NCBI GenBank assembly: GCA_045533115.1
Contig: JAZSHF010000005.1
Span: 3,268 to 67,267, forward strand
Length of the DNA stretch: 64,000 bases
Reading direction: 5' to 3'
DNA from: Eubacteriales bacterium
Lineage (GTDB): Bacteria > Bacillota > Clostridia > Oscillospirales > CAG-272
Part shown: positions 1 to 64,000 of the stretch, one piece after another
How positions within the stretch are numbered: position 1 is the stretch's first letter
Layout: each line of letters opens with the position of its first letter
Made by a program: the position numbers and the translations under genes
Notes under the pieces: model-generated
Database searches by the model: none
What the model saw: only the letters and a program-made list of their open reading frames with translations
What the model was told of the DNA's origin: nothing

Positions 1-66
1 CATCCTAACCTCATCCGTCACCTGCGGTGACACCTTCCCCAAGGGGAAGGCTTATTTGCGTTCATC
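1..66. repeat. Right arm of a mosaic hairpin repeat, cut by the window edge (box CCTCATCC, hairpin GTCACCTGCGGTGAC, hairpin CCTTCCCCAAGGGGAAGG, tail CTTATTTGCGTTCA)
   Basis: The same arm and tail recur at 2835-2868. The family recurs at about 19 loci in the window. Confidence 0.8.
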
Positions 67-88
67 TGATTACACAAGTTGATCTGGG

Positions 89-385
89 TTTTCCACAGGT
101 TTTCCCCTGTGGAAAACTTTTGCGTCGGCTCTGAAATTGCGGTATCGGTTATGGAAAACCGTCGCCATTTTCAATTTTTTGCCTTTTATACAGGGAAAAT
201 TCACTTTACTGTGGAAAAGTTTTGCACATTTTTCAGGGTTATCCACAGTTTTATCAACAGAAATTTCTGTCTTTTCGTGTTGTAAAGCGTCAAAATATCG
301 GCTTTACGCACTGTTTTGTCGGGTGTACCTCAAAAGTTTTCCACAGAATCGGTCATATTGTGGAAAACTTATTTTGTTTTCCACA
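89..385. promoter_or_regulatory. Cluster of nine DnaA-box-like 9-mers downstream of gyrB
   Basis: TTTTCCACA at 89-97, 337-345 and 377-385. TGTGGAAAA at 108-116, 210-218 and 359-367. A perfect TTATCCACA at 239-247. TTATCAACA at 251-259. TATGGAAAA at 150-158. Both orientations are present within about 300 bp of non-coding DNA. Confidence 0.75.
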
Positions 386-520
386 TTTGTGTTTTTGGGG
401 TTGTGAATAAATGAATATTTGCGTATTATTGAGGATTGTATGTAGAACTGATGCTTGCTTTTACCGTCTCTACTACGCTCACTCTATCGCGGTCAACTAA
501 ATGCTTCGCCGCATTCCCTT

Positions 521-667
521 ACCTTCTCCAGTGGGAGAAGGTGCCGAGTGTAACGAGGCGGATGAGGTGTACGGGTATAATGTGACATCTCTTTGGCATA
601 CGGTTGCTCCGCAACCTACACCTCATCCGTCAACCTTCGGTTGACACCTTCTCCCGCTGGAGAAGGT
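521..667. repeat. Complete mosaic hairpin repeat (left arm H1-H2-GGATGAGGTGT, centre, CTAC-type hairpin, right arm ACACCTCATCC-GTCAACCTTCGGTTGAC-H1)
   Basis: ACCTTCTCCAGTGGGAGAAGGT at 521-542 pairs with CACCTTCTCCCGCTGGAGAAGGT ending at 667. The box and its reverse complement are both present. Confidence 0.85.
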
Positions 668-745
668 CAATAACGTGGCGCATTTTCTCAACATAGCGGT
701 GTATTATTCACACCCTACGGTGTGGCTAAAATTTGTAATGTTATA

Positions 746-2868
<2,123 letters not shown>

Positions 2869-2886
2869 CTTTAATTTTATAAATAA

Positions 2887-3123
2887 TTATTCAACTCTGC
2901 CGATGAGGGCTTGCGTTGATATCTGGGAAAAGTATACTTTTCCGTCGTTTGTGAGTATAAATGACTTCGGGACTTCTTCAAAAAGCGCTTCTGTCATACC
3001 GTTTTTTTCTCTACCCTTGAGAAATTTTTTCGTATCGGCAGATACGGTTGCCGTATCCATATCGAAGATGCCGATTATGTTTTTAAGGAGTAGATTTTTG
3101 TTGTTTCCTGCATGTAAGAACAT
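2887..3123 (-). CDS. DUF370 / RemB(YaaB)-like small protein
   Basis: 78-aa ORF between recF and gyrB, the position of remB/yaaB in Bacillus. Contains the IIGIFD...S motif typical of that family (from memory). Confidence 0.75.
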   Translation of the reverse strand: MFLHAGNNKNLLLKNIIGIFDMDTATVSADTKKFLKGREKNGMTEALFEEVPKSFILTNDGKVYFSQISTQALIGRVE

Positions 3124-3179
3124 ACTGCGTAGGCCTTTCTTTTTTATCTCATATTTTCACAAATGTTTATAAATTCATT

Positions 3180-3248
3180 GTAGGTGCGATCATTGGTCGC
3201 CCGAAAAATTGCCTTAAGAATGGACGGGCGACCAATGGTCGCCCCTAC
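3180..3248. repeat. REP doublet (inverted pair of GTAG + GGGCGACCA hairpins)
   Basis: GTAGGTGCGATCATTGGTCGCCC at 3180-3202 and GGGCGACCAATGGTCGCCCCTAC at 3226-3248, separated by a 23-nt spacer. Confidence 0.85.
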
Positions 3249-3274
3249 AATAACAGGGTTAATCTTCTGAAATT

Positions 3275-4342
3275 TTAATTTACAACCCCGTTATTTACGT
3301 CATAAACCTTACAGGGTGTATCAATTTTATCGCAGGACGTGATAATTACCTGCTTATTTTCGATACCGGAGAGGAGATATTCGCGTCTTTTTTCGTCAAG
3401 CTCACTCAGAATATCGTCAAAGAGGAACACGGGATAGGTTCCGCTGATCTCGCGTGAAATTTCGCCCTCGGCGATCTTCATTGAAAGAGCAACCGATCTT
3501 TGCTGTCCCTGCGAGCCGAAGGACCGAGCCTCGCGGCCGTTCAGCATTATTTCTATATCGTCCTTATGAGTGCCGTAGAGTGTCGCGCCGAACCGAAGCT
3601 CACGGTCACGGTTTTCATTAAGCAGCGAAAGATATTCTTCCTTCGTTTTTCGCGTCTGATAGGTCAGCTTAACACTTTCTTTACCCGCCGTCATATCGTT
3701 TATTATCTCATCTGCCGAAACGCTCAGGCGCGATATATAAATATCACGCTTTTCCGAGATAATTTCAGCCTCGGCGGCAAGCTGCTCGGCGTAAACGTCG
3801 GAAAGCAGGAAAATATTATCATCTCGGCGGTCACGCGCCATTTTTATAAGCGCGTTTCGCTGTGAAAGAAACGCGTTATATCTCTGAAGCGACCTTAGAT
3901 ACTCGGTATCGGTCTGTGACAGGGCATTGTCTATAAATTTTCGTCTTACCGACGGGCCGTCCTTGACTATCGACAGATGCTCGGGGCAGAAAAGCACGGC
4001 GCGGAATTTTCCGACGACCTCGGATAGGCGCGTTATGGGAGCTCCGTTCAGCGAGCAAAACCTTTTTCCGAGCCGAGGCACGAAGCGGAAAAGCATTTCG
4101 TTTTCGCGCTTGCCGTCGAAAAAGGTCATTTCTATCTGTCCGTATTCAGCCCCGAAGCGTACAAGCTCGTTTTCGTGCACCGTACGGAAGGATCGCCCTC
4201 CCGCGAAGAAATACACTCCTTCGAGTATATTCGTCTTTCCCTGCCCATTTAAGCCGTTAAAAACGGTAACTGTGGGTGATATTTCAAGTGACGCCTCTTC
4301 GATATTACGAAAATTCTTATATACGAGCTTACGGCAGATCAT
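3275..4342 (-). CDS. recF: DNA replication/repair protein RecF
   Basis: 355-aa ORF with the Walker A motif GLNGQGKTN and the SMC-like signature FGSQGQQRS. Overlaps the dnaN stop by 4 nt. Confidence 0.96.
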   Translation of the reverse strand: MICRKLVYKNFRNIEEASLEISPTVTVFNGLNGQGKTNILEGVYFFAGGRSFRTVHENELVRFGAEYGQIEMTFFDGKRENEMLFRFVPRLGKRFCSLNGAPITRLSEVVGKFRAVLFCPEHLSIVKDGPSVRRKFIDNALSQTDTEYLRSLQRYNAFLSQRNALIKMARDRRDDNIFLLSDVYAEQLAAEAEIISEKRDIYISRLSVSADEIINDMTAGKESVKLTYQTRKTKEEYLSLLNENRDRELRFGATLYGTHKDDIEIMLNGREARSFGSQGQQRSVALSMKIAEGEISREISGTYPVFLFDDILSELDEKRREYLLSGIENKQVIITSCDKIDTPCKVYDVNNGVVN

Positions 4343-5481
4343 CCGTTAAGACGAACGGGGAGAATGAGGAGTAAGAACTTGCTCGGACTGTCCGACGCTT
4401 CCTCGACCGTCATACTCATAAGAGGAGAGGTAAGGCAGAGCTTAATTCTCTCGCAGTCACATACCTTGATAGCGTCGTATAGGAAGCGGCAGTTGAAGCC
4501 GATCTCAATGTCCTCACCCTCGTGGTGAACGGAAATTACATCGTTTACGCGTCCCGTGACCGACGAGGAAGCGATAGTAAGCTGTCCTTCCTTAACGGTG
4601 CAGATAACGGGGCTCGGAATCTGTCCCTGACGTCTTTCTTCAGTTACGAGAAGAGCTCTTTCAAGGGCAGAAAGGAGATCTGAGGTATCAAGTGTAACGA
4701 ATATCTTGGGCGATTTGGGGATAAAGCGGTCGTAATCAATATACTGCGCGTCAATTCTTCTCGTAAAAAGAACGAATCTTCCTATGAAGAATATGATGTG
4801 CTTACGGGCAACGTAAATTTCCATTTCCTTATCGCTGTCGGAAATGAATCTCATAAGCTCGGAAATACTCTTACCCGGGATAATTACGTCAAAAGCAAGC
4901 TCACTTGTACCGACGCTTTCCATCGGCTCGGTCTCGGTCACGACCGAAAGACGGCTTCCGTCGCAGGAAACTGCCGAAAGGACTCCGTCCTCGACCTTGA
5001 GGTCAAGACCGTTAAGCTCGGGCTTTACGGAATTAACGGCGATAGCGAACTGTGTTTTCTGAATAATTGCGCGAAGCGCGTCCTGACGGATTTTGAATCC
5101 ACGGTCGCCTCTTAGCTCCGGCAGATCGGGAAAATCGGACGCCGAGAGCGCATAAAGCTCAAATTCCGACGTTCCTGCCGATATCTTTGCCTTTAGGTTG
5201 CTTTCGTTGATTTCAATCGTAAGAAGTCCGTCGGGCATTGCCTTTATTATCTGAATAAATCTCTGGCAGTTGATAATTCCCGCGCCGCCTTCCTCGACGA
5301 TACAGGTAACGGTCGTTTTCATACCCTTTTCAAGGTCGTAAGCGGTAAGCTCACAGGTATCGTTTGATATTGTTTTAAGAAGGATACCCTCGATCGACGC
5401 GATCGTGTTTTTGTTTGACGCAAAGCCCACTGAGGGGATAGCCGCCTCGAGAATTTCGTTTTTCATTACCTTGATCTTCAT
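4339..5481 (-). CDS. dnaN: DNA polymerase III beta sliding clamp
   Basis: 380-aa ORF with the three-domain clamp length, directly downstream of dnaA. Confidence 0.95.
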   Translation of the reverse strand: MKIKVMKNEILEAAIPSVGFASNKNTIASIEGILLKTISNDTCELTAYDLEKGMKTTVTCIVEEGGAGIINCQRFIQIIKAMPDGLLTIEINESNLKAKISAGTSEFELYALSASDFPDLPELRGDRGFKIRQDALRAIIQKTQFAIAVNSVKPELNGLDLKVEDGVLSAVSCDGSRLSVVTETEPMESVGTSELAFDVIIPGKSISELMRFISDSDKEMEIYVARKHIIFFIGRFVLFTRRIDAQYIDYDRFIPKSPKIFVTLDTSDLLSALERALLVTEERRQGQIPSPVICTVKEGQLTIASSSVTGRVNDVISVHHEGEDIEIGFNCRFLYDAIKVCDCERIKLCLTSPLMSMTVEEASDSPSKFLLLILPVRLNG

Positions 5482-5605
5482 TTTTTTGTTCCTTTCGTTC
5501 CGAGCTTCATTCGGACTCTGTCAATTTTTCTTTTCGCGCGCAGCGCGTCAGAAAGAAATAAATAATAATATTTTAAGTAGGTATATCAGTAGGTGCTGTT
5601 GGAAT

Positions 5606-5800
5606 TGTGGATAAGCCTGAAAACCGTTATGCCAAACTGCTTTTCGGGGGGTAAATGTCGAAATTTGTCTGTGGATAAGCTGTTCGATTTTTTGAAAGTT
5701 GTCCACATGGGGATAATGTGTTGATAAGCTGGGGAAAAATGTTGATAATTTTTGAATTAAAATAGAATTATCTACATTATAGGTAATATTTGCCACGTTG
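5606..5800. promoter_or_regulatory. oriC-type DnaA-box cluster with AT-rich tract in the dnaA-dnaN spacer
   Basis: Perfect TGTGGATAA at 5606-5614 and 5670-5678. One-mismatch boxes at 5699-5707 (TTGTCCACA), 5719-5727 and 5740-5748 (TGTTGATAA), and 5768-5776 (TTATCTACA). AT-rich stretch at 5745-5790. Confidence 0.8.
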
Positions 5801-5804
5801 TCTT

Positions 5805-6237
5805 ACCTTCTCCTTAGGGAGAATGGGGGCCACCGAAGGTGGTGGATGAGGTGTTACATAGGTAATGAATTTTTTCTTAACTTTTCTTACTCGTGTAAGA
5901 AAAGTTACAAAAGAACCACGCCAAGGGGCAAACCGGTTTGAATTTTGCCTTCGCAAAATTCTGCACACGTTTTCCCCTTTGGAAACCCCTTTCCTTTAAG
6001 GAAGATTTGTGACGTTTCATCGTAGGGCGGGGGCTTGCTCCCGCCGTTGCAAAGAAAAGTAACATCGTTTTTGTGCGGGCGAGCAATGCTCGCCCCTACG
6101 AGAGAGTTTGGAATTTCATTGTAGGGGCGACCAATGGTCGCCCGTTTTCGTGGCGGTTTAATGCGTGCGACCATTGGTCGCACGTTTTAAGTAAAGTAAC
6201 ACCGCTTTGGAACGGCGGGAGCAAGCCCCCGCCCTAC
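5805..6237. repeat. Composite repeat block: left-arm half element, a 130-bp family-E copy, and five REP hairpins
   Basis: Left arm at 5805-5867. Family E at 5878-6004. REPs at 6022-6045 (GTAG GGCGGGGGCTTGCTCCCGCC), 6077-6099 (GGGCGAGCAATGCTCGCCC CTAC), 6121-6143 (GTAG GGGCGACCAATGGTCGCCC), 6165-6183 (a degenerate copy) and 6214-6237 (GGCGGGAGCAAGCCCCCGCC CTAC). Confidence 0.85.
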
Positions 6238-6256
6238 GAAATTGTGGCAAAGTTTA

Positions 6257-7657
6257 TCAACGCTTCTTTATCCTATTTATAAGGTCTTTGATTTCCGCGT
6301 CAAACGACGGCTCTGTATTCATACGCTTTTCGACTGTTTCGATGGAATTTATGATCGTCGTATGGTCGCGTCCGAAAACTCGTCCGATCGCGGGGAGTGA
6401 ACGGTCGGTCAGCTTTTTGATAATATAGACTGATATATGTCTTGCCGACGCGACGTTACTCGTTCTTTTTCTGCTTTTAATGTCCTCGACCGTAATACCG
6501 TATTTCTGCGAAACCATCGTAAGAATTTTATCTATCGTTACCGTTACGGGTTCAGATCCGACAACCTGGTCGGAAATACATCTTATTGCGAGGTCAACGG
6601 ACACCTCAGCACCGGTCAGTATACACTGCGCCGAAATTCTCTTGACCGCGCCCTCAAGCTGACGGACGTTATCGGTGAGGTTTTCCGCTATGTAGCTTAC
6701 GACCTCTTCGGGGAATGTCATACCGAGCTTTTCAACCTTTTTCTTGACGATAGCCGCACGAAGCTCGAAATCCGGCGGATTGATATCAGCAATAATTCCG
6801 CCCTCAAAGCGTGTGCGTAAGCGCTCCTCAAGCCGCTCGATATCGCGAGGTGGAAGGTCGGAAACGAGGATTATCTGCTTTCCGTTTTCATACAGGTGGT
6901 TGAAGGTATTAAAAAATTCCTCTTGAGTCGACGCTTTGCCTGCAATAAACTGAATATCGTCGATAAGAAGCACGTCCGCCTGACGGTACTTTTCGCGGAA
7001 TTCGTGCCGCAGGTCGCGGGAAAGGGAATCTATCATCTGATTTGTAAATTCCTCTCCCTTTACGTATACGACCTTATATGACGGAAAATTTTCCTTCAGT
7101 CGGTTAGCTATTGCGTAAAGCAGATGCGTTTTACCGAGACCCGACGGGCCGTATATAAAGAGGGGATTTGCCTGACGCGCAGGATGGTTTGAAACCGACT
7201 GTGCCGCCGCATGTGCAAACTTGTTCGATTCACCTACGACGAAGGAATCAAAGGTAAATTCGGAAAACGCCGCGGGAACCGCCGCACGGTTAAGCACCTT
7301 ATTTTCTCCGACCGTAGAATAAATTTCGGTATTGACTTCACTCTTTTCCGCAGCCGCAATTATCTTTTCCGTCGTTTCCTTTTCGTTCTGAAGCGAACGA
7401 ACGGAAACAGTTACCTCAAATCCAATGACCTCAAAAAGAGCTTCCTTTATCTTGGTAAGATATCTGTTATGAATAATATCGCGCTTGAAATCTGACTTCG
7501 CCATAAAAACGGCGGTATCGTTTGTCAGAACCGTTAATTTAAGGTCTGAAAACCAGAGCTTCATAACGATATCGTCGTATCCGTTGATATCCTGAAGCTT
7601 CTTTTTCACGAGCGTCCATATCTCGTCAAATTGGTTGTTGTCGTTTATGTTTATCAT
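6257..7657 (-). CDS. dnaA: Chromosomal replication initiator DnaA
   Basis: 466-aa ORF with the AAA+ Walker A motif GPSGLGKTHL and a C-terminal DnaA-box-binding domain (RHISVYIIKKLT...IGRVFGRDHTT). Confidence 0.98.
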   Translation of the reverse strand: MININDNNQFDEIWTLVKKKLQDINGYDDIVMKLWFSDLKLTVLTNDTAVFMAKSDFKRDIIHNRYLTKIKEALFEVIGFEVTVSVRSLQNEKETTEKIIAAAEKSEVNTEIYSTVGENKVLNRAAVPAAFSEFTFDSFVVGESNKFAHAAAQSVSNHPARQANPLFIYGPSGLGKTHLLYAIANRLKENFPSYKVVYVKGEEFTNQMIDSLSRDLRHEFREKYRQADVLLIDDIQFIAGKASTQEEFFNTFNHLYENGKQIILVSDLPPRDIERLEERLRTRFEGGIIADINPPDFELRAAIVKKKVEKLGMTFPEEVVSYIAENLTDNVRQLEGAVKRISAQCILTGAEVSVDLAIRCISDQVVGSEPVTVTIDKILTMVSQKYGITVEDIKSRKRTSNVASARHISVYIIKKLTDRSLPAIGRVFGRDHTTIINSIETVEKRMNTEPSFDAEIKDLINRIKKR

Positions 7658-7796
7658 AGCTTAACTCACTAATGAATATAATTATAGTTATATATATTAT
7701 ATTATATATAGGGAAAAATTTCAAGGTTTTAGCATCGCAAGGACTATTTTTTAACAAAATGTTTACAAAATAAAGAGATATGCGGAGCACTTAATT

Positions 7797-8287
7797 ACCT
7801 TCTCCAGTGGGAGAAGGTGTCAACCGAAGGTTGACGGATGAGGTGTTTCATAGGTAATGCAACTGACTTGATATAATAATATTTTAATTGTACAATACAC
7901 CTCATCCGACTTCGTTCGGCTTCGCCTCTCTCAGCCACCTTCTCCCGTTGGAGAAGGTAAAACAACGCGGCGAAGCATCGGAACGTCCTCTTGCCTTCCC
8001 CTCAGGGGAAGGTGTCGGTCAAAGGGTTCCTGAGGTGTAGGTTGCGAAGCAACCGTTATACCTTCTCCAGCGGGAGAAGGGGGACCACCGAAGGTGGTGG
8101 ATGAGGTGTAGGTTGCGAAGCAACCGCTATACCTTCTCCAGCGGGAGAAGGGGGACCGCGATAGCGGTGGATGAGGTGTAGGTTGCGGAGCAACCGCATC
8201 AAAAACAATGTAACATCACACCCGAACACCTCATCCGACTTCGTTCGGCTTCGCCTCACTCAGCCACCTTCTCCCGTTGGAGAAGGT
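7797..8287. repeat. Largest mosaic repeat block: one full element followed by an element with its internal left-arm module tandemly duplicated
   Basis: Full element at 7797-7967. The second block at 7990-8287 contains units of about 70 bp starting at 8032, 8103 and 8173. Confidence 0.9.
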
Positions 8288-8311
8288 ATGACAATGCGTC
8301 GAAGCTTCCTT

Positions 8312-8345
8312 AAAACAAAAAAACAAGACCTCCTTCGAGGTCTTG
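8312..8345 (-). terminator. Intrinsic terminator of rny
   Basis: Hairpin CAAGACCTCCTTCGAGGTCTTG at 8324-8345, followed on the minus strand by a U-run (plus-strand A-run at 8312-8323). Confidence 0.75.
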
Positions 8346-8458
8346 CTTCCTTATAAAATAGATCATATATAAAACGGAATTATCCGAGATTTTCGCATAA
8401 GCTCTATATGAAAAATCTATTTCAAAATGCCACTCGGCATAGTAGAGTATAAGAAACC

Positions 8459-10009
8459 TTACTTCGCGTACTCGATAGCGCGGCTTTCTCTGATAAGCTG
8501 TATCTTGATCTGTCCGGGATATTCAAGGCTTCCCTCGATCTTCTTAACGATATCACGCGCGGTGAGTATCATCTGATCGTCGTTTACCTCTTCGGGCTTG
8601 ACCATTACGCGGATCTCGCGGCCTGCCTGAATTGCGAAGGACTTTTCAACTCCGGGGAAGGAGTTTGCGATCTCTTCAAGCTTCTGCAGACGCTTGAGGT
8701 AATTTTCAAGGTCCTCACGGCGTGCGCCGGGTCTTGCAGCGGAAATTGCGTCTGCTGCCTGAACTATCATTGCTACGATCGTCTGAGGCTCAACGTCGTT
8801 ATGATGTGCCTCGATCGCGTGAATAACGTCACGGTTTTCCTTATACTTTCTTGCGATATCAACGCCGATCTGAACGTGTGAGCCCTCGACCTCCTGCGTC
8901 ATCGACTTACCGATGTCGTGGAGAAGTCCGGCGCGCTTAGCAAGTGTGCTATCGACACCGAGCTCGTCGGCTATGATACCTGAAATGTGTGCGACCTCAA
9001 TAGAGTGGTCAAGCACGTTTTGTCCGTAGCTTGTACGGTATCTTAGGCGTCCGAGGAGCTTGACGAGCTCGTTATTGAGTCCGTGTACCCCTGTTTCAAA
9101 CGTGGCTCTTTCGCCTGCCTGTTTGATGATGTTTTCAACTTCCTTGCGTGCCTTTTCAACCGTTTCCTCAATTCTGGTCGGATGAATACGTCCGTCAAGG
9201 ATAAGCTTTTCAAGAGCAAGTCTTGCAACTTCGCGTCTTACGGGATCGAAGCAGGATACTGTGATCGCTTCGGGTGTGTCGTCTATAATGAGATCGACAC
9301 CGGTCATCGTCTCGATGGTTCTGATGTTACGTCCCTCGCGTCCGATTATTCGTCCCTTCATATCGTCGTTCGGAAGAGCGACGACCGAAACTGTTACCTC
9401 GGAAACGTGGTCGGATGCACATCTCTGAATTGCAAGTGAGATAATTTCTCTTGCCTTTCTGTCGGCGTCTTCTTTGAGCTGAGATTCGATCTCGACGATC
9501 TTCATGACCGCCTCGTGCTTTGCATCGTCTTCAATCTGACGGACGAGCTCATCCTTCGCCTCCTCGCGGGAAAGTCCTGCGATAGCCTCGAGCTTGGTCA
9601 GCTGCTGCTGGCGTATCTCCTCTGCCTTTGCCATAAGGTCTTCCTGCTCCTTGATCTTTGCTCGGAGCACTTCTTCCTTACGCTCGTAGCTTTCAACCTT
9701 CTTGTCGAGGGTCTCTTCACGCTGTGCGACGCGTCTTTCGAGCCGTGTGACCTCATTTCTGCGTTCGCGTAGCTCTTTTTCAAAATCGTTTTTGTCGCGG
9801 ATGATCTTTTCCTTAGCTTCGATCAAGGCTTCCTTTTTGAGTGTCTCGGCGGTCTTTTCGCCTTCCTCAACGATACGCTTTGCCTCAATCTCGGCAGACT
9901 TGATCTTTGCCTCGCCTATCTTTTTGCGAATAATAATTCCGACAAGCAAGCCGACAAAAAGAGATAGGGCAGCCGCTGAAACGCAGATGATGATTTCGGT
10001 AGGTCCCAT
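8459..10009 (-). CDS. rny: Ribonuclease Y
   Basis: 516-aa ORF with an N-terminal TM helix, a charged coiled coil, a KH domain (IGREGRNIR) and an HD domain (LLHDIGK). Confidence 0.96.
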
Positions 10010-10154
10010 AATACACCTCCTTGTTATTAAATTTTAATAATTTCGTATGTAAAGTAAATAAAAATACTTATACAAAATATATTATAATAAAAATATATTG
10101 AAATGTCAAGTGCGATAAGAAATGTTTTTTAGTTTCTTTCATTATTATATATGG

Positions 10155-10402
10155 CAAGCATCGGAACGTCCTCTTGCCTTCCCCTTGGGGAAGGTGTCGG
10201 GCAAAGGGTTCCTGAGGTGTAGGTTGCGTAGCAACCGTTATACCTTCTCCAGCGGGAGAAGGGGGACCGCGATAGCGGTGGATGAGGTGTTTCATAGGTA
10301 ATGCAACTGACTTGATATAATAATATTTTAATTGTACAATACACCTCATCCGACTTCGTTCGGCTTCGCCTCACTCAGCCACCTTCTCCCACTGGAGAAG
10401 GT
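10155..10402. repeat. Mosaic hairpin repeat, near-identical to parts of 7797-8287
   Basis: Shares the flank GCAAGCATCGGAACGTCCTCTTGCC, H1/H2/box modules and the core TTCATAGGTAATGCAACTGACTTGATATAATAATATTTTAATTGTACAAT. Confidence 0.9.
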
Positions 10403-10466
10403 AGTACATCGTAGCGAAGTGTCGAACCCCCTCAAAAAAATTTTTGAAAAAATTTTGAAAAACCTA

Positions 10467-10495
10467 TTGACAATCAATCCTAATTAGTATATAAT
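10467..10495 (+). promoter_or_regulatory. Consensus sigma-A promoter of the Fur-family/rubrerythrin operon
   Basis: TTGACA at 10467-10472, a 17-nt spacer, TATAAT at 10490-10495. The inverted repeat ATTGA-caa-TCAAT overlaps the -35 and may be an operator. Confidence 0.7.
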
Positions 10496-10522
10496 ATCAA
10501 TAGCAACAAGAGAGGTGACCGA

Positions 10523-10921
10523 ATGAAGAAAAGAAATACGCTTCAAAAATCGATCATTCTCGATGCGCTTAAGGACTTTATGGGAAAGCACCCTACGCCG
10601 AACGAGGTGTATGAGTACATTCACGAAAAGCATCCTTCGATAAGCCGAGCGACCGTGTTCCGCGTTCTTGCGGGCGAGGTCGAGGACGGCGAGGCGCAGA
10701 GAGTATACGCCCCCGATTCGTCGTTACGGTACGAATACGGAGTAAGAAAACACTATCACGTTTCCTGCCGTATATGCGGCAAGGTAGAAGACGTCGAGAT
10801 GCCCTATCTTGAGGGAATCGAAAAGAACGCAGAAGCGCTTAACGGCTTCAAGGTCGAAAGACATATAGTTGAGTTTATCGGACTTTGCCCCGACTGTGTC
10901 GGAAAAGCCGAAAACATATAA
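10523..10921 (+). CDS. Fur-family metalloregulator (PerR-like by context)
   Basis: 132-aa ORF with a winged-helix N-terminus, C-terminal CxxC...CxxC (CRICG...CPDC), and peroxide-stress genes downstream. Confidence 0.85.
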   Translation: MKKRNTLQKSIILDALKDFMGKHPTPNEVYEYIHEKHPSISRATVFRVLAGEVEDGEAQRVYAPDSSLRYEYGVRKHYHVSCRICGKVEDVEMPYLEGIEKNAEALNGFKVERHIVEFIGLCPDCVGKAENI

Positions 10922-10956
10922 ATTAAAAAATTAAATTAAAAAGTGAGGAAAAAATT

Positions 10957-11541
10957 ATGAAATTCGTTTGCACAGTTTGCGGTTACGTTCACGAGGGAGA
11001 AGCTGCTCCCGAAAAGTGCCCGGTATGTAAGGTTCCCGCGTCCAAGTTTAAGGTAATGGAAGAGAATGCCGCTCTTGCCGCTGAGCACGAGTACGGCATC
11101 TACGCTAAGACCGTTAAGAATAACCCCGATATCTCCGAGGAAGACAAGAAGTACATCTACGATCAGCTTATGGCTAACTTTATGGGCGAATGCTCCGAGG
11201 TCGGTATGTACCTCTGCATGGCACGCATCGCACACCGCGAGGGCTACCCCGAGATCGGTCTCTACTGGGAAAAGGCAGCCTTTGAAGAGGCTGAGCACGC
11301 AGCTAAGTTCGCAGAGCTTCTCGGTGAGGATCTCGAGCCGAATATGAAGGCTACGACCAAGGATAACCTTGCATGGCGTGTTGACTGTGAGTACGGCGCA
11401 ACCGCAGGTAAGTTTGACCTTGCTAAGTGCGCAAAGAAGAACAATCTCGACGCTATCCATGACACCGTTCACGAAATGGCTCGCGATGAAGCAAGACACG
11501 GTAAGGCACTCGAGGGACTTCTTAACAGATATTTCAAGTAA
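10957..11541 (+). CDS. rbr: Reverse rubrerythrin (N-terminal rubredoxin-like CxxC...CxxC followed by a ferritin-like diiron domain)
   Basis: 194-aa ORF with CTVCG...CPVC at the N-terminus and ExxH diiron motifs ([17 protein letters not shown]). Confidence 0.9.
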
Positions 11542-11556
11542 TAAGAGGTAAATAAA

Positions 11557-11709
11557 ATGGTATACGTTTGTCCCTGCGGATACGAATATGATCCTGCGCT
11601 CGGCGATCCCGATAACGGCGTAGCACCCGGCACCCCTTGGGAAGAGGTTCCCGAGGATTGGGTATGCCCTACCTGCGGTCTCGGTAAGGAAGTATTCGAG
11701 GAAGCATAA
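11557..11709 (+). CDS. Rubredoxin (50 aa, absent from the ORF track because it is under 60 aa)
   Basis: My translation is [50 protein letters not shown]. It has CxxCG...W...CPxCG motifs and the RBS AAGAGG 8 nt upstream. Confidence 0.9.
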
Positions 11710-11779
11710 TAAGAAAAAACCAAATATAACACCCGACATCGCCTAAAAACGATTTTTCGCCCTGCCGGATGTAGCTAAG

Positions 11780-11809
11780 ACGGCAGAGGAATATCCTCTG
11801 CCGTTTTTT
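11780..11809 (+). terminator. Intrinsic terminator after rubredoxin
   Basis: ACGGCAGAGG-aatat-CCTCTGCCGT followed by TTTTTT. Confidence 0.8.
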
Positions 11810-11876
11810 ATAGCAAAAGGAATGTAATATTTTGAGTTTTCCCGATCTATATGGATTAAGCGCGAAACGTCGTTTT

Positions 11877-12027
11877 ACCCTTCTCCAGCGGGAGAAGGGG
11901 GACCGCGAAGCGGTGGATGAGGTGTTCCAAAGATAAAGTAACTAATTTAATACATAATCAGATTTTTCACCTGACACCTCATCCGTCTGCTCCTTCGTCG
12001 CAGCCACCTTCTCCCACTGGAGAAGGT
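11877..12027. repeat. Mosaic hairpin repeat
   Basis: ACCCTTCTCCAGCGGGAGAAGGG GGACCGCGAAGCGGTGG ATGAGGTGT ... ACACCTCATCC ... CACCTTCTCCCACTGGAGAAGGT. Confidence 0.85.
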
Positions 12028-12084
12028 AAAAATCGCCCCGATAATTTAGAAAATATAATGTCATAACAATGAAAGGAGAAAATC

Positions 12085-12711
12085 ATGTTAAAGAAGAAGT
12101 TTTTGTTATCCGCATCAATAGTTTTGATCATCAGCTTGCTTGCAATGATGATCTCCGCCGCGCCGCTGGTCAAGGATCTGACATCAGCGAAAATCAGCGC
12201 AAATGAAGCAGAAAATATCGCATTAAGCCGAGTCGGTTTGACGCGTGAAAATATAAGATTCGAGCGTACCGAGATAGACCGCGAAAGAGGAAAGCTCGTA
12301 TGGGAAGTTGAGTTTGAATACGGAAATATTGAGTATTCATTTGAAATCAATGCCGTTACGGGTCAAATAATTCGCGAAGAAATAGAGCAGGAAAGAAAAC
12401 CCGCTCCGACACAGCCCCCCGTAACAGATCCGCCCGTTACCGAGCCACCTGCAACTGAACCTCCCGCAACCGAGCCGACTCCCGAAAAGCCCGTTTCGAC
12501 CGAGATCACGCGCGATGATGCGATAAGTATCGCACTTTCCGAAGCGGGACTCACCCGCGAGCAGGTCCGCGAGCTTGAAGTCGAAAAGGACTATGAGCGC
12601 GGCACCCTCGTCTACGAGGTCGAATTCGAGCACGGCAGAAACGAGTATAGCTACGAAATACGCGTAAGCGACGGAAAAGTCCTCACTCGCTCGATCGAAA
12701 ACGACGATTGA
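12085..12711 (+). CDS. Secreted/anchored protein with two PepSY domains joined by a Pro/Thr-rich linker
   Basis: 208-aa ORF with an N-terminal hydrophobic helix. Two internal repeats match each other (A..IALS..GLTRE......E.D.ERG.LV.EVEFE.G..EYS.EI). Confidence 0.8.
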   Translation: MLKKKFLLSASIVLIISLLAMMISAAPLVKDLTSAKISANEAENIALSRVGLTRENIRFERTEIDRERGKLVWEVEFEYGNIEYSFEINAVTGQIIREEIEQERKPAPTQPPVTDPPVTEPPATEPPATEPTPEKPVSTEITRDDAISIALSEAGLTREQVRELEVEKDYERGTLVYEVEFEHGRNEYSYEIRVSDGKVLTRSIENDD

Positions 12712-12721
12712 GCGTATAAAT

Positions 12722-12765
12722 AAAAAGCATCGCAATAGCTATTATAGCTATTGCGATGCTTTTTT
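12722..12765. terminator. Bidirectional intrinsic terminator
   Basis: 14-bp stem GCATCGCAATAGCT / AGCTATTGCGATGC flanked by an A-run and a T-run. Serves the convergent genes on both sides. Confidence 0.8.
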
Positions 12766-12769
12766 AGTA

Positions 12770-12916
12770 TTACAGCATATCAACGCTCTGAGTTGAAGGG
12801 CTACTGAGATTTACATCAATAGAAAACCCTTCTTTCTTGTCATCACAGGACACAAAAGACAGCGCAGTCAAAGACAAACACAGAAGAACAAGGATCGCAG
12901 TAACAATTTTTTTCAT
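12770..12916 (-). CDS. Small putative lipoprotein (48 aa, not in the ORF track)
   Basis: My translation is MKKIVTAILVLLCLSLTALSFVSCDDKKEGFSIDVNLSSPSTQSVDML. It has a signal peptide and lipobox-like FVSC, the RBS GTGAGG 8 nt upstream, and a terminator directly downstream. Confidence 0.5.
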   Translation of the reverse strand: MKKIVTAILVLLCLSLTALSFVSCDDKKEGFSIDVNLSSPSTQSVDML

Positions 12917-12937
12917 AATAAACCTCACAAATTTTAT

Positions 12938-12957
12938 TTGCACCTATATAGGTGCAA
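12938..12957. promoter_or_regulatory. Perfect 20-bp palindrome, candidate operator in a divergent promoter region
   Basis: TTGCACCTATATAGGTGCAA lies between the small lipoprotein gene and the XRE regulator gene. Confidence 0.45.
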
Positions 12958-13028
12958 TATTATTCTACCACGCGTTTATAATAATGTCAAGAGTTTTGTT
13001 CTTAAATAAGTGCAAAAAAGAGGTTATT

Positions 13029-13253
13029 ATGAACGCAGAGGTCGAAAAAAGGATCGGCAAAAACATTCGGGAATTGCGCGAACGCGCGAAAATGACGCAG
13101 GAGGAGCTGGCGGCGAAGCTGCAAATCCGCGGTTGCGATATTACCCGCAGCGCCGTTGCAAAGATCGAGGTCGGTCAGCGTCACCTTTACCCCGATGAGA
13201 TCGTTCTGATAAAAGAAATCCTTTCCGTCAGCTATGACGAAATATTTGATTAA
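13029..13253 (+). CDS. XRE-family helix-turn-helix transcriptional regulator
   Basis: HTH signature IRELRERAKMTQEELAAKL......S..AKIE.G. I chose the start at 13029 (RBS AAAAGAGG). The track's 12837 start would overlap the lipoprotein gene and the promoter region. Confidence 0.85.
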   Translation: MNAEVEKRIGKNIRELRERAKMTQEELAAKLQIRGCDITRSAVAKIEVGQRHLYPDEIVLIKEILSVSYDEIFD

Positions 13254-13273
13254 AAATAAAATTGGCGATTATA

Positions 13274-13768
13274 ATGGAAAATGAATTACCGAAGAGGAAA
13301 CAGAATCGTTTACGAAGGTATGATTACAGCTCTTGCGGCGCATATTTTATTACGATATGCACGTTTGAAAGGCGCAATTATTTTTGGGATAACCTTGTAG
13401 GGGCGACCATTGGTCGCCCGAGTGACGTTGCGTTGTCTCAATACGGAAAAATTGTTGATGAGGCGATAATCGGTATATCCTCAATATACCCTGCGTTGTC
13501 TATCGAAAAATACGTGATCATGCCTAATCACGTTCATTTGTTATTAAGAATACGTGCCGACGAATTCGGGCGACCAATGGTCGCCCCTACAATTTCGCGG
13601 ATTGTAAATCAGTTTAAGGGATACGTTGCGAAACGAACAGAAAAGAACATCTGGCAAAAATCCTTTCACGACCACGTTATCCGTAATTATGAGGATTACG
13701 AAGAACATATAAAATACATCCACGAAAACCCAGCTCAGTGGTACTTCGACGAGTTATATTCAGAATAA
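13274..13768 (+). CDS. REP-associated tyrosine transposase-like protein (IS200/Y1 HUH superfamily)
   Basis: HUH motif in IMPNHVHLLL (HVH codons at 13529-13537) and a C-terminal Tyr helix, YIHENPAQW. About 165 aa, with no IS ends. The start could be ATG 13274 or TTG 13262. Confidence 0.8.
   Translation: MENELPKRKQNRLRRYDYSSCGAYFITICTFERRNYFWDNLVGATIGRPSDVALSQYGKIVDEAIIGISSIYPALSIEKYVIMPNHVHLLLRIRADEFGRPMVAPTISRIVNQFKGYVAKRTEKNIWQKSFHDHVIRNYEDYEEHIKYIHENPAQWYFDELYSE
13397..13420 (+). repeat. REP unit inside the RAYT-like CDS (GTAG + GGGCGACCATTGGTCGCCC)
   Basis: GTAGGGGCGACCATTGGTCGCCCG, in frame and encoding VGATIGRP. The same unit occurs at 19740-19762; 6121-6143 carries the same stem with the opposite loop (AA). 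Confidence 0.9.
13567..13590 (-). repeat. Inverted REP unit inside the RAYT-like CDS
   Basis: CGGGCGACCAATGGTCGCCCCTAC, in frame and encoding GRPMVAPT. It is the exact reverse complement of 13397-13420 and matches the intergenic copy at 3226-3248. Confidence 0.9.
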
Positions 13769-13797
13769 AAAGCAGAGCCGAACGGCTCTGCTTTTTA
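13767..13797. terminator. Bidirectional intrinsic terminator
   Basis: AGCAGAGCCG-aa-CGGCTCTGCT flanked by AAAA and TTTTT. Lies between convergent genes. Confidence 0.8.
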
Positions 13798-13800
13798 GGT

Positions 13801-15198
13801 TTATACTATATGAATCTTATTTTCCGCGTCGGAATTCTTCATATCGATGCCGTACTTTTCGGCGCGGCGCTTCTCGAAGAACTTCATAGCGACGTTCTCG
13901 AACATTGCGTAGGAGAGAAGGTCCTCCTCCTGCTCCATATAGAGCTTGCACTTTTCGCGGAGAGTATCAAGCTCGGGGGAGAGGAGATCAGCGGGACGGC
14001 AGGTCTTGACCTCGGCGTCGCCGAGTATTTTCTTGGAAAATTCGGGATCGATCTCGGCAGGGGTCTTACCGTAGTCACCTGCAAGTATTCCCTTGAATTC
14101 CTTTGAAACCTGCTTGTATCTTTCGCCCATAAGGACGTTAAGAACTGCCTGAGTACCGACGATCTGCGAGGTCGGAGTAACGAGCGGAACGTAGCCCGCG
14201 TCTGCTCTTACGCGCGGAACCTCCTCAAGGACCTCCTGAAGAAGCTCGCTCTTACCTGCCGCCTTAAGCTGAGAAACGAGGTTCGAGAGCATACCGCCGG
14301 GAACCTGATAAAGAAGCGCGTTTACGTCGACCTTGGTAACGGAACGGGAGATAAGTCCGCTTTCGTCGTACGCCTGTCTTATTGGAGCGAAGTAACGACT
14401 GATCTCATCGAGCTTTTTAAGGTCAAGCCCTGTATCGTATCCCGTGCCTGCAAGGGTCGCAACGATCGCCTCGGTCGGTGCCTGAGAGGTACCCATAGCC
14501 ATAGGCGAGATCGCGGTATCAACTATATCACAGCCCGCCTCGATCGCTTTGAGAATAGTCATCGAAGCGAGACCCGAGGTATAGTGAGTATGGAGCTGGA
14601 TCGGAAGGGTCACGTTTTCCTTGAGTGCCTTTACGAGATCGTAAGCGGCGTAGGGAGTGAGAAGTCCCGCCATATCCTTGATACAGAGAGAATCTGCGCC
14701 CATATCCTGAAGCGTTTTTGCGAAGCTTACGAAGTAATCGTTATTGAAAACGGGACCCGTCGTGTAGGAGATAGCAGCCTGAACGTGTCCGCCTTCCTTT
14801 TTGGTCGCTTCAACTGCAGTCTTGAGGTTACGCGGGTCGTTAAGCGCGTCGAATATTCTGATTACGTCGATACCGTTAGCGACCGACTTCTGAACGAAAT
14901 ATTCAACGACGTCGTCTGCATAGTGACGGTAGCCGAGCATATTCTGTCCGCGGAAAAGCATTTGGAGCTTGGTGTTCTTAGCCGCCGATCTGATCTTGCG
15001 AAGGCGCTCCCACGGATCCTCGTTAAGATAACGGAGGCAGGAGTCGAAGGTCGCACCGCCCCACGCTTCAAGTGAGTGGTATCCGATACCGTCGAGCTTC
15101 TCAATGATGGGAAGCATCTCGTCGGTTTTCATTCTCGTCGCCGCGAGTGACTGATGCGCGTCGCGGAGTACTGTTTCTGTAATCTTTACCTTTTGCAT
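13801..15198 (-). CDS. 5S-type carboxyltransferase (oxaloacetate decarboxylase alpha / pyruvate carboxylase subunit B N-terminal type, no biotinyl domain)
   Basis: 465-aa ORF. The N-terminus ITETVLRDAHQSL...EAWGGATFD is typical of the HMGL-like carboxyltransferase domain. Confidence 0.85.
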   Translation of the reverse strand: MQKVKITETVLRDAHQSLAATRMKTDEMLPIIEKLDGIGYHSLEAWGGATFDSCLRYLNEDPWERLRKIRSAAKNTKLQMLFRGQNMLGYRHYADDVVEYFVQKSVANGIDVIRIFDALNDPRNLKTAVEATKKEGGHVQAAISYTTGPVFNNDYFVSFAKTLQDMGADSLCIKDMAGLLTPYAAYDLVKALKENVTLPIQLHTHYTSGLASMTILKAIEAGCDIVDTAISPMAMGTSQAPTEAIVATLAGTGYDTGLDLKKLDEISRYFAPIRQAYDESGLISRSVTKVDVNALLYQVPGGMLSNLVSQLKAAGKSELLQEVLEEVPRVRADAGYVPLVTPTSQIVGTQAVLNVLMGERYKQVSKEFKGILAGDYGKTPAEIDPEFSKKILGDAEVKTCRPADLLSPELDTLREKCKLYMEQEEDLLSYAMFENVAMKFFEKRRAEKYGIDMKNSDAENKIHIV

Positions 15199-15250
15199 TA
15201 TATTATCCTCAATTTATTATATACTTATAAAATCTTTGGGACGTTGTCTT

Positions 15251-15662
15251 ACCTTCTCCTGAGGGAGAAGGCGTCATTCGCTACGCGAATGACGGATGAG
15301 GTGTCGAGGGGTTCCCCGAAAACGAGCTTGTCGAGTTTTTGGGGGTTCCTGAGGTGTCTAAAAAGGGAACATACTCCTCATCCACCACTACGAGCGAACC
15401 CCAAACGCTCATTTCATTCGCATTTGGGAACCCCTCGCGTGGTCCCCCTTCTCCCACAGGAGAAGGTATTTAGTAACATCTTTTTGTCACGGCGGGAGCA
15501 GGCCCCCGCCCTACTACAAACAACGTGTCGAAGTATCAGGGCGTTGTCTTGCCTTCCCCTTGGGGAAGGTGTCAACCGAAGGTTGACGGATGAGGTGTCT
15601 AAAAGGGAACATACTCCTCATCCACCACCTTCGGTGGTCCCCCTTCTCCCTCAGGAGAAGGT
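15251..15662. repeat. Two mosaic hairpin repeats plus one REP, between two genes of the decarboxylase cluster
   Basis: Elements at 15251-15467 and 15551-15662 share the centre CTAAAAAGGGAACATACTCCTCATCCACCAC. REP GGCGGGAGCAGGCCCCCGCC CTAC at 15491-15514. Confidence 0.85.
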
Positions 15663-15701
15663 ATTGGGTAACACCGTTTTTATGCGGGAGTGGAAATCCT
15701 C

Positions 15702-16880
15702 TTATCTGAACATCGAAAGGAACCAACCTGCCGCAACAGCCGATCCGATAACGCCTGCGACGTTCGGGCCCATTGCGTGCATAAGCAGGAAGTTCGAAGG
15801 ATCCTCTTTCTGACCTACGGTCTGTGCAACTCTTGCCGCCATCGGTACGGCAGAAACGCCTGCCGAGCCAATGAGGGGGTTAATCTTTCCGCCCGTGAGC
15901 TTGCACATGATCTTCGCGACGACAAGTCCGCCGAAGGTAGACAGGCAAAATGCGGTAAGACCGAGAGCGATGATGCAAAGCGTTTCTGTTTTAAGGAAGT
16001 TTTCGGCGTTTGCGGTCGCACCGACCGAAACTCCGAGGAATATCGTAATAATATTGATAAGCTCGTTCTGCGCGGTCTTGGAAAGACGGTCAACGACGCC
16101 CGTTACGTTAAAGAGGTTACCGAGCATAAGGAAACCGACGAGGGGAGCAGCCGAGGGAAGAATAAGACAAACGACAGCGGTAACTATTACGGGGAAAAGG
16201 ATAAGCTCGGTTTTTGAGACACGGCGGAGCGAGGTCATCTTGATCCGGCGCTCCTTTTTGGTCGTAACGAGCTTCATTATCGGCGGCTGAATTATCGGTA
16301 TCAGCGCCATATATGAATATGCCGCGATAGCGATAGCGCCGAGAAGCGTCGGTGCAAGCTCCTTCGTAACGAGAATTGCGGTCGGTCCGTCGGCACCGCC
16401 TATGATACCGATAGCGGCAGCGGCGTTTTCGTTAAAGCCGAGGAAGAGGGCACCCGCAAATGCGGCGAAGACACCGAACTGTGCGGCTGCACCGAGCATA
16501 AGCGATTTCGGGTTAGCGATAAGGGGAGAGAAGTCTGTCATCGCGCCGATTCCCATAAATATGAGCGACGGATAAACGCCGAGCTTAACCCCGATATAGA
16601 GAATGTCGAGCAGCCCACCCTTGCGGAGTATCATACCGTAGTCGATATCCTTGGCAAGGAACCATTCGGTATGTATGAGGTTCGCGCCGGGGAGATTCGC
16701 AAGAAGCATACCGAACGCGATGGGTAATAGGAGCATAGGCTCAAACTTACGCCATATCGCAAGGTAGAGGAGCGCACCGATAATGACGTACATTATCAGG
16801 TACTTGATGAGCAGAGTCGTGTCGGCGCTCGCGATCGCGATACCGGTCGACTCCCAAAACGTTTTTAATGCTTCTATCAT
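15702..16880 (-). CDS. Na+-translocating decarboxylase beta subunit (OadB/GcdB/MmdB family)
   Basis: 392-aa polytopic membrane ORF in a cluster with BCCP, OadG-like and carboxyltransferase genes. Confidence 0.9.
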
Positions 16881-16892
16881 AGCTGTCTATCC

Positions 16893-17291
16893 TTATGCGA
16901 TAGTAGCGAGGACCGCGCCGGTAGCAACGGTCTGACCGTTCGAAACGGTAACGGAGGTAACGGTACCGTCGCAGGGAGCGAAGATCTCGTTTTCCATCTT
17001 CATAGCCTCAAGCAGGCAAACAAGGTCGCCCTTCTTTACTGCCTGACCGTTCGATACGGCAACTTTAAGGATAGTTCCCTGCATAGGAGCGGTAACGGGA
17101 GTTCCGTTGCCTGCCGCCGCAGGAGCCGTCTTTGGAGCAGGGGCCGCTTTTGGAGCGGGAGCCGCCTTAGGTGCGGGTGCTGCGGGCGCGGTGGTTTTAG
17201 CGCCTGCGCCGATTTCTTCTACTTCTACCTCGTAAACTACGCCGTTTACGGTTACGTTATAAAGCTTTGACATTTTATTAATTCCTTTCAC
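16893..17291 (-). CDS. Biotin carboxyl carrier protein
   Basis: Biotinylation motif EAMKMENEI and an Ala/Pro-rich linker ([11 protein letters not shown]). Confidence 0.9.
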
Positions 17292-17648
17292 TTAGTGCTT
17301 TTTTCTGAATGATACGACTCTGAAATTGCCCGCGGGCTTATCTTCGTAAGAAGAGATGGCGGCAACGATCGCTGCGACGATAGCGGAATCATCGGTAGCG
17401 GGAGCTGCTTCGACAGCGGGAGAAGGATCGGCGGGGATCACCCGGGTGGTCTTCTTTTCCTTCGGCTTCTTGTCAAAGCACTTGCCGACAAGCGCGATGA
17501 TGAGCCAGATAATGGCAAGAATGACGAAAACGAGAAGGTATCCGACGACGCCGGTCGTCAAGATTGAATTGAGCTTTTCGGATAAGGTAAGGTCAGATGC
17601 GACCTCCTTCGAAAAGTTTAGAAACGACATATAAAGCATAGCGTTCAC
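17292..17648 (-). CDS. OadG-like small membrane subunit (decarboxylase gamma)
   Basis: 118-aa ORF with a single TM helix and an Ala/Pro-rich tail, positioned between the carboxyltransferase and BCCP genes. Confidence 0.6.
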   Translation of the reverse strand: MNAMLYMSFLNFSKEVASDLTLSEKLNSILTTGVVGYLLVFVILAIIWLIIALVGKCFDKKPKEKKTTRVIPADPSPAVEAAPATDDSAIVAAIVAAISSYEDKPAGNFRVVSFRKKH

Positions 17649-17649
17649 C

Positions 17650-18972
17650 TTATGCTAAGAACTCGAGCGCTGAAGCGAGACGCTGTTTAAGCTCGTCGCT
17701 TGCAACGATATCGTCGATGTCGCCCGAGCGGGCGTTCGTGAGAGCCGACGCGGGACCTGCCATCCACTCGTTTTTAAGGGACGCGCGTGCAGCGTTAGGA
17801 TCATGTGCTGCCTTAAGCTCGTCGTCGTAAAGGAACTCTACTGCGGTATCGGGGTCAAGAACCGAGATTACTGCATTGTCAAGGGCGAACACGAATGACG
17901 CGCCAAGCGACTTCGAGCCCATAAGGGTGTATGCCGAGCCGTAAGCGTTGCCGATTATCGCGGTAACTGCAGTTTCGCAGTTGTTATACGCGAAGGCAAG
18001 GTCGGAAAGGGCTGTAAGGTAGTTCTTACAGTTTCCCTTGAAGCCGACTGTGTTAACGAGAGTAACTACAGGAATATCGTAATCGGAGCAGAAATTGACG
18101 AAGCGAGCCGTTTTTTTAGCAGCCGCACAGGTGAGCGCACCGCCGTTTTCGGTCGGCTGGTTAGCGGCTACGCCGATGGCTCGTCCGTTGAAGGTCATAA
18201 GCGCGGTAACGACCTCGCTCGACGCCTTTTCGGAAAGGAAGAGAGGGGTGCCGTTATCGGAAAGGGCAGAAATAAGCTCCTTAACGTCGCCGTCAACGTA
18301 AGCATTTACGTCAAGAGGCTCGTTTATGCTTTCGCAGTCGTCACCGAGAACGGTTCCCTCCTCGCAGTTCGCGGGGAGAAGCGAGAGGAGAGCGCGAAGC
18401 TGAGAGGCAAGCTCGGCTTCGGTCGTAACGATGTCGGGGTTGCCGACAGCGGGGCCGTTCGCTATAAGGTATCTGTCGCCCTTTTCGGTCGCGACGGTAA
18501 GGTCAAACATTTCGGAAAGAACCGCAGACGCACCTCCGCAAGCACCGCTTATAACTGCGATCTGCGGAATAAGTGCCTTAGCCTCTGCAATCTTGCTCAT
18601 AACGGAGCCGTAAGCGGAAAGGCAGTCGATTCCCTCGCTGACCTTTGCGCCCGCGCCCGAAAATACGCCGACGACGGGAGCGCCCGCCTTGAGCGCCTGA
18701 TCGTAAAGGGCGCAGATTTTCTTGCTGTGAGAAGCCGTAAACGCCGCCTTGTCAACCGTTTTATCCTGAACGAACGCGTAAACGGGGCGTCCGTCAACAG
18801 CGCCGCAGCCTGTGATAACTCCTTCAAAATTTCCTTCTCCGTACTTGACGTAGGTGCCGAATTCAAGAAACGTGCCCTCGTCAAAAAGCGTCGAAAGAAG
18901 GACTCTTGCGTCTGCCGAGGAAGCCTTCACTTCTTCGCGGAGCTCGGCAGATATCTTGTTATTCTGTGCCAT
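17650..18972 (-). CDS. Acyl-CoA carboxyltransferase (12S / MmdA / GcdA-like), divergent and short
   Basis: 440-aa ORF. GCGAVDGRPVYAF...GAPVVGVFSGAGAKVSEG...ISGACGGASA resembles carboxyl transferase domain motifs. Confidence 0.8.
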   Translation of the reverse strand: MAQNNKISAELREEVKASSADARVLLSTLFDEGTFLEFGTYVKYGEGNFEGVITGCGAVDGRPVYAFVQDKTVDKAAFTASHSKKICALYDQALKAGAPVVGVFSGAGAKVSEGIDCLSAYGSVMSKIAEAKALIPQIAVISGACGGASAVLSEMFDLTVATEKGDRYLIANGPAVGNPDIVTTEAELASQLRALLSLLPANCEEGTVLGDDCESINEPLDVNAYVDGDVKELISALSDNGTPLFLSEKASSEVVTALMTFNGRAIGVAANQPTENGGALTCAAAKKTARFVNFCSDYDIPVVTLVNTVGFKGNCKNYLTALSDLAFAYNNCETAVTAIIGNAYGSAYTLMGSKSLGASFVFALDNAVISVLDPDTAVEFLYDDELKAAHDPNAARASLKNEWMAGPASALTNARSGDIDDIVASDELKQRLASALEFLA

Positions 18973-19034
18973 GTTTTTCCTCCGATTTTTGAGGGAAAGT
19001 CAATACAAAACCATTCTCCCCCATTATTAACTAT

Positions 19035-19063
19035 ATTGTAAAACAAAAAGTAAAATTTGTCAA
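19035..19063 (-). promoter_or_regulatory. Promoter of the decarboxylase operon
   Basis: On the minus strand: TTGACA at 19063-19058, a 17-nt spacer, TACAAT at 19040-19035. Confidence 0.6.
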
Positions 19064-19139
19064 TGATACGGTGTCAATTTGCAAGAAAAATTTCATATTT
19101 ATTATAATAAAAAATCTCCCCCAAAGGGAGAGGGGGAAA

Positions 19140-19307
19140 TGATATATCGCCTGCGGCGACATGATGCATTTGCTTCGCAAATATGATGTTGCTCCCGTTG
19201 GTCGCAATGATGCGATGTTTGCCACAAAACATTAGGCGAAGCCGACATCATTAGCGTCAGCGGCATCATTAGTAAAACGACATCATTTGCCGAAGGCAAA
19301 CATCATT
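19140..19307. repeat. Array of short hairpins separated by ATGATG (3 copies) then CATCATT (4 copies)
   Basis: ATGATG at 19161, 19183 and 19207. CATCATT at 19246, 19264, 19281 and 19301. Small hairpins lie between them: TCGCCTGCGGCGA, ATTTGCTTCGCAAAT, ATGTTTGCCACAAAACAT and TGCCGAAGGCA. Confidence 0.7.
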
Positions 19308-19349
19308 CAAAAAACGCACCTTTGTCGGTAGACAAAAGTGCGTTTTTTG
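19308..19349. terminator. Bidirectional intrinsic terminator (ends tRNA-Arg on the minus strand)
   Basis: 13-bp stem ACGCACCTTTGTC / GACAAAAGTGCGT with one mismatch, flanked by an A-run and a T-run. Confidence 0.8.
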
Positions 19350-19350
19350 T

Positions 19351-19426
19351 TGGCGCGCCCTAGAGGATTCGAACCTCTGACCTACCGGTTCGTAGCCGGG
19401 CACTCTATCCGCTGAGCTAAGGGCGC
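19351..19426 (-). tRNA. tRNA-Arg (anticodon ACG), CCA encoded
   Basis: The reverse complement GCGCCCTTAGCTCAGCGGATAGAGTGCCCGGCTACGAACCGGTAGGTCAGAGGTTCGAATCCTCTAGGGCGCGCCA folds as a cloverleaf with anticodon loop CTACGAA. Confidence 0.93.
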
Positions 19427-19442
19427 ATTATGGGCGAGATAT

Positions 19443-19471
19443 ATTCTATCACAGTAAGGGTGATTTGTCAA
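19443..19471 (-). promoter_or_regulatory. tRNA-Arg promoter
   Basis: On the minus strand: TTGACA, a 17-nt spacer, TAGAAT. The stretch TTGACAAATCAC also starts the tRNA-Leu promoter at 62446. Confidence 0.65.
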
Positions 19472-19543
19472 GTGATTTTGAAAAATAATTAAATTTGTTT
19501 TTGACGGGAGGGGAGACGCAGAGAATTATCGGAACGCCGTTAT

Positions 19544-19707
19544 ACCTTCTCCGGCGGGAGAAGGTGGCGGCGAAGCCGACGGATGAGGTGTCAAAGAGTA
19601 TATCAAAGCGAATGTAATGAGCTTTGACAATTTCTTTGCTCTCTGAATTGGGAACCTACTCCTCATCCACCACCTTCGGTGGTCCCCCTTCTCCCTCAGG
19701 AGAAGGT
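19544..19707. repeat. Mosaic hairpin repeat
   Basis: ACCTTCTCCGGCGGGAGAAGGT GGCGGCGAAGCCGAC GGATGAGGTGT ... CTCCTCATCC ACCACCTTCGGTGGT CCCCCTTCTCCCTCAGGAGAAGGT. Confidence 0.85.
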
Positions 19708-19739
19708 AAGATATTGCGGCGAAGCGTTCAAACGTTCTC

Positions 19740-19809
19740 GTAGGGGCGACCATTGGTCGCCCGCTCGTTAGTGATGCAATTTTTGCGGGCGAGCAATGCT
19801 CGCCCCTAC
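19740..19809. repeat. REP doublet with two different stems
   Basis: GTAGGGGCGACCATTGGTCGCCC at 19740-19762 and GGGCGAGCAATGCTCGCCCCTAC at 19787-19809. Confidence 0.85.
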
Positions 19810-19853
19810 AAAACCGTGTCAAAACATTCAAACGCTCCCGTATGGGCAAAACG

Positions 19854-20306
19854 TCATTTATTTCCCCTTATTTTCTTAAAAAACTCACTCAAAATCTCTT
19901 TGCATTCCTTTTCCATCACACCGCCGACGATCTCGGGGCGGGAGGAATAAGGATACGATGCAAGATTGATAAGACTTCCGAACGAGCCCTCGCGGTTATC
20001 GAAGGCGCCGAAAACCACCTTTTCAACGCGCGAATTTATAATTGCGCCCGCACACATCGGGCAGGGCTCGAGGGTAACGTAGAGAGTACAGCCCGTCAGG
20101 TGCCAGCCGCCGAGCTTTTGGCAGGCAAGCCGTATTGCGCTCGTTTCGGCGTGGGCGGTCGCATCAAAGGTCGTTTCGCGCTCGTTATGAGCGGAAGCTA
20201 TGACCTCACCGTTTCGGACGATAACGGCACCTATCGGCACCTCGCTCTTCTCTGCCGCCTTTTTCGCTTCCTCGAGCGCGAGGAGCATATATTTTTCGTC
20301 GGACAT
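19854..20306 (-). CDS. tadA: tRNA adenosine(34) deaminase
   Basis: 150-aa ORF with the CDA zinc motifs HAE and PCPMCAGA. Confidence 0.92.
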   Translation of the reverse strand: MSDEKYMLLALEEAKKAAEKSEVPIGAVIVRNGEVIASAHNERETTFDATAHAETSAIRLACQKLGGWHLTGCTLYVTLEPCPMCAGAIINSRVEKVVFGAFDNREGSFGSLINLASYPYSSRPEIVGGVMEKECKEILSEFFKKIRGNK

Positions 20307-20374
20307 AGTGTTACCTCTGTGGGGGAAAAAAGAATGGAGACCTCTTACTTTAGAAGGGTTTGCCGCATTGTTAG

Positions 20375-20552
20375 CCTTCCCTTTGGGGAAGGGGGACCGC
20401 AGGCGTTGCGCCTGCGGTGGATGAGGTTAGCTGTCGAAGACAGCGTTACATATCAAATGTAACATTACTTGAAAAAACGGTTGCTTCGCAACCTAACCTC
20501 ATCCGACTTCGTTCGGCGTTGCCTCACTTAGCCACCTTCCCCAAGGGGAAGG
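20375..20552. repeat. Mosaic hairpin repeat (CCTTCCCC-type)
   Basis: Left arm with GGATGAGGT TAG CTGTCGAAGACAGCG. Centre TTACATATCAAATGTAACATTAC. Right arm with GGTTGCTTCGCAACC TAACCTCATCC ... CCTTCCCCAAGGGGAAGG. Confidence 0.85.
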
Positions 20553-20615
20553 CAAGACGAAATGTCGAAGCGTTTTAATGTTCGTGATAGAGTGAGCGTG
20601 GGAGCCTATTACGCC

Positions 20616-21464
20616 TTACACCCCCGCGCTTATGTACATTCTCTTCATTTCAAGCGCGTCCTCAGCCATCGTTCCCGCGCTTTCACAGATTATACGGGGC
20701 GTGAGGTTATTGAGGTAGAGAACCTTGGATAGGGGTGAAAATTCGGGGCCGTAGACGGTGTCGGTAAAGGTCAGGTGCTTCTTTTCACCGCCCGTTGTGA
20801 ATTCAATCTTTGAAAAATGGCAGTGCAGATTTTTCGCGACATCATCACCGAGGGACGCACCTATCTTATCAAAAACGCGCTTGTAATCGTCCTCACTAAC
20901 GAACACGTTACCGAGGTCTCGGGCATTGAGATGCCCGAAATCAACTACGGGAATAAGCCTCGGGCTTATCTTACAAAGCTCGATGACCTCGTCAAGAGTT
21001 CCGAGCTGATTTATCTTTCCCATCGTTTCAAGACCGAATTTAACCTCGGTCTTTATCTCGTCAAGGGCGCGCGTGATCGTATCGGCGGCAAGAGAAAGCG
21101 CCTCTTCGCGGGTAATTTTCGACGCGCTTCCCGTGTGGATAACTATTCTGTCCGCACCGAGAAGCTCTGCCGCGTGAACGCTTTTTCTGATGTAATCGAG
21201 GCTTTTAAGACGCTTTTCTTCTTCTATTCCCGAAAGTGAGATGAAGTAAGGAGCGTGAAGTGACATAGCGATACCGTATTTTTTCGCTTGCTCGCCGACC
21301 TCTATAAAATTCGCGTCGGAGCCGGTCACGCCGTTTCCGCACTGATACTCGTATGCGTCAAGACCGATCTCGTTTAGCCACTTAGGAGCCTGCTTTGTCG
21401 ATTTGTTTCCCGCGGCATAGAAGCTCTCGGAGTTTCCGCCAGGGCCGAAAAGCGCTCTGCTCAT
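20616..21464 (-). CDS. Xylose-isomerase-like TIM-barrel protein (endonuclease IV superfamily)
   Basis: 282-aa ORF. Motifs SLHAPYFI, IVIHTG and HLNARD resemble AP endonuclease 2 / sugar-phosphate isomerase folds. Exact function is not assignable. Confidence 0.6.
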   Translation of the reverse strand: MSRALFGPGGNSESFYAAGNKSTKQAPKWLNEIGLDAYEYQCGNGVTGSDANFIEVGEQAKKYGIAMSLHAPYFISLSGIEEEKRLKSLDYIRKSVHAAELLGADRIVIHTGSASKITREEALSLAADTITRALDEIKTEVKFGLETMGKINQLGTLDEVIELCKISPRLIPVVDFGHLNARDLGNVFVSEDDYKRVFDKIGASLGDDVAKNLHCHFSKIEFTTGGEKKHLTFTDTVYGPEFSPLSKVLYLNNLTPRIICESAGTMAEDALEMKRMYISAGV

Positions 21465-22138
21465 TCTACTCTCACCGTATCTGCAAGGGTGATAGCGTCA
21501 AGCTTGACGCCGCTGTACGTCATCTTGCTGTTAAAGGACGCCTCGACGCTTACGGTATCGCCCAGCTCAACCTCTACGGTCTTTGTGTAAAGGAGCGTTT
21601 CGCCCTTTACGTTCTGCTCCTGCGATATCTTCTTGGTCGAAAATTCATATTCAACGCCGTCGATGACGAGGACGTTATCGTATCTTGCATTTATACCGAT
21701 GCTGTAATGCTCAAGATAAAGCTCAACGGTAAGATAAGTCTTTCCGTCCTGCGTAAATGCTGTCACGTCGGCACGGAGATTGAGCCTAACGCCTGTGTTT
21801 GAGAGAATGCTCTTCGTTAGGATTATCTCGTCGGGCGTATTTACGGGCGGCTCGGTTTCATCGGGAGTAGTGGTCACCTCGGGAGTTGTAGTTACTTCGG
21901 GAGTTGTAGTTACTTCGGGGGTTGTAGTTACCTCGGGCGTGGTGGTCACCTCGGGCGTTGTAGTTGCCTCCGGAGCAGTCGTATCGGGAACGGTGGTTGT
22001 CGGAACCGTTGTTGTCGCCTTCGGCTCACCGTCGTTACCGCCGCCGTCATTATTCATTATAATGAGCGCCGCCGCAAGCGACACTATCATTATAACGAGA
22101 AGAACGATTATAAACTTTATTGCAACGTCAATTTTCAT
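21461..22138 (-). CDS. Membrane-anchored hypothetical protein with a (PEVTTT)n linker
   Basis: 225-aa ORF with an N-terminal TM helix and six tandem T/P/E/V hexapeptides. The 4-nt overlap with the downstream gene suggests an operon. Confidence 0.7.
   Translation of the reverse strand: MKIDVAIKFIIVLLVIMIVSLAAALIIMNNDGGGNDGEPKATTTVPTTTVPDTTAPEATTTPEVTTTPEVTTTPEVTTTPEVTTTPEVTTTPDETEPPVNTPDEIILTKSILSNTGVRLNLRADVTAFTQDGKTYLTVELYLEHYSIGINARYDNVLVIDGVEYEFSTKKISQEQNVKGETLLYTKTVEVELGDTVSVEASFNSKMTYSGVKLDAITLADTVRVE
21861..21968. repeat. Six tandem 18-bp coding repeats
   Basis: Units TCGGGAGTTGTAGTTACT and variants begin at 21861, 21879, 21897, 21915, 21933 and 21951. Confidence 0.9.
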
Positions 22139-22151
22139 ATTATTTTCTCCT

Positions 22152-23798
22152 TTATTTACTTACAACGGTATACAGCTGCCAGCCGTATTCGTCGGAATAT
22201 GCGGAAACTCTGCCGTCGGAAACGTCGGAAATATACTTAAAAATGAAGGGAAGAACGACGTTTCCCTCGGTGTCTATCATGCCGTAGCCGTTTTCCGTGT
22301 GACAAACTGCAAGGCCCTGAAGGAACGGTCGCGCCTCGTCAAATACCGCCTGAGCGACCCACGAGTTGTCGATATTCAAATAACCGTATCTTCCGTTCTT
22401 TTCGATCAGCATTACGCCGTCGGAATATGCTTCAAGCGAGAAGCCGCCCGGAACCGATACACGCTTGCCCTCTTTGTTATAAATGAGCTTGGTAGTCCTT
22501 ACGGTGTTCGTCGCCGTCTTGGCGTCGAGCAGGGCGTATCGGACTACGACACAGCCGTCGCTGTAATAATACATTCCCATATCGTTTATATCGTTGTTGA
22601 TTCCGGGATAAAAGGTCTGATAGTGCTTTTTGTAGTTGAAATCGGCAGGCTCAACGTAAGGTGAATTGAGTAGCGAAAGGACACGGTTTCCTTTGGTGTC
22701 GATGAATAAGAGCCTGTAATATTCGTAAATTACACAGGCAAGACCGTCGTCGGTGAAGTCGTAAGCCGTAGTGTACTGCGGCTTAATTACGACCTTTCCC
22801 GAGCTTGTTTTGTAGCCGTAGAGAATACGGTAGGAGACCTTGTAAAGCTTTCCGTCCTTTTCGATTATATCGCCCTCGTTCGGCTCGGTTACCGCCGTAT
22901 TTGATTCTTCGGTTGTTACGTTTCTTGCGTTAAAGACGGCGGGCGCATCGGTCGTGTCGGGAGTAGTGGTTTCCTCGGGAGTAGTGGTTTCTTCGGGGGT
23001 AGTCGCGGGCGGCTCGGTCGTCACAACGCCGACCTGCGTAAGCTCCATAACTCTTTCGGCAAAGGGATAAAGATCGACCTTTGACTTCGCGTAATACCTC
23101 GGCGCGTCTATATACATAGGTGAATTTTTGATCTCGCCGCCGTCGGCAGGCAGAAGCCCGTCGGGTGATATCTTGAATAAGCTGCCGCCAATCTTTATGA
23201 TCGGCATACCGTCGAGGGTCTTTTGATACGTCAGCTCAAACTCTAAGTACTCGGAAATTTGCTTTCCGTCCTTGTTGAAAATGGCGTTGACCTTGCCGCG
23301 GTTGACTATCGCGTAGCCGTAATACAGACGTACTCTCGGAAGATCTGCTTGCTTGGTTTCCTTTCTCGTCTTAAGCGTACCGTTTGCGACCTCATAAAAG
23401 ACCTTTTTCGAAACGAGGTGAGTCGTCAGCGAATATTCGCCGCTAAGATACGGCGCGTCGGTCTTGGCAAGAGCGGAGCTGCTTCCAAATTTATCATATG
23501 AAACGGAATATCCGTTTTTCAGCATTTCGTCAAGCGTTTTCAGTTTTTCGAGTATCTCCTTGACGTCGTCGTCATTCATCGGCGGCTGCGTCACCGTCGT
23601 ATCGTCACCGCCCGTCGTTACGTCGGGCTGTGCTGTGCCGTCTGCGGCAGTTGTGTCACCCGCGGTCGTATACACGGTCGGGCGCTTGACGAAGGAGAAG
23701 TCGTATGCTCCGCCGTCGTACAGGATTATCGCGGCGGCCATTGAGAAGAACAGTATAAGAGCGGCGGCTCTTATTACGGTATTTTTCGTCAGCTTCAT
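22152..23798 (-). CDS. Membrane-anchored WG-repeat (KWG-type) protein with a Thr/Pro-rich linker
   Basis: 548-aa ORF with repeated G.YG.I...G..V..P.F motifs (NGRYGYLNIDNSWV, ENGYGMIDTEGNVVLPFIF). Confidence 0.7.
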   Translation of the reverse strand: MKLTKNTVIRAAALILFFSMAAAIILYDGGAYDFSFVKRPTVYTTAGDTTAADGTAQPDVTTGGDDTTVTQPPMNDDDVKEILEKLKTLDEMLKNGYSVSYDKFGSSSALAKTDAPYLSGEYSLTTHLVSKKVFYEVANGTLKTRKETKQADLPRVRLYYGYAIVNRGKVNAIFNKDGKQISEYLEFELTYQKTLDGMPIIKIGGSLFKISPDGLLPADGGEIKNSPMYIDAPRYYAKSKVDLYPFAERVMELTQVGVVTTEPPATTPEETTTPEETTTPDTTDAPAVFNARNVTTEESNTAVTEPNEGDIIEKDGKLYKVSYRILYGYKTSSGKVVIKPQYTTAYDFTDDGLACVIYEYYRLLFIDTKGNRVLSLLNSPYVEPADFNYKKHYQTFYPGINNDINDMGMYYYSDGCVVVRYALLDAKTATNTVRTTKLIYNKEGKRVSVPGGFSLEAYSDGVMLIEKNGRYGYLNIDNSWVAQAVFDEARPFLQGLAVCHTENGYGMIDTEGNVVLPFIFKYISDVSDGRVSAYSDEYGWQLYTVVSK

Positions 23799-23808
23799 TT
23801 TATCTCCG

Positions 23809-24234
23809 TTATTTGTGGTATTTTCCGTTATTGATTATAGTGAAGGCACGGTATATCTGCTCAAGCAGAATCACCCTCATAAGCTGGTGCGGAAAGGTCA
23901 TTTTCGAAAATGAAAGACGCAGGTCACAGCCCGCTTTTACGTCCTCTCCCATTCCGTCGGAATCGCCGATAACGAAAACGATCTCGGAAATTCCGCGTGT
24001 CGGAAGATCGTCAATTTTTGATGCAAGCTCCTCGCTCGACAGCTGCTTACCCTCGACGCAAAGAGCGATCTTATATGCCTTTTTCGGCAAGGCGGGTATC
24101 AACTCGCGGTCGGTCTTGACCTCTTTTATAACGAGGGACGCGTATCCGCTTATTCTTTTTGAATATTCCTTTACCGCGTCGCGCAGGAATTGCTCCTTTA
24201 AGGTGCCGACGCAGAGAACGGTTACGTTTAGCAT
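23809..24234 (-). CDS. rlmH: 23S rRNA (pseudouridine1915-N3)-methyltransferase
   Basis: 141-aa SPOUT-family ORF with an RlmH-like layout (YxKR...L.E.GK..SS..FA...G). The C-terminus PHQLMRVILLEQIYRA is typical. Confidence 0.88.
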   Translation of the reverse strand: MLNVTVLCVGTLKEQFLRDAVKEYSKRISGYASLVIKEVKTDRELIPALPKKAYKIALCVEGKQLSSEELASKIDDLPTRGISEIVFVIGDSDGMGEDVKAGCDLRLSFSKMTFPHQLMRVILLEQIYRAFTIINNGKYHK

Positions 24235-24267
24235 AATATGTCCTTGTTGTTTTTGTCGTTTTTACGC

Positions 24268-24436
24268 GGGAGGGGAACCCCCTCCCCTATTAAATGTAGA
24301 TTGAACGTTGTCTACCTTCTCCAGTGGGAGAAGGTGTCAACCGAAGGTTGACGGATGAGGTGTCTAAAAAGTGAACTTACTCCTCATCCACCACAGGCGT
24401 TCCGCCTGCGGTCCCCCTTCTCCCTCAGGAGAAGGT
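24268..24436. repeat. Degenerate REP followed by a mosaic hairpin repeat
   Basis: GGGAGGGGAACCCCCTCCCCTAT at 24268-24290. The element at 24314-24436 has GTCAACCGAAGGTTGAC and the centre CTAAAAAGTGAACTTACTC. Confidence 0.85.
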
Positions 24437-24471
24437 AAACAACGCGGCGAAACGCTCGAATTTTCGAAATC

Positions 24472-25236
24472 TTACCCCAACAAAACCGTCGCCTCATCGC
24501 GTTTTGCGGCGCTCACGGTGACACCGTAGGGATCGGTCGCTTTTCTGACGGTCGAAACGGCGATCTCGGGGGTATTGTTTTCCTCGCTGAGGTGAGCGAG
24601 CAGAATTTTTTTCGTTCCCTGACGCGCCCACGCGCCCGAAATTTCGGCGCAGTCGTCGTTTGAGAGATGACCGCCGCCCGACAAAATTCTTGCCTTCAGC
24701 ACGGCAGGATAGCTTCCGCACCGTACCATTTCACGGTCGTGATTAGCCTCAATTATTATTGCCTCACAGCCGCAAAGGGAGTCGTAAACGGTCTGCGTAA
24801 CGTAGCCGATGTCGGTAACGGCACCAACCGAAACGCCGTCAAAGTCAAATCTGTATCCGACACAGGCAGAGCTGTCGTGCGGAACGGGGAACGCAGTTAT
24901 TTTGCAACCGCCGATCTCAAGCTTGAACTCCGCTCCGTGGCGGACAAGACACTTGTCAAGCGCGCCGCAGGTGATATTCATCGCATTGGCGCTCATCTCG
25001 GTAATATGTACACGGCAGGGGTGCTTTTTTACCAGCGCCGAAAGGGCGTGAGTGTGGTCGCCGTGCTCGTGTGTAATAAAAATGTCTGAAACGCGAAAAA
25101 GATCAACTCCGAGCTTGTCAAGGGACGAGATCAGCGCCTTCGCGCTTCCGCCTGCGTCGATAAGAAAGGTGTTTTCGCCTGCTTCTATCAGCGTGCAATT
25201 TCCCGACGAGCCGGAATAAAGGGAAATAACTTTCAT
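24472..25236 (-). CDS. MBL-fold metallo-hydrolase (YycJ-like)
   Basis: 254-aa ORF with the motif THEHGDH. Confidence 0.85.
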   Translation of the reverse strand: MKVISLYSGSSGNCTLIEAGENTFLIDAGGSAKALISSLDKLGVDLFRVSDIFITHEHGDHTHALSALVKKHPCRVHITEMSANAMNITCGALDKCLVRHGAEFKLEIGGCKITAFPVPHDSSACVGYRFDFDGVSVGAVTDIGYVTQTVYDSLCGCEAIIIEANHDREMVRCGSYPAVLKARILSGGGHLSNDDCAEISGAWARQGTKKILLAHLSEENNTPEIAVSTVRKATDPYGVTVSAAKRDEATVLLG

Positions 25237-25652
25237 CAGATCTTAAGTCCTAAATTCAAGGTTGCGTACAGATATGCCGTGTCGAAAAGCAGAGTGAAGA
25301 TTATGCCGATGATGATATATAGAAGCGGTCTGCTTTTTTCAAATCGGCGCGCCTGCATCCGAATAATTTCGTCCTTTTCGTTTTCAGTCAGATCGTCGCT
25401 GAGATCGTCTCTTGTCAGAGGACGGAAGGCTCCGCGGTTTATTGCGACGTATACGACCGCAATAACGCCGAGACCTATCCAGTATATGTGTACCGCCGCT
25501 TCAAATTCGAGGGCGATCATTACTTGATATATGGTGAATATCAACGCTGTTATTCCGAAAAGCGCAAATGCCCGTTTTTTCGGAAAGGGCTTTTTCTTTT
25601 TTGCCTCGGTCACACTGACCTGCTTTTTCTTTTTCTTCTTGTATTTTGCCAA
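25236..25652 (-). CDS. Small membrane protein of unknown function with a Lys-rich N-terminus
   Basis: Three predicted TM helices. I prefer the TTG start at 25652 (RBS AAGAGG 6 nt upstream), because the track's start at 25718 lies inside a repeat element. Confidence 0.55.
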   Translation of the reverse strand: MAKYKKKKKKQVSVTEAKKKKPFPKKRAFALFGITALIFTIYQVMIALEFEAAVHIYWIGLGVIAVVYVAINRGAFRPLTRDDLSDDLTENEKDEIIRMQARRFEKSRPLLYIIIGIIFTLLFDTAYLYATLNLGLKI

Positions 25653-25694
25653 GGGGAACCTCTTTATGATAAAAATTATAGTGAACGCTGTTGG

Positions 25695-25927
25695 CCTTCC
25701 CCTTTGGGAAGGTGTCAACCGATAGGTTGACGGATGAGGTTAGCCGTCGCAGACGGCGTTACCAAAGGAAAGTAACATTGTTTTTGTGCGGGAGGGGAGC
25801 CCCTCCCCTACGGAGATAGAGGGGACGCTGTTAGCCTTCCCCTTGGGGAAGGTGTCGGTCGAAGACCGACGGATGAGGTGTAGGCTGCAACGCCGCCATA
25901 CGGAGGTGTCACGAACGTTGTCTTCCT
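25695..25927. repeat. Two left-arm modules with one REP between them
   Basis: First left arm at 25695-25760, then the connector AAAGTAACATTGTTTTTGT, then REP GGGAGGGGAGCCCCTCCC CTAC at 25790-25811. Second left arm at 25835-25900. Confidence 0.85.
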
Positions 25928-27037
25928 TCACTCCGTCACGTCCTCTCCGCGCAGAGCGGCAATTCCGACGCGGAGTGCCTTAGCCGCTGCGCGTCTTTCC
26001 TCGGGGGTTCCTTTTTCGAGCATCGGAAGAAGCGAACGGAAAAATTCACCTATTATGGTCGGATCGTTACGGAGCTGCTCGGTTCCGTAAAGCGGAAGCG
26101 TCAGGTCGCGGATTTCAAGGAAAAACACGCCGTTCATCTCGCTTTCAAGTGCGGTCGTGTCAATATTCAGCGTCGTCGGAACGTATCCGACAAGCTCAAC
26201 TCTCAGGGACGTTTCTTTTTTATATCCCGAAACGAGCGCCGAGATCCGTCTTCGAAGCTCGGAGCCGTCAGTTACGCCCGAAACGTCGAGCTTTTCCCAT
26301 TCGTATGTGTAATTCGAGAATATTTTTTGCTCAAAAATGGGCTTTTTGCTATCAAAAGTAACCTTTATTGCACCCTTTTCGCCCGTTTCACCGAAATCTC
26401 TGCCGTTAAGACATCCGCTGTATGCGTAGGGAACGCCGCCTGCCGTCTTGACGCCGTCGTTCAGATGAATATGACCGAAGCCGCAGTAGTCGAATCCGCT
26501 GTTTTCAATGTCGGAAAGCGACACGGGGCAGTAGGGCGACAAGGGATCGCCAAGCTCTCCGTGACCGCAAAGAATATTTATCTTGCTTTCGTCATCTACC
26601 TTGAAGCTGACGAACGGGCAAGCTTCAAGCACGTTCGTTCCGCAAAACGCGTAGCCGTAGATACGGAGATTCGTTCCCTCGATATCAATATACGAAAGCT
26701 CGGTCGACTTGAAAATATGGACGTTATCGGGGAATACCCCGTCGTAAACTCCGCCCTCGCAAATTGGGTCGTGGTTTCCGGGGGAGATGACGAACTTGGC
26801 TTTCGGCACCGTCGACACGGCATCCTTGAAAAACGCGGCGGTGTCGGCGGAAACGTAAGGCGTGTCGAAAACGTCGCCCGACATAATAACGACGTCGATC
26901 TTTTCCTCTTTGACGGTATTTATTAGCGACAAAAACGACTTTTTCAGCTCGCGTCTCATAAGTGCGGACTGCTCGGGCGTTTTTGAATGGAACGGCGAAT
27001 CGAGATGAATATCGCCGCAGTGAAGGAGTGTCAACAT
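25928..27037 (-). CDS. Metallophosphoesterase, SbcD/YhaO-like DNA repair exonuclease
   Basis: 369-aa ORF with the motifs HCGDIHLD, GDVFD, GNHD and GHIH. Confidence 0.8.
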   Translation of the reverse strand: MLTLLHCGDIHLDSPFHSKTPEQSALMRRELKKSFLSLINTVKEEKIDVVIMSGDVFDTPYVSADTAAFFKDAVSTVPKAKFVISPGNHDPICEGGVYDGVFPDNVHIFKSTELSYIDIEGTNLRIYGYAFCGTNVLEACPFVSFKVDDESKINILCGHGELGDPLSPYCPVSLSDIENSGFDYCGFGHIHLNDGVKTAGGVPYAYSGCLNGRDFGETGEKGAIKVTFDSKKPIFEQKIFSNYTYEWEKLDVSGVTDGSELRRRISALVSGYKKETSLRVELVGYVPTTLNIDTTALESEMNGVFFLEIRDLTLPLYGTEQLRNDPTIIGEFFRSLLPMLEKGTPEERRAAAKALRVGIAALRGEDVTE

Positions 27038-27169
27038 AGTATTTTCTCTTTCGGGACTATATATTTATAGTTATACAGTATAATTATAATAGAAAACAAA
27101 AATTTTTTCAACAGTTTTGTGAAATATTATGTTTGTTTACAAAATTGGATTTTTGCGGTACGTTGTTTT

Positions 27170-27520
27170 ACCTTCTCCAGCGGGAGAAGGTGTCAACCGA
27201 AGGTTGACGGATGAGGTGTTCCACGGGAAATGCATTTGATTTGACGTAATCAAATTTTAATTGTACAATACACCTCATCCGACTTCGTTCGGCTTCGCCT
27301 CTCTCAGCCACCTTCTCCCGCTGGAGAAGGTAAAAAAACGCCCCGAAGCTTCGCCACGTCGTTAGCCTTCCCCTTGGGGGAGGTGGCGAGTGAAACGAGG
27401 CGGATGAGGTTAGGATGCGAAGCATCCGTCACAAAAATAATGTTACTTAATTAATACAACGCCGTCTGCGACGGCTAACCTCATCCGACGCCTTCGGCGC
27501 CACCTTCCCCAAGGGGAAGG
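27170..27520. repeat. Two adjacent complete mosaic hairpin repeats
   Basis: Element 1 at 27170-27333 (ACCTTCTCC type). Element 2 at 27365-27520 (CCTTCCCC type) has the centre CACAAAAATAATGTTACTTAATTAATAC. Confidence 0.9.
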
Positions 27521-27552
27521 CAAGGGTGTGGCGTAGCTTTCTGATCTCCCTA

Positions 27553-27578
27553 ACAAAAAACCGCCGAAAATCGGCGGT
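27553..27578 (-). terminator. Intrinsic terminator after folA
   Basis: CCGCCGAAAATCGGCGG, with a U-run on the minus strand (plus-strand A-run at 27554-27560). Confidence 0.8.
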
Positions 27579-27584
27579 TTTCCA

Positions 27585-28085
27585 TTATTTAACGTAGGTA
27601 ACTATCTTCCACTTCATTCCGCTCGGGGAATCGTCGGAAGTTGAGATAAACGTTTCGCTTTCACTTTCGATTTTCCAGCCGTTTTCGTCGAGGTTCGGGA
27701 AAAATGCATCGGCGGGAAGCTCGGCATCGAATTTCGTGACGTAAATTCTCTGACAGTACGGCAAAAATAGCTTATAGATACTGTCACCGCCGATAACTAC
27801 GGCGTTTTCGTCTTCGCCTATCATCGAGAGGGCTTCGTCAAGACCGTGTGCAACCTCGGCACCCTCTACCTTGTAGTCGGGATTTCTTGAAAGAATAATA
27901 TTTCTTCTGTTTTTCAGCGGTTGACCGTTCGGAAAGGTGGACAGCGTTTTTGAGCCGAGAATGACGGTCTTTCCGCTCGTGACTGAACGGAAATTGCGGA
28001 GATCGTCACGGACACGGCAGAGAAGCTCGCCCTTATAACCTATTCCCCAGCCGCGGTCAACGGCAACTATTGCCTCGAGCATCAT
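27585..28085 (-). CDS. folA: Dihydrofolate reductase
   Basis: [22 protein letters not shown]... and RRNIILSR are DHFR motifs. The start ATG at 28085-28083 overlaps the metK stop TGA at 28084-28082 (ATGA overlap). Confidence 0.9.
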
Positions 28086-29257
28086 TTGAGAAGTGCCGCA
28101 AGCGTGGGCGCTATATCGGTCTTTTCCCAACCTACGTTAAGCTCCTCGCGGCCGAGGTGACCGTAAGCGGCAAGAGGGGCGTAGATAGGACGGCGGAGAT
28201 CAAAACGCTTGATAAGTGCGGCGGGACGGAGGTCAACGAGCTGACAAATCTTATCGCAGATCACGTCCTCGGCAACCTTGCCCGTGCCGAAGGTATCTAC
28301 CATTACCGAAACGGGCTTCGCAACGCCGATAGCGTAAGCAAGCTGAACCTCGCATTTAGATGCAAGACCTGCCTTGACTATGTTCTTTGCAAGATAACGC
28401 GCGGCATAAGCACCCGTGCGGTCAACCTTCGTCGGATCCTTGCCCGAGAATGCACCGCCGCCGTGACGCGAATATCCGCCGTAGGTGTCAACGATTATCT
28501 TTCTTCCCGTAAGACCGGAATCACCGTGAGGCCCGCCTACGACGAAGCGTCCCGTCGGGTTAACGTATATTTTGGTATTTTCGTCAATAAGGTTCGACGG
28601 AACGGTCGCGTAAATAACGTGCTTTTTGATATCCTCTCTTATCTGCTCAAGGGTGATCTCCCCGTCGTGCTGTGAGGAAACGACGACTGTGTCGATGCGG
28701 ACGGGCTTGTCGCCGTCGTATTCAACCGTCACCTGCGTCTTTCCGTCGGGACGGAGATAGGAAAGCGTGCCGTTCTTTCTGACTTCTGTGAGCTTCTTTG
28801 CGAGCGCGTGCGAAAGGGAGATCGGGAGCGGCATAAGCTCGGGGGTTTCGTCGCAAGCGTAGCCGAACATCATACCCTGGTCGCCTGCACCTGTGTCAAG
28901 GCCGTCGCCGTTGCCTTCCTTAGCCTCGTAGGAGAGGTCAACTCCGAGGGCGATGTCGGGGGACTGACCGTGTACCATATTGATAACGGCACAGGTGTCG
29001 CAGTCGAAGCCGTACTTGCCGCGGTCGTATCCGATCGCTCTTACCGCCTCGCGTGCGATAGTCTGGAAATCAATGACCGCGGTGGTCGTTATTTCGCCCA
29101 TTATCGAGATAACGCCCGTCGTGACGGTCGTCTCACACGCAACGCGCGCCATCGGGTCGAGTTCAAGTATCGCGTCAAGGACGGAGTCGGAAATTTTGTC
29201 GCAAATTTTGTCGGGATGACCTTCGGTCACCGATTCGGATGTAAATAGTTTTTTCAT
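28082..29257 (-). CDS. metK: S-adenosylmethionine synthase
   Basis: 391-aa ORF with the motifs GHPDK, GAGDQG and GGGAFSGKD. Confidence 0.98.
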
Positions 29258-29308
29258 TTTCTTCTTCCTTCTTCTAAAAATTCTCTCTTGTTTTCGTTCC
29301 GAGGGAAC

Positions 29309-29467
29309 AAAAAGACCCTCGCAGAACGAGGGTCATCTTTTCTTCAAATTAACTCTCATCTGCCCGGATTTGGCACCTTTTTGGTTTATTTTGGGCGTTT
29401 ATCACGCTTAAACCAAATGGTTGTCGGGCTTCACAGGGCCGGTCCCTCCGCCACTCTTGATAAGAAC
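29309..29467 (-). promoter_or_regulatory. SAM-I (S-box) riboswitch with terminator, in the metK leader
   Basis: The minus strand reads TTCTTATCAAGAGTGGCGGAGGGACCGGCCCTGTGAAGCCCGACAACC...GGTGCCAAATCCGGGCAGATGAGAG. The terminator GACCCTCGTTCTGCGAGGGTC followed by TTTTT comes next. Confidence 0.9.
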
Positions 29468-29473
29468 GTGGAT

Positions 29474-29502
29474 ATTATAACACATCTGACGACGGATTTC
29501 AA
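29474..29502 (-). promoter_or_regulatory. metK promoter
   Basis: On the minus strand: TTGAAA, a 17-nt spacer, TATAAT, about 7 nt upstream of the riboswitch P1 stem. Confidence 0.65.
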
Positions 29503-29559
29503 CCTTTTTTGAGAAAATTTTATTTGAACAACGCGGCGGAGCATCGGGGGGGTTGTTAG

Positions 29560-29750
29560 CCTCCCCCTTGGGGAAGGTGTCGGTCGAAGACCGACGGATG
29601 AGGTGTAGCCGCGAAGCGGCGTTACCAAAGCAAAGTAACATTGTTTTTGTAACGGATGCTTCGCATCCTAACCTCATCCGACTTCGTTCGGCTTCGCCTC
29701 TCTCAGCCACCTTCCCCAAGGGGAAGGCTAGATGCGACCGATGGTCGCCA
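29560..29750. repeat. Complete mosaic hairpin repeat plus a degenerate REP
   Basis: Left arm, then GTAG CCGCGAAGCGGC, then the connector GTTACCAAAGCAAAGTAACATTGTTTTTGTAAC, then GGATGCTTCGCATCC TAACCTCATCC and the right arm. GCGACCGATGGTCGC at 29734-29748. Confidence 0.9.
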
Positions 29751-29774
29751 TATATAAATTGATCCATAAACAAG

Positions 29775-29802
29775 CAAAAACAGACGGACAGCGTCCGCCT
29801 GT
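29775..29802 (-). terminator. Intrinsic terminator after the flippase gene
   Basis: CAGACGGACAGCGTCCGCCTG with a U-run on the minus strand. Confidence 0.7.
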
Positions 29803-29811
29803 TTTATAATC

Positions 29812-31449
29812 TTAGTCAGCCAAAAGCTTCATTTTCGAAAGCACTCTTGCGAGCTTTTTGCCTCGGGGGAGCATTTCGACCTCTTCGCGCGTAATTCCGC
29901 GGATGACGAGGATGGTCAGAGCGTAAACGATCACCGCCGTGAAAATCGAAAGAATAAGGGAAATATCCGCAATACCGATAAGCGTATAGTAAAGCTTATA
30001 CGATCCGATCGCGCCGCCGGCACATACGACAGCCGAGATGAGCGGCTTGATTATCAGCTTTGCAAAATTCGGCGTGTAGCCTATCTTTTTGCGAATGAAG
30101 TAGAAATTCATCGCCGAGATCGTGAAGCAGGAGAGGATAGCCGAGATGGGCGAGCCCATAACGCCGATATCCTTTACCGAAACGAGAGCCATCGTTGTAA
30201 TGACCTTTACGACGGCACCGACTGCAACGCTGATAACGGGGTAACGCCCGAGCTTATGTGACTGAAGTATCGCCGCTGTCGTCGATATCATACTCATAAA
30301 GAATACCGACATAACGTGAACCGAAAGGAGAGGCCCTGCCGACCTTGCGGCACTTGCCGAGCGGAAAAGGAATGCAACTATCGGTTCTGCAAGAACCGAA
30401 ATTCCGAAGATACAGGGAAGAATTACGATTATTCCCATACGGAAGGCGGTATCCATCGTCTTTTTGACCTTTTCGGGCTTGCCCTCGGCGACGGCGACCG
30501 AAATGAGCGGTACTATGACCGAGGTTATCGGGTTGGCGAACGCCAAAATTATGTTACTTATCGGGGTAACGCAGGTCTTTAAGTTTCCGATAAACGCCTT
30601 CGTCGCTTCCTGCGTGTAGTTGAGCTGTAATCCGCGCGACAGGATTATACCGTCAAGCACGTTTGACAGCGTCATAACCGAGCTTGAAAGGGTTATCGGT
30701 ATCGCGATAGCAATAAGCATCTTGATAATCTTCGACGCGGAGCTTGTTTCCATACCGTCTTTTAATAGGCCGGCGTATTCGGTATCGTATTTTGCGGGCT
30801 TAAAGACGAGCTTTCTTATAATGAGCGACACCATTCCCGCCGCAACTCCGACGGTCAGACCGAAGACGGCGTAGGCGGCGACAATATGTGTCGGCTTGCC
30901 TGCCTGAACGGCGTAATTTGCAAAGAGGATACCGAGAGCCATCTTTCCGACTGCCTCGATGACGTTCGAGACCGCCGACGGAACCATATTCTGGTAACCT
31001 TGAAAATAGCCCTTGAGCGCCGACGCGATGCATATAAAGAAGAGCGTCGGGGCGATCGCCATAATGCTGAACGACAGATTGTCTATCTTGTACGCCGTCT
31101 CAAAGAGCGGCGCACCGAAGAACATTATGGAAGTGCCGATAAGGCCTATAGCGACGAAAAGCCACATCGCTATCTTCATTATCTTCTTGCTTTCCCGTAT
31201 ATTACCGCTTGCACGGTTTTCCGATATCATCATCGAAACGGCGGTAGGCAGTCCCACGTTCGACACGGTATAAAGGAAGGCGTATATGTCGTAGGCATTG
31301 TTGTAATATGCCATTCCGCTGTCGGAGAGTATTCCGCGGAGCGGTATTTTGAGAAGGAGTCCGACCGTCTTGACGAACAGATTTGCTATCGTCAGGGCGA
31401 GGACGCCCGAGAGCATTCGGGACGCTCCCTTTCTTTCCTTTGCACTCAC
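29812..31449 (-). CDS. MOP-superfamily flippase (MurJ / SpoVB-like polysaccharide biosynthesis protein)
   Basis: 545-aa ORF with about 14 TM segments. The N-terminus ...KIPLRGILSDSGMAYYNNAYDIY is typical of this family. Confidence 0.8.
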   Translation of the reverse strand: MSAKERKGASRMLSGVLALTIANLFVKTVGLLLKIPLRGILSDSGMAYYNNAYDIYAFLYTVSNVGLPTAVSMMISENRASGNIRESKKIMKIAMWLFVAIGLIGTSIMFFGAPLFETAYKIDNLSFSIMAIAPTLFFICIASALKGYFQGYQNMVPSAVSNVIEAVGKMALGILFANYAVQAGKPTHIVAAYAVFGLTVGVAAGMVSLIIRKLVFKPAKYDTEYAGLLKDGMETSSASKIIKMLIAIAIPITLSSSVMTLSNVLDGIILSRGLQLNYTQEATKAFIGNLKTCVTPISNIILAFANPITSVIVPLISVAVAEGKPEKVKKTMDTAFRMGIIVILPCIFGISVLAEPIVAFLFRSASAARSAGPLLSVHVMSVFFMSMISTTAAILQSHKLGRYPVISVAVGAVVKVITTMALVSVKDIGVMGSPISAILSCFTISAMNFYFIRKKIGYTPNFAKLIIKPLISAVVCAGGAIGSYKLYYTLIGIADISLILSIFTAVIVYALTILVIRGITREEVEMLPRGKKLARVLSKMKLLAD

Positions 31450-31464
31450 TTTTTTAACCCTTTT

Positions 31465-32898
31465 TTACTTATTTATATATTCGTATGTGTATTTCGGCTC
31501 GAATATTCGCTCGATCTTGCCGCCACGATTTAAGAATTTGCTGACAGCCCCCGCACCGACGGCGTAGATGTCCTGAAGCTCTTCCATTATAAATATGTTG
31601 TAAAGCCCCTCATATCCGTCACGGCAGAAGCCGACGTTCTCGAGATTCCCCTGCGCGTTCTTTTGGCGGTAGAGGTAGTAGGGGAAATATCCCGCCTGAC
31701 CGAGCGCCCTTTGGGCGTAATCGACGCAGGAAGCACTTACACCACCGAAAAAGGAGTATATACCGCGCTTGTCACCGCCGAGAAGCGCCTCGGTCGTAAA
31801 CGACGCGGCACGCTTGACGCAGTAGGTATGAACCGTTACGTTTTGCGGGGAAAGGTCGATTATCTTGTCGACGGTCGAGCAGAAGCTTTCCTCGGTTGCC
31901 GTCGGAAGCCCTGCGATAAGGTCGGTGTTTATGCTTCTTATACCGCTTTTTACCGCAATTTCATAAGCACGGTAGAAATCGTCGACGGTATGACGGCGGC
32001 CGATTTCACTCAGAACACCGTCATCGAGAATTTGCGGATTTATGCTCGTTCTGTCAACGCCGAACGAGGTCATAATATCAAACTTTTCCTTTGTCACGGT
32101 GTCGGGACGTCCCGCCTCGACGGTAAATTCGAGGATATTATGCCCCTTTATATTATCCACGACTGTGGAAAGCAGACGGTGAAGCTGCTTTTCGTTAAGG
32201 ACGGTAGGGGTTCCGCCGCCGATATAGACGGTCTTTATCCTTTTGCCCGCCTCGTTTATCTGTCTGCACCTGTTCTCAATATCAAGACAGAGCTTGTCAA
32301 GATAATCGGGGAGCGTCGCGAGGTATCGCGGGGTAGAATACGATACGAAGGAGCAGTAACCGCACCTCGTCGGGCAGAACGGAATTGATATATAAAGGGA
32401 ACAGGTGTCGGAGCCGAGCAGCGAACGCGCGTATTTCTGACGCTCGTTTACCTCGGTGAGCAGCTCGGCTTTCTCCTTTCGGATAAGGAAATCCGAAACG
32501 AGAGCATTTACTGCCTCGTCCCTCGTCAGCCCGTTTTTTACAAGCTCCTCTGCGAGCTTCGACGGGCGGACGCCCGTTGAAATTCCCCAAGGGGGTGCCT
32601 GACCGAGTAAAACCCCGCCCGCACGCTGAAATGCCTTTCCGACTGCGAGCTTTTTTGCGCGGTCGGGGGTTCGTATTTCATTCGCTTCTGCTTCGCCCCT
32701 GCCCGAAGCGGTCGTTTTTCCGTCGAAAAGCGTCACTTCCGCATAAAAAACGCCGTTTTCCCCGCGCAAAACCACGTTTGCTTCGGGAATTTCTCCCGTC
32801 TGAACTTCGTTTTCGGGGAACTTCGCACCGGGGAAGAAGATAAGACATAGATTTTGGCAATAGGTTCTTTTTATATCGCCCTCGATCTTAACTATCAT
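31465..32898 (-). CDS. hemZ: Radical SAM coproporphyrinogen dehydrogenase-like protein (HemZ type)
   Basis: 477-aa ORF with the radical SAM motif CPTRCGYCSF and a HemN-like C-terminus. Confidence 0.8.
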   Translation of the reverse strand: MIVKIEGDIKRTYCQNLCLIFFPGAKFPENEVQTGEIPEANVVLRGENGVFYAEVTLFDGKTTASGRGEAEANEIRTPDRAKKLAVGKAFQRAGGVLLGQAPPWGISTGVRPSKLAEELVKNGLTRDEAVNALVSDFLIRKEKAELLTEVNERQKYARSLLGSDTCSLYISIPFCPTRCGYCSFVSYSTPRYLATLPDYLDKLCLDIENRCRQINEAGKRIKTVYIGGGTPTVLNEKQLHRLLSTVVDNIKGHNILEFTVEAGRPDTVTKEKFDIMTSFGVDRTSINPQILDDGVLSEIGRRHTVDDFYRAYEIAVKSGIRSINTDLIAGLPTATEESFCSTVDKIIDLSPQNVTVHTYCVKRAASFTTEALLGGDKRGIYSFFGGVSASCVDYAQRALGQAGYFPYYLYRQKNAQGNLENVGFCRDGYEGLYNIFIMEELQDIYAVGAGAVSKFLNRGGKIERIFEPKYTYEYINK

Positions 32899-33359
32899 TT
32901 TTTGTCCCCTCGAAGCTCGTCGGTGTCGAGGATTATCGTCACGGGGCCGTCGTTAAGAAGCTCGACCTTCATATCCGCGCCGAAAATTCCGCGCTCAGTC
33001 TTACATTCCGAGAGGGCTTTTACCTTGTCTGTAAAATATTCGTAAAGCTCGTTTGCGCGGACGGGGCCTTCTGAGGCAAAAAAGTCTGGGCGGTTACCGT
33101 GGACGCAGTTTGCGTAGAGGGTAAACTGCGAAATTACGAGAATTTCGCCGCCTATTTGGTTAAGCGACAGGTTCATTTTGCCGTTCTCGTCGCAAAAAAT
33201 TCTCATTTTTGCAATTTTAGCCGCCAAAATATCGGCTTCCGCTTCACTGTCGCCCTTTCCGACGCCGAGAAGCACGAGAAATCCCTGCCCTATCTTGCCG
33301 ACGACCTCGTTTTCAACCGTGACCGAGGCGTATTTTACTCTTTGAATTACCGCCTTCAC
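32895..33359 (-). CDS. dtd: D-aminoacyl-tRNA deacylase
   Basis: 154-aa ORF with MKAVIQRV...SQFTLYA...G.RP motifs. Has 4-nt overlaps with both neighbouring genes. Confidence 0.93.
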   Translation of the reverse strand: MKAVIQRVKYASVTVENEVVGKIGQGFLVLLGVGKGDSEAEADILAAKIAKMRIFCDENGKMNLSLNQIGGEILVISQFTLYANCVHGNRPDFFASEGPVRANELYEYFTDKVKALSECKTERGIFGADMKVELLNDGPVTIILDTDELRGDKK

Positions 33360-35578
33360 GTCGTATAACCTCTACTTACTTCCTCAACGTTGTCGACAGA
33401 GCGCAGACGCGAGAGGATAGATTTGAAATGGTCAAGATTTTTACAGCTGACCGTAAGCTCGACTATCGTGCAGTCGGAGCGGTTGTGCGTTGCTATGCCG
33501 AGAAGCGCGACGCGCATATCGGCAGGCGCCATCGTAATGTCGGCGATAAGGCGGATACCGGGCTGTGCGGTAATTCTTATATGCGCCTCAAACTCACCGC
33601 CGTGCATCGAGGTGCTTTCCCAGCGCGCATTTACCCAGCGGTCGATATATGCGGGGTTTTTAAGTCCCGAAATGACGTTCGGGCAGTCCTGCTTGTGAAC
33701 CGAAATGCCGTATCCCTTGGTTATAAAGCCGATGACCGAGTCTCCGGGGAGAGGGTTACAGCACTTGCTGAACTTGACGGATAGACCCTCGACGCCGTCG
33801 ATGATAACTCCGCTCGTCGACTTCTTGCGCTTTACGGTCTGAACGTCAGACGCTTCGACGATAGCGGGCGTTTCGTCCTTGACTACGCGGTCGAACTCGT
33901 CTCTTATCTTGGTTCCGATCTTCGAAACGGTAATTCCGCCGTAGCCTATCGTATTGTAAAGGTCTTCAATATCCTGAATGCCGATACGCTTCGCGACGTT
34001 GAGAAGAATTTCGGCCTTCTGCGCGTCGGTACACGCCTTGCCGATGCGCTTGAATTCGCGCTCGATCTCGATACGGCCGACGTTGATGTTCTCGGGACGC
34101 TGCTCCTTCTTGAACCATTGGCGTATCTTGTTTCGCGCTTCGCCTGTGCGGACTATCTTCATCCAGTCACGCGACGGGCCTCGCGATGCGGCGGAGGTAA
34201 TTATCTCAACGATCTCGCCGTTTTGCGGAGCGCGGTCGATAGGAACTATCATACCGTTTATCTTCGCTCCTACCATCTTGTTACCGACGGCGGAGTGAAT
34301 TGCATACGCGAAGTCGATGACGGTCGCGCCCTGCGGGAGCGTTATAATGTCGCCCTTGGGGGTAAAGACGAAGACCTCGTCGTGCATTATATCTATTTTG
34401 AGTGCCTGAAGAAATTCCTCGGGGTCGCGCGTGTCGTCCTCAGTTTCAATGAGCTTCGCTATCCAGGAAAGCTTGCGGTCAATCTCTTCTCTGCTCTCCT
34501 CGCCGCTCTTGTATTTCCAGTGTGCGGCGACACCGTATTCTGCGACACGGTGCATTTCCCAGGTTCTTATCTGAACCTCAAAGGGAATGGCGTTTCTTCC
34601 CATAACGGTTGTGTGCAGAGAACGGTACATATTAGGCTTCGGGGTGGAAATATAGTCCTTGAAGCGTCCGGGCACCATATTGAACATTTCGTGTATCATA
34701 CCGAGGACGACGTAGCATTCCTCCTCGGTGTCGACGATGACTCGGAGCGCGTAGAAGTCGAATATCTCCTCAAAGCTCTTATTCTGCTGATACATCTTGC
34801 GGTAGATGCTGTAAACGCTCTTTACGCGTCCTTCAAGTGTGAACTTGATTCCCGCTCCCGTCAGCTTGTCGGAGACGCGTTTACGCATCTGCTCGATGAA
34901 GTCGCGGCTCTCGCCGTAACGCTTTTCGATGTCGTTACGGATCTCCTCGTGTCCGATCGGATCGAGGTATTCGAGAGAACGGTTTTCAAGCTCGTGCTTC
35001 ATTCTCTGCATACCGAGCCGGTGAGCAAGGGGCGCGTAAACGTGCATCGTTTCAAGGGCGGTGCTTCGTCTCTTTTCGTCCTTCTTTACGCCGAGGGTAC
35101 GCATATTGTGAAGTCGGTCACAGAGCTTTACGAAGATAACTCGGACGTCCTTCGCCATGGCGAGGAACATCTTACGAAGGTCCTCAACGTGCTGCTCCTC
35201 TTTATCCGAAAAGGGAATACGGACGAGCTTCGTCAGGCCGTCAACGAGGTGTGCAACGTCCTCCCCGAACGCCTTTTTTATCATCGTAAGGTCGATAAGC
35301 TCGCCGCAGTCCTCGACGGTATCGTGAAGAAGCGCGGCGCAGATCGAATCGGTGTCGAGACCGAGCCCTACCGCTATTTCGGCAACGGCAACGGGGTGGC
35401 TTATATAAGGGTCTCCGCTGTAACGGTACTGACCCTCGTGAAGCTCCCTTGCGAGCTCGTAGGCACGCATTATCTTGTCGGTGTCGTAGTGCTTACCCGA
35501 CTTTTCGATGGCAGATAGAAGCTTTCCTATGCCCGTCGGGTCGTTTTTTACTGTTTCGTTAGCTGCTTGTATATGCAT
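33356..35578 (-). CDS. relA: Bifunctional (p)ppGpp synthetase/hydrolase
   Basis: 740-aa ORF with HD hydrolase, RelA/SpoT synthetase, TGS and ACT regions. Confidence 0.96.
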   Translation of the reverse strand: MHIQAANETVKNDPTGIGKLLSAIEKSGKHYDTDKIMRAYELARELHEGQYRYSGDPYISHPVAVAEIAVGLGLDTDSICAALLHDTVEDCGELIDLTMIKKAFGEDVAHLVDGLTKLVRIPFSDKEEQHVEDLRKMFLAMAKDVRVIFVKLCDRLHNMRTLGVKKDEKRRSTALETMHVYAPLAHRLGMQRMKHELENRSLEYLDPIGHEEIRNDIEKRYGESRDFIEQMRKRVSDKLTGAGIKFTLEGRVKSVYSIYRKMYQQNKSFEEIFDFYALRVIVDTEEECYVVLGMIHEMFNMVPGRFKDYISTPKPNMYRSLHTTVMGRNAIPFEVQIRTWEMHRVAEYGVAAHWKYKSGEESREEIDRKLSWIAKLIETEDDTRDPEEFLQALKIDIMHDEVFVFTPKGDIITLPQGATVIDFAYAIHSAVGNKMVGAKINGMIVPIDRAPQNGEIVEIITSAASRGPSRDWMKIVRTGEARNKIRQWFKKEQRPENINVGRIEIEREFKRIGKACTDAQKAEILLNVAKRIGIQDIEDLYNTIGYGGITVSKIGTKIRDEFDRVVKDETPAIVEASDVQTVKRKKSTSGVIIDGVEGLSVKFSKCCNPLPGDSVIGFITKGYGISVHKQDCPNVISGLKNPAYIDRWVNARWESTSMHGGEFEAHIRITAQPGIRLIADITMAPADMRVALLGIATHNRSDCTIVELTVSCKNLDHFKSILSRLRSVDNVEEVSRGYTT

Positions 35579-37668
35579 GATCTTTCCAAATCTACTTTCG
35601 TTTCAATGTGAGGGACGGCAATAAAGACGCTTTCGCTTCCTTTTTCGCCGTCGGTACCGCTCAGGGTAATAACTCCGCTTTCGCTTAAAATATCAAGAAC
35701 GAGGCGGAGCTTTATATAGCTCATATCACCGCCGTTTATGGGAATAAGCGCGTGAAGAAGCGAGCGCAACGGTATCGAAGCGCCGTCCTCGGGCGTCGTT
35801 CTTTTAAGGTGGAGATAGGTGCTGACGAAATCAGCGCGGACGGGAATGTTTTTGCCGGGCGGCGTAACGCCGTCGATGATGCTTAAATATTCGTCATATT
35901 CCTTTTCGCGTTCAGTGCGTTGCTCGTTTGAACGGCGTATATCACGGAGCAGTATTTGCTCGCTTTTTGCGCCGCGGAATTCGTTTATACCGAGCTTAAA
36001 GGCGATGTCGACCTTATCGGACGGCGAAAATCCAAGCTCCTCGGGGGAGCTTCCGAAGAACACGGCGGAAATGCGCTTGCCGTTTCCTTCGAGGAGATAT
36101 TTCGTGTGTCTGCCCTGACCCATTGAGGTCGCCTCAATGACCGTCAGCGACGGGCAGTAGAAGGACGGCTGCGGATTTCCGACACCGCACGGCTCGATAA
36201 GCTCAAGCTCTGATGCCAAAGTTAGCGTCATTTCGCTCGGCGAAAGCTCAAAATCAAGCTCGAGCGTCGGGGAAGCCGACTCTTTTCCGAGAGCCGAGAG
36301 GGCGTATTCCTTCAGCTTTTTCTTGAACGGCTCGAGGTTTTCTTCCTTTACGGTAAGACCTGCCGCCAGCTCGTGACCGCCGAATTTTTCGAGCAGGTCG
36401 GAGCAGTGGACGAGAGCCTCGACGAGGTTCATTCCCTTGACGCTTCGCCCGGAGCCCTTGCCGACACCGTCCTCAAACGAGATTATGATGGACGGCTTGC
36501 CGTATTTTTCGGTAATGCGTGAGGAAACGATGCCGATAACGCCGTGGTTCCAGCCCGTGTCGTCAAGAACGATGACGGGGGAATTCAGAGCAAGTTCATT
36601 TTCGATTCGTTCCTTTAAGGAATCGACTATCTTGTTTTCCTCGTTTTGTCTTTGAGAATTTATAAGACACAGCTCTTCCGCGATTTCGCGTATTTCGTCG
36701 GGATCGCGGGAGAGAAACAGCTCCGCGGCACGCGATGCCGACGCCATTCTGCCCGCCGCATTTATGCGGGGTGCGATGGTGAAGCTGATGACGGAGGATG
36801 TCATTTTGCGCTTTTTGCTCGGCGCCTTTACCGCGTCAACGGCGTCGAGAAGCGCGGTAATTCCCGCTCGGGGCGATCTCTCCATATAAGACAGACCCAT
36901 ACTTACGATAAGCCGATTTTCATTCACGAGCGGCATAACGTCCGCAACGGTTCCGAGCGCGGCGAGGTCGATATATTTTTTGCAAATATCGGTCAAAAAA
37001 CCGTCGGTCGGGGTTCCTCGCCTTACGCGGAGCGTGTATTCTATCGCGGTCACGAGCTTGAACGCAACTCCGACGCCGGCAAGCTCCTTAAAGGGGTAGG
37101 GGCAGTCGGGACGGTGAGGGTTCACGACGGCGGCAGCCATCGGTATCTCGCCGCGGCACTCGTGGTGGTCGGTTATTACCATATCGCAGCCGAGTGACGC
37201 GCAGTATTCAGCCTCATCGACGGCGGTAATGCCCGTGTCGACGGTGATTATGAGGTTCGTTCCGCCCCCGACCAGCTTGTCGATTGCCTCGCGGTTAACG
37301 CCATAGCCTTCGCCGACGCGGTTCGGAATGTGATATTCCGTTTCCACGCCGTTGTCGCGGAAGTAAAGGGAGAGCAGGCAGGTCGACGACACGCCGTCGA
37401 CGTCGTAGTCGCCGTAAATTGCGATTTTCTCGCCCTTTTCCATCGCGTCGGCGATCCTGTCCGCCGCCTTTTTCATATCCGCCATCAGAAACGGATCGTG
37501 GAAAAGCTCGGCTTCGAGCCGTATAAATGCGGAGGCATCCGCAGGCGTTACGTATCCGCGGTTGTAGAGCAGATTTGCAGTCGGGATCGATACACCGAGC
37601 GTTTGTGCGATATTCATTATTTCGGGAGAATCGGAACGCGATCCGATGTTCCATATTTTTTTCGCCAT
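35548..37668 (-). CDS. recJ: Single-stranded-DNA-specific exonuclease RecJ
   Basis: 706-aa ORF with DHH motifs (DYDVDG, DHH) and a DHHA1 domain. Overlaps the relA start by 31 nt. Confidence 0.94.
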   Translation of the reverse strand: MAKKIWNIGSRSDSPEIMNIAQTLGVSIPTANLLYNRGYVTPADASAFIRLEAELFHDPFLMADMKKAADRIADAMEKGEKIAIYGDYDVDGVSSTCLLSLYFRDNGVETEYHIPNRVGEGYGVNREAIDKLVGGGTNLIITVDTGITAVDEAEYCASLGCDMVITDHHECRGEIPMAAAVVNPHRPDCPYPFKELAGVGVAFKLVTAIEYTLRVRRGTPTDGFLTDICKKYIDLAALGTVADVMPLVNENRLIVSMGLSYMERSPRAGITALLDAVDAVKAPSKKRKMTSSVISFTIAPRINAAGRMASASRAAELFLSRDPDEIREIAEELCLINSQRQNEENKIVDSLKERIENELALNSPVIVLDDTGWNHGVIGIVSSRITEKYGKPSIIISFEDGVGKGSGRSVKGMNLVEALVHCSDLLEKFGGHELAAGLTVKEENLEPFKKKLKEYALSALGKESASPTLELDFELSPSEMTLTLASELELIEPCGVGNPQPSFYCPSLTVIEATSMGQGRHTKYLLEGNGKRISAVFFGSSPEELGFSPSDKVDIAFKLGINEFRGAKSEQILLRDIRRSNEQRTEREKEYDEYLSIIDGVTPPGKNIPVRADFVSTYLHLKRTTPEDGASIPLRSLLHALIPINGGDMSYIKLRLVLDILSESGVITLSGTDGEKGSESVFIAVPHIETKVDLERSCIYKQLTKQ

Positions 37669-37748
37669 AACGTGCCTCCTTTCGTGATGATTTTGATTTT
37701 TTAACGTCCGATTTCCCTTCCGTTAAGGGAGATGCGCCGCGATGTTAG

Positions 37749-37902
37749 CCTTCCCCAGCGGGGGAAGGGGGACCGCGGGCGCTGCGCCCGCGGTGGATGA
37801 GGTGTTCTAAAAGTGAAGTAACATTACTTCTGGCACACGGCGGCTTTGCCGCCTAACCTCATCCGACTTCGCTTCGCTCAGCCACCTTCCCCAAGGGGGA
37901 AG
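37749..37902. repeat. Mosaic hairpin repeat
   Basis: CCTTCCCCAGCGGGGGAAGG GGGACCGCGGGCGCTGCGCCCGCGGTGG ATGAGGTGT ... GAAGTAACATTACTTC ... GGCGGCTTTGCCGCC TAACCTCATCC ... CCTTCCCCAAGGGGGAAG. Confidence 0.85.
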
Positions 37903-37910
37903 CCTTTTTA

Positions 37911-39488
37911 TTAAAACCTCTTATATCTCTTAATTATCTCCTCGGCGACTTTGATGCCGTCGACGGCGGCAGAGGTTATACCGCCCGCATATCCGGCACC
38001 CTCGCCGCAGGGATAAATATTATCAAAGCCCTCGGCAATAAGCGCCTCGTTTCTCATAATTCGTAACGGCGCAGAGGTTCTGCTCTCAACTCCCGTCAAG
38101 ATCGCCGACGGGCTTGAAAAGCCCTTTATTTTATGTTCAAAATCGCGGATACCAAGATCAAGCATCGACGAAATGCGCTCGGGGAAGAGCTTTCTCAGGT
38201 CGGCTTCCTTGACCTTTCCCTTTCGGTAGGTCGGGCTGACACGGGACGGAGACCGTCCGCTTGTGCCGTGAAGAAAATCGCCGACCGTCATTATCGGCGC
38301 GGAATAATCGCCTCCGCCGAGCTTGAATGCATCTCGCTCAAGCCTGCGCTGGAATTCGATAGGATCACCGTCGGGCATTACGTTTACGGCAAGCGCGGAA
38401 TTGGAGTTAACGCCGTCGCGCTTATAACGCGACATTCCGTTCGTAACCACGCCTTCCTCTTCCGATGCGGCGGCAACTACCTCGCCGCCGGGACACATAC
38501 AAAATGAGTAAACGCAGTCCTCGCCGATACGCTTTGAAAGTGTATATTCAGCGGCACCGAGTCGGCTGTCGCCCGCGTGTTTGCCGTAAACGGCACGGTC
38601 AATGTCCTCTCTTAAATGCTCAATACGAACACCGACCGAAAAGGGCTTTGGAACAAGCTTAAAGCCCGCGCCTTTAAGATAATAATATGTATCTCTTGCG
38701 CTGTGACCGATTGCGAGAATAACGGCGGAGCAGGGAATCTCTCCGTTATTCGTCTTAACGGCATTTGCCTTGCCGCCATTCATTACTATTCCGTCAAGAC
38801 GCGTGTTATATCTTATTTCGCCGCCAAGCTCGGTTATCCGCGCGGCGACGTTATTTACTACTCCAAGGAGCTTGTCGGTGCCGATATGAGGCTTCGCGTG
38901 AAGAAGCACCTCCTTCGGCGCGCCAAAGGAATAAAGCCGATGAAGAACGTAACCGACGCGCGCGTCGTTTATGCGAGTGACGAGCTTGCCGTCGGAAAAG
39001 GTGCCTGCGCCGCCCGCGCCGAACTGAATATTGCTCTCGGTGTCAAGAATTCCGTCGCGGGAAAATCTTCCGACCTTCTGGGTGCGGGTGAGTACGTTGT
39101 CGCCGCGCTCAATAACTATCGGGCGGTAACCCTTTTCGGCAAGCATAAGAGCGGAAAACATTCCGCAAGGCCCGAAGCCGACGACGACGGGACGCTCGGT
39201 CATAATTTCGTTTCCCGAGCTTACTCCGTCGAGCGGATCGCTTTCGTATAGCTCTGCCGCGTCAATGGCTTTAAGCTCATTTTCTGTCAGATCGTTTGCC
39301 ACTTCAACGGCAACCGACCATACGAACGTGACCTCTCTGCGCCGAGTATCAACGGAGCGGCGGAAAATATGCTTATTTATAATATCCTTTTTGAGAGTGA
39401 ACGGAGCAAGCCGAGAACAGGCCTGCTCCATTACCTCGCTTTCCGACACCGATATCGGTGTGCGGATGTTTCGTATTACAATTTTCAT
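37911..39488 (-). CDS. FAD-dependent protein (COG2509-like NAD(FAD)-utilising dehydrogenase)
   Basis: Dinucleotide-binding motif VVVGFGPCGMF. I chose the start MKIVIRN at 39488, because the track's 30-aa N-terminal extension is encoded by a repeat element. Confidence 0.75.
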   Translation of the reverse strand: MKIVIRNIRTPISVSESEVMEQACSRLAPFTLKKDIINKHIFRRSVDTRRREVTFVWSVAVEVANDLTENELKAIDAAELYESDPLDGVSSGNEIMTERPVVVGFGPCGMFSALMLAEKGYRPIVIERGDNVLTRTQKVGRFSRDGILDTESNIQFGAGGAGTFSDGKLVTRINDARVGYVLHRLYSFGAPKEVLLHAKPHIGTDKLLGVVNNVAARITELGGEIRYNTRLDGIVMNGGKANAVKTNNGEIPCSAVILAIGHSARDTYYYLKGAGFKLVPKPFSVGVRIEHLREDIDRAVYGKHAGDSRLGAAEYTLSKRIGEDCVYSFCMCPGGEVVAAASEEEGVVTNGMSRYKRDGVNSNSALAVNVMPDGDPIEFQRRLERDAFKLGGGDYSAPIMTVGDFLHGTSGRSPSRVSPTYRKGKVKEADLRKLFPERISSMLDLGIRDFEHKIKGFSSPSAILTGVESRTSAPLRIMRNEALIAEGFDNIYPCGEGAGYAGGITSAAVDGIKVAEEIIKRYKRF

Positions 39489-39532
39489 TTTTGACCTGTT
39501 ATTTGCAGTTAAAATAATCGGGGCATTGTTAT

Positions 39533-39666
39533 ACCTTCTCCGGCGGGAGAACGGTGCGGTAGTTTGCGCTTTGCGCAACCTACTATGGTCGGATGAGGTG
39601 TCGAATAAGGGAACTTACTCCTCATCCACCACCTTCGGTGGTTCCCCTTCTCCCTCAGGAGAAGGT
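39533..39666. repeat. Mosaic hairpin repeat
   Basis: ACCTTCTCCGGCGGGAGAACGGT ... GGATGAGGTGT CGAATAAGGGAACTTACTC CTCATCC ACCACCTTCGGTGGT TCCCCTTCTCCCTCAGGAGAAGGT. Confidence 0.85.
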
Positions 39667-39704
39667 CAACAACGTGTCGAAGCATCGGGGCGTTCTTTTG
39701 CCTT

Positions 39705-40970
39705 TTATTTTCTTCTCGCCGCGCTTGCGTTAACGGTTACGGTATAGGGCGAGCCCTCTTGATAGATCTCGTAAACGCTTCCCGACAATTCTCCGAGAAA
39801 CTCAAACGTAACGGGAGCGGTGACGGTTCCGGATGCATTCTCAGCGACCTTGACGGTTGCCTTTATCAGCGACTGATCAAGCCGACCCATAACGGCGCTT
39901 TCGCCGCGGAATTTTGCCGTAATGCTTGTGATCCTTACGTTATTTGCGTCGAAAACGGGGATGGTAAGCTCCTTTTCGGTGAAATTCTTCAAGGATACCG
40001 TCACGTTTATCGACTTTACGTTATCGAGGTTCTGTACACCCGCAGGTAGACCGACGACGCAGTTTACGGGGATACCGTTCTTGAGCGTCTTTTCGTCGAT
40101 TATACATTTGACGGTCAGGTTTTTGATCGTACCGATCTCGCCGTAAACTTTGAGAGTCTGACGGCTGAGCGTAACGTTTGCGTTTTCGCTTTTCTGAATG
40201 CCGTGCTTGAATACTACCTCGATCGGCACGGTAGCGTTTCCGTAAAGGGAAACGGTGACCGACGAGCTGTTAGAGGAAAGACGCACGTAGCGGCGGTCGG
40301 ACTCGGAGATCTCGAGACCGTCCTCGCCGATAAGCTTGACCTTTTCGCTGTAAATTCTTCCGCTCGTTATTGCTTCGCCCTTAAGGTCGATGGGAAGCTC
40401 GGCGCGGACGATGCTGTTAACGATCTGCTCGGGCCCCGTGATCTTAACGGCGGGAATATCGCTCAGATGGAGCGAGTATTCGCTCGACATCGAGTAGTTA
40501 AAAGGCTTGGCTTCGACCGGAATATCCTTTGAAGCGGTATTGTCGAGGTAAACGGTGAGCGTTCCGATGCTCGACTTTTCAAGCGTAACGCCGTTTGGCA
40601 GCTTAAAAACGATATCGAAGAACTTTTCTCCCGCCTCGGTTACGTTCGACACGTCAACGTAGGCGCGGATGTCGGAATTTTTCACCTTTCTGAGTGCACC
40701 GGCGTTGCCCGAGAGGGTAACGTCGACGGTCGTTCCGTCTCCCGAAAGAACGGCAAAGCCGCCGTGGTTTACGATCTCAACGGGAACTGCGGTGAATTCC
40801 TTTTCCTGGATTACCGTGTCGATGCTCGACGCGTAGTACCAGAGGAAAAACGCGAGAAGCAGGCATATTATCTTCGCAAGAAAATCAATAGTCTTGTTTC
40901 TCTTGACGGTAATATTGCCCTCTGTTTCGACTATTTCGGGGCGAAGGTCGGTCTTTACTTCATTTTCCAT
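39705..40970 (-). CDS. cdaR: YbbR-domain protein (CdaA regulator CdaR)
   Basis: 421-aa ORF with an N-terminal TM helix and repeated YbbR-like beta modules. Its start overlaps the end of cdaA. Confidence 0.8.
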   Translation of the reverse strand: MENEVKTDLRPEIVETEGNITVKRNKTIDFLAKIICLLLAFFLWYYASSIDTVIQEKEFTAVPVEIVNHGGFAVLSGDGTTVDVTLSGNAGALRKVKNSDIRAYVDVSNVTEAGEKFFDIVFKLPNGVTLEKSSIGTLTVYLDNTASKDIPVEAKPFNYSMSSEYSLHLSDIPAVKITGPEQIVNSIVRAELPIDLKGEAITSGRIYSEKVKLIGEDGLEISESDRRYVRLSSNSSSVTVSLYGNATVPIEVVFKHGIQKSENANVTLSRQTLKVYGEIGTIKNLTVKCIIDEKTLKNGIPVNCVVGLPAGVQNLDNVKSINVTVSLKNFTEKELTIPVFDANNVRITSITAKFRGESAVMGRLDQSLIKATVKVAENASGTVTAPVTFEFLGELSGSVYEIYQEGSPYTVTVNASAARRK

Positions 40971-41844
40971 TCGACTCGCCCTCCTTTTTTGCGGTGTTTT
41001 TATCTTTTTTATGGGTAAATATCTTCGGAACTACGGTCTTTTCACCCTCAGACAGGAAAAGTCCTTCAAGCTCCTTTTTAAGCGAATTGTGGGTATATCC
41101 GCGCTTCATCTGTCCGTTCATTGCGATAGATATCGTTCCCGTTTCTTCGGAAACGATGATGACTACGGCGTCACTTTCCTCGCTTATTCCGATGCCCGCA
41201 CGGTGACGGGTTCCGAGGTCCTTTATTATCTCCTCGTTCGTCGAGAGGGGAAGGAAGCAGCCCGCAGAGGCGATACGCCAATCACGGATTATGACCGCTC
41301 CGTCGTGAAGCGGAGCGCCCTCGTAAAACACGTTGCGGAGCATAAATGACGATACGTCGGCGTTCACTGTGACACCGCTCTTTGCGACGTCGCCGAGCTT
41401 TGTCGTGCGCTCCATAACTATAAGCGCGCCTGTACGCGAGCGTCCAAGCTGAGATACTGCGGCCGAAATTTCGGCAATCCCCGCCGCTGCACCCTCGTTT
41501 GCGTCCTTGTGCTCCGTTTTCGGAATGAAGCCCTTGAAGCGTTCGCCGCCCATCTTTTCAAGCGCGGCGCGAAGCTCGGGCTGGAATACGATAACGAGCG
41601 CGACGAAGCCGACCTGGAACAGGTTCGTCATAATGAACGACACCGAGGACAGACCTATCATACTGCCGAGAAGCATTATTGCGATAAGCAAAGCGACACC
41701 GACGGCGAGCTTGCCCGCACGTCTGTCGCGAATAAAGGCGTAGACGAAATACATCATTATGGCGACAAGCAGTATGTCTATAACGTCAAGAATATTCATA
41801 TTCAAGAGCTGATACTTAAACGTCTCCCATGTAAATAAGCCCAT
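40960..41844 (-). CDS. cdaA: Diadenylate cyclase
   Basis: Three N-terminal TM helices and a DAC domain (DGAVII, RHRAG). I chose the start at 41844 (RBS AAAGGTGGGA). Confidence 0.92.
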   Translation of the reverse strand: MGLFTWETFKYQLLNMNILDVIDILLVAIMMYFVYAFIRDRRAGKLAVGVALLIAIMLLGSMIGLSSVSFIMTNLFQVGFVALVIVFQPELRAALEKMGGERFKGFIPKTEHKDANEGAAAGIAEISAAVSQLGRSRTGALIVMERTTKLGDVAKSGVTVNADVSSFMLRNVFYEGAPLHDGAVIIRDWRIASAGCFLPLSTNEEIIKDLGTRHRAGIGISEESDAVVIIVSEETGTISIAMNGQMKRGYTHNSLKKELEGLFLSEGEKTVVPKIFTHKKDKNTAKKEGESNGK

Positions 41845-42278
41845 TTCGGTCCCACCTTTTCTCTGAATTTGCATTCCTGCACGCAAAAAACGTGTTCGCG
41901 TGGAAATATTCTAATCCATTTTTTATTGTAGCACAATTTTTTTCATATTGCAATTAGTATTTATAATAAAATTAAAATATTTGTAGAGAAATATACGCGA
42001 GAAGGGGCTGCATAACGTGGCGAAGGGTTAAACCGTTTTCATAGGGGCGTTGCGAATAGCCCGTTTGTTAAACATTTACGGGAGGAGCAAGCCCCCTGCC
42101 CGGGTTGGAGGTGACGCCCTCTTGTCTTCCTCAATGCCGAAAAAACCAACATAGCAAAATCCCCAAAACATTACCTCGAATGATAACAAAATTTTCTCTG
42201 CCCCTTCTTGATTTTACTTCGCTGATGTGTTATACTGTGGTATAATGAGAAATTTTGTTGAAATGTGAGGAAAAAACA

Positions 42279-43520
42279 ATGGTAGAAGAAACACTCCGCT
42301 TTTTGACCGAAAATGACCCCGAGGTCGGAAAGGCAATAGAAGCAGAGTTCGAGCGTCAGTGCGACGGCATCGAGCTTATCGCATCGGAAAACTTCGTTTC
42401 CCCCGCAGTAATGGCGGCGGCAGGAACCATTCTTACGAATAAATACGCAGAGGGATATCCGGGCAAGCGCTACTACGGCGGCTGTGAAAAGGTCGACGTA
42501 GTCGAGGATATCGCGCGCGACCGCGCAAAGAAGCTCTTCGGCGCAGAGCACGCGAACGTTCAGCCCCATAGCGGCTCGCAGGCAAATACCGCAGTGTACG
42601 TTGCGCTTCTTCAGGCGGGAGATACCGTAATGGGTATGTCGCTTGCGGACGGCGGACACCTCACACACGGAAGCCCCGTAAACATCTCGGGTCTTTACTA
42701 TAATTTCGTTTCCTACGGCGTCGACCCCGTAACTCACCTTATCGACTACGATAAGCTTGAAGCACAGGCAATGGAGGTCAAGCCGAAGCTCATCGTCGCA
42801 GGTGCGTCGGCATATCCCCGCGTTATCGACTTTGAGAGAATGTCTGAGATAGCAAAGAAGTGCGGCGCATATCTTATGGTAGATATGGCACACATCGCAG
42901 GACTTGTTGCGGCAGGACTTCATCCGAACCCCGTTCCCTACGCAGACGTAGTTACGACGACTACTCATAAGACGCTTCGCGGCCCCCGCGGAGGACTTAT
43001 CCTCTGCCGCGAGGAGCTTGCAAAGAAGATAGATAAGGCGATATTCCCCGGAATCCAGGGCGGACCGCTTCTTCATATCATCGCCGCAAAGGCAGTATGC
43101 TTCGGCGAGGCACTCAAGCCCGAGTTTAAGGCATATCAGGAGCAGATCGTAAAGAACGCAAAGGTTCTTGCAGATACTCTCGTCAGTGAGGGCTTCGACC
43201 TCGTATCGGGCGGAACCGATAACCACCTTATGCTCGTTGACCTTCGTAACTTCAACGTAACGGGCAAGGAAATGGAGCACCGTCTTGACGAGGTACATAT
43301 CACCGCAAACAAGAACGCCATTCCGAACGATCCCGCAAGTCCCTTTATCACAAGCGGTATCAGAGTAGGCACCCCCGCCGCAACGACGAGAGGTCTTAAG
43401 GAAGAGGATATGGTAACGATCGGTAAGCTCATCAAGCTCGTTGCTTCCGATTTTGAAAACTCCGCTGATTATATCAGAGCCGAAGTCAAGAAGCTCTGCG
43501 AAAAGTATCCGCTTTATTAA
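42279..43520 (+). CDS. glyA: Serine hydroxymethyltransferase
   Basis: SHMT motifs ([22 protein letters not shown]). I chose the start at 42279 (RBS GTGAGG). Confidence 0.97.
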
Positions 43521-43538
43521 GCGTAATTACCCGAAATA

Positions 43539-43572
43539 AAAACTCCGTTTTCGAGGGAAAACGGAGTTTTTT
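43539..43572 (+). terminator. Intrinsic terminator after glyA
   Basis: AACTCCGTTTTCGAGGGAAAACGGAGTT followed by TTTTT. Confidence 0.8.
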
Positions 43573-43602
43573 GAGGAAGATAAAGACAGACAGGGAAAAA
43601 TT

Positions 43603-44517
43603 ATGCACTACATAGTCCTCGACCTTGAATGGAACCAAGCGCTGTCCCGCGAGCAGTTCGTGACCGAACCGGTCAAGCTGCGCGGCGAGATCGTGCAGAT
43701 CGGTGCGGTGAAGCTCGACGGCAGCTTCAACACTGTGGACGTTTTCAAAATAATGATATCTCCGCGCCACTACAAAATAATGAATTATAAGGTGCGCGAG
43801 CTGACGGGGATCCGCACGTCAGACCTGAAGCGCGGACACGCCTTCCCGACCGCATACCGCCTTTTTACGAAGTGGTGCGGATCAGAATGCACGCTCCTTA
43901 CCTGGGGCTGTGACGATATTCCGATGCTGAAGGACAATATGACGCTGCACGGTATCGACACCGAGTCGCTCCCGCCGCATTATGACGTTCAGCCGATATT
44001 TGATTCGCAAATAACCAAGGAAAAACGCCAGCACTCGCTTACTGCCGCGATGGAAATACTGAACGAGCCGCCGTTTGAAGCACACGACGCATTAAACGAC
44101 GCGCTCAGCACGGCGGCGATCTGCCGGCATCTTGATATGGAAGCGGGCTTTAACGGCTATGACGATATAACGAGAAGCTCAAAGCTCCCGCCGATCGGCA
44201 AGAGCTTTGCGAAATTCAGCGAAATTTTGAGGGACGAAGAGGTAAACACCTTCGTCTGCCCCGAATGCAGAAGGCTTCTGCAAAGCGGCGAATGGGTCTC
44301 GTGCCGCAGAGGCAAGGTAATGTCGAAGCTCGACTGCGAATGCGGCGGAAAATATCTTGCATTCCTGTTTTGCATCAAAAATAAGGACGGCACCTACCGC
44401 GTCGGACGCAAAATGCCTGCCCGCGAGGAATCAGACGACGCCTATTACGCGAAAAAACACGCTCAAAGCGAGGAGTGGCACAAAAAGAGGGCTGAACGCA
44501 CCCTTGTGAATGCCTGA
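43603..44517 (+). CDS. DEDDh 3'-5' exonuclease domain protein with a Cys-rich C-terminal extension
   Basis: LDLEWN (Exo I), IVQIGAV, HDALNDA (Exo III). The C-terminus has CPECRR...C....C.C. Confidence 0.75.
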   Translation: MHYIVLDLEWNQALSREQFVTEPVKLRGEIVQIGAVKLDGSFNTVDVFKIMISPRHYKIMNYKVRELTGIRTSDLKRGHAFPTAYRLFTKWCGSECTLLTWGCDDIPMLKDNMTLHGIDTESLPPHYDVQPIFDSQITKEKRQHSLTAAMEILNEPPFEAHDALNDALSTAAICRHLDMEAGFNGYDDITRSSKLPPIGKSFAKFSEILRDEEVNTFVCPECRRLLQSGEWVSCRRGKVMSKLDCECGGKYLAFLFCIKNKDGTYRVGRKMPAREESDDAYYAKKHAQSEEWHKKRAERTLVNA

Positions 44518-44584
44518 ATACCAAGGGTATTGCATTTTTTTGAGGAATAGGGTATAATGATAAAAAGCGAAAAGGAGAATTCCT

Positions 44585-45232
44585 ATGCCGACAGATAATA
44601 TTTATGAAATAAAGACGAATAAGAGCAACCTGTTTCTGCGCGTAGCGCGCGGTCACTTTGCAACGAGCCATAGCCATATAAACTATTATATCGACGTGAC
44701 GAAGCAAAAGACGCGTCTGTCCGAAGCGAAGGCGGTCGGGGCGGAGCTTGCCGCACATTATATCGGAAGCTCTGTCGTGAATACCGTGCTTTGCCTTGAC
44801 GGAACCGAGGTTATAGGCGCTTGCCTTGCAAATGAGCTTACAAAGACCTCGTACGCGGGGATCAATTCGAATCAGACGATAAACGTTCTGACCCCTGAGT
44901 ATACGGCGGGAAACCAGCTGCTCTTCCGCGACAGCGTTTCTCCGATGATAACGGGCAACCGCGTGCTTATCCTTGCCGCATCGATCGTAACGGGCTTTAC
45001 GGCGCGCGGTGCGATTGAAGCGATCCGCTACTACGGCGGAGACGTGGCGGGCGTTTGCTCAATATTTGCTATCGCAGATGAGTGTATGGGATATCCCGTT
45101 TGCTCGATATTTGATCTAAAGGATCTGAACGATTACGTCAGCTACGGCTCGCACGAATGCCCTATGTGCAAAAACGGTCAGAAGATAGACGCGTTGATAA
45201 ACCGCTTCGGCCATTCAAAGCTTGAATATTGA
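44585..45232 (+). CDS. Phosphoribosyltransferase-domain protein
   Basis: The PRPP-binding-loop-like sequence RVLILAASIVTGFTA and a C-terminal HECPMCKNG. The substrate is unknown. Confidence 0.6.
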   Translation: MPTDNIYEIKTNKSNLFLRVARGHFATSHSHINYYIDVTKQKTRLSEAKAVGAELAAHYIGSSVVNTVLCLDGTEVIGACLANELTKTSYAGINSNQTINVLTPEYTAGNQLLFRDSVSPMITGNRVLILAASIVTGFTARGAIEAIRYYGGDVAGVCSIFAIADECMGYPVCSIFDLKDLNDYVSYGSHECPMCKNGQKIDALINRFGHSKLEY

Positions 45233-45236
45233 TATA

Positions 45237-45263
45237 AAAAGAGCCCTCATGGGCTCTTTTTTG
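45237..45263 (+). terminator. Intrinsic terminator
   Basis: GAGCCC-tcat-GGGCTC followed by TTTTTT. Confidence 0.8.
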
Positions 45264-45302
45264 TCGCTTTCCATGTGAGAGAATAGATCGAACGCCCTCT
45301 TG

Positions 45303-45417
45303 CCTTCTCCGGCGGGAGAAGGTGACGCCGAAGGCGTCGGATGAGGTGTAGGTTGCGAAGCAACCGTATGCCAAAACAAAGTAACATCATTTTTGTGCGG
45401 GCGACCATCGGTCGCCC
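45303..45417. repeat. Left arm, GTAG hairpin, connector and REP (half mosaic)
   Basis: CCTTCTCCGGCGGGAGAAGG TGACGCCGAAGGCGTC GGATGAGGT GTAGGTTGCGAAGCAACC ... AAAGTAACATCATTTTTGT GC GGGCGACCATCGGTCGCCC. Confidence 0.85.
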
Positions 45418-45433
45418 GTCTGTTTAACTTCAA

Positions 45434-45461
45434 AATAAAAACGCCCCAATGACGGGGCGTT
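45434..45461 (-). terminator. Intrinsic terminator
   Basis: ACGCCCC-aatgac-GGGGCGT with a U-run on the minus strand. Confidence 0.75.
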
Positions 45462-45482
45462 AATTACAAAAAGAGGTTTATA

Positions 45483-45782
45483 TCATTTGTATCTCGACAT
45501 CTCAATCTCCCATAGCTCGTCAATGCTCTTGTCTTTGTCGGAGAACCAGTAGATCGACACCTTGCGATATATATGCAGGTCGCCTTTGTTGCTTCCGTCG
45601 GGGCTTGATGCTAAATACTTGTTCCAAACGACGATCTTATAGGTGAGGGAGGCGTAAACCTTTGTTCCACCGTCCTTGCAGGTGCTTTGCGGAATAGGTA
45701 AAAACAAGATGGTTGCTACCGTTATAACTATGACGATCGAAGCTATAAGTATCTTTTTCATTTTTACCTCCTTAAATTTCAA
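45483..45782 (-). CDS. Small membrane-anchored hypothetical protein
   Basis: 99-aa ORF with an N-terminal TM/signal segment. Overlaps the murI stop by 4 nt. Confidence 0.55.
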   Translation of the reverse strand: MKFKEVKMKKILIASIVIVITVATILFLPIPQSTCKDGGTKVYASLTYKIVVWNKYLASSPDGSNKGDLHIYRKVSIYWFSDKDKSIDELWEIEMSRYK

Positions 45783-46567
45783 TATTCATTTATATTTATC
45801 TTCTCAACCGTTCCGTTTATCTCTTTTCCAAGGAAAAGAGAAGCGTTCGCAACGAACGTCGTCGGGTCGTCGCTGACGTAGTAGCTGACCGAACCGTTTC
45901 CGCCGCTCTCCGTTTTTCCAAGCACTTCAAGCGCCTTTTTTGCCGCCTCGGCACCGGAATTTATAAGAGTAACGTTCGGAAGCACCTTTGAGATGACGCC
46001 CGCAATTATCGGATAGTGCGTACAGCCGAGAATGAGCGTGTCGGCACCGCTCTCTCTTATCCCTGAAAGATAATGCTCGACCGTCAGGCGGGTTATCTCG
46101 CAGTTATCGGAAATAAATCCGTTCTCAACGAGCGGAACGAAAAGAGGACACGCCTGCGTTATTACCTCGGCGTCGGGCGAAAGCTTCTTTATCTCGCGCT
46201 CAAACGCACCGCTTCTTATTGTCGCGGCAGTTCCGATGACGGCGATCTTGCCGTTTTTCGTTGCCTTGACCGCCGCCTCGGCAGACGGCTCGACGACACC
46301 GATGACGGGAATCGGAAGAGTTGCCTTGAGATGGTCTATCGACGTCGTGCTGACGGTACCGCAGGCGACGACGATGGCGTCGACCTCTTTGCTCATCAAA
46401 AACGCGGCGTCCTGAGACGCGTATTTGGTTATCGTGTCAGAGGAGCGGTTTCCGTAAGGAACACGTCCTGTGTCGCCGAAGTATATAAGCTCCTCGCTCG
46501 GCGAGAGCGTGAGCATTTCCTTAATGGCGGTAAGTCCGCCGAGACCGCTGTCAAAAATTCCTATCAT
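45779..46567 (-). CDS. murI: Glutamate racemase
   Basis: 262-aa ORF with the motifs IGIFDSGLGGLT, VVACGT and LGCTHYP. Confidence 0.95.
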   Translation of the reverse strand: MIGIFDSGLGGLTAIKEMLTLSPSEELIYFGDTGRVPYGNRSSDTITKYASQDAAFLMSKEVDAIVVACGTVSTTSIDHLKATLPIPVIGVVEPSAEAAVKATKNGKIAVIGTAATIRSGAFEREIKKLSPDAEVITQACPLFVPLVENGFISDNCEITRLTVEHYLSGIRESGADTLILGCTHYPIIAGVISKVLPNVTLINSGAEAAKKALEVLGKTESGGNGSVSYYVSDDPTTFVANASLFLGKEINGTVEKININEY

Positions 46568-46578
46568 AATAACCTCAA

Positions 46579-47154
46579 TTAAAGCTCGTCGAGCGAATAA
46601 GAGAACGCATCAAGCATATTTTCCCTGAAATAACGAAGCTCGTCGCTGTCGATGCTGTCGAGGATCGCTTCGGTCGACCTTCTCGCCGCGGTAAATTCGC
46701 GGTTGCCTGCCGCTTCTTCGGTAAGACACTTTATGTAAGCGCAAAGCTTGTCGGCAATTTTCACGAGCCTGACACTCTCGGCGTCGGCTTCGGCCGGCGT
46801 GAGCAGGCCCTCATAGGTCGGGCGGAGCTCAGGCGGAAGCTTTGAAAGCAACCGCTCGATCGAGTGGCGCTCGATTTCGGTGTAATCGCGCTTCGTTTCG
46901 GGGCTGAAATACTTGATCGGCGTCGGGAGATCCCCCGTGAACACCTCTGCGGCATCGTGAAACAGAGCAATGGCGGCAACACGCTCGGGATCGTAGCTTT
47001 TGCCGAAAACGGTGTTGCCGATAACGGCGAGCGCGTGAGCAATGACTGCCGCCTCGGCGGTATGCTCGGCGAGCGTTTCGCGCGTGACGGAGCGCATCAG
47101 CCCCCATCTCGTTATGTATTTTTGTCTGAAAAGCAGTGCGTAGAAGCTGTTCAT
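46579..47154 (-). CDS. HD-domain 5'-deoxynucleotidase (YfbR-like)
   Basis: RWG...ESLAEH-type N-terminus (TRWGLMRSVTRETLAEHT) and HD at FHDAAE. I chose the start at 47154. Confidence 0.75.
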   Translation of the reverse strand: MNSFYALLFRQKYITRWGLMRSVTRETLAEHTAEAAVIAHALAVIGNTVFGKSYDPERVAAIALFHDAAEVFTGDLPTPIKYFSPETKRDYTEIERHSIERLLSKLPPELRPTYEGLLTPAEADAESVRLVKIADKLCAYIKCLTEEAAGNREFTAARRSTEAILDSIDSDELRYFRENMLDAFSYSLDEL

Positions 47155-47582
47155 TTCTATATCCTCGTTTTCGGTTTGCTTCCTTATTATATCATTATAT
47201 ACGCACATTGTCAAGGCGGTGAAGAAGTTTGCGGAGGACTGAGGCGGCGCGCAAAAAACACCGATATCGGATGTGTAGAATTTTGCGTTCATAATTTGTG
47301 GGGTTTGCACAAAATGCGAAATATGTCGACTTTGTTGTTAAAGTTGACAACAAAAACCCAAAAGGTAAACAAAAATTACTCTTAATCGGCGAAAATTACG
47401 CAAATTACAACCGATATAAGACCTTGCAAATGCCGAAAGGTAAATACAAATTACTCAAAGCGGTTTTAATCAGTTCCAAAATTGCATCAATATCCCGCAA
47501 AAAAAGGTTCAGAGACGGCTCAAAGCGTTCGATTTTCGGACGCAAAATCGCCCTACTGCTTAAAAAGCGCATCGTGCGCGTA

Positions 47583-47611
47583 TTGACAGTACAAAAAAAT
47601 TATGTTATTAT
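47583..47611 (+). promoter_or_regulatory. Candidate promoter of the ABC-type locus
   Basis: TTGACA at 47583-47588, a 17-nt spacer, TATTAT at 47606-47611. Confidence 0.5.
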
Positions 47612-47617
47612 ACTATA

Positions 47618-47884
47618 GTATAAAAAACAAAGGGGATATTCTGCCCTTTTTAGGGTTTTGAGTGTCCTCGGGGGCACCCTTTCGGATGAAATTTCTTATC
47701 CTGCCTCCCGCCGACGGCGTAGCCGAGCGGCAGGTCGAAGAGGATTAGTGATAGGAACGGTTTGATATGCCGACCGGTTCAGAGGAACAAACGGCGTAAA
47801 AGGTCACTTTCGGATTGATCCGGGCTGCGAACGGATCAGCCAAGCGTATTCCCCCGCAAGCAAAATACCACAGGAGGAAAAAGA
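47618..47884 (+). promoter_or_regulatory. Long GC-rich 5' leader of about 265 nt with several hairpins (unclassified)
   Basis: Lies between the candidate promoter and the RBS AGGAGG at 47872. Includes hairpin TTGATCCG-GGCTGCGAA-CGGATCAG (about 47815-47839) and the pairing CTGCC...GGCAG (47701-47733). Confidence 0.35.
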
Positions 47885-47887
47885 TTG

Positions 47888-50800
47888 ATGCAACATTCAT
47901 TCTTTACGAAGGTACTTTCGGGATTTCTCTCGTTTGTACTTCTGTTCGGCGGTATCTCCGTGCTCCCGACGAGCGCGGCGGAATCGGAAGCTGACGTAAT
48001 TGCCGATCTGCTTACCGACATACCGTTCCATGACAATCTTGCCATCGGTGACGCCGGCCAGCCGTATCTCTCGTATGCCGAGAAGCATGCCGCTGACAAG
48101 GCGGAAAGCGAGGAAGTGATCGACGCGATCGATTACGACCCCGCGAACACGACCGCAAACGTCGAGATCCTTAAGGATTTCGAGGGCAAGGGCGACGTTC
48201 TTTATATGCCCGAATCGGGAAAGACGTCGTGGAAGGTAGAAATACCTAAGACCGCTAAATACGCGATCAAGATAGAGTACTACCCGATAGCCGAGAAGGA
48301 CGGCGTTAAGGTGTCTACTCTTACGACGATAGAGAGAACTCTCTATATCGACGGCTACATTCCCTTCTCGGAGGCAAGATATTTCTACTTCCCGAGAAAC
48401 TGGGCGTACACCGAGTTTGACTACCGCAAGGACGGAACCTGCATATTCCCGACCGACGCAGCGGGAAACGACATCCGTCCCATACGTTACGAGAAGCCGC
48501 AGTGGCAGGAGTATTATCTGCGCGACTGGCTCGGCTATACGATGGAGCCCTTCCAGTTCACGCTGACCGAGGGCGAGCGCGTGATTACCTTTGAGGCAAA
48601 CCGCGAGCCTATCGTTATCTCGAAAATCACGCTTTATCCCTACGACGCTCCCCCTACCTACTCGGAATTTGTCGAGCAGAAGAAGGCAGAGGGCGTGAAG
48701 ATCATTGAAAAGGCGCTCGGGGGAAAGATAAAGGTTCAGGCAGAAAACCCGACCCTTATCTCTAACGCTAACCTTTTTCCGCAGAACGACCGTACCTCGT
48801 CTCTTACCGAGCCGCAGGACCCTCAGCAGATCCGCTACAACATCGTTAACAGCACGACCGTTAACGAATGGATGAAGTATACGGTCGAGGTACCCGAAAC
48901 GGGACTTTACCGTATCGCTATCCGATTCCGTCAGAATTCGCTGATCGGTATGTTCACGTCAAGACGTATTCTTATCAACGGCGAGCTTCAGTTCCAAGAG
49001 GCGTCGAACATACGCTTCAAGTACAGCTCGTCCTGGCAGTCGTCTTATGCGTCAAACGGTGAACACACCTTCCTTTTCTACCTCGAAAAGGGTACGAATG
49101 AGATCACCTTCGAGACCGTTCTCGGCGATATGACCGAGTACGTTTACGAGATCGGTAATATGATCGACAAGCTGAATATTGCGTACAAGAAGATACTTCA
49201 GCTTACAGGACCTACCCCCGACGCTTACCGTGACTACGGCTTCAAGCGCCTCGTTCCCGACGCTATCGATACTATCGTTCAGGCGTCGAAGGATCTTTAC
49301 CGCATCGCCGACGAGCTCGAGGCAATTACGGGCGAGCTCGGCGACCAGGTCGCAACACTTAATACTATCGCAATGCTCTTTGCGAAAATGAAGGACGAAT
49401 ATAAGATCGCTCCTAACTTCGTAACCTTCAAGAACTACATAATCGCGCTGTCAAACTGGCTCTACGCGTCCCTTTCACAGCCCCTTAAGGTCGACTACTT
49501 CACCGTACAGGGAACTAAGGACGGTCTTCCTAAGGCAAAGGCGAATTTCTTTGAGGTCATCTGGTTCGAGATCAGAGCGTTCATCGGCTCCTTCTTTATG
49601 GACTATACGACGGTCGACTTCAAGGTCAAGAAGGGCGAAACGGTTGATAAGAGCATGGTTATCGAGCAGTGGATCACCTCGGCACTCGGCCGTGAGGACG
49701 CGCTCATAACCCGAGGACTTATAGACGAACACTTTACGTCCCAAACGGGAATACAAGTCAAGATGAAGGTCATAACGGTAGGCCTTACGGAGGCGATCCT
49801 CGCCAATATGGGACCGGATATTGCCGAAATGTCGTCGGTTGACACAATTACGTGGGGTCTGCGTGACGCAGTCAAGGAGCTTGACACGATGGACGGCTTT
49901 GAGGAAACTATCGCAAACCTCGACCAGGCGGCGCTGACTCCCTTACAGATGAAAAATGCAAAAGGTGAGTTCCATACCTACGGTATCCCGTCGTATATGG
50001 ACTTCTATATGATGTTCTACCGCTCCGACGTTCTTTACGAGAACGGCGTTAAGGCGCCGAATACGTGGGAGGAGCTTTACGATATTCTTCCCGCGCTTCA
50101 GGCGGCCGACCTTGAGATCGGTATGCCCGGCGGCGTTACCGGAACCAGTGTAGCGGTTGACGGTCTTATCGGACTTAAGTTATTCCTCTATCAGATGGGC
50201 GGCGAGCTCTATGAAAAGGACGGATACAGAGTAAGTCTCGACGGTAACACCGCTCTTGATGCGTTTGAAACTCTTTGTAATATGTTCTCAAAGTACAAGT
50301 GCTCGGTCAACTACGACCTCACCCGTTTCCGTACGGGTGAAATTCCGATCTACTTCGGAACCGCTGTCGGTACCTATAACACCCTTATGTCCTACTACGA
50401 TATCCGCGGACTTTGGGAAATGGCTCCTCTTTGCGGCATGGAGCAGCAGAACGAGGACGGCACAGTAACGATCAACCGCACCTCCTTCGTTTCGGTCGCA
50501 TCGAGAGTTATCCCGAGAGGCGGCTCGAAGAAGGCGGTACAGAATTCCTGGGAATACATCAAGTGGATGGCACAGCCTGAAACTCAGAAGCTCCTCGGAC
50601 GCGAAACCATCATGGTAAACGCAAACCCGACGACGAAGTATAACGCTCCGACGATCGACGCGCTTCTCGGCCAGGCGTGGACCGATGAGGAGCTTGCTGC
50701 TCTTCGTGAGCAGACCAAGTGGCTTGCAGGTATCCCCGAGTATCCCGGCAATTACATTATCGGTACTTACGTAAACTCCGCGTTTATGAACGTGTATAAC

Positions 50801-50956
50801 ACCTCCTCCGACGCTGCGGAGCAGCTTCAGGACCGTGTCGTTTACATCAACAAGGAAATTGCGCGTAAGCGTGACGACTTCAAGATGGACTATATCGACA
50901 TTAAGGGTAAGTACCATTCGGGAAGATATTATACGAACCCCGAATACAAGAAGTAA
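47888..50956 (+). CDS. Giant extracellular solute-binding protein: about 560-aa N-terminal extension fused to a family-1 sugar SBP-like C-terminal half
   Basis: About 1022 aa with a signal peptide ending ...LPTSAAESE. The C-terminal half has SBP-like character (WEELYDILPALQ...). The start could be ATG 47888 or TTG 47885. Confidence 0.7.
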   Translation: MQHSFFTKVLSGFLSFVLLFGGISVLPTSAAESEADVIADLLTDIPFHDNLAIGDAGQPYLSYAEKHAADKAESEEVIDAIDYDPANTTANVEILKDFEGKGDVLYMPESGKTSWKVEIPKTAKYAIKIEYYPIAEKDGVKVSTLTTIERTLYIDGYIPFSEARYFYFPRNWAYTEFDYRKDGTCIFPTDAAGNDIRPIRYEKPQWQEYYLRDWLGYTMEPFQFTLTEGERVITFEANREPIVISKITLYPYDAPPTYSEFVEQKKAEGVKIIEKALGGKIKVQAENPTLISNANLFPQNDRTSSLTEPQDPQQIRYNIVNSTTVNEWMKYTVEVPETGLYRIAIRFRQNSLIGMFTSRRILINGELQFQEASNIRFKYSSSWQSSYASNGEHTFLFYLEKGTNEITFETVLGDMTEYVYEIGNMIDKLNIAYKKILQLTGPTPDAYRDYGFKRLVPDAIDTIVQASKDLYRIADELEAITGELGDQVATLNTIAMLFAKMKDEYKIAPNFVTFKNYIIALSNWLYASLSQPLKVDYFTVQGTKDGLPKAKANFFEVIWFEIRAFIGSFFMDYTTVDFKVKKGETVDKSMVIEQWITSALGREDALITRGLIDEHFTSQTGIQVKMKVITVGLTEAILANMGPDIAEMSSVDTITWGLRDAVKELDTMDGFEETIANLDQAALTPLQMKNAKGEFHTYGIPSYMDFYMMFYRSDVLYENGVKAPNTWEELYDILPALQAADLEIGMPGGVTGTSVAVDGLIGLKLFLYQMGGELYEKDGYRVSLDGNTALDAFETLCNMFSKYKCSVNYDLTRFRTGEIPIYFGTAVGTYNTLMSYYDIRGLWEMAPLCGMEQQNEDGTVTINRTSFVSVASRVIPRGGSKKAVQNSWEYIKWMAQPETQKLLGRETIMVNANPTTKYNAPTIDALLGQAWTDEELAALREQTKWLAGIPEYPGNYIIGTYVNSAFMNVYNTSSDAAEQLQDRVVYINKEIARKRDDFKMDYIDIKGKYHSGRYYTNPEYKK

Positions 50957-50993
50957 TCACTGCTGAATTTACATCGAAAAGGAGTAAAACATC

Positions 50994-51962
50994 ATGACAA
51001 AAACTGAAAAAGATGTAAAGCGTCAGCAGCCTAAGAACGAAAAGTACGCAGGCAAGGCGATGACAAAGGGAAGATATATCCGCACTCAGATGAAGAGAAA
51101 CTGGGTGGGCTACGTAATGGTAGCGCCCTTCCTTGTTATGTTCCTCGCGTTTACCGTCGTCCCCGTCGTTCTTTCGATACTTCTCAGCTTTACGTCATTT
51201 AATATGCTTCAGCTCCCCGAGTGGAAGGGACTTGAAAACTACGTTCAGCTCTTCCTCGCGGACGATCTGTTTATTACGGCATTCTCCAACACAATGCTCT
51301 TTGCGATCACGACGGGCCCCGCATCCTTCATTCTTGCGTTCATCGTCGCTTGGTTCATAAATGAGCTTTCTCCCCGTCTGCGTGCGTTTGTAACGCTCAT
51401 CTTCTACGCACCGTCTATTGCGGGTACCGCTTACCTCGTATGGGGTATCTTCTTCAAGGGAGATATCTACGGTTACGTAAACGGTTGGCTCTTAAAGATG
51501 GGTATGATAAGCGAGCCGATAGTCTTCTTCAAGGACGCTGACTACATAGTCCCGCTCTGTATAGTAGTTGCTATCTGGACTTCGCTCGGTACGACCTTCC
51601 TTTCAAACATCGCAGGTCTTCAGGGCGTCGACCGCTCGCTTTACGAGGCGGGCGCTATCGACGGAGTAAAGAACCGTTGGCAGGAGGCGTGGTATATCAC
51701 GCTCCCCTCGATGCGCTCAATTCTTCTCTTCGGCGCAGTTCTTGCGATCACCGGCTCCTTCGGATTCGGCGCCATAGTTAACAGCCTCTGCGGAAACCCC
51801 TCGACCGACTACGTGGCATGGACGCTGCAGCATCATCTGTCGGAATATATGGGAACACGTTTTGAGTACGGTTACGCGTCTGCCATCGCCGTTGTCCTCT
51901 TTGCAATAATGATGGGTGCGAACGCGCTTGTGCAGAAGTTCCTTTCGAAGGTGGGTGAGTAA
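50994..51962 (+). CDS. ABC sugar transporter permease (MalF/BPD type)
   Basis: 322-aa ORF with 6 TM helices and an EAA-like loop (LYEAGAIDGVKNRWQEAWYITLP). Confidence 0.88.
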   Translation: MTKTEKDVKRQQPKNEKYAGKAMTKGRYIRTQMKRNWVGYVMVAPFLVMFLAFTVVPVVLSILLSFTSFNMLQLPEWKGLENYVQLFLADDLFITAFSNTMLFAITTGPASFILAFIVAWFINELSPRLRAFVTLIFYAPSIAGTAYLVWGIFFKGDIYGYVNGWLLKMGMISEPIVFFKDADYIVPLCIVVAIWTSLGTTFLSNIAGLQGVDRSLYEAGAIDGVKNRWQEAWYITLPSMRSILLFGAVLAITGSFGFGAIVNSLCGNPSTDYVAWTLQHHLSEYMGTRFEYGYASAIAVVLFAIMMGANALVQKFLSKVGE

Positions 51963-51963
51963 T

Positions 51964-52833
51964 ATGGCAGTAAAGAAATTAAGAGTCCGCGGACACCGCG
52001 TCGTTCTTAACCGCTCGAAGGGCGGAGACGTCGGAATTACCATAATGCTCATTCTTCTCGGAGCGCTTATGTTCTTGCCTATGTGGTACCTTCTCATCGA
52101 GTCGGTAAAGCCTCTTGGCGAAAGAAACATAACCCCTCCGCTCCTCTACGTCATCAAGCCGACGGCGCAGAACTTCATCGACCTTTTCTCGAACATCAAC
52201 AGCACCTGGGTACCGATCTCCCGTTATCTCTTCAATACGATAATCATATCGGTAGCGGCGACCTTCGGATGTCTCGTATTCGGTTCTCTTACCGCTTATG
52301 CGCTCTCGAAGATCAAGTTCCCCGGCCGTGTTGCAATGTTCAAGATGATCCAGTGGTCGCTTATGATAAGCTCGACCATCACCGGTATCACCAACTTCTT
52401 TATATTCATTTGGCTCGGTTGGCTTAATACCTACTGGATCTCGATAGTCCCCGTATGGGCATCGACCCTCGGTCTGTACCTTATGAAGCAGTTTATCGAT
52501 GCAAACATCTCGGACGAGATGATCGAGGCTGCCCGTATAGACGGTGCGGGAGAATTCAGAATTTATTGGCAGATAGTAATGCCGCTCGTTAAGCCCGCTT
52601 GGCTTACCCTTCTCGTTACTACCTTCCAGTCGGTCTGGAATGCAGGTGCGTCCGGCTACGTTTGGTCGGAGCAGCTCAAGACCTTCAATAACGCTATCTC
52701 AACGATCAGCACTGTCTCGGCGGGTGCGTCGAGTGCCGGTTCGGTCGTAATGATGAGCGTGCCGATCATCATATTTATTATAAACCAGTCCAAGATCGTC
52801 GAAACGATGGCGTCTTCGGGTATGAAGGACTAA
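51964..52833 (+). CDS. ABC sugar transporter permease (MalG type)
   Basis: EAA loop MIEAARIDGAGEFRIYWQIVMPL. The ATG at 51964 is 1 nt after the upstream stop. Confidence 0.88.
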   Translation: MAVKKLRVRGHRVVLNRSKGGDVGITIMLILLGALMFLPMWYLLIESVKPLGERNITPPLLYVIKPTAQNFIDLFSNINSTWVPISRYLFNTIIISVAATFGCLVFGSLTAYALSKIKFPGRVAMFKMIQWSLMISSTITGITNFFIFIWLGWLNTYWISIVPVWASTLGLYLMKQFIDANISDEMIEAARIDGAGEFRIYWQIVMPLVKPAWLTLLVTTFQSVWNAGASGYVWSEQLKTFNNAISTISTVSAGASSAGSVVMMSVPIIIFIINQSKIVETMASSGMKD

Positions 52834-52845
52834 AAGGAGGGCGCA

Positions 52846-54963
52846 ATGAAAAACAAAATAACAAAAATATTTGCGGTTCTCGTCGCAGTCCTTATGCTTC
52901 TTCCGATGGCAGTATCGGCAGAGCCGTATCAGACCTATACATACAGCATAGACGGAGAGCAGCTCGCGTCTCCCCATGCTTATACGCCTAACGCGGTTTT
53001 GAACTCGAAAGATATGGGACTTCCCGTACCGCTTAAAAAGGTATCGGATATGGTCGTTGACGGAAGCGGCAACGTTTACCTTGCAGACAAGGACGCGAAC
53101 GCCATCTACGTTCTCGACAGAAACCTCAAGTACCGCTTCACTATCGACACCTTCATCAACAGCCACGGTATTGAGGACTCCTTCAATAACCCCAACGGCT
53201 GCTTTGTAACCGAGAGAAATATCTACGTTGCAGACACCGATAACAAGCGTATCGTTATCTTTGACCTCGACGGTAACTACGTAAAGCACCTTGAAGAGCC
53301 GAAGTCGGATATCTTCGAGGACAACGCGCAATACCGCCCGACCGCTATCGCAGTCGACGCGTCCGACCGTATCTACGTCGTCTCCCCCGATATCTATCAG
53401 GGTATCCTCTCGCTTGACGCAAACGGCGAGTTCCAGGGATATATCGGCGCGCAGAAGGTTTCCTATGACGCATGGGAGGTCTTCTGGAGAACCTTCCAGA
53501 CTGCAAAGCAGAGAAGCAAGGGCAAGAAGAACCTCTCGACCTCGTATAACAACATTACGATAGACGACGAGGGCTTCATTTATTGTACCTCTTCTTCGAT
53601 CAATGCAGAAAAACAGCAGGCCTCGATCAAAGACAAGACCGCCGATTACTCGCCTATCCGCAAGTTCAACGCCGCAGGTAAGGATATCCTCGGACGTAAC
53701 GGCTTCTTCGGCCCCGGCGGCGAGGTCAAGATTCAGGGCGGCGGACTTTCAAAGAAGCCCTCGAGAATCATCGACGTAGCCCTTGGTCCGTCTGGCTCCT
53801 GGTCTATAATCGACGCAGAGCGCTCGAAGATCTTTACCTACGACCAGTACGGTAATCTGCTCTTCGTGTTCGGCGACCGCGGAGACCTTCTCGGTAACGT
53901 GAGCGAAATGGCGACCGCTATCGCTTATCAGGACACGAACCTTCTCGTGTTCGACGGACTTCTTCAGACCATCACTCTCTATATCCGTACCGAGTACGGT
54001 GACGTCCTTATAAGAGCGCTTCAGAACGAAATCGACCGTAAGCACGGCGAGGCGGTTAACGACTATCAGGACATTCTTAAGAGAAACAGTAACTTCGACG
54101 CAGCTTACATAGGTATCGGTAAAGCTCTTTACCGTCAGGGTAAGTACGAAGAAGCTATGAAGATGTTCGCAGCGGCATACGAAACCGATAACTACTCAAA
54201 TGCGCTGAAGGAAATGCGTCAGAGCTGGGCGGATAAATACTTCATACTTATCCCGATAGTCGTCGTCGCAGTGCTCTTTGCGATCACAAAGTTCTTCGGA
54301 TATGCAGGCAAGGTCAATAAAAAGACGGCGCTCAAGAAGGGCAAAAAGACCTTCAAGGAAGAGATCCTCTACGCCTTCCACATTATTTTCCACCCCTTCG
54401 ACGGCTTCTGGGATCTGAAGCACGAAAAACGCGGTTCCGTCCGCGGCGCTATCTTCTGGCTCGTTCTTGCACTGATCGCGGTATGCTATCAGTCGGTCGG
54501 CCGCGCATACGTCTTCAATCCCCGCGCGTCTTATACGTCGATGCTCGGCTCGCTCCTTTCACTCCTTGTGCCGGTGGCACTGTGGGTGATCGGAAACTGG
54601 TGCCTTACAACGCTCTTTGAGGGCGAGGGAAGCATGAAGGATATCTTCATCGCAACCTGCTACTGTGCAGTACCTCTTGTGCTGCTTCTCATTCCCGCAA
54701 CGGCAATAACCAATATTCTCACGCTCAGTGAGGCAACGATTTATGAAATGCTCGTGTCGATAGCTTGGGTATGGGTAGGACTTCTTCTGTTCTTCGGAAC
54801 GATGGTCACCCACGACTATCCTATCGGTAAAAACGTCCTGACATGTATCGGAACGATCATCGCTATGGCCGTGATCATATTCTGCGTACTGCTCTTCTCG
54901 ACGCTTATCATGAAGATGATATCCTTCATCACGGGTATCGTTGTCGAGTTGTCGTATCGGTAA
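52846..54963 (+). CDS. Fusion protein: signal peptide, NHL-type beta-propeller, TPR segment and C-terminal Yip1-like polytopic membrane domain
   Basis: NHL-like blades (GNVYLADKDANAIYVLD, NIYVADTDNKRIVIFDLDGNY, DRIYVVSPD). TPR-like YRQGKYEEAMKMFAAAYE. Five C-terminal TM helices follow FHPFDGFWDLKHEKRG. Confidence 0.65.
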   Translation: MKNKITKIFAVLVAVLMLLPMAVSAEPYQTYTYSIDGEQLASPHAYTPNAVLNSKDMGLPVPLKKVSDMVVDGSGNVYLADKDANAIYVLDRNLKYRFTIDTFINSHGIEDSFNNPNGCFVTERNIYVADTDNKRIVIFDLDGNYVKHLEEPKSDIFEDNAQYRPTAIAVDASDRIYVVSPDIYQGILSLDANGEFQGYIGAQKVSYDAWEVFWRTFQTAKQRSKGKKNLSTSYNNITIDDEGFIYCTSSSINAEKQQASIKDKTADYSPIRKFNAAGKDILGRNGFFGPGGEVKIQGGGLSKKPSRIIDVALGPSGSWSIIDAERSKIFTYDQYGNLLFVFGDRGDLLGNVSEMATAIAYQDTNLLVFDGLLQTITLYIRTEYGDVLIRALQNEIDRKHGEAVNDYQDILKRNSNFDAAYIGIGKALYRQGKYEEAMKMFAAAYETDNYSNALKEMRQSWADKYFILIPIVVVAVLFAITKFFGYAGKVNKKTALKKGKKTFKEEILYAFHIIFHPFDGFWDLKHEKRGSVRGAIFWLVLALIAVCYQSVGRAYVFNPRASYTSMLGSLLSLLVPVALWVIGNWCLTTLFEGEGSMKDIFIATCYCAVPLVLLLIPATAITNILTLSEATIYEMLVSIAWVWVGLLLFFGTMVTHDYPIGKNVLTCIGTIIAMAVIIFCVLLFSTLIMKMISFITGIVVELSYR

Positions 54964-54985
54964 CTACTAAAGAAGGAGAGATAAA

Positions 54986-57900
54986 ATGAAAATTTTTAAG
55001 AAATTTTTATCGGCTGTGATGGCCTTCTGTATGTTGCTTGGTACGCTTTCGGTTCTTTCGGCGCTCCCCGTATTCGGAGCAGAGGAGACCGAAACCCCGC
55101 AGGAACCGATAAATGCGACTGACTTCTTCACCTATGCTTTCAATTCCGAGGAAGAAAAGATCGCATCAATGGACCTTATGGCAGAGCGTTACGGTTACGC
55201 TCTTTACGCCGAGCCCCTTACGGGCGAGGTCGCTATCGTAAACACAAAAACAGGCGATATACTTTCGACTAACCCCTATAACGTCGGCAATATCAAAGCA
55301 GATGATTCTGTAAAGAGAAATCTTCTGTCGCAGGTCATAATCAACTACCAGAGCGTTGACGGAATAATCACCGCCCGCGATATGTCCAGCTTTGAAAGTG
55401 CTGCCGAGCTCAAGCAGATCAAGGCAAAGCCGATCAAAAACGGTGTCCGCGTTGAGTACGTAATCGGTAAGCAGGAAACACGCTACCTCTTCCCCGAGCA
55501 GATCGAGAAGACTCGTTTCGAAGAAGAAATCCTTTCCAAGATTCCCTACGACCCCGACACGTTCGATGCCAAGACTGCGACTTATGAGGAAAAGCAGGCG
55601 CGTCTTCATTACAATAAGATAAAGGCGTCCTACGTTCTTAAGGACCCTTCGGACAAAAATGTTCCGGAATCGATCCGCCTCGCAATGCTCAAGCAGTATC
55701 CCGTTCTTGATAAGAACTCCGACGTCGGTAAAAACAGCCCCGTAACGGCGCTTTACGTCTTCGATACTAAGGCGAGCATGAAGCTCAAGAACGAGATCGA
55801 GTACATCATCAAGCTCTACTGTCCGAACTACACCTATGAGTCAAGACAGTATGACCATGAGCTCTGTCAGTACGAGGAAAAGAGAGAAAACCCCGTTCAG
55901 TTCAGAATCGCTCTTGAGTATTACATCGATGAGACCGGTCTCCGCGTAAGAATACCCGCAAACGGTATCCGTTACGACCAGAGCTCCTACCAGCTCAACA
56001 AGATGACCTGTCTTCCCTATATGGGCGCAGCAGATTCTAATTATACGGGTTACACCGTATTCCCCGACGGCTCGGGCACCCTCGTCCGCTTTGAGGACGT
56101 AAAGGAAAGCGGAAGCTCCTTCAGCTTCTTCGCTATACCCTACGGACAGGACTACGTCTACCGTACTATGAAGATCGGTAAGAACCTTATGCCGATGCGT
56201 ATGCCGGTATTCGGTATGGTTGAGGATACTCAGCATACCGTGACCGACGAAGCAACGGGCGAGGAAACGACGTATGTACGCAAGAGCGGCTACTTCGCAA
56301 TTATTGAAGAGGGCGACGCGCTTGCAATGATCCGCGCCGTGCACGGCGAAAAGGGACATAACTATTATTCGATCCAAATCGAGCTTGACCCCCGCCCGAA
56401 GGATACATTCTCTCTCAGCTCGATAGTATCTGTCGGCGGAAACGGCTCCATTACCGCGGTTTCCGACAGAAAGTATACGGGTAACTTTACTATCCGTTAC
56501 ATAATGCTTTCCGACCTTGAATACGCAAAGAACAACGGTATAGACGCGGCGGGTTGCTATGATACGAGCTATCTGGGTATGGCACTTGCTTACCGTCAGC
56601 GTCTTATCTCGACGGGCGCTCTCGTCGATGAAAAGCTTGAGGCGGGCGATATTCCGCTTTACCTCGAGACCCTCGGCGCAATGAACGTTCAGGAAAAGTT
56701 CCTTTCTATTCCCGTAACCGTCAAAAAGGCGCTTACCACCTTAAACGATATCAAGAAGATCCATTCCGAGCTCGGCGAGGCGGGAATATCCAACCTCGTA
56801 TTCAAGCTGAACGGCTTTATGAACGGCGGTCTGAAGAGCACGCTGTCTAATCAGATAGATGTTGAAAAGGTCGTCGGCGGAAACTCGGGACTTAAGAAGC
56901 TCCAGAAGTACGCGAACCAAAAGAACTTTGAGATCTACCTCAATGCAGACTTCTCGTATACCTACAAGGATACTCTCTTTGACGGCTTCGACCGCCGTAA
57001 GGAAGCGGTCCGAGCAATAGACGACCGCTTCGTACAGAAGCAGGAATACGACGCAGTTCTTCAGAAATTCACAAGCACGGGTATGCTCGTTATCGCGCCC
57101 TCTTCCTTTGAAAGCATCTTCGCTAAGCTGAATAAGGATGCGAAAAAGCTCAAGCTCGAGGGTCTTGATCTCGGCGCCCTCGGCTCCGACCTCTCCTCCG
57201 ATTTTGACGAGAAGGAGCCGTACAACCGTGAGGACTCCAAGCAGCAGGTGATCGACACGCTTGAAAAGGTGCGCAAGGCGGGCTACGACATTATGATGGA
57301 CGGCGGTAACGCTTATGCCGTCGGATATGCAAAGCATCTGCTCAATATTCCGCTCGCATCCTCGCGCCGTGCACAGGCGTCTGAGGCAATACCTTTCTTT
57401 GCACTCGTATACCACGGATATCTTAACTATGCCGGCTCGCCGACCAATATGGCGGGCGATATCCGTTACGAGATGCTTAAGATCCTTGAAAACGGCGCAA
57501 ATCCCTACTTCATTCTCGTTTACCGCAATTCCGAGAAGCTGAAGGAGGATAAGACGCTTTCCAAGTACTTTGCGATCTCCTATCAGAACTGGAAGGAAGA
57601 TATCATTGAGACCTATAAGGCGCTCAATGAAGCACTTTCTCCCGTCAAGAGCTCTCTTATGACCTACCACGGCTTCCTTACAGGTATGAGAGTACCGACC
57701 GCGGAAGAGCTTGAGGCCGATCTTAAGGCCGAGGAAAAGGCAGAGCAGGAGAAGCTCGACAAGGAGCAGGCTGATAAGGATGCAGCCGCAAAGGAAGAGC
57801 AGCTTAAGGACCATCTCGGCAACAACTATATACCTAACGATACCGAAACGGAATCTCCCGAAGCGAACACTCCGACGAATACCGTTTCAAAGTATCTCGT

Positions 57901-58081
57901 AGACAACGGAATGATAGTCAAGGTAACGTTTGAAAACGGCTACAGCTTCATTCTTAACTACAACTATTTCGACGTTACCGTTGAAGAGTGCGGAGATACC
58001 GTTATCCCCAAGCTCGGATACGTAGTGATTGATCCTAACGGCGAAATGGTGATCAACAGCGGAGAGGAGGCGGCGAAATGA
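54986..58081 (+). CDS. 1031-aa secreted protein of unknown function (from memory resembles DUF5696-type proteins; unverified)
   Basis: Signal peptide ...ALPVFGAEE and a C-terminal K/E-rich coiled segment. I could name no catalytic motif with confidence. Confidence 0.5.
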   Translation: MKIFKKFLSAVMAFCMLLGTLSVLSALPVFGAEETETPQEPINATDFFTYAFNSEEEKIASMDLMAERYGYALYAEPLTGEVAIVNTKTGDILSTNPYNVGNIKADDSVKRNLLSQVIINYQSVDGIITARDMSSFESAAELKQIKAKPIKNGVRVEYVIGKQETRYLFPEQIEKTRFEEEILSKIPYDPDTFDAKTATYEEKQARLHYNKIKASYVLKDPSDKNVPESIRLAMLKQYPVLDKNSDVGKNSPVTALYVFDTKASMKLKNEIEYIIKLYCPNYTYESRQYDHELCQYEEKRENPVQFRIALEYYIDETGLRVRIPANGIRYDQSSYQLNKMTCLPYMGAADSNYTGYTVFPDGSGTLVRFEDVKESGSSFSFFAIPYGQDYVYRTMKIGKNLMPMRMPVFGMVEDTQHTVTDEATGEETTYVRKSGYFAIIEEGDALAMIRAVHGEKGHNYYSIQIELDPRPKDTFSLSSIVSVGGNGSITAVSDRKYTGNFTIRYIMLSDLEYAKNNGIDAAGCYDTSYLGMALAYRQRLISTGALVDEKLEAGDIPLYLETLGAMNVQEKFLSIPVTVKKALTTLNDIKKIHSELGEAGISNLVFKLNGFMNGGLKSTLSNQIDVEKVVGGNSGLKKLQKYANQKNFEIYLNADFSYTYKDTLFDGFDRRKEAVRAIDDRFVQKQEYDAVLQKFTSTGMLVIAPSSFESIFAKLNKDAKKLKLEGLDLGALGSDLSSDFDEKEPYNREDSKQQVIDTLEKVRKAGYDIMMDGGNAYAVGYAKHLLNIPLASSRRAQASEAIPFFALVYHGYLNYAGSPTNMAGDIRYEMLKILENGANPYFILVYRNSEKLKEDKTLSKYFAISYQNWKEDIIETYKALNEALSPVKSSLMTYHGFLTGMRVPTAEELEADLKAEEKAEQEKLDKEQADKDAAAKEEQLKDHLGNNYIPNDTETESPEANTPTNTVSKYLVDNGMIVKVTFENGYSFILNYNYFDVTVEECGDTVIPKLGYVVIDPNGEMVINSGEEAAK

Positions 58082-59070
58082 CAGCAGTGAAAAAGAGAAA
58101 TAATGCAAAAAAACGCAGGAAGATAGTTTCTCTTGACAAGAAAAAGTCAAGAATCGGCTGGCTGTTCGTCCTTCCGTTCATTATCGGACTCCTTATCATT
58201 TATCTTCCGATAGTGATCGACTCGATCAACTACAGCTTCAACAAGATCATTCCGCTCCCCCCCTCAAAGGGCGGCGGTTCGCGTCTTGAATTCGTTGGTT
58301 TTGAACACTATCAGAGAGCGCTTACCGAGGACGCAAAATTTACTGAGGTGCTTATCTCGGGCGTAAAGGATCTGGTGTTCGATATTCCCGCGATAGTAAT
58401 CTTCTCACTCTTCGTTGCAGTGCTTCTTAACAAGAAGATCCTCGGACGCGCGGCGTTCCGTGCGATATTCTTCATTCCCGTTATTCTTTCTACGGGACTT
58501 ATAAACGAAATATCGGGTCTTGCATCTGCGGGACAGAACTATATGAGCCAGAGCGGAACCGTCGACGACGGCTCGGGTCAGGGCTCGGCAGGCGGCGTTG
58601 CACAAATAGTATCGGTAACCGACTTCAGATGGCTGTTCCAAAATATGCAGGTCGGTAGCGGACTTATCAAATACGTAACGGGTATCGTAAACGATATCTA
58701 CAATATCATCAACCGCTCGGGCGTTCAGATGCTTATCTTCCTCGCCGGACTTCAGTCCATTTCGCCCGCGATCTACGAATCCTGCTCGATAGACGGTGCG
58801 ACGGGTTGGGAGACCTTCTGGAAGATAACCTTCCCGATGATAAGCCCGATGATCCTCGTAAATTCGATCTATACCGTCATCGACTCCTTTACGTCGAGCG
58901 ACAGCAAGATAATGTCGTATATCAACAGTAAGTATACCGACATTGTAAACGGCGGCGGACGAGAGATCGCTACTGCGATGTCGTGGATTTACTTCCTCAT
59001 AGTAATAGGAATAATTGCTCTGGTAGCCGCCGTCCTTTCGGCGTACATCTTCTACCAGAGACGTGATTAA
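58078..59070 (+). CDS. ABC sugar transporter permease (MalF type), second pair
   Basis: 330-aa ORF with the EAA-like loop IYESCSIDGATGWETFWKITFP. The start overlaps the upstream stop (ATGA). Confidence 0.85.
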   Translation: MTAVKKRNNAKKRRKIVSLDKKKSRIGWLFVLPFIIGLLIIYLPIVIDSINYSFNKIIPLPPSKGGGSRLEFVGFEHYQRALTEDAKFTEVLISGVKDLVFDIPAIVIFSLFVAVLLNKKILGRAAFRAIFFIPVILSTGLINEISGLASAGQNYMSQSGTVDDGSGQGSAGGVAQIVSVTDFRWLFQNMQVGSGLIKYVTGIVNDIYNIINRSGVQMLIFLAGLQSISPAIYESCSIDGATGWETFWKITFPMISPMILVNSIYTVIDSFTSSDSKIMSYINSKYTDIVNGGGREIATAMSWIYFLIVIGIIALVAAVLSAYIFYQRRD

Positions 59071-59083
59071 GGAGGGAATTGTT

Positions 59084-60127
59084 ATGAATAATACTAAAAC
59101 AAACTCTCCGAAGATCAAGAGAGAATCTAAAAACAAGATCAAGGTAGATTTTGAAAGAACAAACTGGTGGACTCGCTTCCGTCTCCGCTTCCTTACCGGA
59201 AACGCGATAAAGAAGGGGCTCACGTGGATCTTCAGATTTCTCCTTCTTCTCGGAATCTCGTACGTAATTCTTTTCCCGTTCTATACGAAGATAGCATCGT
59301 CGTTTATGGGACGTAACGACTTCATCGACGTAACGGTCAAGCTTATTCCGAAAAGACCGACTCTTGATACCTATAAGGCAGTAATCGAGTATCAGGATTA
59401 CTTCAAGGGACTTATGGGAACGGCGACTCTTTCGCTGGTTTGCGCGATTCTTCAGACTTTTGTCTGTGCGCTCATCGGCTACGGCTTTGCCAAGTATAAG
59501 TTCAAGGGCTCGAAGCTTCTGTTCGCTCTCGTGGTCTTTACGATGGTAATTCCTCACGATACGCTTCGCCTTTCAATGTATATGAAGTTCCAGAATTTCG
59601 ACATCGGTCTTGGTGGATTTGGAATTTTGAAAATGCTGGGTCTCAAGCCTATCAACTTTTTGGAGACTACTACGCCTCTTATGATTCTGTCGGCGACGGG
59701 ACTTGCCTTTAAGAACGGACTCTTCATATTTATGATGAGACAGTTCTTTGCGGGTGTTCCAGACGAGCTTGAGGAGTCTGCATACATTGACGGCTACGGC
59801 CCGTTCAAGACCTTCTTCAAGATCATCATCCCGATTTCGATTCCGATGCTTATAACGATATTCCTCTTCTCTTTTGCATGGCAGTGGACGGATAATTTCT
59901 ATGTAAATCTCTTTAACATGAGATATAACGATAATATCTTCCTGCTGAACGATATACAAGGTATACCGGCTGTGCTCAAGGTCAAGGGATATCCGGGAGA
60001 AGCGCTCTTCACGTCGGCGGTATACAGTACCGAGGCTATCCTGATAATGCTTCCGCTCGTAGTGCTCTACCTCTTCTTCCAGAAGTATCTGGTACAGGGT
60101 ATCGAGCGTTCCGGTATCGTTGGATAA
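59084..60127 (+). CDS. ABC sugar transporter permease (MalG type), second pair
   Basis: EAA loop LEESAYIDGYGPFKTFFKIIIP. RBS AAGGAGGG lies 7 nt upstream of the ATG at 59084. Confidence 0.85.
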   Translation: MNNTKTNSPKIKRESKNKIKVDFERTNWWTRFRLRFLTGNAIKKGLTWIFRFLLLLGISYVILFPFYTKIASSFMGRNDFIDVTVKLIPKRPTLDTYKAVIEYQDYFKGLMGTATLSLVCAILQTFVCALIGYGFAKYKFKGSKLLFALVVFTMVIPHDTLRLSMYMKFQNFDIGLGGFGILKMLGLKPINFLETTTPLMILSATGLAFKNGLFIFMMRQFFAGVPDELEESAYIDGYGPFKTFFKIIIPISIPMLITIFLFSFAWQWTDNFYVNLFNMRYNDNIFLLNDIQGIPAVLKVKGYPGEALFTSAVYSTEAILIMLPLVVLYLFFQKYLVQGIERSGIVG

Positions 60128-60136
60128 TATTAAAAC

Positions 60137-60174
60137 AAAAATCGGCTGTATTCGTACAGCCGATTTTTGTTTTG
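60137..60174 (+). terminator. Intrinsic terminator ending the ABC-type locus
   Basis: ATCGGCTGTA-ttcg-TACAGCCGAT followed by TTTTGTTTT. Confidence 0.85.
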
Positions 60175-60190
60175 GGAGAAGTGTTTTTTG

Positions 60191-60553
60191 TTAACTTTTC
60201 TTACTTGTGCAGTTTTTCCCACTTTTCTTTGCTCGTGCAAAGACAAGTTTCAAAAGAAAGTGCGCCAAGGGGCAAACCGCAAAAATTTGCGAAAGCAAAT
60301 TTTTACACGTTTTCCCCTTTGGAATCCCCTTTCGTTCGCCCGTGTCATTCTGAGCGGAGCGCCGCCAGACCCATTCGACCGCGCTCAGGGTGACGGGCGG
60401 CGCGAAGTCGAACGGCGAAGCCGCGCCGTAGGCGGAATCTCGGGCGAGAACCACGTTGTCTAGCCTTCCCCTTGGGGAAGGTGTCGGTCGAAGACCGACG
60501 GATGAGGTGTAGCCGCCGTAGACGGCGTTGTAGGGCGGGGGCTTGCTCCCGCC
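60191..60553. repeat. Composite: family-E copy, a GTCATTCTGAGCGGAGCG-type segment, a mosaic left arm and a REP
   Basis: Family E at 60191-60334. Left arm at 60464-60529. REP GTAG GGCGGGGGCTTGCTCCCGCC at 60530-60553, identical to 6022-6045. Confidence 0.8.
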
Positions 60554-60585
60554 GTTGTCCCGCTGATAGAACGAATTAACACAAT

Positions 60586-60620
60586 ATAAAAGCGACAGTC
60601 GATACAGACCGTCGCTTTTG
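60586..60620 (-). terminator. Candidate terminator after the lipoprotein gene
   Basis: AGCGAC...GTCGCT stem with a short U-run on the minus strand. Confidence 0.5.
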
Positions 60621-60636
60621 ACATGTTTTTATGCAG

Positions 60637-62109
60637 TTAGTTATCAATTATATTGCCATACTCATCGTAATGAATAACGTTATAGATTTCTCCGTCAGCA
60701 TTATAAAAGGTTCCGGTCTTTACTTCACCGTTTTCGTGGTAGTCGTAGCAGACCTTTTCGTCGGGATAGTAGTAGGTTTCGCTCGTGCGGATCTCGTTTT
60801 CATTATAGTGCGTTTCAATTTTGAGATTTCCGTCGGCGTCGTACTGATTTACCAATTTATAATTGCCGTTATCGTAGTATGTGAAGACGTTTCGGCTTCC
60901 GTCCTCAAATCCGCCAATATACTCAATTACGTAAGATTCTTCTTCCGCGTTATTGAAATTACGCGTTATGTCTATGATGCGTTTTTCTCTAATATTTCCG
61001 TTGTCAAAATAGCTTTCGAAGGTGAAAATATTGCCGTCAAGGGACTCTTTTTGTGAGAGCACTCCGGGTGAGCCGTATGTTTCTCTGTATATTACTTCTG
61101 TTCGTTCGGAATCGTTTTCAGAAGGAAGGGTGATTCGCTTTTCAAAAACACTTCCGTCGGAGAAATATTCAATACTGACCTCGTTTCCGTCCTCATTATG
61201 ATACATTTCATATTCAATAGTGCCGTCGTCACGATATGAGCGCTGCCAAATGACTTTGCCGGTGGAGTCATTGAATTTAATGTACTCTTGCTCTGACCAT
61301 ATCTGATCTGTGTATTCGTGATAGCTGACATCGTGGCATTTCACGGTTCCGTCGGAAAGGTAAGTGAATTCGTAATTTTCGGTGATCCATTTTGTGCCGG
61401 AGTCATCTACTTTATAGTACACTCGCCGCTTAACTCTATTCGAAAAGTCCTTAACCTCGTAGCTGTACTGGTCGTACATATCGTCGTATTGAGGTTTTCC
61501 GGTGTGCCAGAAGGTGCCGAGCTCTTCATCGTAAGTCGTTTCAACCTTTTCATTCACCTGAGAATACATTTCCCAGACGTCGCTTCCCGCTTTAATAGAA
61601 ACGGTTTTTCCGTCAATAAGGTCTGCCATCACGGCTTTCTGGGAGTCGGATAAGCCCAAGTCCTCAAGCTGACTCATCATTTCCGATTTTACGGCCTCGG
61701 CGTTTTCAGATTCTATTGTCATATTGATGTTAGCACCGGTGAATCTGAAGTTGCATTTATTGCCCTTCATTTCAGAGCCGCCGAAGTGCAGGATCTCAAC
61801 GGTGAATTTGTAGGCGTGTCCTGCCGACGTCTTGGACGTGCTTTCGGACTTTGAGAAATAAAGAACCACGCCGTCTCCGACAATAAGCTCTGTGGATTCA
61901 TTCGTCCCGTCATCTTTTTCGGTCGAAACAATGATGTTTTTGCTTAAATGCTCCTTGACCTTTTCCATATCCATGGGAAGTTCTTTTACGTCACCGAAAA
62001 CCTTTTCGAGGTTTTCGTTTGCCTGCTTGCCAGACATAAATGAGTCTGAACAAGAAAACATTGATAATACGATAAATATGGTTAAGATCAAACATGAAAA
62101 ACGCTTCAT
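60637..62109 (-). CDS. Lipoprotein with MORN-variant / YwqK-like repeats
   Basis: Signal peptide and lipobox LSMFSC. C-terminal repeats of the Y..DG....E..Y..NG type. The gene is visibly more AT-rich than the housekeeping core. Confidence 0.7.
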   Translation of the reverse strand: MKRFSCLILTIFIVLSMFSCSDSFMSGKQANENLEKVFGDVKELPMDMEKVKEHLSKNIIVSTEKDDGTNESTELIVGDGVVLYFSKSESTSKTSAGHAYKFTVEILHFGGSEMKGNKCNFRFTGANINMTIESENAEAVKSEMMSQLEDLGLSDSQKAVMADLIDGKTVSIKAGSDVWEMYSQVNEKVETTYDEELGTFWHTGKPQYDDMYDQYSYEVKDFSNRVKRRVYYKVDDSGTKWITENYEFTYLSDGTVKCHDVSYHEYTDQIWSEQEYIKFNDSTGKVIWQRSYRDDGTIEYEMYHNEDGNEVSIEYFSDGSVFEKRITLPSENDSERTEVIYRETYGSPGVLSQKESLDGNIFTFESYFDNGNIREKRIIDITRNFNNAEEESYVIEYIGGFEDGSRNVFTYYDNGNYKLVNQYDADGNLKIETHYNENEIRTSETYYYPDEKVCYDYHENGEVKTGTFYNADGEIYNVIHYDEYGNIIDN

Positions 62110-62277
62110 AAAAAACCCTCTTTTCTGTAATTTTTGATGTTATACCGGGGATTGGGTCGACTTTTCCTTATATCGCTTTGCTTATTATCATTATATCATA
62201 GTTTGGCTTAGTGTTCAAGGGGTAATAAAAATCCCCCGTATATAACGAGGGATTTCTGCTTCTGGTGCGGGTAGCGT

Positions 62278-62400
62278 GGTTTTCCACTTTTCTTGCTCGT
62301 GCAAGAAAAGTTACAAAAGAAACACGCCACAGAGGACAACGGGCTTGAATTTTGCCTATGCAAAATTCTGCACACGTTTTCCCCTTTGGAATCCCCTTTC
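62278..62400. repeat. Family-E 125-bp repeat (third copy)
   Basis: CCACTTTTCTTGCTCGTGCAAGAAAAGTTACAAAAGAAACACGCCA...GAATTTTGCCTATGCAAAATTCTGCACACGTTTTCCCCTTTGGAATCCCCTTTC aligns with 5878-6004 and 60191-60334. Confidence 0.85.
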
Positions 62401-62445
62401 TTTTTTTGCGTATAGTTAGTCGTCGCAAAACTTCGTATTCTACCC

Positions 62446-62474
62446 TTGACAAATCACACTTCAAATGTTATAAT
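62446..62474 (+). promoter_or_regulatory. Consensus promoter of tRNA-Leu
   Basis: TTGACA at 62446-62451, a 17-nt spacer, TATAAT at 62469-62474. Confidence 0.75.
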
Positions 62475-62494
62475 ACATAGCGTCAACTAAATAT

Positions 62495-62581
62495 GCGGGT
62501 ATGGCGGAATTGGCAGACGCGCTAGATACAGGTTCTAGTGACTTCACGGTCATACAGGTTCAAGTCCTGCTACCCGCACCA
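62495..62581 (+). tRNA. tRNA-Leu (anticodon CAG), class II with long variable arm, CCA encoded
   Basis: GCGGGTATGGCGGAATTGGCAGACGCGCTAGATACAGGTTCTAGTGACTTCACGGTCATACAGGTTCAAGTCCTGCTACCCGCACCA. The anticodon stem is CTAGA/TCTAG and the loop is TACAGGT. Confidence 0.85.
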
Positions 62582-62588
62582 AAGCATT

Positions 62589-62638
62589 CAAACCCGAACC
62601 TTTTACCAATCGGTGAAACGTTCGGGTTTGTTGTTTTC
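62589..62638 (+). terminator. Intrinsic terminator after tRNA-Leu
   Basis: CAAACCCGAAC ... GTTCGGGTTTG followed by TTGTTTT. Confidence 0.75.
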
Positions 62639-62745
62639 TTAAACGTTCATACATAAGTCTTTGTTTGTGGCAGTACGGAGTTAGTCGCTCTGTACTGCCA
62701 CTTCTTCGTTTCAAAGAAATTTCGTACATAAAAGGAGATTTTGAA

Positions 62746-62904
62746 ATGAAGATTCTTAAAACAGTTGTTTTGATATTATTGATAGCAGTAAATTTACAGA
62801 CTGGATATTATGCTTTGTTGTATAAGGCAACAACATCAACAGGTGCTTTTCTAATATGTTTAGGTATCACCTTGTTTGTTGCAAGCGATGGCGGCATTAA
62901 TTAA
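62746..62904 (+). CDS. 52-aa two-TM hypothetical membrane peptide in the low-GC region
   Basis: MKILKTVVLILLIAVNLQTGYYALLYKATTSTGAFLICLGITLFVASDGGIN, with the RBS AAAGGAGA 7 nt upstream. Confidence 0.5.
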   Translation: MKILKTVVLILLIAVNLQTGYYALLYKATTSTGAFLICLGITLFVASDGGIN

Positions 62905-62952
62905 TACTAAAAATTATTACTATACAAATTACCTCTTTACAAACTAAAATAG

Positions 62953-62992
62953 AAAAAGCTCTTTCAACACCTAACGATTGAAAGAGCTTTTC
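62953..62992. terminator. Bidirectional terminator between convergent island genes
   Basis: AAAGCTCTTTCAA ... TTGAAAGAGCTTT flanked by A and T runs. Confidence 0.7.
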
Positions 62993-62994
62993 TG

Positions 62995-64000
62995 TTATTC
63001 TATTTCTTCAACTTTGATGATATTTCTAAGATGAATATTGTGGTGTATAAAGTTTTTACTATCTAATTGCTGCATAACTTCGTCATATACCGGTGCCTTT
63101 CCTTTTGGGTCACGTATAGTAAGAAGCAAACAGTATTCTTGTGACAATTGATAATTCTTGTCTGTAGCGTCTTGTTCTATAAAATCTCTGAACAATCCCT
63201 CAATTTTTAGATACCACTTTCTATCTTTTCCTAAATACCGTTCCTTATTAGAAGGTGTAACATCTCCTAAGTCTACGGCATATTTTTTTATCGGGTGAAA
63301 TTTCTTTCCATATTTCACCAAAGTGCATTCGCGTTCAAAACCATTTTGCGGATAAACACCTTTAGTTCTTGAACTATAACAGTTATCTAACAATAGATTT
63401 TGTGCTTCGTCAATACCTTTTGGGTTTTTAATTGTGGGCTTAGTGATATCTCTATCTTTTTCATTTTGATATGTTCCAAAGAAAATGTCAATATTTGACT
63501 GACAATATTCTCCTGCCTGCTTGTCATCAAGTAAAGATTTTGTAACAAGTGTTACAATAATTTGGCCTTTAAAATAACCATCCTCATCAATTAAACTTTC
63601 GGGATACGGAAAGTCAAACATTTCAATAAAACTGCCCTTATCTAATGTATCACGCAAAATTAATGTTATTTCATCAGAGGAGTTATATAACATTTCATCC
63701 ACGCTAGATGGTTTCCCAAATCCCATTTGACCAATTTTATCGGACATATTCATATTGCACCCTGTAGGATACTTGGCATTATGAATCAAGAGAGCTTTGA
63801 TAAGTAGCGGATCGAAATTATTATTCATTAAATATGATATTTCTGCAGCCATTCGAGTGACCCAAGGAGTTGAAAAACTTGTTCCAACATTATATGCGGG
63901 GGTCCCATCAATACCAAAAGAAGGTACACCCGTTATGTGAAGTTTTCCATTATGCATTCCCGCATTACCGCCATAAAAAACTAAATCGGGTTTTACAATA
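62995..64000 (-). CDS. S8 (subtilisin-family) serine peptidase, C-terminal part; the gene continues past the window end
   Basis: Catalytic-Ser motif GTSFSTPWV. The reading frame stays open upstream of the track's Met to position 63999 (...IVKPDLVFYGGNAGMHNG...). The DNA is strongly AT-rich. Confidence 0.8.
   Translation of the reverse strand, partial: IVKPDLVFYGGNAGMHNGKLHITGVPSFGIDGTPAYNVGTSFSTPWVTRMAAEISYLMNNNFDPLLIKALLIHNAKYPTGCNMNMSDKIGQMGFGKPSSVDEMLYNSSDEITLILRDTLDKGSFIEMFDFPYPESLIDEDGYFKGQIIVTLVTKSLLDDKQAGEYCQSNIDIFFGTYQNEKDRDITKPTIKNPKGIDEAQNLLLDNCYSSRTKGVYPQNGFERECTLVKYGKKFHPIKKYAVDLGDVTPSNKERYLGKDRKWYLKIEGLFRDFIEQDATDKNYQLSQEYCLLLTIRDPKGKAPVYDEVMQQLDSKNFIHHNIHLRNIIKVEEIE

Follow-up and report, generated by a model that had tools for sequence, protein, structure and literature searches.

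A nested mosaic of GTAG-tagged REP hairpins beside dnaA, and a RAYT gene with in-frame REPs, in DNA from an uncultured gut Clostridia lineage

We analyzed a 64-kb stretch of DNA from a Clostridia bacterium, which we refer to as the window. The results indicated that the roughly 220 bp at positions 6020 to 6239 are very probably a BIME-like mosaic of GTAG-tagged REP sequences, which is located 18 nt downstream of dnaA and occupies a part of the spacer that is dispensable for the replication origin. The general class is already known: GTAG REPs come in several stem families per genome, and they are served by RAYT enzymes. To our knowledge, nearly all work on REP/RAYT systems has been done in Proteobacteria, and the catalogues that exist for other groups mainly cover Cyanobacteria and Bacteroidetes.

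From left to right, the cluster contained B(+), A'(-), A(+), a decayed copy of A, and B(-). The B(+) unit (GTAGGGCGGGGGCTTGCTCCCGCC, positions 6022 to 6045) was carried by the left arm (6020 to 6054, plus strand) of a 35-nt inverted repeat; its GTAG was located at 6022 to 6025 and was followed by the hairpin GGCGGGGGC-TT-GCTCCCGCC (6026 to 6045), which contained one G.T pair. A 31-nt linker connected B(+) to A', and it included the sequence AAAGTAACATCGTTTTTGTGC (6056 to 6076, plus strand), which abutted the A' hairpin. The same sequence abutted hairpins with other stems at 25769 to 25789 and 45378 to 45398. The A'(-) unit (GTAG plus GGGCGAGCATTGCTCGCCC, 6077 to 6099, minus strand) and the A(+) unit (GTAG plus GGGCGACCAATGGTCGCCC, 6121 to 6143, plus strand) formed a tail-to-tail doublet with a 21-nt spacer (6100 to 6120), and the two units were complementary at 88% over 24 nt. 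The decayed A-type palindrome (CGTGCGACCATTGGTCGCACG, 6164 to 6184) had a GTAG on neither side and was separated by a second linker from B(-), whose unit (6214 to 6237, minus strand) was located in the right arm of the inverted repeat (6205 to 6239). The two B arms matched at 97% and enclosed the A'/A pair. The neighboring genes, dnaA (6257 to 7657) and dnaN (4339 to 5481), were both on the minus strand. Thus, the nested arrangement that a preliminary description had reported between 6022 and 6237, within the dnaN-dnaA spacer, was confirmed in full: all of the units were recovered at those positions, both genes were verified, DnaA boxes were present in the spacer, and the B inverted repeat enclosed the A'/A pair. 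A 91% identical copy of the A'/A doublet with its flanks (6052 to 6144) was found at positions 11287 to 11379 of a related locus, L001, where it was located in another genomic context, 3' of a different gene. B-type dimers in other genomes had interiors that were free of other REPs. Together with the solitary doublet in L001, these dimers were consistent with an A doublet that is nested in a B doublet.

A chance origin of the GTAG-hairpin units was excluded. The patterns of families A/A', B, and C produced no matches in 100 dinucleotide shuffles. We also examined the hairpin foot in a way that did not presuppose GTAG; all perfect GC-rich hairpins with a stem of at least 8 and a loop of at most 5 were collected, and the 4-mer at the foot was tabulated. 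GTAG was the most common 4-mer, both in the window (8 of 31 hairpins) and in 1.18 Mb of related loci (101 of 206 hairpins, compared to an expectation of about 0.9 at a background of 0.2% per position). The preliminary description had staked its proposal on an association between GTAG and the hairpin foot, and the association turned out to be strong. Its second proposal, that the stems vary by compensatory changes under a constant GTAG, was borne out by the covariation in a set of 144 units. Stem pair 10:18 was AT in 72 units, GC in 26, CG in 10, and TA in 3, and stem pair 11:17 was CG in 48 units, AT in 25, GC in 24, and TA in 11, while GTAG and the first two G:C pairs did not change in any unit. 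G.T pairs recurred at fixed stem positions, which fits strand-specific folding of the GTAG strand. Each unit was predicted to fold as single-stranded DNA with its GTAG unpaired, and the predicted geometry of family A was a GTAG, an 8-bp palindrome, and a 3-nt loop, for a total of 23 nt. The whole cluster was predicted to fold as single-stranded DNA into a nested hairpin of -89.7 kcal/mol (z = -16).

The window contained about 16 REP units, 14 outside and 2 inside a RAYT gene. The GTAG-plus-hairpin units occupied eight intergenic sites, one of which was the dnaA cluster, and GTAG was located directly at the hairpin foot in 13 of the 16 units; the three that lacked it were those at 6164, 45395, and 24268, the last of which had ATAG. 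Family A was represented by five intact units with the 19-nt hairpin GGGCGACCA(A/T)TGGTCGCCC, the center of which was a single base and not the TT/AA previously given. The two units of family A' differed from A by one flip of a C:G pair to G:C. There were four units of family B, all with the same G.T pair, and a single unit of family C plus one ATAG-tagged variant. Among the three decayed A-type units, the one at 3180 retained its GTAG, and those at 6164 and 45395 did not.

Outside of the dnaA cluster, a head-to-head A dimer was located downstream of recF (3180 to 3248), with a degenerate unit at 3180 to 3202(+) and an intact unit at 3226 to 3248(-). A second head-to-head dimer, A(+) at 19740 to 19762 and A'(-) at 19787 to 19809, was located downstream of a deaminase gene, and these two dimers, like the A'/A doublet (6077 to 6143), were in inverted orientation. 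Lone B units were found between oadB-like and oadA-like genes (15491 to 15514, minus strand) and between convergent genes (60530 to 60553, plus strand), where the unit was fused to half of a composite element that is described below. The C unit (GTAG plus GGGAGGGGCTCCCCTCCC) was located at 25790 to 25811 on the minus strand, as previously described, and was preceded by the shared linker; the C-like variant, GGGAGGGG-AAC-CCCCTCCC with the ATAG tag, was located at 24268 to 24290 on the minus strand. The shared linker also preceded the decayed A-type palindrome CGGGCGACCATCGGTCGCCCG (45395 to 45417), which had no GTAG. All 14 of the units outside the RAYT gene were intergenic in a window that was 83% coding; the preliminary description had named palindromes that are equally frequent inside genes as a result that would argue against it. 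Most of the units were just 3' of a stop codon, and both orientations relative to the upstream gene occurred. Searches of Rfam with the REPs yielded no match at either threshold.

The preliminary description had counted at least five stem versions built on the same plan. Four families were clean, but the fifth proved to be part of a separate composite repeat: the GTTGCGAAGCAAC-type hairpin that follows GGATGAGGT was the optional third hairpin (HP3) of this repeat. The complete layout was a first hairpin (HP1, CCTTCYCC..GGRGAAGG), a second hairpin with a variable perfect stem and a GNA triloop (HP2), GGATGAGGT, and [G/T]TAG plus HP3. Of the HP3 copies, 7 were tagged with GTAG and 9 with TTAG, and HP3 was missing from 22 of the 38 boxes examined. 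The GGATGAGG box occurred 39 times in the 64 kb, compared to 1.4 expected occurrences. The composite repeats, which were usually arranged as inverted pairs of about 130 to 180 bp, were present in nearly all intergenic regions of the window, were far more abundant than the REPs, and were restricted to close relatives. Rfam searches yielded no match at either threshold for this repeat as well. RNAalifold recovered only hairpin 1, as hairpin 2 was misregistered in the alignment, and the covariation was judged by inspection. Since the REPs were interleaved with the composite repeat and a linker was common to both, the mobile unit may be larger than a REP doublet. It is possible that the REPs and this undescribed, lineage-restricted element form one modular system.

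A single RAYT/TnpA-REP-like Y1 HuH gene was found in the window (13274 to 13768, plus strand). The 164-residue product contained an HVH motif (residues 86 to 88) and a YIHENP motif (residues 148 to 153), both of which were invariant in 32 homologues. The match to NF047646, the model for REP-associated tyrosine transposases, had an E value of 1.7e-19 and a score of 70.2 bits, which was below the curated cut-off of 80, and the match to the Pfam family Y1_Tnp (PF01797) scored 21.8 bits, below the cut-off of 23. These subthreshold scores suggested that the protein is a divergent relative whose membership is based on its motifs, its fold, and its association with REPs. The only sequence match in the PDB was 4ER8 (profile search, E = 2.4e-9, 26% identity), which is the structure of E. 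coli TnpA-REP with a bound REP hairpin (PMC3479197). An AlphaFold model of the protein (pLDDT 78, pTM 0.74) had 4ER8 as its best PDB fold match, followed by IS200/IS605 TnpA structures. In the E. coli enzyme, GTAG is contacted by W94, Q95, E100, H101, and R104 (PMC6006769). These residues aligned to W127, Q128, D133, H134, and R137 of the window protein, which were invariant in the homologues. The sequence comparisons thus showed an intact RAYT gene with conserved catalytic and GTAG-contact residues. The earlier proposal that the REP families are read by the logic of E. coli TnpA-REP was supported by the GTAG foot, the stem covariation, the match to 4ER8, and the contact residues.

The RAYT gene carried two family-A REPs in its own coding sequence, one on either side of the HuH motif, which the preliminary description had overlooked. 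Both were in frame. The REP at 13397 to 13419 (plus strand) encoded VGATIGRP in a loop with a pLDDT below 50 that was predicted to be disordered, and the REP at 13568 to 13590 (minus strand) encoded GRPMVAPT in a loop that connects the HuH strand to the helix after it. The two loops are missing from E. coli TnpA-REP. No REPs flanked the gene.

The mechanism that we favor would be as follows. The REPs would be nonautonomous elements, and their GTAG strand would fold into a short GC-rich hairpin that leaves GTAG unpaired at the 5' foot. The tetranucleotide and the hairpin would be read by a Y1 HuH nuclease of the RAYT/TnpA-REP type, kin to the IS200/IS605 transposases, and this enzyme would cut and rejoin single-stranded DNA. 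In this reading, the cluster beside dnaA is composed of an inverted B doublet with outward-facing GTAGs, which encloses an inverted A'/A doublet with inward-facing GTAGs and one decayed A. Other RAYTs that have been studied bind the hairpin as folded single-stranded DNA and require GTAG for cutting (PMC8266576, PMC3479197); in the REPSm/TnpASm system of Stenotrophomonas maltophilia, GTAG is needed for cleavage, and mismatches in the stem impair it (Corneloup et al. 2021, PMC8266576). By analogy with the biochemistry of the E. coli, S. maltophilia, and Marinomonas systems, we infer that the window RAYT may cleave or mobilize these REPs and that the inverted doublet may be the unit that moves.

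A genome scan yielded 80 RAYT homologues, nearly all of which were from Clostridia metagenome-assembled genomes (Oscillospiraceae, Acutalibacteraceae, Christensenellales, and others); the closest was from Clostridia bacterium RGIG4652, from the rectum of a roe deer. Exactly two internal GTAG REPs, inverted and located at the same two sites, were present in 61 of the 80 homologues. Eleven others had one internal REP, four had three, and four had none. No internal GTAG REP was found in the second RAYT gene on locus L123, which, together with the count of 61 among 80, indicated that the in-frame pair is not universal. The internal stems were alike within a gene but widely different between genes, and the peptides that they encode varied freely (VGATIGRP, VGGDVLDA, VGEGSPLP, and others). 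In contrast to the peptides, the codons were fixed. Valine in the internal REPs was GTA in 64 of 64 cases, compared to 28% elsewhere in these genes; glycine was GGG in 64 of 64 cases, compared to 15%; and proline was CCT in 72 of 72 cases, compared to 23%. Fixed codons despite freely varying peptides showed that it is the nucleic acid, and not the protein, that is constrained. In addition, flanking REPs matched the internal stems of the gene in 25 of 43 loci, whereas 2000 shuffles gave 5.1 such loci on average and never more than 12, and the in-gene pair diversified together with the dispersed REP family. A tentative reading, which we regard as possible rather than likely, is that in a large clade of Clostridial RAYTs, an inverted pair of cognate REPs is an obligatory part of the gene that is selected as DNA and not as protein.

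No cognate RAYT for family B or C was found in the window. We set out the prediction that family B has its own RAYT, with B-type REPs at the two internal positions seen in the other genes, and scanned metagenomes for B-type inverted pairs 130 to 160 nt apart. Such pairs were found in 56 stretches, about 52 of which were inside RAYT homologues that were 27 to 49% identical to the window RAYT. Complete ORFs with HuH between the two REPs and Y..NP after them accounted for 38 of the stretches, and 28 of these 38 carried the exact B stem of the window, encoding VGRGLAPA and AGASPRPT. Among the 80 loci, C-like stems (GGGAGGGG arms, with a 3-nt loop as opposed to 2 nt in the window C) were found in the RAYT genes at L070 and L077. 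A and A' stems occurred together in one RAYT gene (L026), which suggested that one enzyme may serve both families. The preliminary description had remarked that a single RAYT was visible for several stem families. This was accurate for the window, but the apparent shortage was an effect of the window edge, as RAYT lineages with B stems and C-like stems were found elsewhere. Judging from these lineages, the "missing" transposases are probably outside the window, and families B and C are probably served by further RAYT paralogues there.

The cluster shares the dnaA-dnaN spacer with four DnaA boxes (5606 to 5614, 5670 to 5678, 5719 to 5727, and 5740 to 5748) that mark a putative oriC at 5606 to 5748. 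The GC skew of the window was flat and neither confirmed nor located an origin, so the oriC assignment is based on the boxes. This setting, as well as the very strong cruciform potential of the cluster, could be taken to mean that the hairpins work in the origin itself or in the control of dnaA, for instance as an unwinding element or a site for DnaA loading. For comparison, we took the spacers of four relatives with DnaA proteins that were 90 to 95% identical to that of the window (L084, L086, L087, and L088; L001 and L081 ended short of the orthologous site). From about 240 nt past the dnaA stop codon onward, the spacer was conserved in all four, DnaA boxes included. The first 240 nt or so differed: L084 had a full composite element and, by eye, an apparent decayed REP; L087 and L088 had half of a composite element; and L086 had a different mix of repeats, with only B(+) in common, at the identical site. 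Relatives with nearly the same DnaA therefore lacked the cluster or had other repeats in its place while keeping the box block, and the RAYT gene and seven further intergenic sites unrelated to this one contained units identical to those of the cluster. We consider a role in the origin or in dnaA control to be very unlikely. A variable segment next to a conserved box region indicated instead that the cluster marks an insertion hot spot in the 3' flank of dnaA and is not part of the origin. The presence/absence polymorphism among related strains that the preliminary description had proposed to look for was seen at this locus in the four relatives; recombination or deletion could also have produced it.

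Three other explanations were weighed against a mosaic of mobile REPs. The units might be kept mainly as RNA elements, such as 3' stabilizers of mRNA or terminators, with only an incidental link to RAYT. REPs have been proposed to be RNA elements (PMC3733652), nearly all of the copies were just 3' of stop codons, G.T pairs recurred at fixed stem positions, and A(+) was followed by GTTTTCG and was scored as terminator-like. Yet the sense strand of dnaA had no convincing terminator, only a weak match being found on the opposite strand, the units pointed either way with respect to the upstream gene, and a role in RNA alone leaves unexplained why the stems track the internal copies of the RAYT gene. 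This explanation seems improbable to us, although less so than a role in the origin. An RNA role would be compatible with mobility. The 97% identical, 35-nt inverted repeat at the ends of the block would also suit a single 220-bp MITE that was moved by a conventional transposase, with the B arms as its terminal inverted repeats. We give this little credence, about as little as the origin role: no flanking direct repeat was found, L086 shared the left B arm at this site but had another interior, B occurred as lone units at 15491 and 60530 and elsewhere as dimers that enclosed no other REPs, and the A'/A doublet was found on its own in L001. Finally, the identical 23-nt units inside the RAYT coding sequence could mean that the dispersed palindromes are debris of RAYT pseudogenes and not independent elements. 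No RAYT sequence was found beside the dispersed units in translated and nucleotide searches, and the stretch of 148 nt that separates the internal REPs had no second copy in the window; this explanation is the least credible of all. The mosaic of GTAG-tagged REPs thus remained the reading that we prefer.

The window REPs closely resemble the GTAG REP superfamily, in which a genome has several families, each with its own REPtron (PMC3733652; see also PMC6006769). Features in common are the unpaired 5' GTAG, GC-rich stems of 8 to 9 bp with loops of 1 to 3 nt, complementary stem changes between subfamilies, head-to-head and tail-to-tail dimers, clusters, and an intergenic location that is mostly 3' of ORFs (PMC3733652). 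The window differs from that superfamily in its host, an uncultured gut Clostridia, as Firmicutes/Clostridia are absent from that paper, and in that its REPs share a linker with, and fuse to, a second composite repeat. Among the supplementary data of PMC3733652, none of the window stems was found, so these stems are not assigned to one of the 24 GTAG families that the paper names. The likeness to E. coli REPs and BIMEs lies in the clusters, where REPs alternate in a mosaic and are joined by conserved linkers, and in the combination of a Y1 HuH enzyme with a GTAG-tagged hairpin. However, the E. coli REPs differ in being imperfect palindromes that contain a bulge, and the E. coli RAYT gene is flanked by REPs and has none inside, whereas the window gene has them inside. 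The predicted family A unit is like REPSm of S. maltophilia (23 nt, with GTAG and a perfect 8-bp palindrome around a 3-nt loop; PMC8266576), but TnpASm belongs to group 3/subclass 2.5, unlike the window RAYT. REPINs, which consist of two inverted REPs with a short spacer (Bertels and Rainey 2011, PMC3116915), resemble the A'/A doublet, which recurred in L001. REPINs are copied as a unit; in the window, the likeness consists of one doublet recurrence between genomes, and singlets were also common.

The closest match for the window RAYT was subclass 2.4 of TnpA-REP (Quentin et al. 2018, PMC6006769), which corresponds to the Group 4 RAYTs of Bertels et al. 2017 (PMC5581495). In-frame REPs within the tnpA-REP gene were reported in 2018 as unique to this subclass, which has been described mainly from Cyanobacteria and Bacteroidetes (PMC6006769). 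The window RAYT shares the NH[IFV]H, WQ, and Y..NP motifs of the subclass (as PNHVH, IWQ, and YIHENP) and has its in-frame REPs in surface loops. Like the subclass 2.4 REPs, those of the window begin with GTAGGGGCG... and have three G:C pairs at the base of the stem; GTAGGGGCG... occurs 68 times in the REP list of the PMC6006769 supplement, for example as GTAGGGGCGACC... in Chloroflexus. On the other hand, the window Y motif has an E for an N (YIHENP and not YIxNNP), the protein has 164 residues compared to a subclass median of 194, and its REPs are at fixed sites, one before and one after HuH, and not "generally between HuH and Y". The window gene also differs from the subclass in that its REPs are internal only. 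The Clostridia RAYTs in Bertels et al. were from Group 1 only, and we found no description of such REPs in Firmicutes/Clostridia in the REP/RAYT papers that we consulted. Our results go somewhat beyond these papers in the fixed two-site architecture, the codon evidence for selection at the DNA level, and the stem-specific RAYT lineages.

Together with 130-odd related loci, the window shows that uncultured Clostridia of the gut and rumen possess a rich and diversified GTAG-REP/RAYT system, in which RAYT homologues number in the thousands. These repeats, which fill the intergenic regions, will cause breaks and misjoins in metagenome assemblies. They also cause annotation errors in the form of false N-terminal extensions and spurious ORFs; examples were the N-terminal extension of homologue P0091, which was derived from a REP, and the spurious ORFs at 5905 to 6183 and 19842 to 20462 of the window. 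Moreover, the REPs render the dnaA-dnaN spacer, which is often used to define oriC, partly variable. Since each RAYT gene states its cognate stem, REP families can be assigned to RAYT paralogues from their sequences, and the in-frame pair offers a natural test of how specificity is matched between a domesticated transposase and its hairpin population. If the pair is indeed an obligatory part of the gene, then the REP population would have its master copy, its specificity template, or an autoregulatory site within the gene, which would account for the continued match of RAYT lineages with stem families.

To the right of the putative oriC (6257-41886), nearly all genes were on the minus strand. 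A fork that set out from the dnaA-dnaN spacer would therefore run into them head-on, an arrangement that is unusual for Clostridia. GC skew was flat. Because relatives carry dnaN-recF-gyrB-gyrA...RAYT in a single line, the gene order seen here reflects either a rearrangement or a misassembly at repeats.

The gene for the REP-associated transposase (RAYT), about 20 nt upstream of it and its terminator formed a cassette, and the copies in the window and in its closest relative shared 91% identity (window 13244-13795; related loci L001, 9974-10522, and L081, 10001-10507). The neighborhood of the cassette differed between the two genomes. An HTH_3 gene adjoined RAYT in both, and the two HTH_3 genes were just 32% identical. 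The cassette has thus been relocated or replaced. Two other loci with RAYT homologues stood out: in L103 (about 700-1370), several REPs were inserted in tandem and in frame into a RAYT ORF, on both sides of its HuH motif, and L091 (2510-3823) was a classical REPtron, in which RAYT lay between flanking arrays of B-type REPs with a 79-nt periodicity.

Every B copy in the window (hairpins at 6026-6045, 6214-6233, 15491-15510 and 60534-60553) had a G.T pair at a fixed stem position, as did 32 of the 112 RAYT-internal 23-nt units (in L003, L006, L008 and other loci). Since a G.T pair in the GTAG strand becomes an A.C mismatch on the complement, these hairpins fold perfectly in the GTAG strand only.

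The GC-rich repeats also created spurious ORFs of 90-200 aa, at 5905-6183 (-), 10068-10349 (-) and 19842-20462 (+); one spurious 92-aa ORF passed through the REP cluster. An annotation error of the same kind was found in the homologous protein P0091, whose N-terminal extension (...VGATSGRP...) was derived from an upstream REP. The window also contained a SAM riboswitch (29353-29466, -, 65.7 bits) and two tRNA genes, at 19354-19426 (-) and 62495-62578 (+). The A/A' dimer (19740-19809) lay between the first tRNA gene and a tadA-like deaminase gene.

A composite repeat, separate from the REPs, was very abundant: the 64-kb window contained about 17 complete elements and another 5 that were half elements (for example, at 7786-7969, 8049-8298, 10231-10413, 15240-15673, 19533-19718 and 27159-27532). 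Its modules were ordered as HP1 (CCTTCYCC..GGRGAAGG), HP2 (GNA triloops on at least eight distinct perfect stems), then the GGATGAGGT box and, optionally, [G/T]TAG plus HP3. Most copies formed inverted pairs of 130-180 bp. An Rfam search with the repeat gave no match, and its distribution was restricted to close relatives of the window.

The linker AAAGTAACATYRTTTTTGTGC matched five times in the window, against 0.08 expected. It directly abutted REP hairpins with three distinct stems, A', C and decayed A (6056-6076, 25769-25789 and 45378-45398), and lay at the centers of two composite elements (27429-27449 and 29632-29652). This shared placement suggests that modules are exchanged between the REPs and the composite repeat.

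Follow-up and report, generated by a model that had tools for sequence, protein, structure and literature searches.

A family of two-hairpin, REP/BIME-like repeats in the intergenic spacers of an uncultivated gut Clostridia genome

The 64 kb stretch of DNA analyzed here (hereafter, the window) contains approximately 40 copies of a repeating unit of 46-62 nt, which we call the half-element (HE) and which consists of a hairpin H1, a second hairpin H2 and a box of the form GGAWGAGGT. Judged from its sequence and arrangement, the HE family is a member of the REP/BIME kind, and neither a match in Rfam nor a description in the literature was found for it. On balance, we regard the HE loci as non-autonomous repeated DNA modules of this kind, which would insert into DNA, duplicate in tandem, pair in inverted orientation and swap modules to generate mosaics. 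To our knowledge, nearly all work on REP/BIME-type systems has concerned Proteobacteria; the window adds a dense and clearly resolved case from uncultivated gut Clostridia and encodes a candidate enzyme close by.

We scanned the window with a covariance model of H1-H2-box (filters off), and 39 HEs scored at least 25 bits. All of them lie within the 18 loci at which the initial annotation had reported the same set of parts; each locus holds at least one HE, and the scan revealed no further locus in the window. The HE loci occupy 16 of the 22 intergenic gaps of at least 100 nt and 5.4% of the window, and the HEs in the window are intergenic without exception. The component motifs were compared with the numbers expected from shuffled sequences: the box GGATGAGGTGT (at most one mismatch) occurred 31 times against 0.57 expected, H1 in the form CCTTCTCC-N4-GGAGAAGG occurred 26 times against 0.02 expected, and the terminal motif GCTTCGNCRCGTTGTYTT (at most three mismatches) occurred 15 times against 0.98 expected, with 14 of the 15 adjoining H1. 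The order of modules had been described correctly, as had the existence of two co-varying versions of H1 (C-G and U-A). For the CCCC-type H1, the reported spacing of N4 needs correction: its 8-mers are usually separated by 2 nt, giving a 7-bp stem with a CTTG loop. H1 is conserved in sequence. In H2, the base (G-N-C...G-N-C) is conserved and the tip is hypervariable in sequence and length, yet always paired; the box GGAWGAGGT is the single-stranded part of the HE. In most lineages, the HE core carries no GTAG tag, and the bases before H1 are AAAG, CTTG, CAG or similar.

HEs are solitary, repeated in tandem or paired in inverted orientation on either side of an AT-rich connector, and some are accompanied by a terminal motif and by hairpins tagged with GTAG or TTAG (H3). 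The GTAG-type short hairpins noted earlier are real. Full elements are 120-200 nt long, with inverted arms of 60-80 nt flanking a short AT-rich core. The full element had been taken as the repeating unit; the true unit is the HE, as five loci contain HEs that are solitary or in the same orientation only. Near-identical composites recur several times in the window, AT-rich connectors included. Head-to-head junctions use a few types of connector and tail-to-tail junctions consist of paired terminal motifs; we accordingly find the alternating repeat clusters with a small set of conserved linkers by which BIMEs are recognized. Similarly, H0 (a GTAG-tagged hairpin described below), H3 and the HEs are short, GC-rich imperfect palindromes, extragenic and multicopy, as REPs (20-40 nt) are. 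The likening of the family to BIME and BOX mosaics is supported: modules are shuffled, inverted HEs alternate as REPs do in BIMEs, and the window contains a RAYT-like gene.

As an example, the locus at 7779-8305 contains six HEs. A degenerate left terminal motif (7779-7796, +), identified by the alignment of sequences 5' of H1 and by motif statistics, opens the first full element. It is followed by HE1 (7797-7846, +; covariance model, 69.6 bits), with H1 at 7798-7817, the H2 GTCAACCGAAGGTTGAC and the box at 7836-7846. An AT-rich connector of type 1 (7847-7896), which recurs at 10291-10340 and 27220-27269 and within which a sigma-70-like promoter match was found (TTGATA-17-TACAAT, 7868-7896, +), leads to HE2 (7897-7958, -; 45.7 bits) with its long, 30-nt H2 module GGCTGAGAGAGGCGAAGCCGAACGAAGTC. 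The full element at 7779-7976 gave folding z values of -7.3 (DNA) and -7.4 (RNA), in agreement with the earlier claim that a whole element can fold as one long hairpin. Back-to-back terminal motifs, AAAACAACGCGGCGAAGC then ATCGGAACGTCCTCTT, form the tail-to-tail junction of two elements (7959-7992), and such junctions were also observed at 15517-15550, 27332-27364 and 39667-39699. The region from 7993 to 8195 is a direct tandem of three HEs: HE3 (7993-8038, +; 28.9 bits), which has a CCCC-type H1, the variant box TCCTGAGGTGT and a near-identical copy at 10176-10220; HE4 (8060-8109, +; 46.6 bits), with the H2 ACCACCGAAGGTGGT; and HE5 (8131-8179, +; 37.9 bits), with the H2 ACCGCGATAGCGGT. These are followed by short GTAG-tagged H3 hairpins on the + strand at 8037-8054 (GTAGGTTGCGAAGCAACC), 8108-8125 and 8178-8195 (GTAGGTTGCGGAGCAACC), respectively. 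A connector of type 2 with a ATGTAACAT motif (8196-8225), HE6 with a long H2 module (8226-8287, -; 45.7 bits) and a right terminal motif (GCTTCGACGCATTGTCAT on the - strand, 8288-8305; motif statistics) complete the locus.

At most of the other loci, the HEs form inverted pairs. A full pair with terminal motifs was found at 503-685 (HEs 521-570, + and 618-667, -), and a pair upstream of gyrB at 2707-2868 (2707-2754, + and 2800-2855, -). The remaining pairs are those at 11877-12027 (11878-11925, + and 11974-12027, -), 19544-19725 (19544-19591, + and 19658-19707, -, then a pair of GTAG-REPs), 20374-20571 (20374-20429, + and 20494-20553, -), 24314-24453 (24314-24363, + and 24379-24436, -, separated by a very short connector), 29525-29728 (29559-29606, + and 29669-29728, -), 37748-37904 (37748-37805, + and 37854-37904, -) and 39533-39699 (39534-39597, +, degenerate, 13 bits, and 39617-39666, -, with back-to-back terminal motifs), together with two neighboring pairs at 27170-27521 (27170-27219, +; 27270-27331, -; 27365-27412, +; 27476-27521, -). 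Composites were delimited by the covariance model at the window edge (1-66, truncated; HE 6-51, -) and at 10155-10420 (10176-10220, +; 10242-10290, +; 10341-10402, -), the latter between divergent rny and fur promoter matches. Another composite, at 15233-15662 (15251-15304, +; 15409-15467, -, weak; 15551-15598, +; 15613-15662, -), separates two subunit genes of a decarboxylase operon. Solitary HEs, all on the + strand, were located at 5787-5867 in the dnaN-dnaA spacer (HE 5805-5854, with a terminal motif), at 45302-45417 between convergent genes (HE 45302-45349, then H3 and a connector) and at 60463-60553 (HE 60463-60510, then H3 and a GTAG-REP at 60530-60553), and at 25694-25927 (+) a pair of co-oriented HEs (25694-25742 and 25834-25881) flanks a REP-like hairpin (25790-25811). 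With respect to transcription, HEs occupy the space that separates the rny terminator from the dnaA promoter, as well as that separating the divergent promoters of rny and fur. GC skew tracks the coding strand in the window and yields no usable replication direction.

We compared orthologous spacers among relatives and found filled and empty states. The rny-dnaA spacer, which carries a 490-nt mosaic in the window, is empty in L204 (DnaA 90% identical), and the mosaic that L201 has there is unlike that of the window. Upstream of gyrB, L205 has an empty spacer, and the variants found at this position in L201, L204 and the window are of different H1 types and have different H2 tips. The occupants of the dnaA-dnaN spacer differ among all four relatives. 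Exact HE termini are not defined by these comparisons because they span genomes that are only 80-91% identical. HE density differed approximately tenfold between relatives (21 HEs in 20 kb of the window, compared with 2-3 per syntenic locus, by regular expression). The L205 contig stops just upstream of dnaA, where the window has a mosaic. For practical purposes, the HE family breaks metagenome assemblies, as at this contig end, and HEs can mimic small-RNA or CRISPR-like signals, inflate ORF calls and enter phage genes.

The last of these was observed in two kinds of gene. An SPP1-type portal gene (L075 and L092) contains an in-frame array of five HEs with periods of 54 and 63 nt, and a phage SNF2 gene carries an HE-containing insert between its two helicase domains. 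This insert is present in the SNF2 helicases P0241 and P0242 and missing in P0243 (91% identical), and other homologues have inserts elsewhere. In-frame insertions that are missing in a close homologue, as is typical of RPE-like repeats, were thus found for the phage genes and not for the window copies. Since naive ORF calls are unreliable in these contigs (67% GC), phage gene starts were tested for a ribosome-binding site and start codon, and genes were verified by GC3 and Pfam. HEs are co-oriented within a phage contig, and the gene start abuts the H1 side (opposite strand) 43 times versus 5 times for the box side (same strand). For 122 of 196 copies, none of the three frames of the complement strand of the HE is closed, compared with 0 of 196 for the HE strand. 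Solitary HEs are common, as are direct tandem arrays with as many as five HEs, and in one copy the H1 loop holds a further, nested element. Because orthologous spacers are empty or differently occupied and phage genes contain in-frame insertions, the HEs are probably non-autonomous mobile DNA of REP/BIME-like character and not a dedicated RNA gene.

The hairpins themselves are maintained. We found 159 distinct H2 sequences among 236 HEs, with a median folding z of -3.1, and among 122 distinct model-aligned copies, 99.7% of H1 cells and 96.9% of H2 cells were paired, with compensatory changes at 6 of 7 H2 pairs. It had been argued from the constant self-complementarity of H2 that its structure is selected. 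The covariation in H2 is real; it demonstrates that a hairpin is kept but does not demonstrate a function as RNA, and a palindrome-correcting or nested-insertion process would yield an equal signal. The very stable C(UUCG)G loop, said to recur on many copies, can be read in 11 of 35 window copies, but it is not a family trait because, when all lineages are taken together, no more than 36 of 236 copies show it.

These data bear on the possibility that HEs are cis-acting mRNA structures (3' stabilizers, intercistronic processing sites or translation insulators), copies of which were repeatedly recruited and are not selfish. We consider this unlikely. It would account for the strong compensatory variation in H2 and H3 and the conserved H2 base, for the strong gene orientation of phage-contig HEs directly upstream of ribosome-binding sites, and for the intra-operonic position of some window HEs, such as those between the decarboxylase subunit genes (15233-15662); moreover, the box and H1 appear to resemble a Shine-Dalgarno and an anti-Shine-Dalgarno sequence. 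However, many HEs follow a terminator and precede the promoter of the next unit, or are flanked by divergent promoters, and window HEs are mostly inverted pairs, so that both orientations would be present in any transcript. No U tract was found 3' of the hairpins, no Rfam family matched, orthologous spacers function without an HE, and HEs occur in frame within coding sequences. The orientation bias in phage contigs has a simpler cause, namely, that the complement strand is frequently open and the HE strand never is.

In the three filled/empty comparisons and an alignment of near-identical copies, no convincing target-site duplication was found, although short ones could be missed in such diverged genomes. 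A defined target sequence was likewise not found at the junctions examined. An autonomous element (arm, transposase ORF, arm) was sought in approximately 2.4 Mb of loci and none was found; four +/- HE pairs are 2.4-3 kb apart, none of them autonomous-looking, and the one examined (L201/L202) encloses gyrB. It therefore seems very improbable that full elements are classical MITEs, in which the arms would serve as terminal inverted repeats for cut-and-paste transposition by a DDE transposase encoded elsewhere. The inverted 60-80 nt arms around a short AT-rich core, the conserved outer terminal motif and the element sizes of 120-200 nt would suit such an origin; however, a terminal-inverted-repeat mechanism does not yield solitary HEs or direct tandems of up to five, and neither target-site duplications nor a long transposase-bearing version accompanies the elements in the junctions and loci examined.

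We attach similarly little credence to the idea that HEs are mainly host DNA-level sites, bound by a nucleoid protein, gyrase or similar, that insulate supercoiling or transcription and for which mobility is secondary. E. coli BIMEs bind IHF and gyrase, and insulation of supercoiling or transcription has been proposed for some of them. The precise location of HEs between transcription units is compatible with this idea, and conservation of H1 and the box across phyla would fit a conserved binding partner, but orthologous spacers are empty in close relatives, the density of HEs varies approximately tenfold between relatives, and HEs are found inside phage structural genes. Finally, a CRISPR array was rejected, as the variable part of the tandem HE runs is itself a hairpin and no cas genes were present among the window proteins scanned.

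Under the preferred reading, as mobile REP/BIME-like modules, HE mosaics would gather where insertion is least harmful: in terminator-promoter spacers, in divergent-promoter spacers and in gaps between genes. The hairpins would be kept because the element is recognized or processed as a folded single-stranded nucleic acid, and the most likely setting would be single-stranded DNA at replication forks. The best candidate for a trans-acting enzyme in the source genome is a RAYT-like Y1 HUH nuclease encoded at 13274-13768 (+), which has an HVH motif as well as the YIHENP tyrosine. Its protein scored 21.3 bits against Pfam Y1_Tnp and 70.2 bits (E = 1.7e-19) against NCBIfam REP_Tyr_transpos, which is below the equivalog cutoff of 80, and the best PDB match was E. 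coli TnpA-REP (4ER8, E = 1e-8). The immediate flanks of the gene contain no REP. Instead, the ORF itself contains a GTAG-REP (H0), GTAGGGGCGACCATTGGTCGCCC, which encodes VGATIGRP (13397-13419, +), and an inverted copy of it, which encodes GRPMVAPT (13568-13590, -); both are conserved in homologues.

GTAG-REPs are genuine repeats in the window, where H0 GTAGGGGCGACCATTGGTCGCCC and its variants were counted 12 times against 1.1 expected. The tag is GTAG on H0 and GTAG or TTAG on H3. Extragenic copies are identical to the two inside the RAYT-like ORF, for example, the solitary GTAG-REP at 3224-3248 (-). Four others form two inverted pairs (6022+/6099- and 6121+/6237-) in the dnaA-dnaN spacer (6022-6237), one inverted pair adjoins an HE mosaic (19740-19809), and a GGCGGGGGC variant lies inside the 15233-15662 mosaic (15491-15514, -). 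In phage contigs, 18 of 212 HEs had a same-strand GTAG-REP no more than 70 nt upstream, compared with approximately 0.8 expected. Among 80 metagenome loci with RAYT homologues, HEs were present in one species cluster only, approximately 1.85 kb from the gene. Genome neighborhood thus links the RAYT-like protein to the HEs weakly, and the enzyme may move them. The rhizobial plasmids with the HE core encode no homologue of the protein, and where a survey of Y1 enzymes lists groups in which several RAYT-class subclasses tend to be found together, Alphaproteobacteria are not mentioned (PMC6006769).

The HE core is not confined to this genome. It was detected in further Oscillospiraceae, in phage contigs (over 120 from IMG/VR) and in Proteobacteria, namely in Xanthomonas and in 257 rhizobial plasmid records. 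The architecture was detected in the 257 rhizobial records by blastn, and a covariance model built from Oscillospiraceae and phage copies found H1-H2-box in a Pararhizobium plasmid, where it frequently forms inverted pairs. In a blastn search, the whole focal locus had no match among cultured phages and plasmids, where relatives were reached only with a short consensus HE query. At gathering thresholds, the only Rfam matches in the window were a SAM riboswitch and tRNAs, and permissive scans of 7700-8400 and of proteobacterial copies yielded only chance-level microRNA-type matches. Literature searches by sequence string, taxon and REP/RAYT terms found no description of the HE family, and a survey of GTAG/CGTC repeats makes no mention of Firmicutes or Clostridia. 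The family accordingly seems to be missing from standard catalogues, although its rhizobial relatives, which we presume may be RIME1/RIME2 or Sm-repeats, have possibly been named already.

The conservation of H1 and the box extends across phyla, which is unusual for REPs and could point to a conserved cellular partner or function. REPs normally co-evolve with a lineage-specific RAYT. We tentatively entertain the possibility that the HE core is one ancient, structure-constrained mobile module of Firmicutes, their phages and Proteobacteria. Dependence on a conserved partner, and not on a transposase specific to one lineage, would then explain why its sequence is conserved. The open complement strand would allow HEs to colonize coding sequences and add peptide segments to phage proteins, and new hairpins inserting in old loops would give rise to nested mosaics and the hypervariable H2. 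As a side case of the same tentative reading, the RAYT family might maintain its own REP pair inside the coding sequence at the DNA level. If the cross-phylum homology is real, it offers a handle on how such repeats persist and on what recognizes them.

Among known systems, the HEs can be compared with E. coli REP/BIME and RayT (TnpA-REP). In both, extragenic GC-rich hairpins are present in high copy number, orientation alternates with distinct head-to-head and tail-to-tail linkers, GTAG-tagged hairpins occur (here, H0 and H3), and a RAYT-like Y1 HUH gene is seen, the one in the window having 4ER8 as its best solved relative. Unlike the E. coli REP, the main HE unit consists of two hairpins and a box, in most lineages without a GTAG tag, and one of the hairpins is hypervariable. 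Here the RAYT-like ORF contains the REPs instead of being flanked by them, the link between enzyme and HEs is a candidate one, the host belongs to a Clostridia lineage, and the HE core is conserved across phyla. The HE pairs also resemble the REPINs of Pseudomonas (Bertels and Rainey, PMC3116915), in which an inverted doublet around a short spacer apparently replicates and solitary units are remnant-like. However, the arms of REPINs are single short REPs, nearly identical within a genome, whereas those of HE pairs are modules of three or four parts whose H2 is often unlike within a pair, and direct tandem arrays are common for HEs.

The RIMEs (Rhizobium-specific intergenic mosaic elements) have been described as intergenic mosaics made of large palindromes (PMC2573895). 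RIME1/2 and the Sm-repeats of Sinorhizobium were compared by description only; rhizobial replicons carry the H1-H2-box architecture, and their copies differ from the window HEs in GC content, connectors and accessory modules. Palindromic repeats in frame within protein-coding genes, which they do not break, have been reviewed (PMC3184786). As with the RPE of Rickettsia and BOX, RUP and SPRITE insertions, in-frame palindromic repeats are tolerated here in phage portal and SNF2 helicase genes. Unlike the RPE, to which they have no sequence relationship, HEs have phages as their in-frame hosts, and those in the window are all intergenic. Pneumococcal BOX elements differ in sequence and host group and, by description, lack a hypervariable hairpin; like the HE mosaics, they are modular, with mutually pairing end modules and an internal module that can be repeated in tandem.

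We built a covariance model on the core of the half-element (HE), H1-H2-box, and searched the window with filters off at a threshold of at least 25 bits. The 39 HEs detected each lay inside one of the 18 loci listed in the initial annotation; all of these loci were matched, and none had been missed in the window. The sequence of 7797-8287, read directly, is as first described, and the interpretation as a modular, BIME/BOX-like hairpin mosaic proved essentially right. The HE is a repeating unit of 46-62 nt, consisting, in order, of one base (A or G), hairpin H1, usually a T, hairpin H2 and the box. H1 occurs as version 1, CCTTCTCC-N4-GGAGAAGG, or version 2, CCTTCCCC-TT-GGGGAAGG, and the box is GGATGAGGT followed by GT or TA, with GGATGAGGAGT as a variant carrying an altered base. 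Compared with the numbers expected from shuffled sequences, matches in the window were strongly in excess for the box (31 versus 0.57), H1 (26 versus 0.02) and the terminal motif (15 versus 0.98). HE loci fill 16 of the 22 intergenic gaps of at least 100 nt and make up 5.4% of the window.

To this core, the window's genome adds three module types: an outer terminal motif of ~18 nt on the outer side of H1; H3, a short GTAG- or TTAG-tagged hairpin often found 3' of the box; and an AT-rich connector, one of a few types, that separates two inward-facing boxes. Inverted HE pairs are present in 13 loci, with the boxes facing each other in every case, and where elements abut, their terminal motifs join tail to tail. 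In the focal locus, one full inverted pair (7797-7958) precedes a second element. The left arm of this second element consists of three HEs in direct tandem, each with H3 after it (7993-8195), and its right arm lies at 8226-8287. The full element at 7779-7976 folds far more stably than shuffled sequences (z = -7.3 for DNA and -7.4 for RNA). Connector type 1 contains a good sigma-70-like promoter match aimed into the right arm (TTGATA or TTGACG, 17 nt, TACAAT; at 7868-7896 and 10312-10340, and in the related connector near 27243-27270), which may drive a short transcript or may reflect AT-richness alone.

H2 was said to differ completely between copies while remaining self-complementary, and this holds for its distal part. 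A pattern search of the window and all fetched loci yielded 159 distinct H2 sequences among 236 HEs, with a median folding z-score of -3.1 (82% below -2). In 122 distinct phage-contig copies aligned with the model, both partners had changed in six of seven H2 pairs, and the paired fraction of cells was 96.9%, counts that lean towards structure because the alignment had been fitted to structure, and with which the independent folding statistics concur; shifting the partner by 1-3 columns lowered pairing to 48-70%. Pairs 1 and 3 at the base of H2 hardly vary (G-C and C-G), and variation is therefore confined to the distal part. H1 is nearly invariant, and its two proposed co-varying versions correspond to a C-G/U-A pair. 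The UUCG tetraloop occurs in 11 of 35 window copies; with 36 of 236 copies overall, it is not a general trait.

Copies of the family are present beyond the window in relatives, phages and Proteobacteria. The H1...box pattern matched more than 120 IMG/VR contigs among the matches listed, the covariance model identified 233 copies in 878 kb of such contigs, and a short consensus query recovered the H1-H2-box architecture in human-gut phage records. In the dnaA loci from 80 species representatives, clear copies were confined to certain Oscillospiraceae (12 in Faecousia, with others in Onthomonas and a few more); the close relatives L201, L204 and L205, which were fetched separately, carry HEs as well. 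The short query further detected the core in the sufB-sufC spacer of Xanthomonas sacchari (L287, Gammaproteobacteria) and in a Pararhizobium plasmid (L288 and L290, Alphaproteobacteria), the latter with inverted pairs too. The H1 and box sequences of these records are almost identical to those of the HE core, and the proteobacterial copies score 30-37 bits with a model trained on Clostridia and phage copies only, which located 7-8 copies across 49 kb of Pararhizobium plasmid sequence. A blastn search with the Pararhizobium pair matched 257 plasmid records, mostly from Rhizobium and Sinorhizobium.

The window comes from an uncultivated member of the Clostridia and spans the dnaA region of its genome, with gyrB, recF, dnaN, dnaA and RNase Y (rny) on the minus strand, and then fur and the operon for a Na+-translocating decarboxylase. 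An entry identical to its DnaA is present in the protein collection; the nearest GTDB species representative by DnaA, an Oscillospiraceae MAG, is only 70% identical, and relatives with 90-95% identity come from animal-gut metagenomes. A RemA-like gene at 2884-3123 (-) was located by alignment to relatives; two long ORFs called on the plus strand (137-406 and 2903-3172) are probably spurious, and further ORFs overlapping repeats (e.g. 10068-10349 and 27168-27425) are likely repeat artefacts. A SAM-I riboswitch (29353-29466, -) lies 93 nt from an HE pair, and two tRNA genes are at 19354-19426 (-) and 62495-62578 (+). Gene orientation flips from minus to plus at a 368-nt gap without HEs (41887-42254). 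Since all genes from 8 to 42 kb are oriented towards dnaA, the replication origin may not be beside dnaA, or the region may be rearranged.

Comparison of orthologous spacers revealed that their contents vary among close relatives. The rny-dnaA spacer holds a 490-nt mosaic in the window and a different mosaic in L201; in L204 the rny terminator is followed directly by the dnaA promoter. Upstream of gyrB, L205 has 29 nt versus a 161-nt pair in the window, and the pairs found at this position in L201 and L204 differ from it in H1 type or H2 tip. The spacer after dnaA differs in all four relatives. Across the syntenic region, 20 kb of the window hold 21 HEs, versus 2-3 in each relative's locus. 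The focal mosaic is placed between the rny terminator (8324-8345) and a dnaA promoter match (7724-7696), and the neighbouring mosaic between divergent rny and fur promoter matches. The contigs of L205 and L206 (DnaA 95% relative) both start 21 nt upstream of dnaA, the site of the window's mosaic; HE repeats probably break short-read assemblies.

HEs have also entered coding sequences. Contig L075, with its terminase, SPP1-type portal and Gp15 genes, represents a true phage module. A tandem array of five HEs (12690-12975; periods of 54 and 63 nt) interrupts its portal ORF in frame, with portal homology on both sides; the portal gene of L092 is similarly arranged. In the phage SNF2 helicase gene of L069 (1376-2875), an HE-containing insert lies between the SNF2 and Helicase_C domains. 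Helicase homologues that are 84-91% identical lack this insert or carry in-frame inserts at two further sites, giving three sites in total, with some homologues having none. The filled/empty DNA alignment (A12) indicated an insert of ~105 nt and no clear target-site duplication. At the locus of helicase P0242 (L292), the H1 loop of the inserted HE contains a further, nested hairpin element of a CTCCC/GGGAG variant type (A12 columns ~155-215), which suggests that insertions target hairpin loops and that mosaics are built by nesting. The spacer differences, placement and coding insertions are evidence that HEs are mobile DNA.

Within any given phage contig, HEs are nearly all co-oriented and antisense to genes. 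In 43 cases the H1 side directly adjoins a ribosome-binding site, start codon and ORF encoded on the other strand, compared with five of the mirror arrangement. Of 196 distinct copies, 122 have a complement strand free of stop codons in all three frames; the HE strand is never open in all three, because of TGA in the H1 loop and box. Coding compatibility can account for part of the orientation bias; insertion by a mechanism specific to one strand would produce this bias too.

The mechanism by which HEs spread is one that we infer, and the window encodes a possible enzyme. The ORF at 13274-13768 (+) is a Y1 HUH protein with a weak Pfam Y1_Tnp match and an NCBIfam match to the REP-associated tyrosine transposase (E = 1.7e-19; 70 bits, below the cutoff of 80); among solved structures its closest relative is E. 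coli TnpA-REP, and the HUH motif and tyrosine region of the two align. Gut metagenomes contain thousands of homologues ~70% identical, some labelled transposase or RayT at source. Together with an HTH_3 gene, this RAYT-like gene forms a ~1 kb insert (12837-13768) between PepSY and the decarboxylase alpha-subunit gene, which is absent from that site in L201 (4158-4196), whose DnaA is 90% identical. The longest recorded contig for a 92% identical RAYT (P0121) is 52,085 bp, matching the source contig of L202; if the two are one contig, the fetched locus does not include this RAYT, and the cassette has changed position or undergone rearrangement.

However, HEs were not enriched at loci encoding RAYT homologues, where a single species cluster had them, at a distance of ~1.85 kb from the gene, and the HE-bearing rhizobial plasmids encode no homologue of the protein. 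Sparsely distributed Y1 subclasses, including the RAYT class, tend to co-occur in Cyanobacteria, Bacteroidetes and Epsilon-, Delta-, Beta- and Gammaproteobacteria; Alphaproteobacteria and Clostridia are not among the groups named (PMC6006769). The RAYT-like enzyme is therefore a reasonable candidate, not an established one, for moving HEs in the window's genome, and the HE core may rely on a different factor.

The window also contains a classical REP family, GTAG followed by GGGCGACC-ATT-GGTCGCCC and variants, often as inverted pairs (12 heads versus 1.1 expected). In phage contigs, HEs have a GTAG-REP immediately upstream, in the same orientation, ~20 times more often than by chance. Two inverted GTAG-REPs (13397-13419 and 13568-13590) are within the RAYT-like ORF, where they are read as VGATIGRP and GRPMVAPT, peptides that the family conserves. 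Where homologues have VGAIIDRP (GGGCGATCATTGATCGCCC), the DNA palindrome is maintained through paired changes (ACC...GGT to ATC...GAT), and the hairpins inside the gene thus appear, from these sequences, to be selected as DNA. In classical REPtrons, by contrast, REPs flank the gene.

The features of note are the core conserved across phyla, a hypervariable yet always-paired hairpin and the in-frame colonisation of phage genes. Rhizobia carry annotated intergenic mosaic repeats, RIMEs and Sm-repeats (PMC2573895), and we suspect that the rhizobial HE-like copies are these repeats. We file the HE family as an addition to the REP/BIME/RIME class of mosaic hairpin repeats.

Follow-up and report, generated by a model that had tools for sequence, protein, structure and literature searches.

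Paired in-frame REPs bracket the HUH motif in RAYT genes of an Oscillospirales-centered clade

Cognate REPs usually flank the gene of a REP-associated tyrosine transposase (RAYT). The locus described here, part of a 64-kb stretch of DNA that was analyzed over its full length (the window), raises the question of why an inverted pair of REPs should instead lie in frame inside the RAYT coding sequence, one on either side of the HUH motif, and whether such a pair is peculiar to one gene, a trace of insertion, or a feature that is kept. The gene and its parts are as follows.

13274..13768, + strand: RAYT / TnpAREP-like Y1 HUH transposase ORF, 164 aa from ATG; an alternative TTG start at 13262 would give 168 aa
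13395..13421, + strand: seg1, the sense REP, GTAG plus an 8-bp stem GGGCGACC/GGTCGCCC with loop ATT; read as VGATIGRP, aa 42-49
13529..13537, + strand: codons of the HUH catalytic motif, H86 V87 H88; H86 and H88 invariant in the homologue alignment (A1)
13566..13592, - strand: seg2, the antisense REP and exact reverse complement of seg1, translated as GRPMVAPT, aa 99-106
13652..13684, + strand: WQ...DH..R segment (W127 Q128 D133 H134 R137), aligned to 4er8
13715..13732, + strand: catalytic Tyr motif YIHENP; Y148, I149, N152, and P153 invariant in alignment A1

The product of this ORF is a REP-associated tyrosine transposase of the RAYT/TnpAREP type (Y1 HUH). A sequence-only reading of the locus had made this assignment from the motifs IMPNHVHLLL and YIHENP, both of which the ORF contains, and it is borne out by profile matches and by similarity to the E. 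coli enzyme in sequence and fold; the length of 165 aa given in that reading, and its placement of the palindromes at aa 46-53 and 103-110, mixed the two possible starts and are replaced by the numbering above. The ORF matches NCBIfam REP_Tyr_transpos (NF047646) at 1.7e-19 and 70.2 bits (cut-off 80 bits) and Pfam Y1_Tnp (PF01797) at 21.8 bits (cut-off 23), significant matches that fall under both curated cut-offs, as expected for a divergent clade. The best match of solved structure is E. coli TnpAREP (4er8, E=1.1e-8), and a Foldseek search with an AF2 model of the product (pLDDT 82.7) places 4er8_A at the top (E=1.9e-7, TM 0.61, rmsd 2.3 A). Across 54 aligned homologues the HUH motif and the Y-x-x-x-NP motif, the signature of class 2 TnpAY1 proteins (PMC6006769), are invariant, as are W127, Q128, H134, and R137, with D133 present in at least 90% of the sequences. 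In the alignment, W127, Q128, D133, H134, and R137 are equivalent to W94, Q95, E100, H101, and R104 of E. coli TnpAREP, where W94, Q95, E100/D, H101, and R104 are the residues that bind GTAG (PMC6006769).

E. coli TnpAREP (4ER8; Messing et al. 2012, PMC3479197) is 26% identical to the ORF product and shares with it the fold, the HUH and Tyr motifs, the GTAG-binding residues, a low copy number and, judging from the palindromes described here, probably a substrate made of 5'-GTAG and a hairpin. Unlike the ORF, the E. coli gene contains no REPs and lies between REP clusters, and E. coli REPs have bulged, imperfect stems, whereas the stems here are perfect, 8-9 bp long, and closed by a 3-nt loop. 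Elements of the IS200/IS605 family (IS608, ISDra2) have a related Y1 HUH fold and, comparably, subterminal hairpins with a 5' guide tetranucleotide that are recognized in single-stranded DNA; however, they are multi-copy, carry both hairpins on one strand outside tnpA, and have a Y...Q motif, none of which is the case here. Assignment of the ORF to IS200/IS605 was rejected on its single copy in the window (as had been read initially), its Y...NP motif, the differing neighbors of its homologues, and a score of only 18.9 bits against NCBIfam transpos_IS200. Within the TnpAY1 family the encoded RAYT belongs to a large clade that is closest to subclass 2.4, is centered on Oscillospirales, and occurs abundantly among Clostridia of the gut and rumen.

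The two in-frame palindromes that had been proposed to bracket the HUH motif are real, and both are copies of the GTAG REP that the genome itself carries. The 24-mer GTAGGGGCGACCATTGGTCGCCCG stands at 13397-13420, and 13567-13590 is its exact reverse complement; inside the ORF the inverted repeat stays perfect over 27 nt (13395-13421 / 13566-13592), and the 146-nt coding spacer of the pair carries the HUH catalytic motif. With up to three mismatches the 24-mer occurs nine times in the window versus zero times in 100 dinucleotide shuffles. Both segments had been suggested to be surface loops, and both do lie in linkers between secondary-structure elements, although only seg1 is a low-confidence loop in the AF2 model: it forms the tip of a β-hairpin between β1 and a long helix, with pLDDT <50 for aa 42-48. 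Seg2, which is confidently modeled, occupies the linker from the HUH strand to helix αC and aligns to residues 69-76 of 4er8, immediately before the hairpin-binding helix. It overwrites the normal β3-αC linker, here only 3 residues longer than that of 4er8, rather than adding a loop, and it may be constrained at the protein level, for example with Pro-Thr as a helix cap. The placement of both segments relative to the DNA-binding surface draws on the 4er8 alignment and on contacts from the literature.

Outside the gene, the same REP family has seven intergenic copies in the 64 kb, where zero are expected, and all lie between ORFs. These copies and the immediate flanks of the gene are listed here.

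3180..3248, no strand: intergenic inverted REP doublet, GTAG ends outward, 21-nt spacer
6076..6144, no strand: intergenic inverted REP doublet, GTAG ends inward; one arm with a compensatory GAGC/GCTC stem
13029-13253, upstream flank: XRE-type HTH gene (Pfam HTH_3, 1.1e-10)
13766..13797, no strand: terminator-like hairpin, not a REP, common to the RAYT gene and the convergent downstream gene
19740..19809, no strand: intergenic inverted REP doublet, GTAG ends outward
45395..45418, + strand: intergenic solo REP-like hairpin of the same family, without GTAG

Three intergenic sites had been named earlier, of which 3180-3248 was complete; 6121-6143 and 19740-19762 each missed the inverted partner. 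The doublets of the window have 21-22-nt spacers and qualify as REPINs, and the whole unit at 6076-6144 is also present in a locus with a homologous gene (L001), at a non-syntenic site. The in-gene copies are identical to the commonest intergenic variant in the window. We rejected the idea that the intergenic doublets are internal-deletion derivatives of the gene, given that their spacers hold no sequence in common with the surroundings of seg1 and seg2, and we found no Rfam family for these REP elements. An XRE gene and a terminator had been read as the flanks of the RAYT gene, and the HTH_3 profile match and the hairpin at 13766-13797 agree with this; the XRE gene was discarded as a conserved RAYT partner, since it was found only in the window and in L001, at 33% identity. 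The arrangement known as a REPtron, with REPs at about 1 kb or less to either side, is absent around the window's RAYT gene, and the nearest external REPs, at 6144 and 19740, are >6 kb from the gene. Similar to REPIN-RAYT systems (Bertels and Rainey 2011, PMC3116915; Bertels et al. 2017, PMC5581495), a single-copy RAYT is accompanied by cognate intergenic inverted doublets. The in-gene pair is unlike a REPIN in its long, coding spacer, and a second copy of the unit was not found in the window. Copies inside genes would have gone uncounted in the REPIN-RAYT studies because only extragenic flanking 16-mers were scored there.

Homologue searches returned 3,948 clusters at 90% identity (E <= 1e-5) and 6,897 clusters at 50% identity (E <= 1e-10). 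A metagenome scan gave relatives of 35-57% identity only, and the DNA of close relatives was retrieved protein by protein; plasmid searches gave few matches, which served as out-group examples of canonical flanking REPs. In 108 of 164 unique homologous genes the HUH motif is preceded by a sense REP and followed by an antisense REP; a further 12 have the upstream REP only, so that a REP precedes the HUH motif in 120. The sense REP starts at a median of -132 nt from the HUH motif (IQR -134 to -129) and the antisense REP at +39 nt (IQR 34 to 43), and the opposite orientations were each seen only 8 times in the 164. The sense REP is read as the codons GTA GGN in 118 of 126 cases and the antisense REP as xCT ACx in 109 of 134, a subset of the latter being read in another frame. 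Position, polarity, and frame are conserved over a family that spans 36-92% identity, GTAG is invariant in the in-gene REPs, and each close homologue has different neighboring genes. The paired arrangement is present in more than 100 independent assemblies, including that of the cultured Gemmiger formicilis MCC627. A local colonization event, one of the explanations offered at the outset, does not account for positions, polarity, and frame that are fixed across the family.

The homologous genes carry about 60 distinct REP types. Of 22 positions, the sense and antisense copies of one gene mismatch on average at 1.39, and 44 of the 108 pairs show no difference; copies from different genes mismatch on average at 9.45. 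In distant homologues the peptides at the two sites are unrelated (VGTDVLDGP / GPSRTSVPT, VGRGALTPP / GGVRAPRPT, and VGEGLCALP / GGDGTPPLQ), yet these genes keep GTAG, the hairpin, and the reverse-complement relation. The nucleotide comparison therefore upholds the earlier view of the palindromes as a DNA-level feature rather than a protein motif. Additional or tandem in-frame REPs occur in the same loops or at the N-terminus of several homologues (L021, L047, L168, L169, P0126, P0212, and P0169), with N-terminal extra copies in L168 and L169 and doublets within one loop in L047 and P0169. These expansions indicate that REPs frequently insert into the RAYT gene; a purely parasitic process also predicts such frequent insertion.

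REPs within genes of this kind are not without precedent, contrary to what had been implied: Quentin, Siguier, Chandler and Fichant (2018, BMC Genomics, PMC6006769) reported in-frame REPs inside tnpAREP genes of subclass 2.4. As in that subclass, the protein described here is of the class 2 Y1 HUH type and has NH[IFV]H and WQ motifs, in-frame GTAG REPs occupy a β3-αC linker that varies in length and contains tandem repeats, and "double-foot" REPs adjoin a close homologue (L163). However, YIHENP is one position off the subclass motif YIxNNP, a classical member, from Leptolinea, has about 30% identity with the ORF product, and 120 classical relatives have REP-coded peptides only after the HUH motif, their β-hairpin tip (DGEM) being REP-free. 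In-gene REPs of subclass 2.4 exist besides flanking ones and were treated as neutral (PMC6006769), whereas those of the present clade mostly replace flanking REPs and are constrained at the nucleotide level. What is already known, then, is the presence of in-frame REPs in tnpAREP, only after the HUH motif; what is new is the split pair that brackets it, and the constraint on this pair.

The constraint is seen in codons that specify the same amino acid, of which 14.5-17.5% differ inside the REPs versus 43-44% outside (10 genes of 62-92% identity; the pairwise counts are not phylogenetically independent). In one group of four loci (L002, L161, L165, and L169) both REPs are 0% diverged, whereas the rest of the gene has diverged by 11-31% depending on the region, and about 75 kb of flanks hold no cognate copy. 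Elsewhere VGATIGRP has become VGAIIDRP through paired C>T and G>A changes, by which the stem is kept and two amino acids are changed non-conservatively. Seg1 of L168 has decayed at 7 positions with its length unchanged; this quick decay once constraint lapsed implies that the other sites must be actively kept. We do not rely on a count of hairpin covariation, which is circular because the sequences were preselected for hairpin formation. We are also cautious in that the in-gene REPs may be conserved by continual homogenization from a distant REP population.

The REPs inside a gene are related to those around it in two ways. The in-gene 22-mers (<=2 mismatches) have a density of 0.59 per 10 kb in the flanks of their own gene versus 0.048 per 10 kb in non-cognate loci, a difference of about 12-fold with all RAYT genes masked, and in L163 and L164 a CGTCC variant is common to the in-gene and adjacent copies. 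Nonetheless, in-gene REPs are still kept in thirty loci that have at least 15 kb of flank without a cognate copy, and close homologues keep the same palindromes with no intergenic copy within 10 kb on either side. Genes without an in-gene REP have GTAGG hairpins at most 600 nt away in 10 of 12 cases (mean 4.0), compared with 19 of 81 genes that have two or more in-gene REPs (mean 0.52; p=1e-4, in a test that is not phylogenetically independent). On 60%-identity clusters the same trade-off is 8 of 9 versus 12 of 47 (p=6e-4), and on 50%-identity clusters, whose number is too small for the test, p=0.24. Between in-gene and flanking REPs the association is inverse, and this relation suggests that one resident pair is kept. 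Where flanking REPs occur they have the same polarity as the in-gene pair, with 40 sense versus 18 antisense upstream and 42 antisense versus 18 sense downstream, and distant plasmid relatives (Leptolinea, Fulvitalea, Spirosoma, and Kovacikia) have flanking REPs only.

Based on these observations, we posit that the gene is a "compact REPtron", in which the cognate REPs that usually flank a RAYT gene sit within linkers of the ORF and are kept at the DNA level; we regard this description as probable, though well short of certain. The two REPs would have been written in frame into permissive linkers, the β-hairpin tip after β1 and the linker from the HUH strand to αC, with the polarity of the usual REPtron, that is, GTAG on the coding strand upstream and on the other strand downstream. 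Similar to E. coli TnpAREP, the enzyme would read 5'-GTAG and a hairpin in single-stranded DNA, and purifying selection would keep the in-gene copies as its resident recognition sites. Through these sites enzyme and REP type could stay linked and co-evolve, and they might also feed back on expression; template switching at the quasipalindromes or gene conversion would produce changes that preserve both hairpin and pair. The function of the in-gene REPs we infer from sequence, and we advance it more tentatively: it is possible, if rather doubtful as a whole, that the pair is a cis-element under purifying selection that replaces flanking REPs, such that the same nucleotides encode part of the enzyme and its recognition sites and act as resident or master copies that link enzyme and REP type through transfer and co-evolution, perhaps with an autoregulatory role.

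The in-gene REPs bear on the function of RAYTs, on REP recognition, and on the reason that REPs adjoin RAYT genes. If the proposal is true, each gene states its own substrate, and more than 60 natural enzyme-substrate pairs would be readable from gene sequence; given that the cognate REP is written inside the gene, such pairs could be read from single genes, even on short metagenomic contigs. Enzyme/REP co-evolution, the specificity determinants of the protein, and the need in cis for RAYT-adjacent REPs would thereby become testable.

The alternative that survives best, which we nevertheless consider unlikely, is in essence the view taken by Quentin et al. (2018): REPs are repeatedly inserted or converted in the gene of the enzyme, survive only in tolerant loops, owe their apparent conservation to constant overwriting from genomic REPs, and have no role. 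The gene might be hit as the nearest single-stranded target, or REPs might insert beside REPs. The published view of such insertions is that they have little impact on the protein (PMC6006769), and the disorder of the seg1 loop, the extra and tandem copies in the same loops and at the N-terminus, the identity of the in-gene copies with the commonest intergenic variant of the window, and the variants that L163 has in common with its adjacent copies are all in keeping with it. REPs and Rickettsia palindromic elements are also tolerated in frame in other genes, often as dimers (Di Nocera et al. 2013, PMC3733652); however, those hosts are unrelated genes, mostly of replication and repair, whereas here the host encodes the enzyme presumed to read REPs and the sites are conserved across the family. 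Parasitic insertion also fits poorly with fixed position, polarity, and frame, with an inverse rather than positive relation to flanking REPs, with perfect conservation in four diverged genomes whose flanks lack a cognate copy, and with the quick decay of seg1 in L168 where constraint lapsed.

Less probable still is a regulatory structure, in which the arms pair or fold in the mRNA such that the duplex limits translation or attracts a double-strand-specific RNase, or in which the enzyme binds hairpins of its own transcript or gene. The 218-nt stretch does fold with a 29-bp long-range stem at -96.9 kcal/mol (z = -8.3 as RNA and -7.2 as DNA relative to shuffles), it has been suggested that RAYT expression is reduced by REP hairpins (PMC3733652), and in each of L163, L166, and L167 the two arms have one variant in common, which weakens the local hairpin (G.T) and leaves the arm-to-arm complementarity perfect. 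In L002, L161, L165, and L169, however, the arms differ at 3 positions while each local hairpin is perfect, so arm-to-arm pairing is not preserved there. GTAG is invariant yet unneeded for RNA pairing, the strong polarity bias is not explained by such pairing, and an intragenic duplex would be unwound by translating ribosomes.

We consider it very improbable that the HUH core is a cassette able to move or invert, in which the inverted REPs would delimit a REPIN-like unit of about 195 nt to be excised, inverted, or exchanged by the enzyme as an on/off switch or a shuffled module. The genes of the window and L001 are 99.3% identical over 13323-13602 and 12-23% diverged elsewhere, the identical tract stopping about 12 nt after seg2, and independent samples contain alleles that lack the HUH core and whose junctions fall inside or close to the REPs (L174/L175 and L176). 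Against this, the identical tract has its left edge not at seg1 but 74 nt upstream of it, in all other close pairs the core diverges along with the remainder of the gene, the deletion junctions do not match one another in REP position, and no homologue with an inverted core was found among 170 loci, none of which gave mixed-strand matches within a gene. Scarcely credible, finally, is an ordinary conserved protein motif that is palindromic in the DNA by accident, or chance or an assembly artifact: V42, G43, A44, R48, P49, G99, R100, A104, P105, and T106 are indeed invariant or nearly so among close homologues, but the unrelated peptides of distant homologues that retain GTAG, hairpin, and reverse complement, the constraint on synonymous sites, and the other frame in which a subset reads the downstream REP stand against a motif, as do the 100 shuffles without a match against chance and the many independent assemblies against an artifact. 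Palindromes of this kind create spurious small ORFs and "peptide motifs" (VGA...RP and GRP.VAPT) that reflect the structure of the DNA and not the function of the protein.

The RAYT gene of the window (REP-associated tyrosine transposase, TnpAREP) encodes both IMPNHVHLLL and YIHENP, and its coding sequence contains a perfect 27-nt inverted repeat, read off the sequence at 13395–13421 versus 13566–13592, whose arms bracket the HVH codons (13529–13537). The first arm, seg1, is a REP (GTAG plus hairpin) on the coding strand and is translated as VGATIGRP (aa 42–49); the second, seg2, is a REP on the opposite strand and is translated as GRPMVAPT (aa 99–106). The sequence-only reading, which had proposed an in-frame inverted REP pair around the HUH motif in a gene flanked by an XRE regulator and a terminator but not by REPs, is borne out on both points, and this gene has no REP within 6 kb. 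The features concerned are as follows:

13029–13253, XRE-type HTH gene, directly upstream of the RAYT gene
13274–13768, plus strand, RAYT ORF, 164 aa counted from the ATG
13397–13420, plus strand, 24-mer GTAGGGGCGACCATTGGTCGCCCG, inside the RAYT ORF
13567–13590, exact reverse complement of the 24-mer, inside the RAYT ORF
Other flank of the RAYT gene, terminator-like hairpin
3180–3248, inverted REP doublet, between ORFs
6076–6144, inverted REP doublet, between ORFs
19740–19809, inverted REP doublet, between ORFs
45395, solo REP copy, between ORFs
25790–25811, minus strand, GTAG hairpin of another type, GTAGGGGAGGGGCTCCCCTCCC, single copy in the window

At up to three mismatches, the 24-mer occurs nine times in the window and never in 100 shuffles. 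Seven copies are extragenic (three inverted doublets and one solo), all between ORFs, confirming the earlier claim that the in-gene palindromes are the same unit as the intergenic GTAG hairpins. Among the variants in the window, the in-gene sequence is the most frequent; GAGC/GCTC is one stem variant among the copies and is compensatory. Two mechanically called minus-strand ORFs that cross REP doublets (5905–6183 and 19526–19849; 92 and 107 aa) are probably spurious frames made by the repeats. The doublet of 6040–6144 recurs nearly unchanged, in a non-syntenic position, at 11285–11380 of L001, a homologous RAYT locus from a related genome, together with its left flank AAAGTAACATCGTTTTTGTGC and a 21-nt spacer GAGAGAGTTTGGAATTTCATT, so the mobile unit comprises more than the REP itself. 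That left flank is also found beside the solo copy, which lacks CTAC. The window also encodes a SAM riboswitch (29353–29466, minus) and two tRNA genes (19354–19426, minus; 62495–62578, plus), with the doublet at 19740–19809 lying ~300 nt from the first tRNA. The GTAGGGGAGGGGCTCCCCTCCC hairpin falls into one class with the REPs inside other RAYT paralogues, at L038 and L077, a hint that this genome has another RAYT/REP system at a different place. A ~5.7-kb block common to the window (31–5746) and L001 (266–6103; 85–92% identity) has the opposite orientation with respect to the RAYT gene in the two genomes and also differs in its distance from that gene, so the genomes are rearranged relative to each other in this region. 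Both have an XRE-type HTH gene directly 5′ of the RAYT gene (9727–9984 in L001), but these proteins are only 33% identical whereas their RAYTs are 92% identical, and no XRE-type neighbor was found at the remaining homologous loci.

The assignment of the protein as a RAYT with cognate REPs in frame holds. The NCBIfam REP-associated tyrosine transposase model matches it (1.7e-19, 70 bits, below the 80-bit cut-off), Pfam Y1_Tnp scores marginally below threshold, and E. coli TnpAREP (4er8) is its sole significant relative of solved structure. The AlphaFold model (pLDDT 82.7) has 4er8_A as its first structural match (E=1.9e-7, TM 0.61), followed by IS200/IS605 transposases. The E. coli enzyme binds 5′-GTAG plus hairpin in single-stranded DNA and cuts nearby (PMC3479197); its GTAG-binding residues W94, Q95, E100, H101, and R104 (PMC6006769) align to W127, Q128, D133, H134, and R137, which vary little or not at all across 54 homologues. 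Whether both segments are surface loops had been posed as a check. The model places seg1 in a loop of low confidence (pLDDT <50 at aa 42–48) at a β-hairpin tip between β1 (23–30) and a long helix (56–71). Seg2 is predicted to be the linker joining the HUH strand (86–93) to helix αC (107–122) and aligns to 4er8 residues 69–76, immediately ahead of the REP-hairpin contact residues R78, K81, K82, and Q83 (PMC3479197). Given that this linker is only three residues longer than its E. coli counterpart, seg2 overwrites a normal linker rather than adding a domain.

The observation is far more general than the window alone shows. Relatives of the protein number 3,948 at E ≤ 1e-5, and clusters at 50% identity number 19,759 at E ≤ 0.001; most come from Oscillospiraceae, Ruminococcaceae, Acutalibacteraceae, and unclassified Clostridia of gut and rumen samples. 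We collected 170 loci with 166 unique near-full-length homologous genes (36–92% identity), in 164 of which the HUH could be located. A coding-strand GTAG hairpin before the HUH and an opposite-strand one after it occur together in 108 of these 164, the upstream REP alone in 12, the downstream alone in 20, and neither in 24; the opposite orientations occur in merely eight cases each. The upstream REP starts a median of 132 nt before the HUH (IQR 129–134) and the downstream REP 39 nt after it (34–43), in the frames GTA/GGN (Val-Gly; 118/126) and xCT/ACx (Pro-Thr; 109/134, with CTA/C in 22), respectively. The encoded peptides differ wholly between lineages (VGTDVLDGP and GPSRTSVPT, VGRGALTPP and GGVRAPRPT, VGEGLCALP and GGDGTPPLQ), yet the DNA at both sites is always GTAG plus hairpin, which rules out an ordinary conserved protein motif, one of the outcomes that would have undone the original proposal. 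Among 60 distinct in-gene REP types, the two copies in one gene differ at a mean of 1.39 of 22 positions (44 of 108 pairs are identical) and copies from different genes at 9.45. This fixed position and frame, and the match within genes, argue for what may be one old arrangement with sequence turnover rather than many independent insertions. Two to three diverged RAYT paralogues, each with its own in-gene REP type, lie within ~10 kb at L163 (16130–16648), L167 (2158–2652), L045 (three genes), and L097.

Nucleotide-level constraint is visible at the two sites. Across ten close genes (62–92% identity; pairs not independent), where the amino acid is shared, the codons differ in 14.5–17.5% of pairwise comparisons inside both REPs and in 43–44% outside them, and at L002, L161, L165, and L169 both REPs show 0% difference while the rest of the gene differs by 11–31% by region. 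The VGAIIDRP variant (GTAGGGGCGATCATTGATCGCCC) keeps the stem through paired C>T and G>A changes at the cost of two non-conservative replacements, Thr>Ile and Gly>Asp; the CGTCC variant, present in both arms of L163, L166, and L167, places a G.T in each hairpin and leaves the arms exact reverse complements. Seven positions of the upstream site have decayed at L168, with its length unchanged, and a new REP is present at the N-terminus. Hairpin and pair identity are therefore maintained, and their loss is visible. Template switching at quasipalindromes, a well-established source of mutations, could produce such coordinated changes without selection on each.

Whether the in-gene type matches the intergenic REPs of its own genome had been posed as a check, and REPs near the genes do match. 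With all RAYT paralogues masked and a type defined by ≤2 mismatches in 22, the own type occurs at 0.59 per 10 kb in own flanks and at 0.048 in the flanks of other loci, and at L163/L164 adjacent double-foot (a REP form named in PMC6006769) and single REPs share the CGTCC variant of the in-gene copies; yet no cognate copy lies in the flanks of 30 loci for which 15 kb or more is available, among them L002, L161, L165, and L169. Since in-gene REPs are perfectly conserved at these four loci, overwriting from a dense REP population is a less likely cause of conservation. Among 113 genes with 600 nt on both sides, flanking GTAGG hairpins accompany 10/12 genes with no in-gene REP (mean 4.0) and 19/81 with at least two (mean 0.52; Fisher p=1e-4); clusters at 60% identity give 8/9 versus 12/47 (p=6e-4), and those at 50% are too few for a test. 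Flanking REPs have the polarity of the in-gene pair (upstream 40 sense versus 18 antisense, downstream 42 antisense versus 18 sense), and plasmid relatives in Leptolinea, Fulvitalea, Spirosoma, and Kovacikia (27–32% identity) have REPs on both sides and none inside. On these grounds the arrangement can be read as a putative REPtron (a RAYT gene with flanking REPs) whose boundary REPs have shifted into the ORF.

We propose the name compact REPtron and, with moderate confidence, favor a model in which the enzyme would recognize the coding strand at seg1 and the opposite strand at seg2, the resident sites being kept to tie it to its REP type and possibly also as feedback on expression. The strongest competitor, neutral and tolerated REP insertion, we consider unlikely but still credible. 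The RAYT gene is a recurrent REP target that tolerates insertions, and many extra or tandem REPs occupy the same loops and the N-terminus (L021, L047, L168, L169, and the further homologues P0126, P0212, and P0169); against this, the architecture is fixed, in-gene and flanking REPs are inversely related, and REPs are conserved where copies are absent nearby. At the N-terminus, some homologues have an additional (third) in-frame REP or an entire doublet (L168 10214, L169 10184); in both loops, tandem arrays reach three REPs, or short peptides are repeated. RNA-level regulation by the in-gene repeat is improbable in our estimation: a 29-bp long-range stem forms when the region is folded as RNA (−96.9 kcal/mol, z = −8.3), but one clade keeps the local hairpins without preserving arm-to-arm pairing, and the invariant GTAG and polarity would be left without explanation.

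In-frame REPs inside tnpAREP genes are already known, so the headline of the sequence-only reading, a departure from everything described, does not survive: they were published for subclass 2.4, where the variable region was regarded as peripheral and of little effect on the protein (Quentin et al. 2018, PMC6006769). In 120 relatives of one classical 2.4 member (NHFH, WQR, YIINNP), REP-coded peptides (RGDRPVAPT, VGAHGRAPL, VGATGRSPL; doublets such as VGANGVCP...GECHSPL) all follow the HUH, and none has a REP in the hairpin tip before it, which reads DGEM. Unlike subclass 2.4, the Clostridial clade has a second site before the HUH, a conserved pair inverted around it, usually no flanking REPs, and measurable nucleotide-level constraint. 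Full-text literature searches returned no later paper on a bracketing REP pair, and the surveys of Bertels et al. scored extragenic 16-mers alone (PMC3116915, PMC5581495). The chief value of these genes is as a natural library of candidate enzyme–substrate pairs and as a handle on why REPs stay beside RAYT genes.

That the HUH core is itself mobile or invertible is very improbable: over 13323–13602 the window gene and its L001 counterpart share 99.3% identity, against 12–23% divergence elsewhere, and core-deletion alleles exist at L174/L175 and L176, but no inverted core was found among the 170 loci and other close pairs have no such identical tract. This central tract (L001 10050–10329; 2 of 280 nt different), set between a 5′ end and a 3′ third that diverge, stops ~12 nt past seg2 and resembles the product of recent recombination or conversion. 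The short alleles without the HUH core are in frame (L174 2937–3230, also L175; L176 2133–2504). L176 retains a complete upstream REP and, after it, a remnant of the downstream counterpart; in L174, an allele found in independent samples, the junction of TGGGAC with GCCCCTAC removes nearly everything between the outer REP ends.
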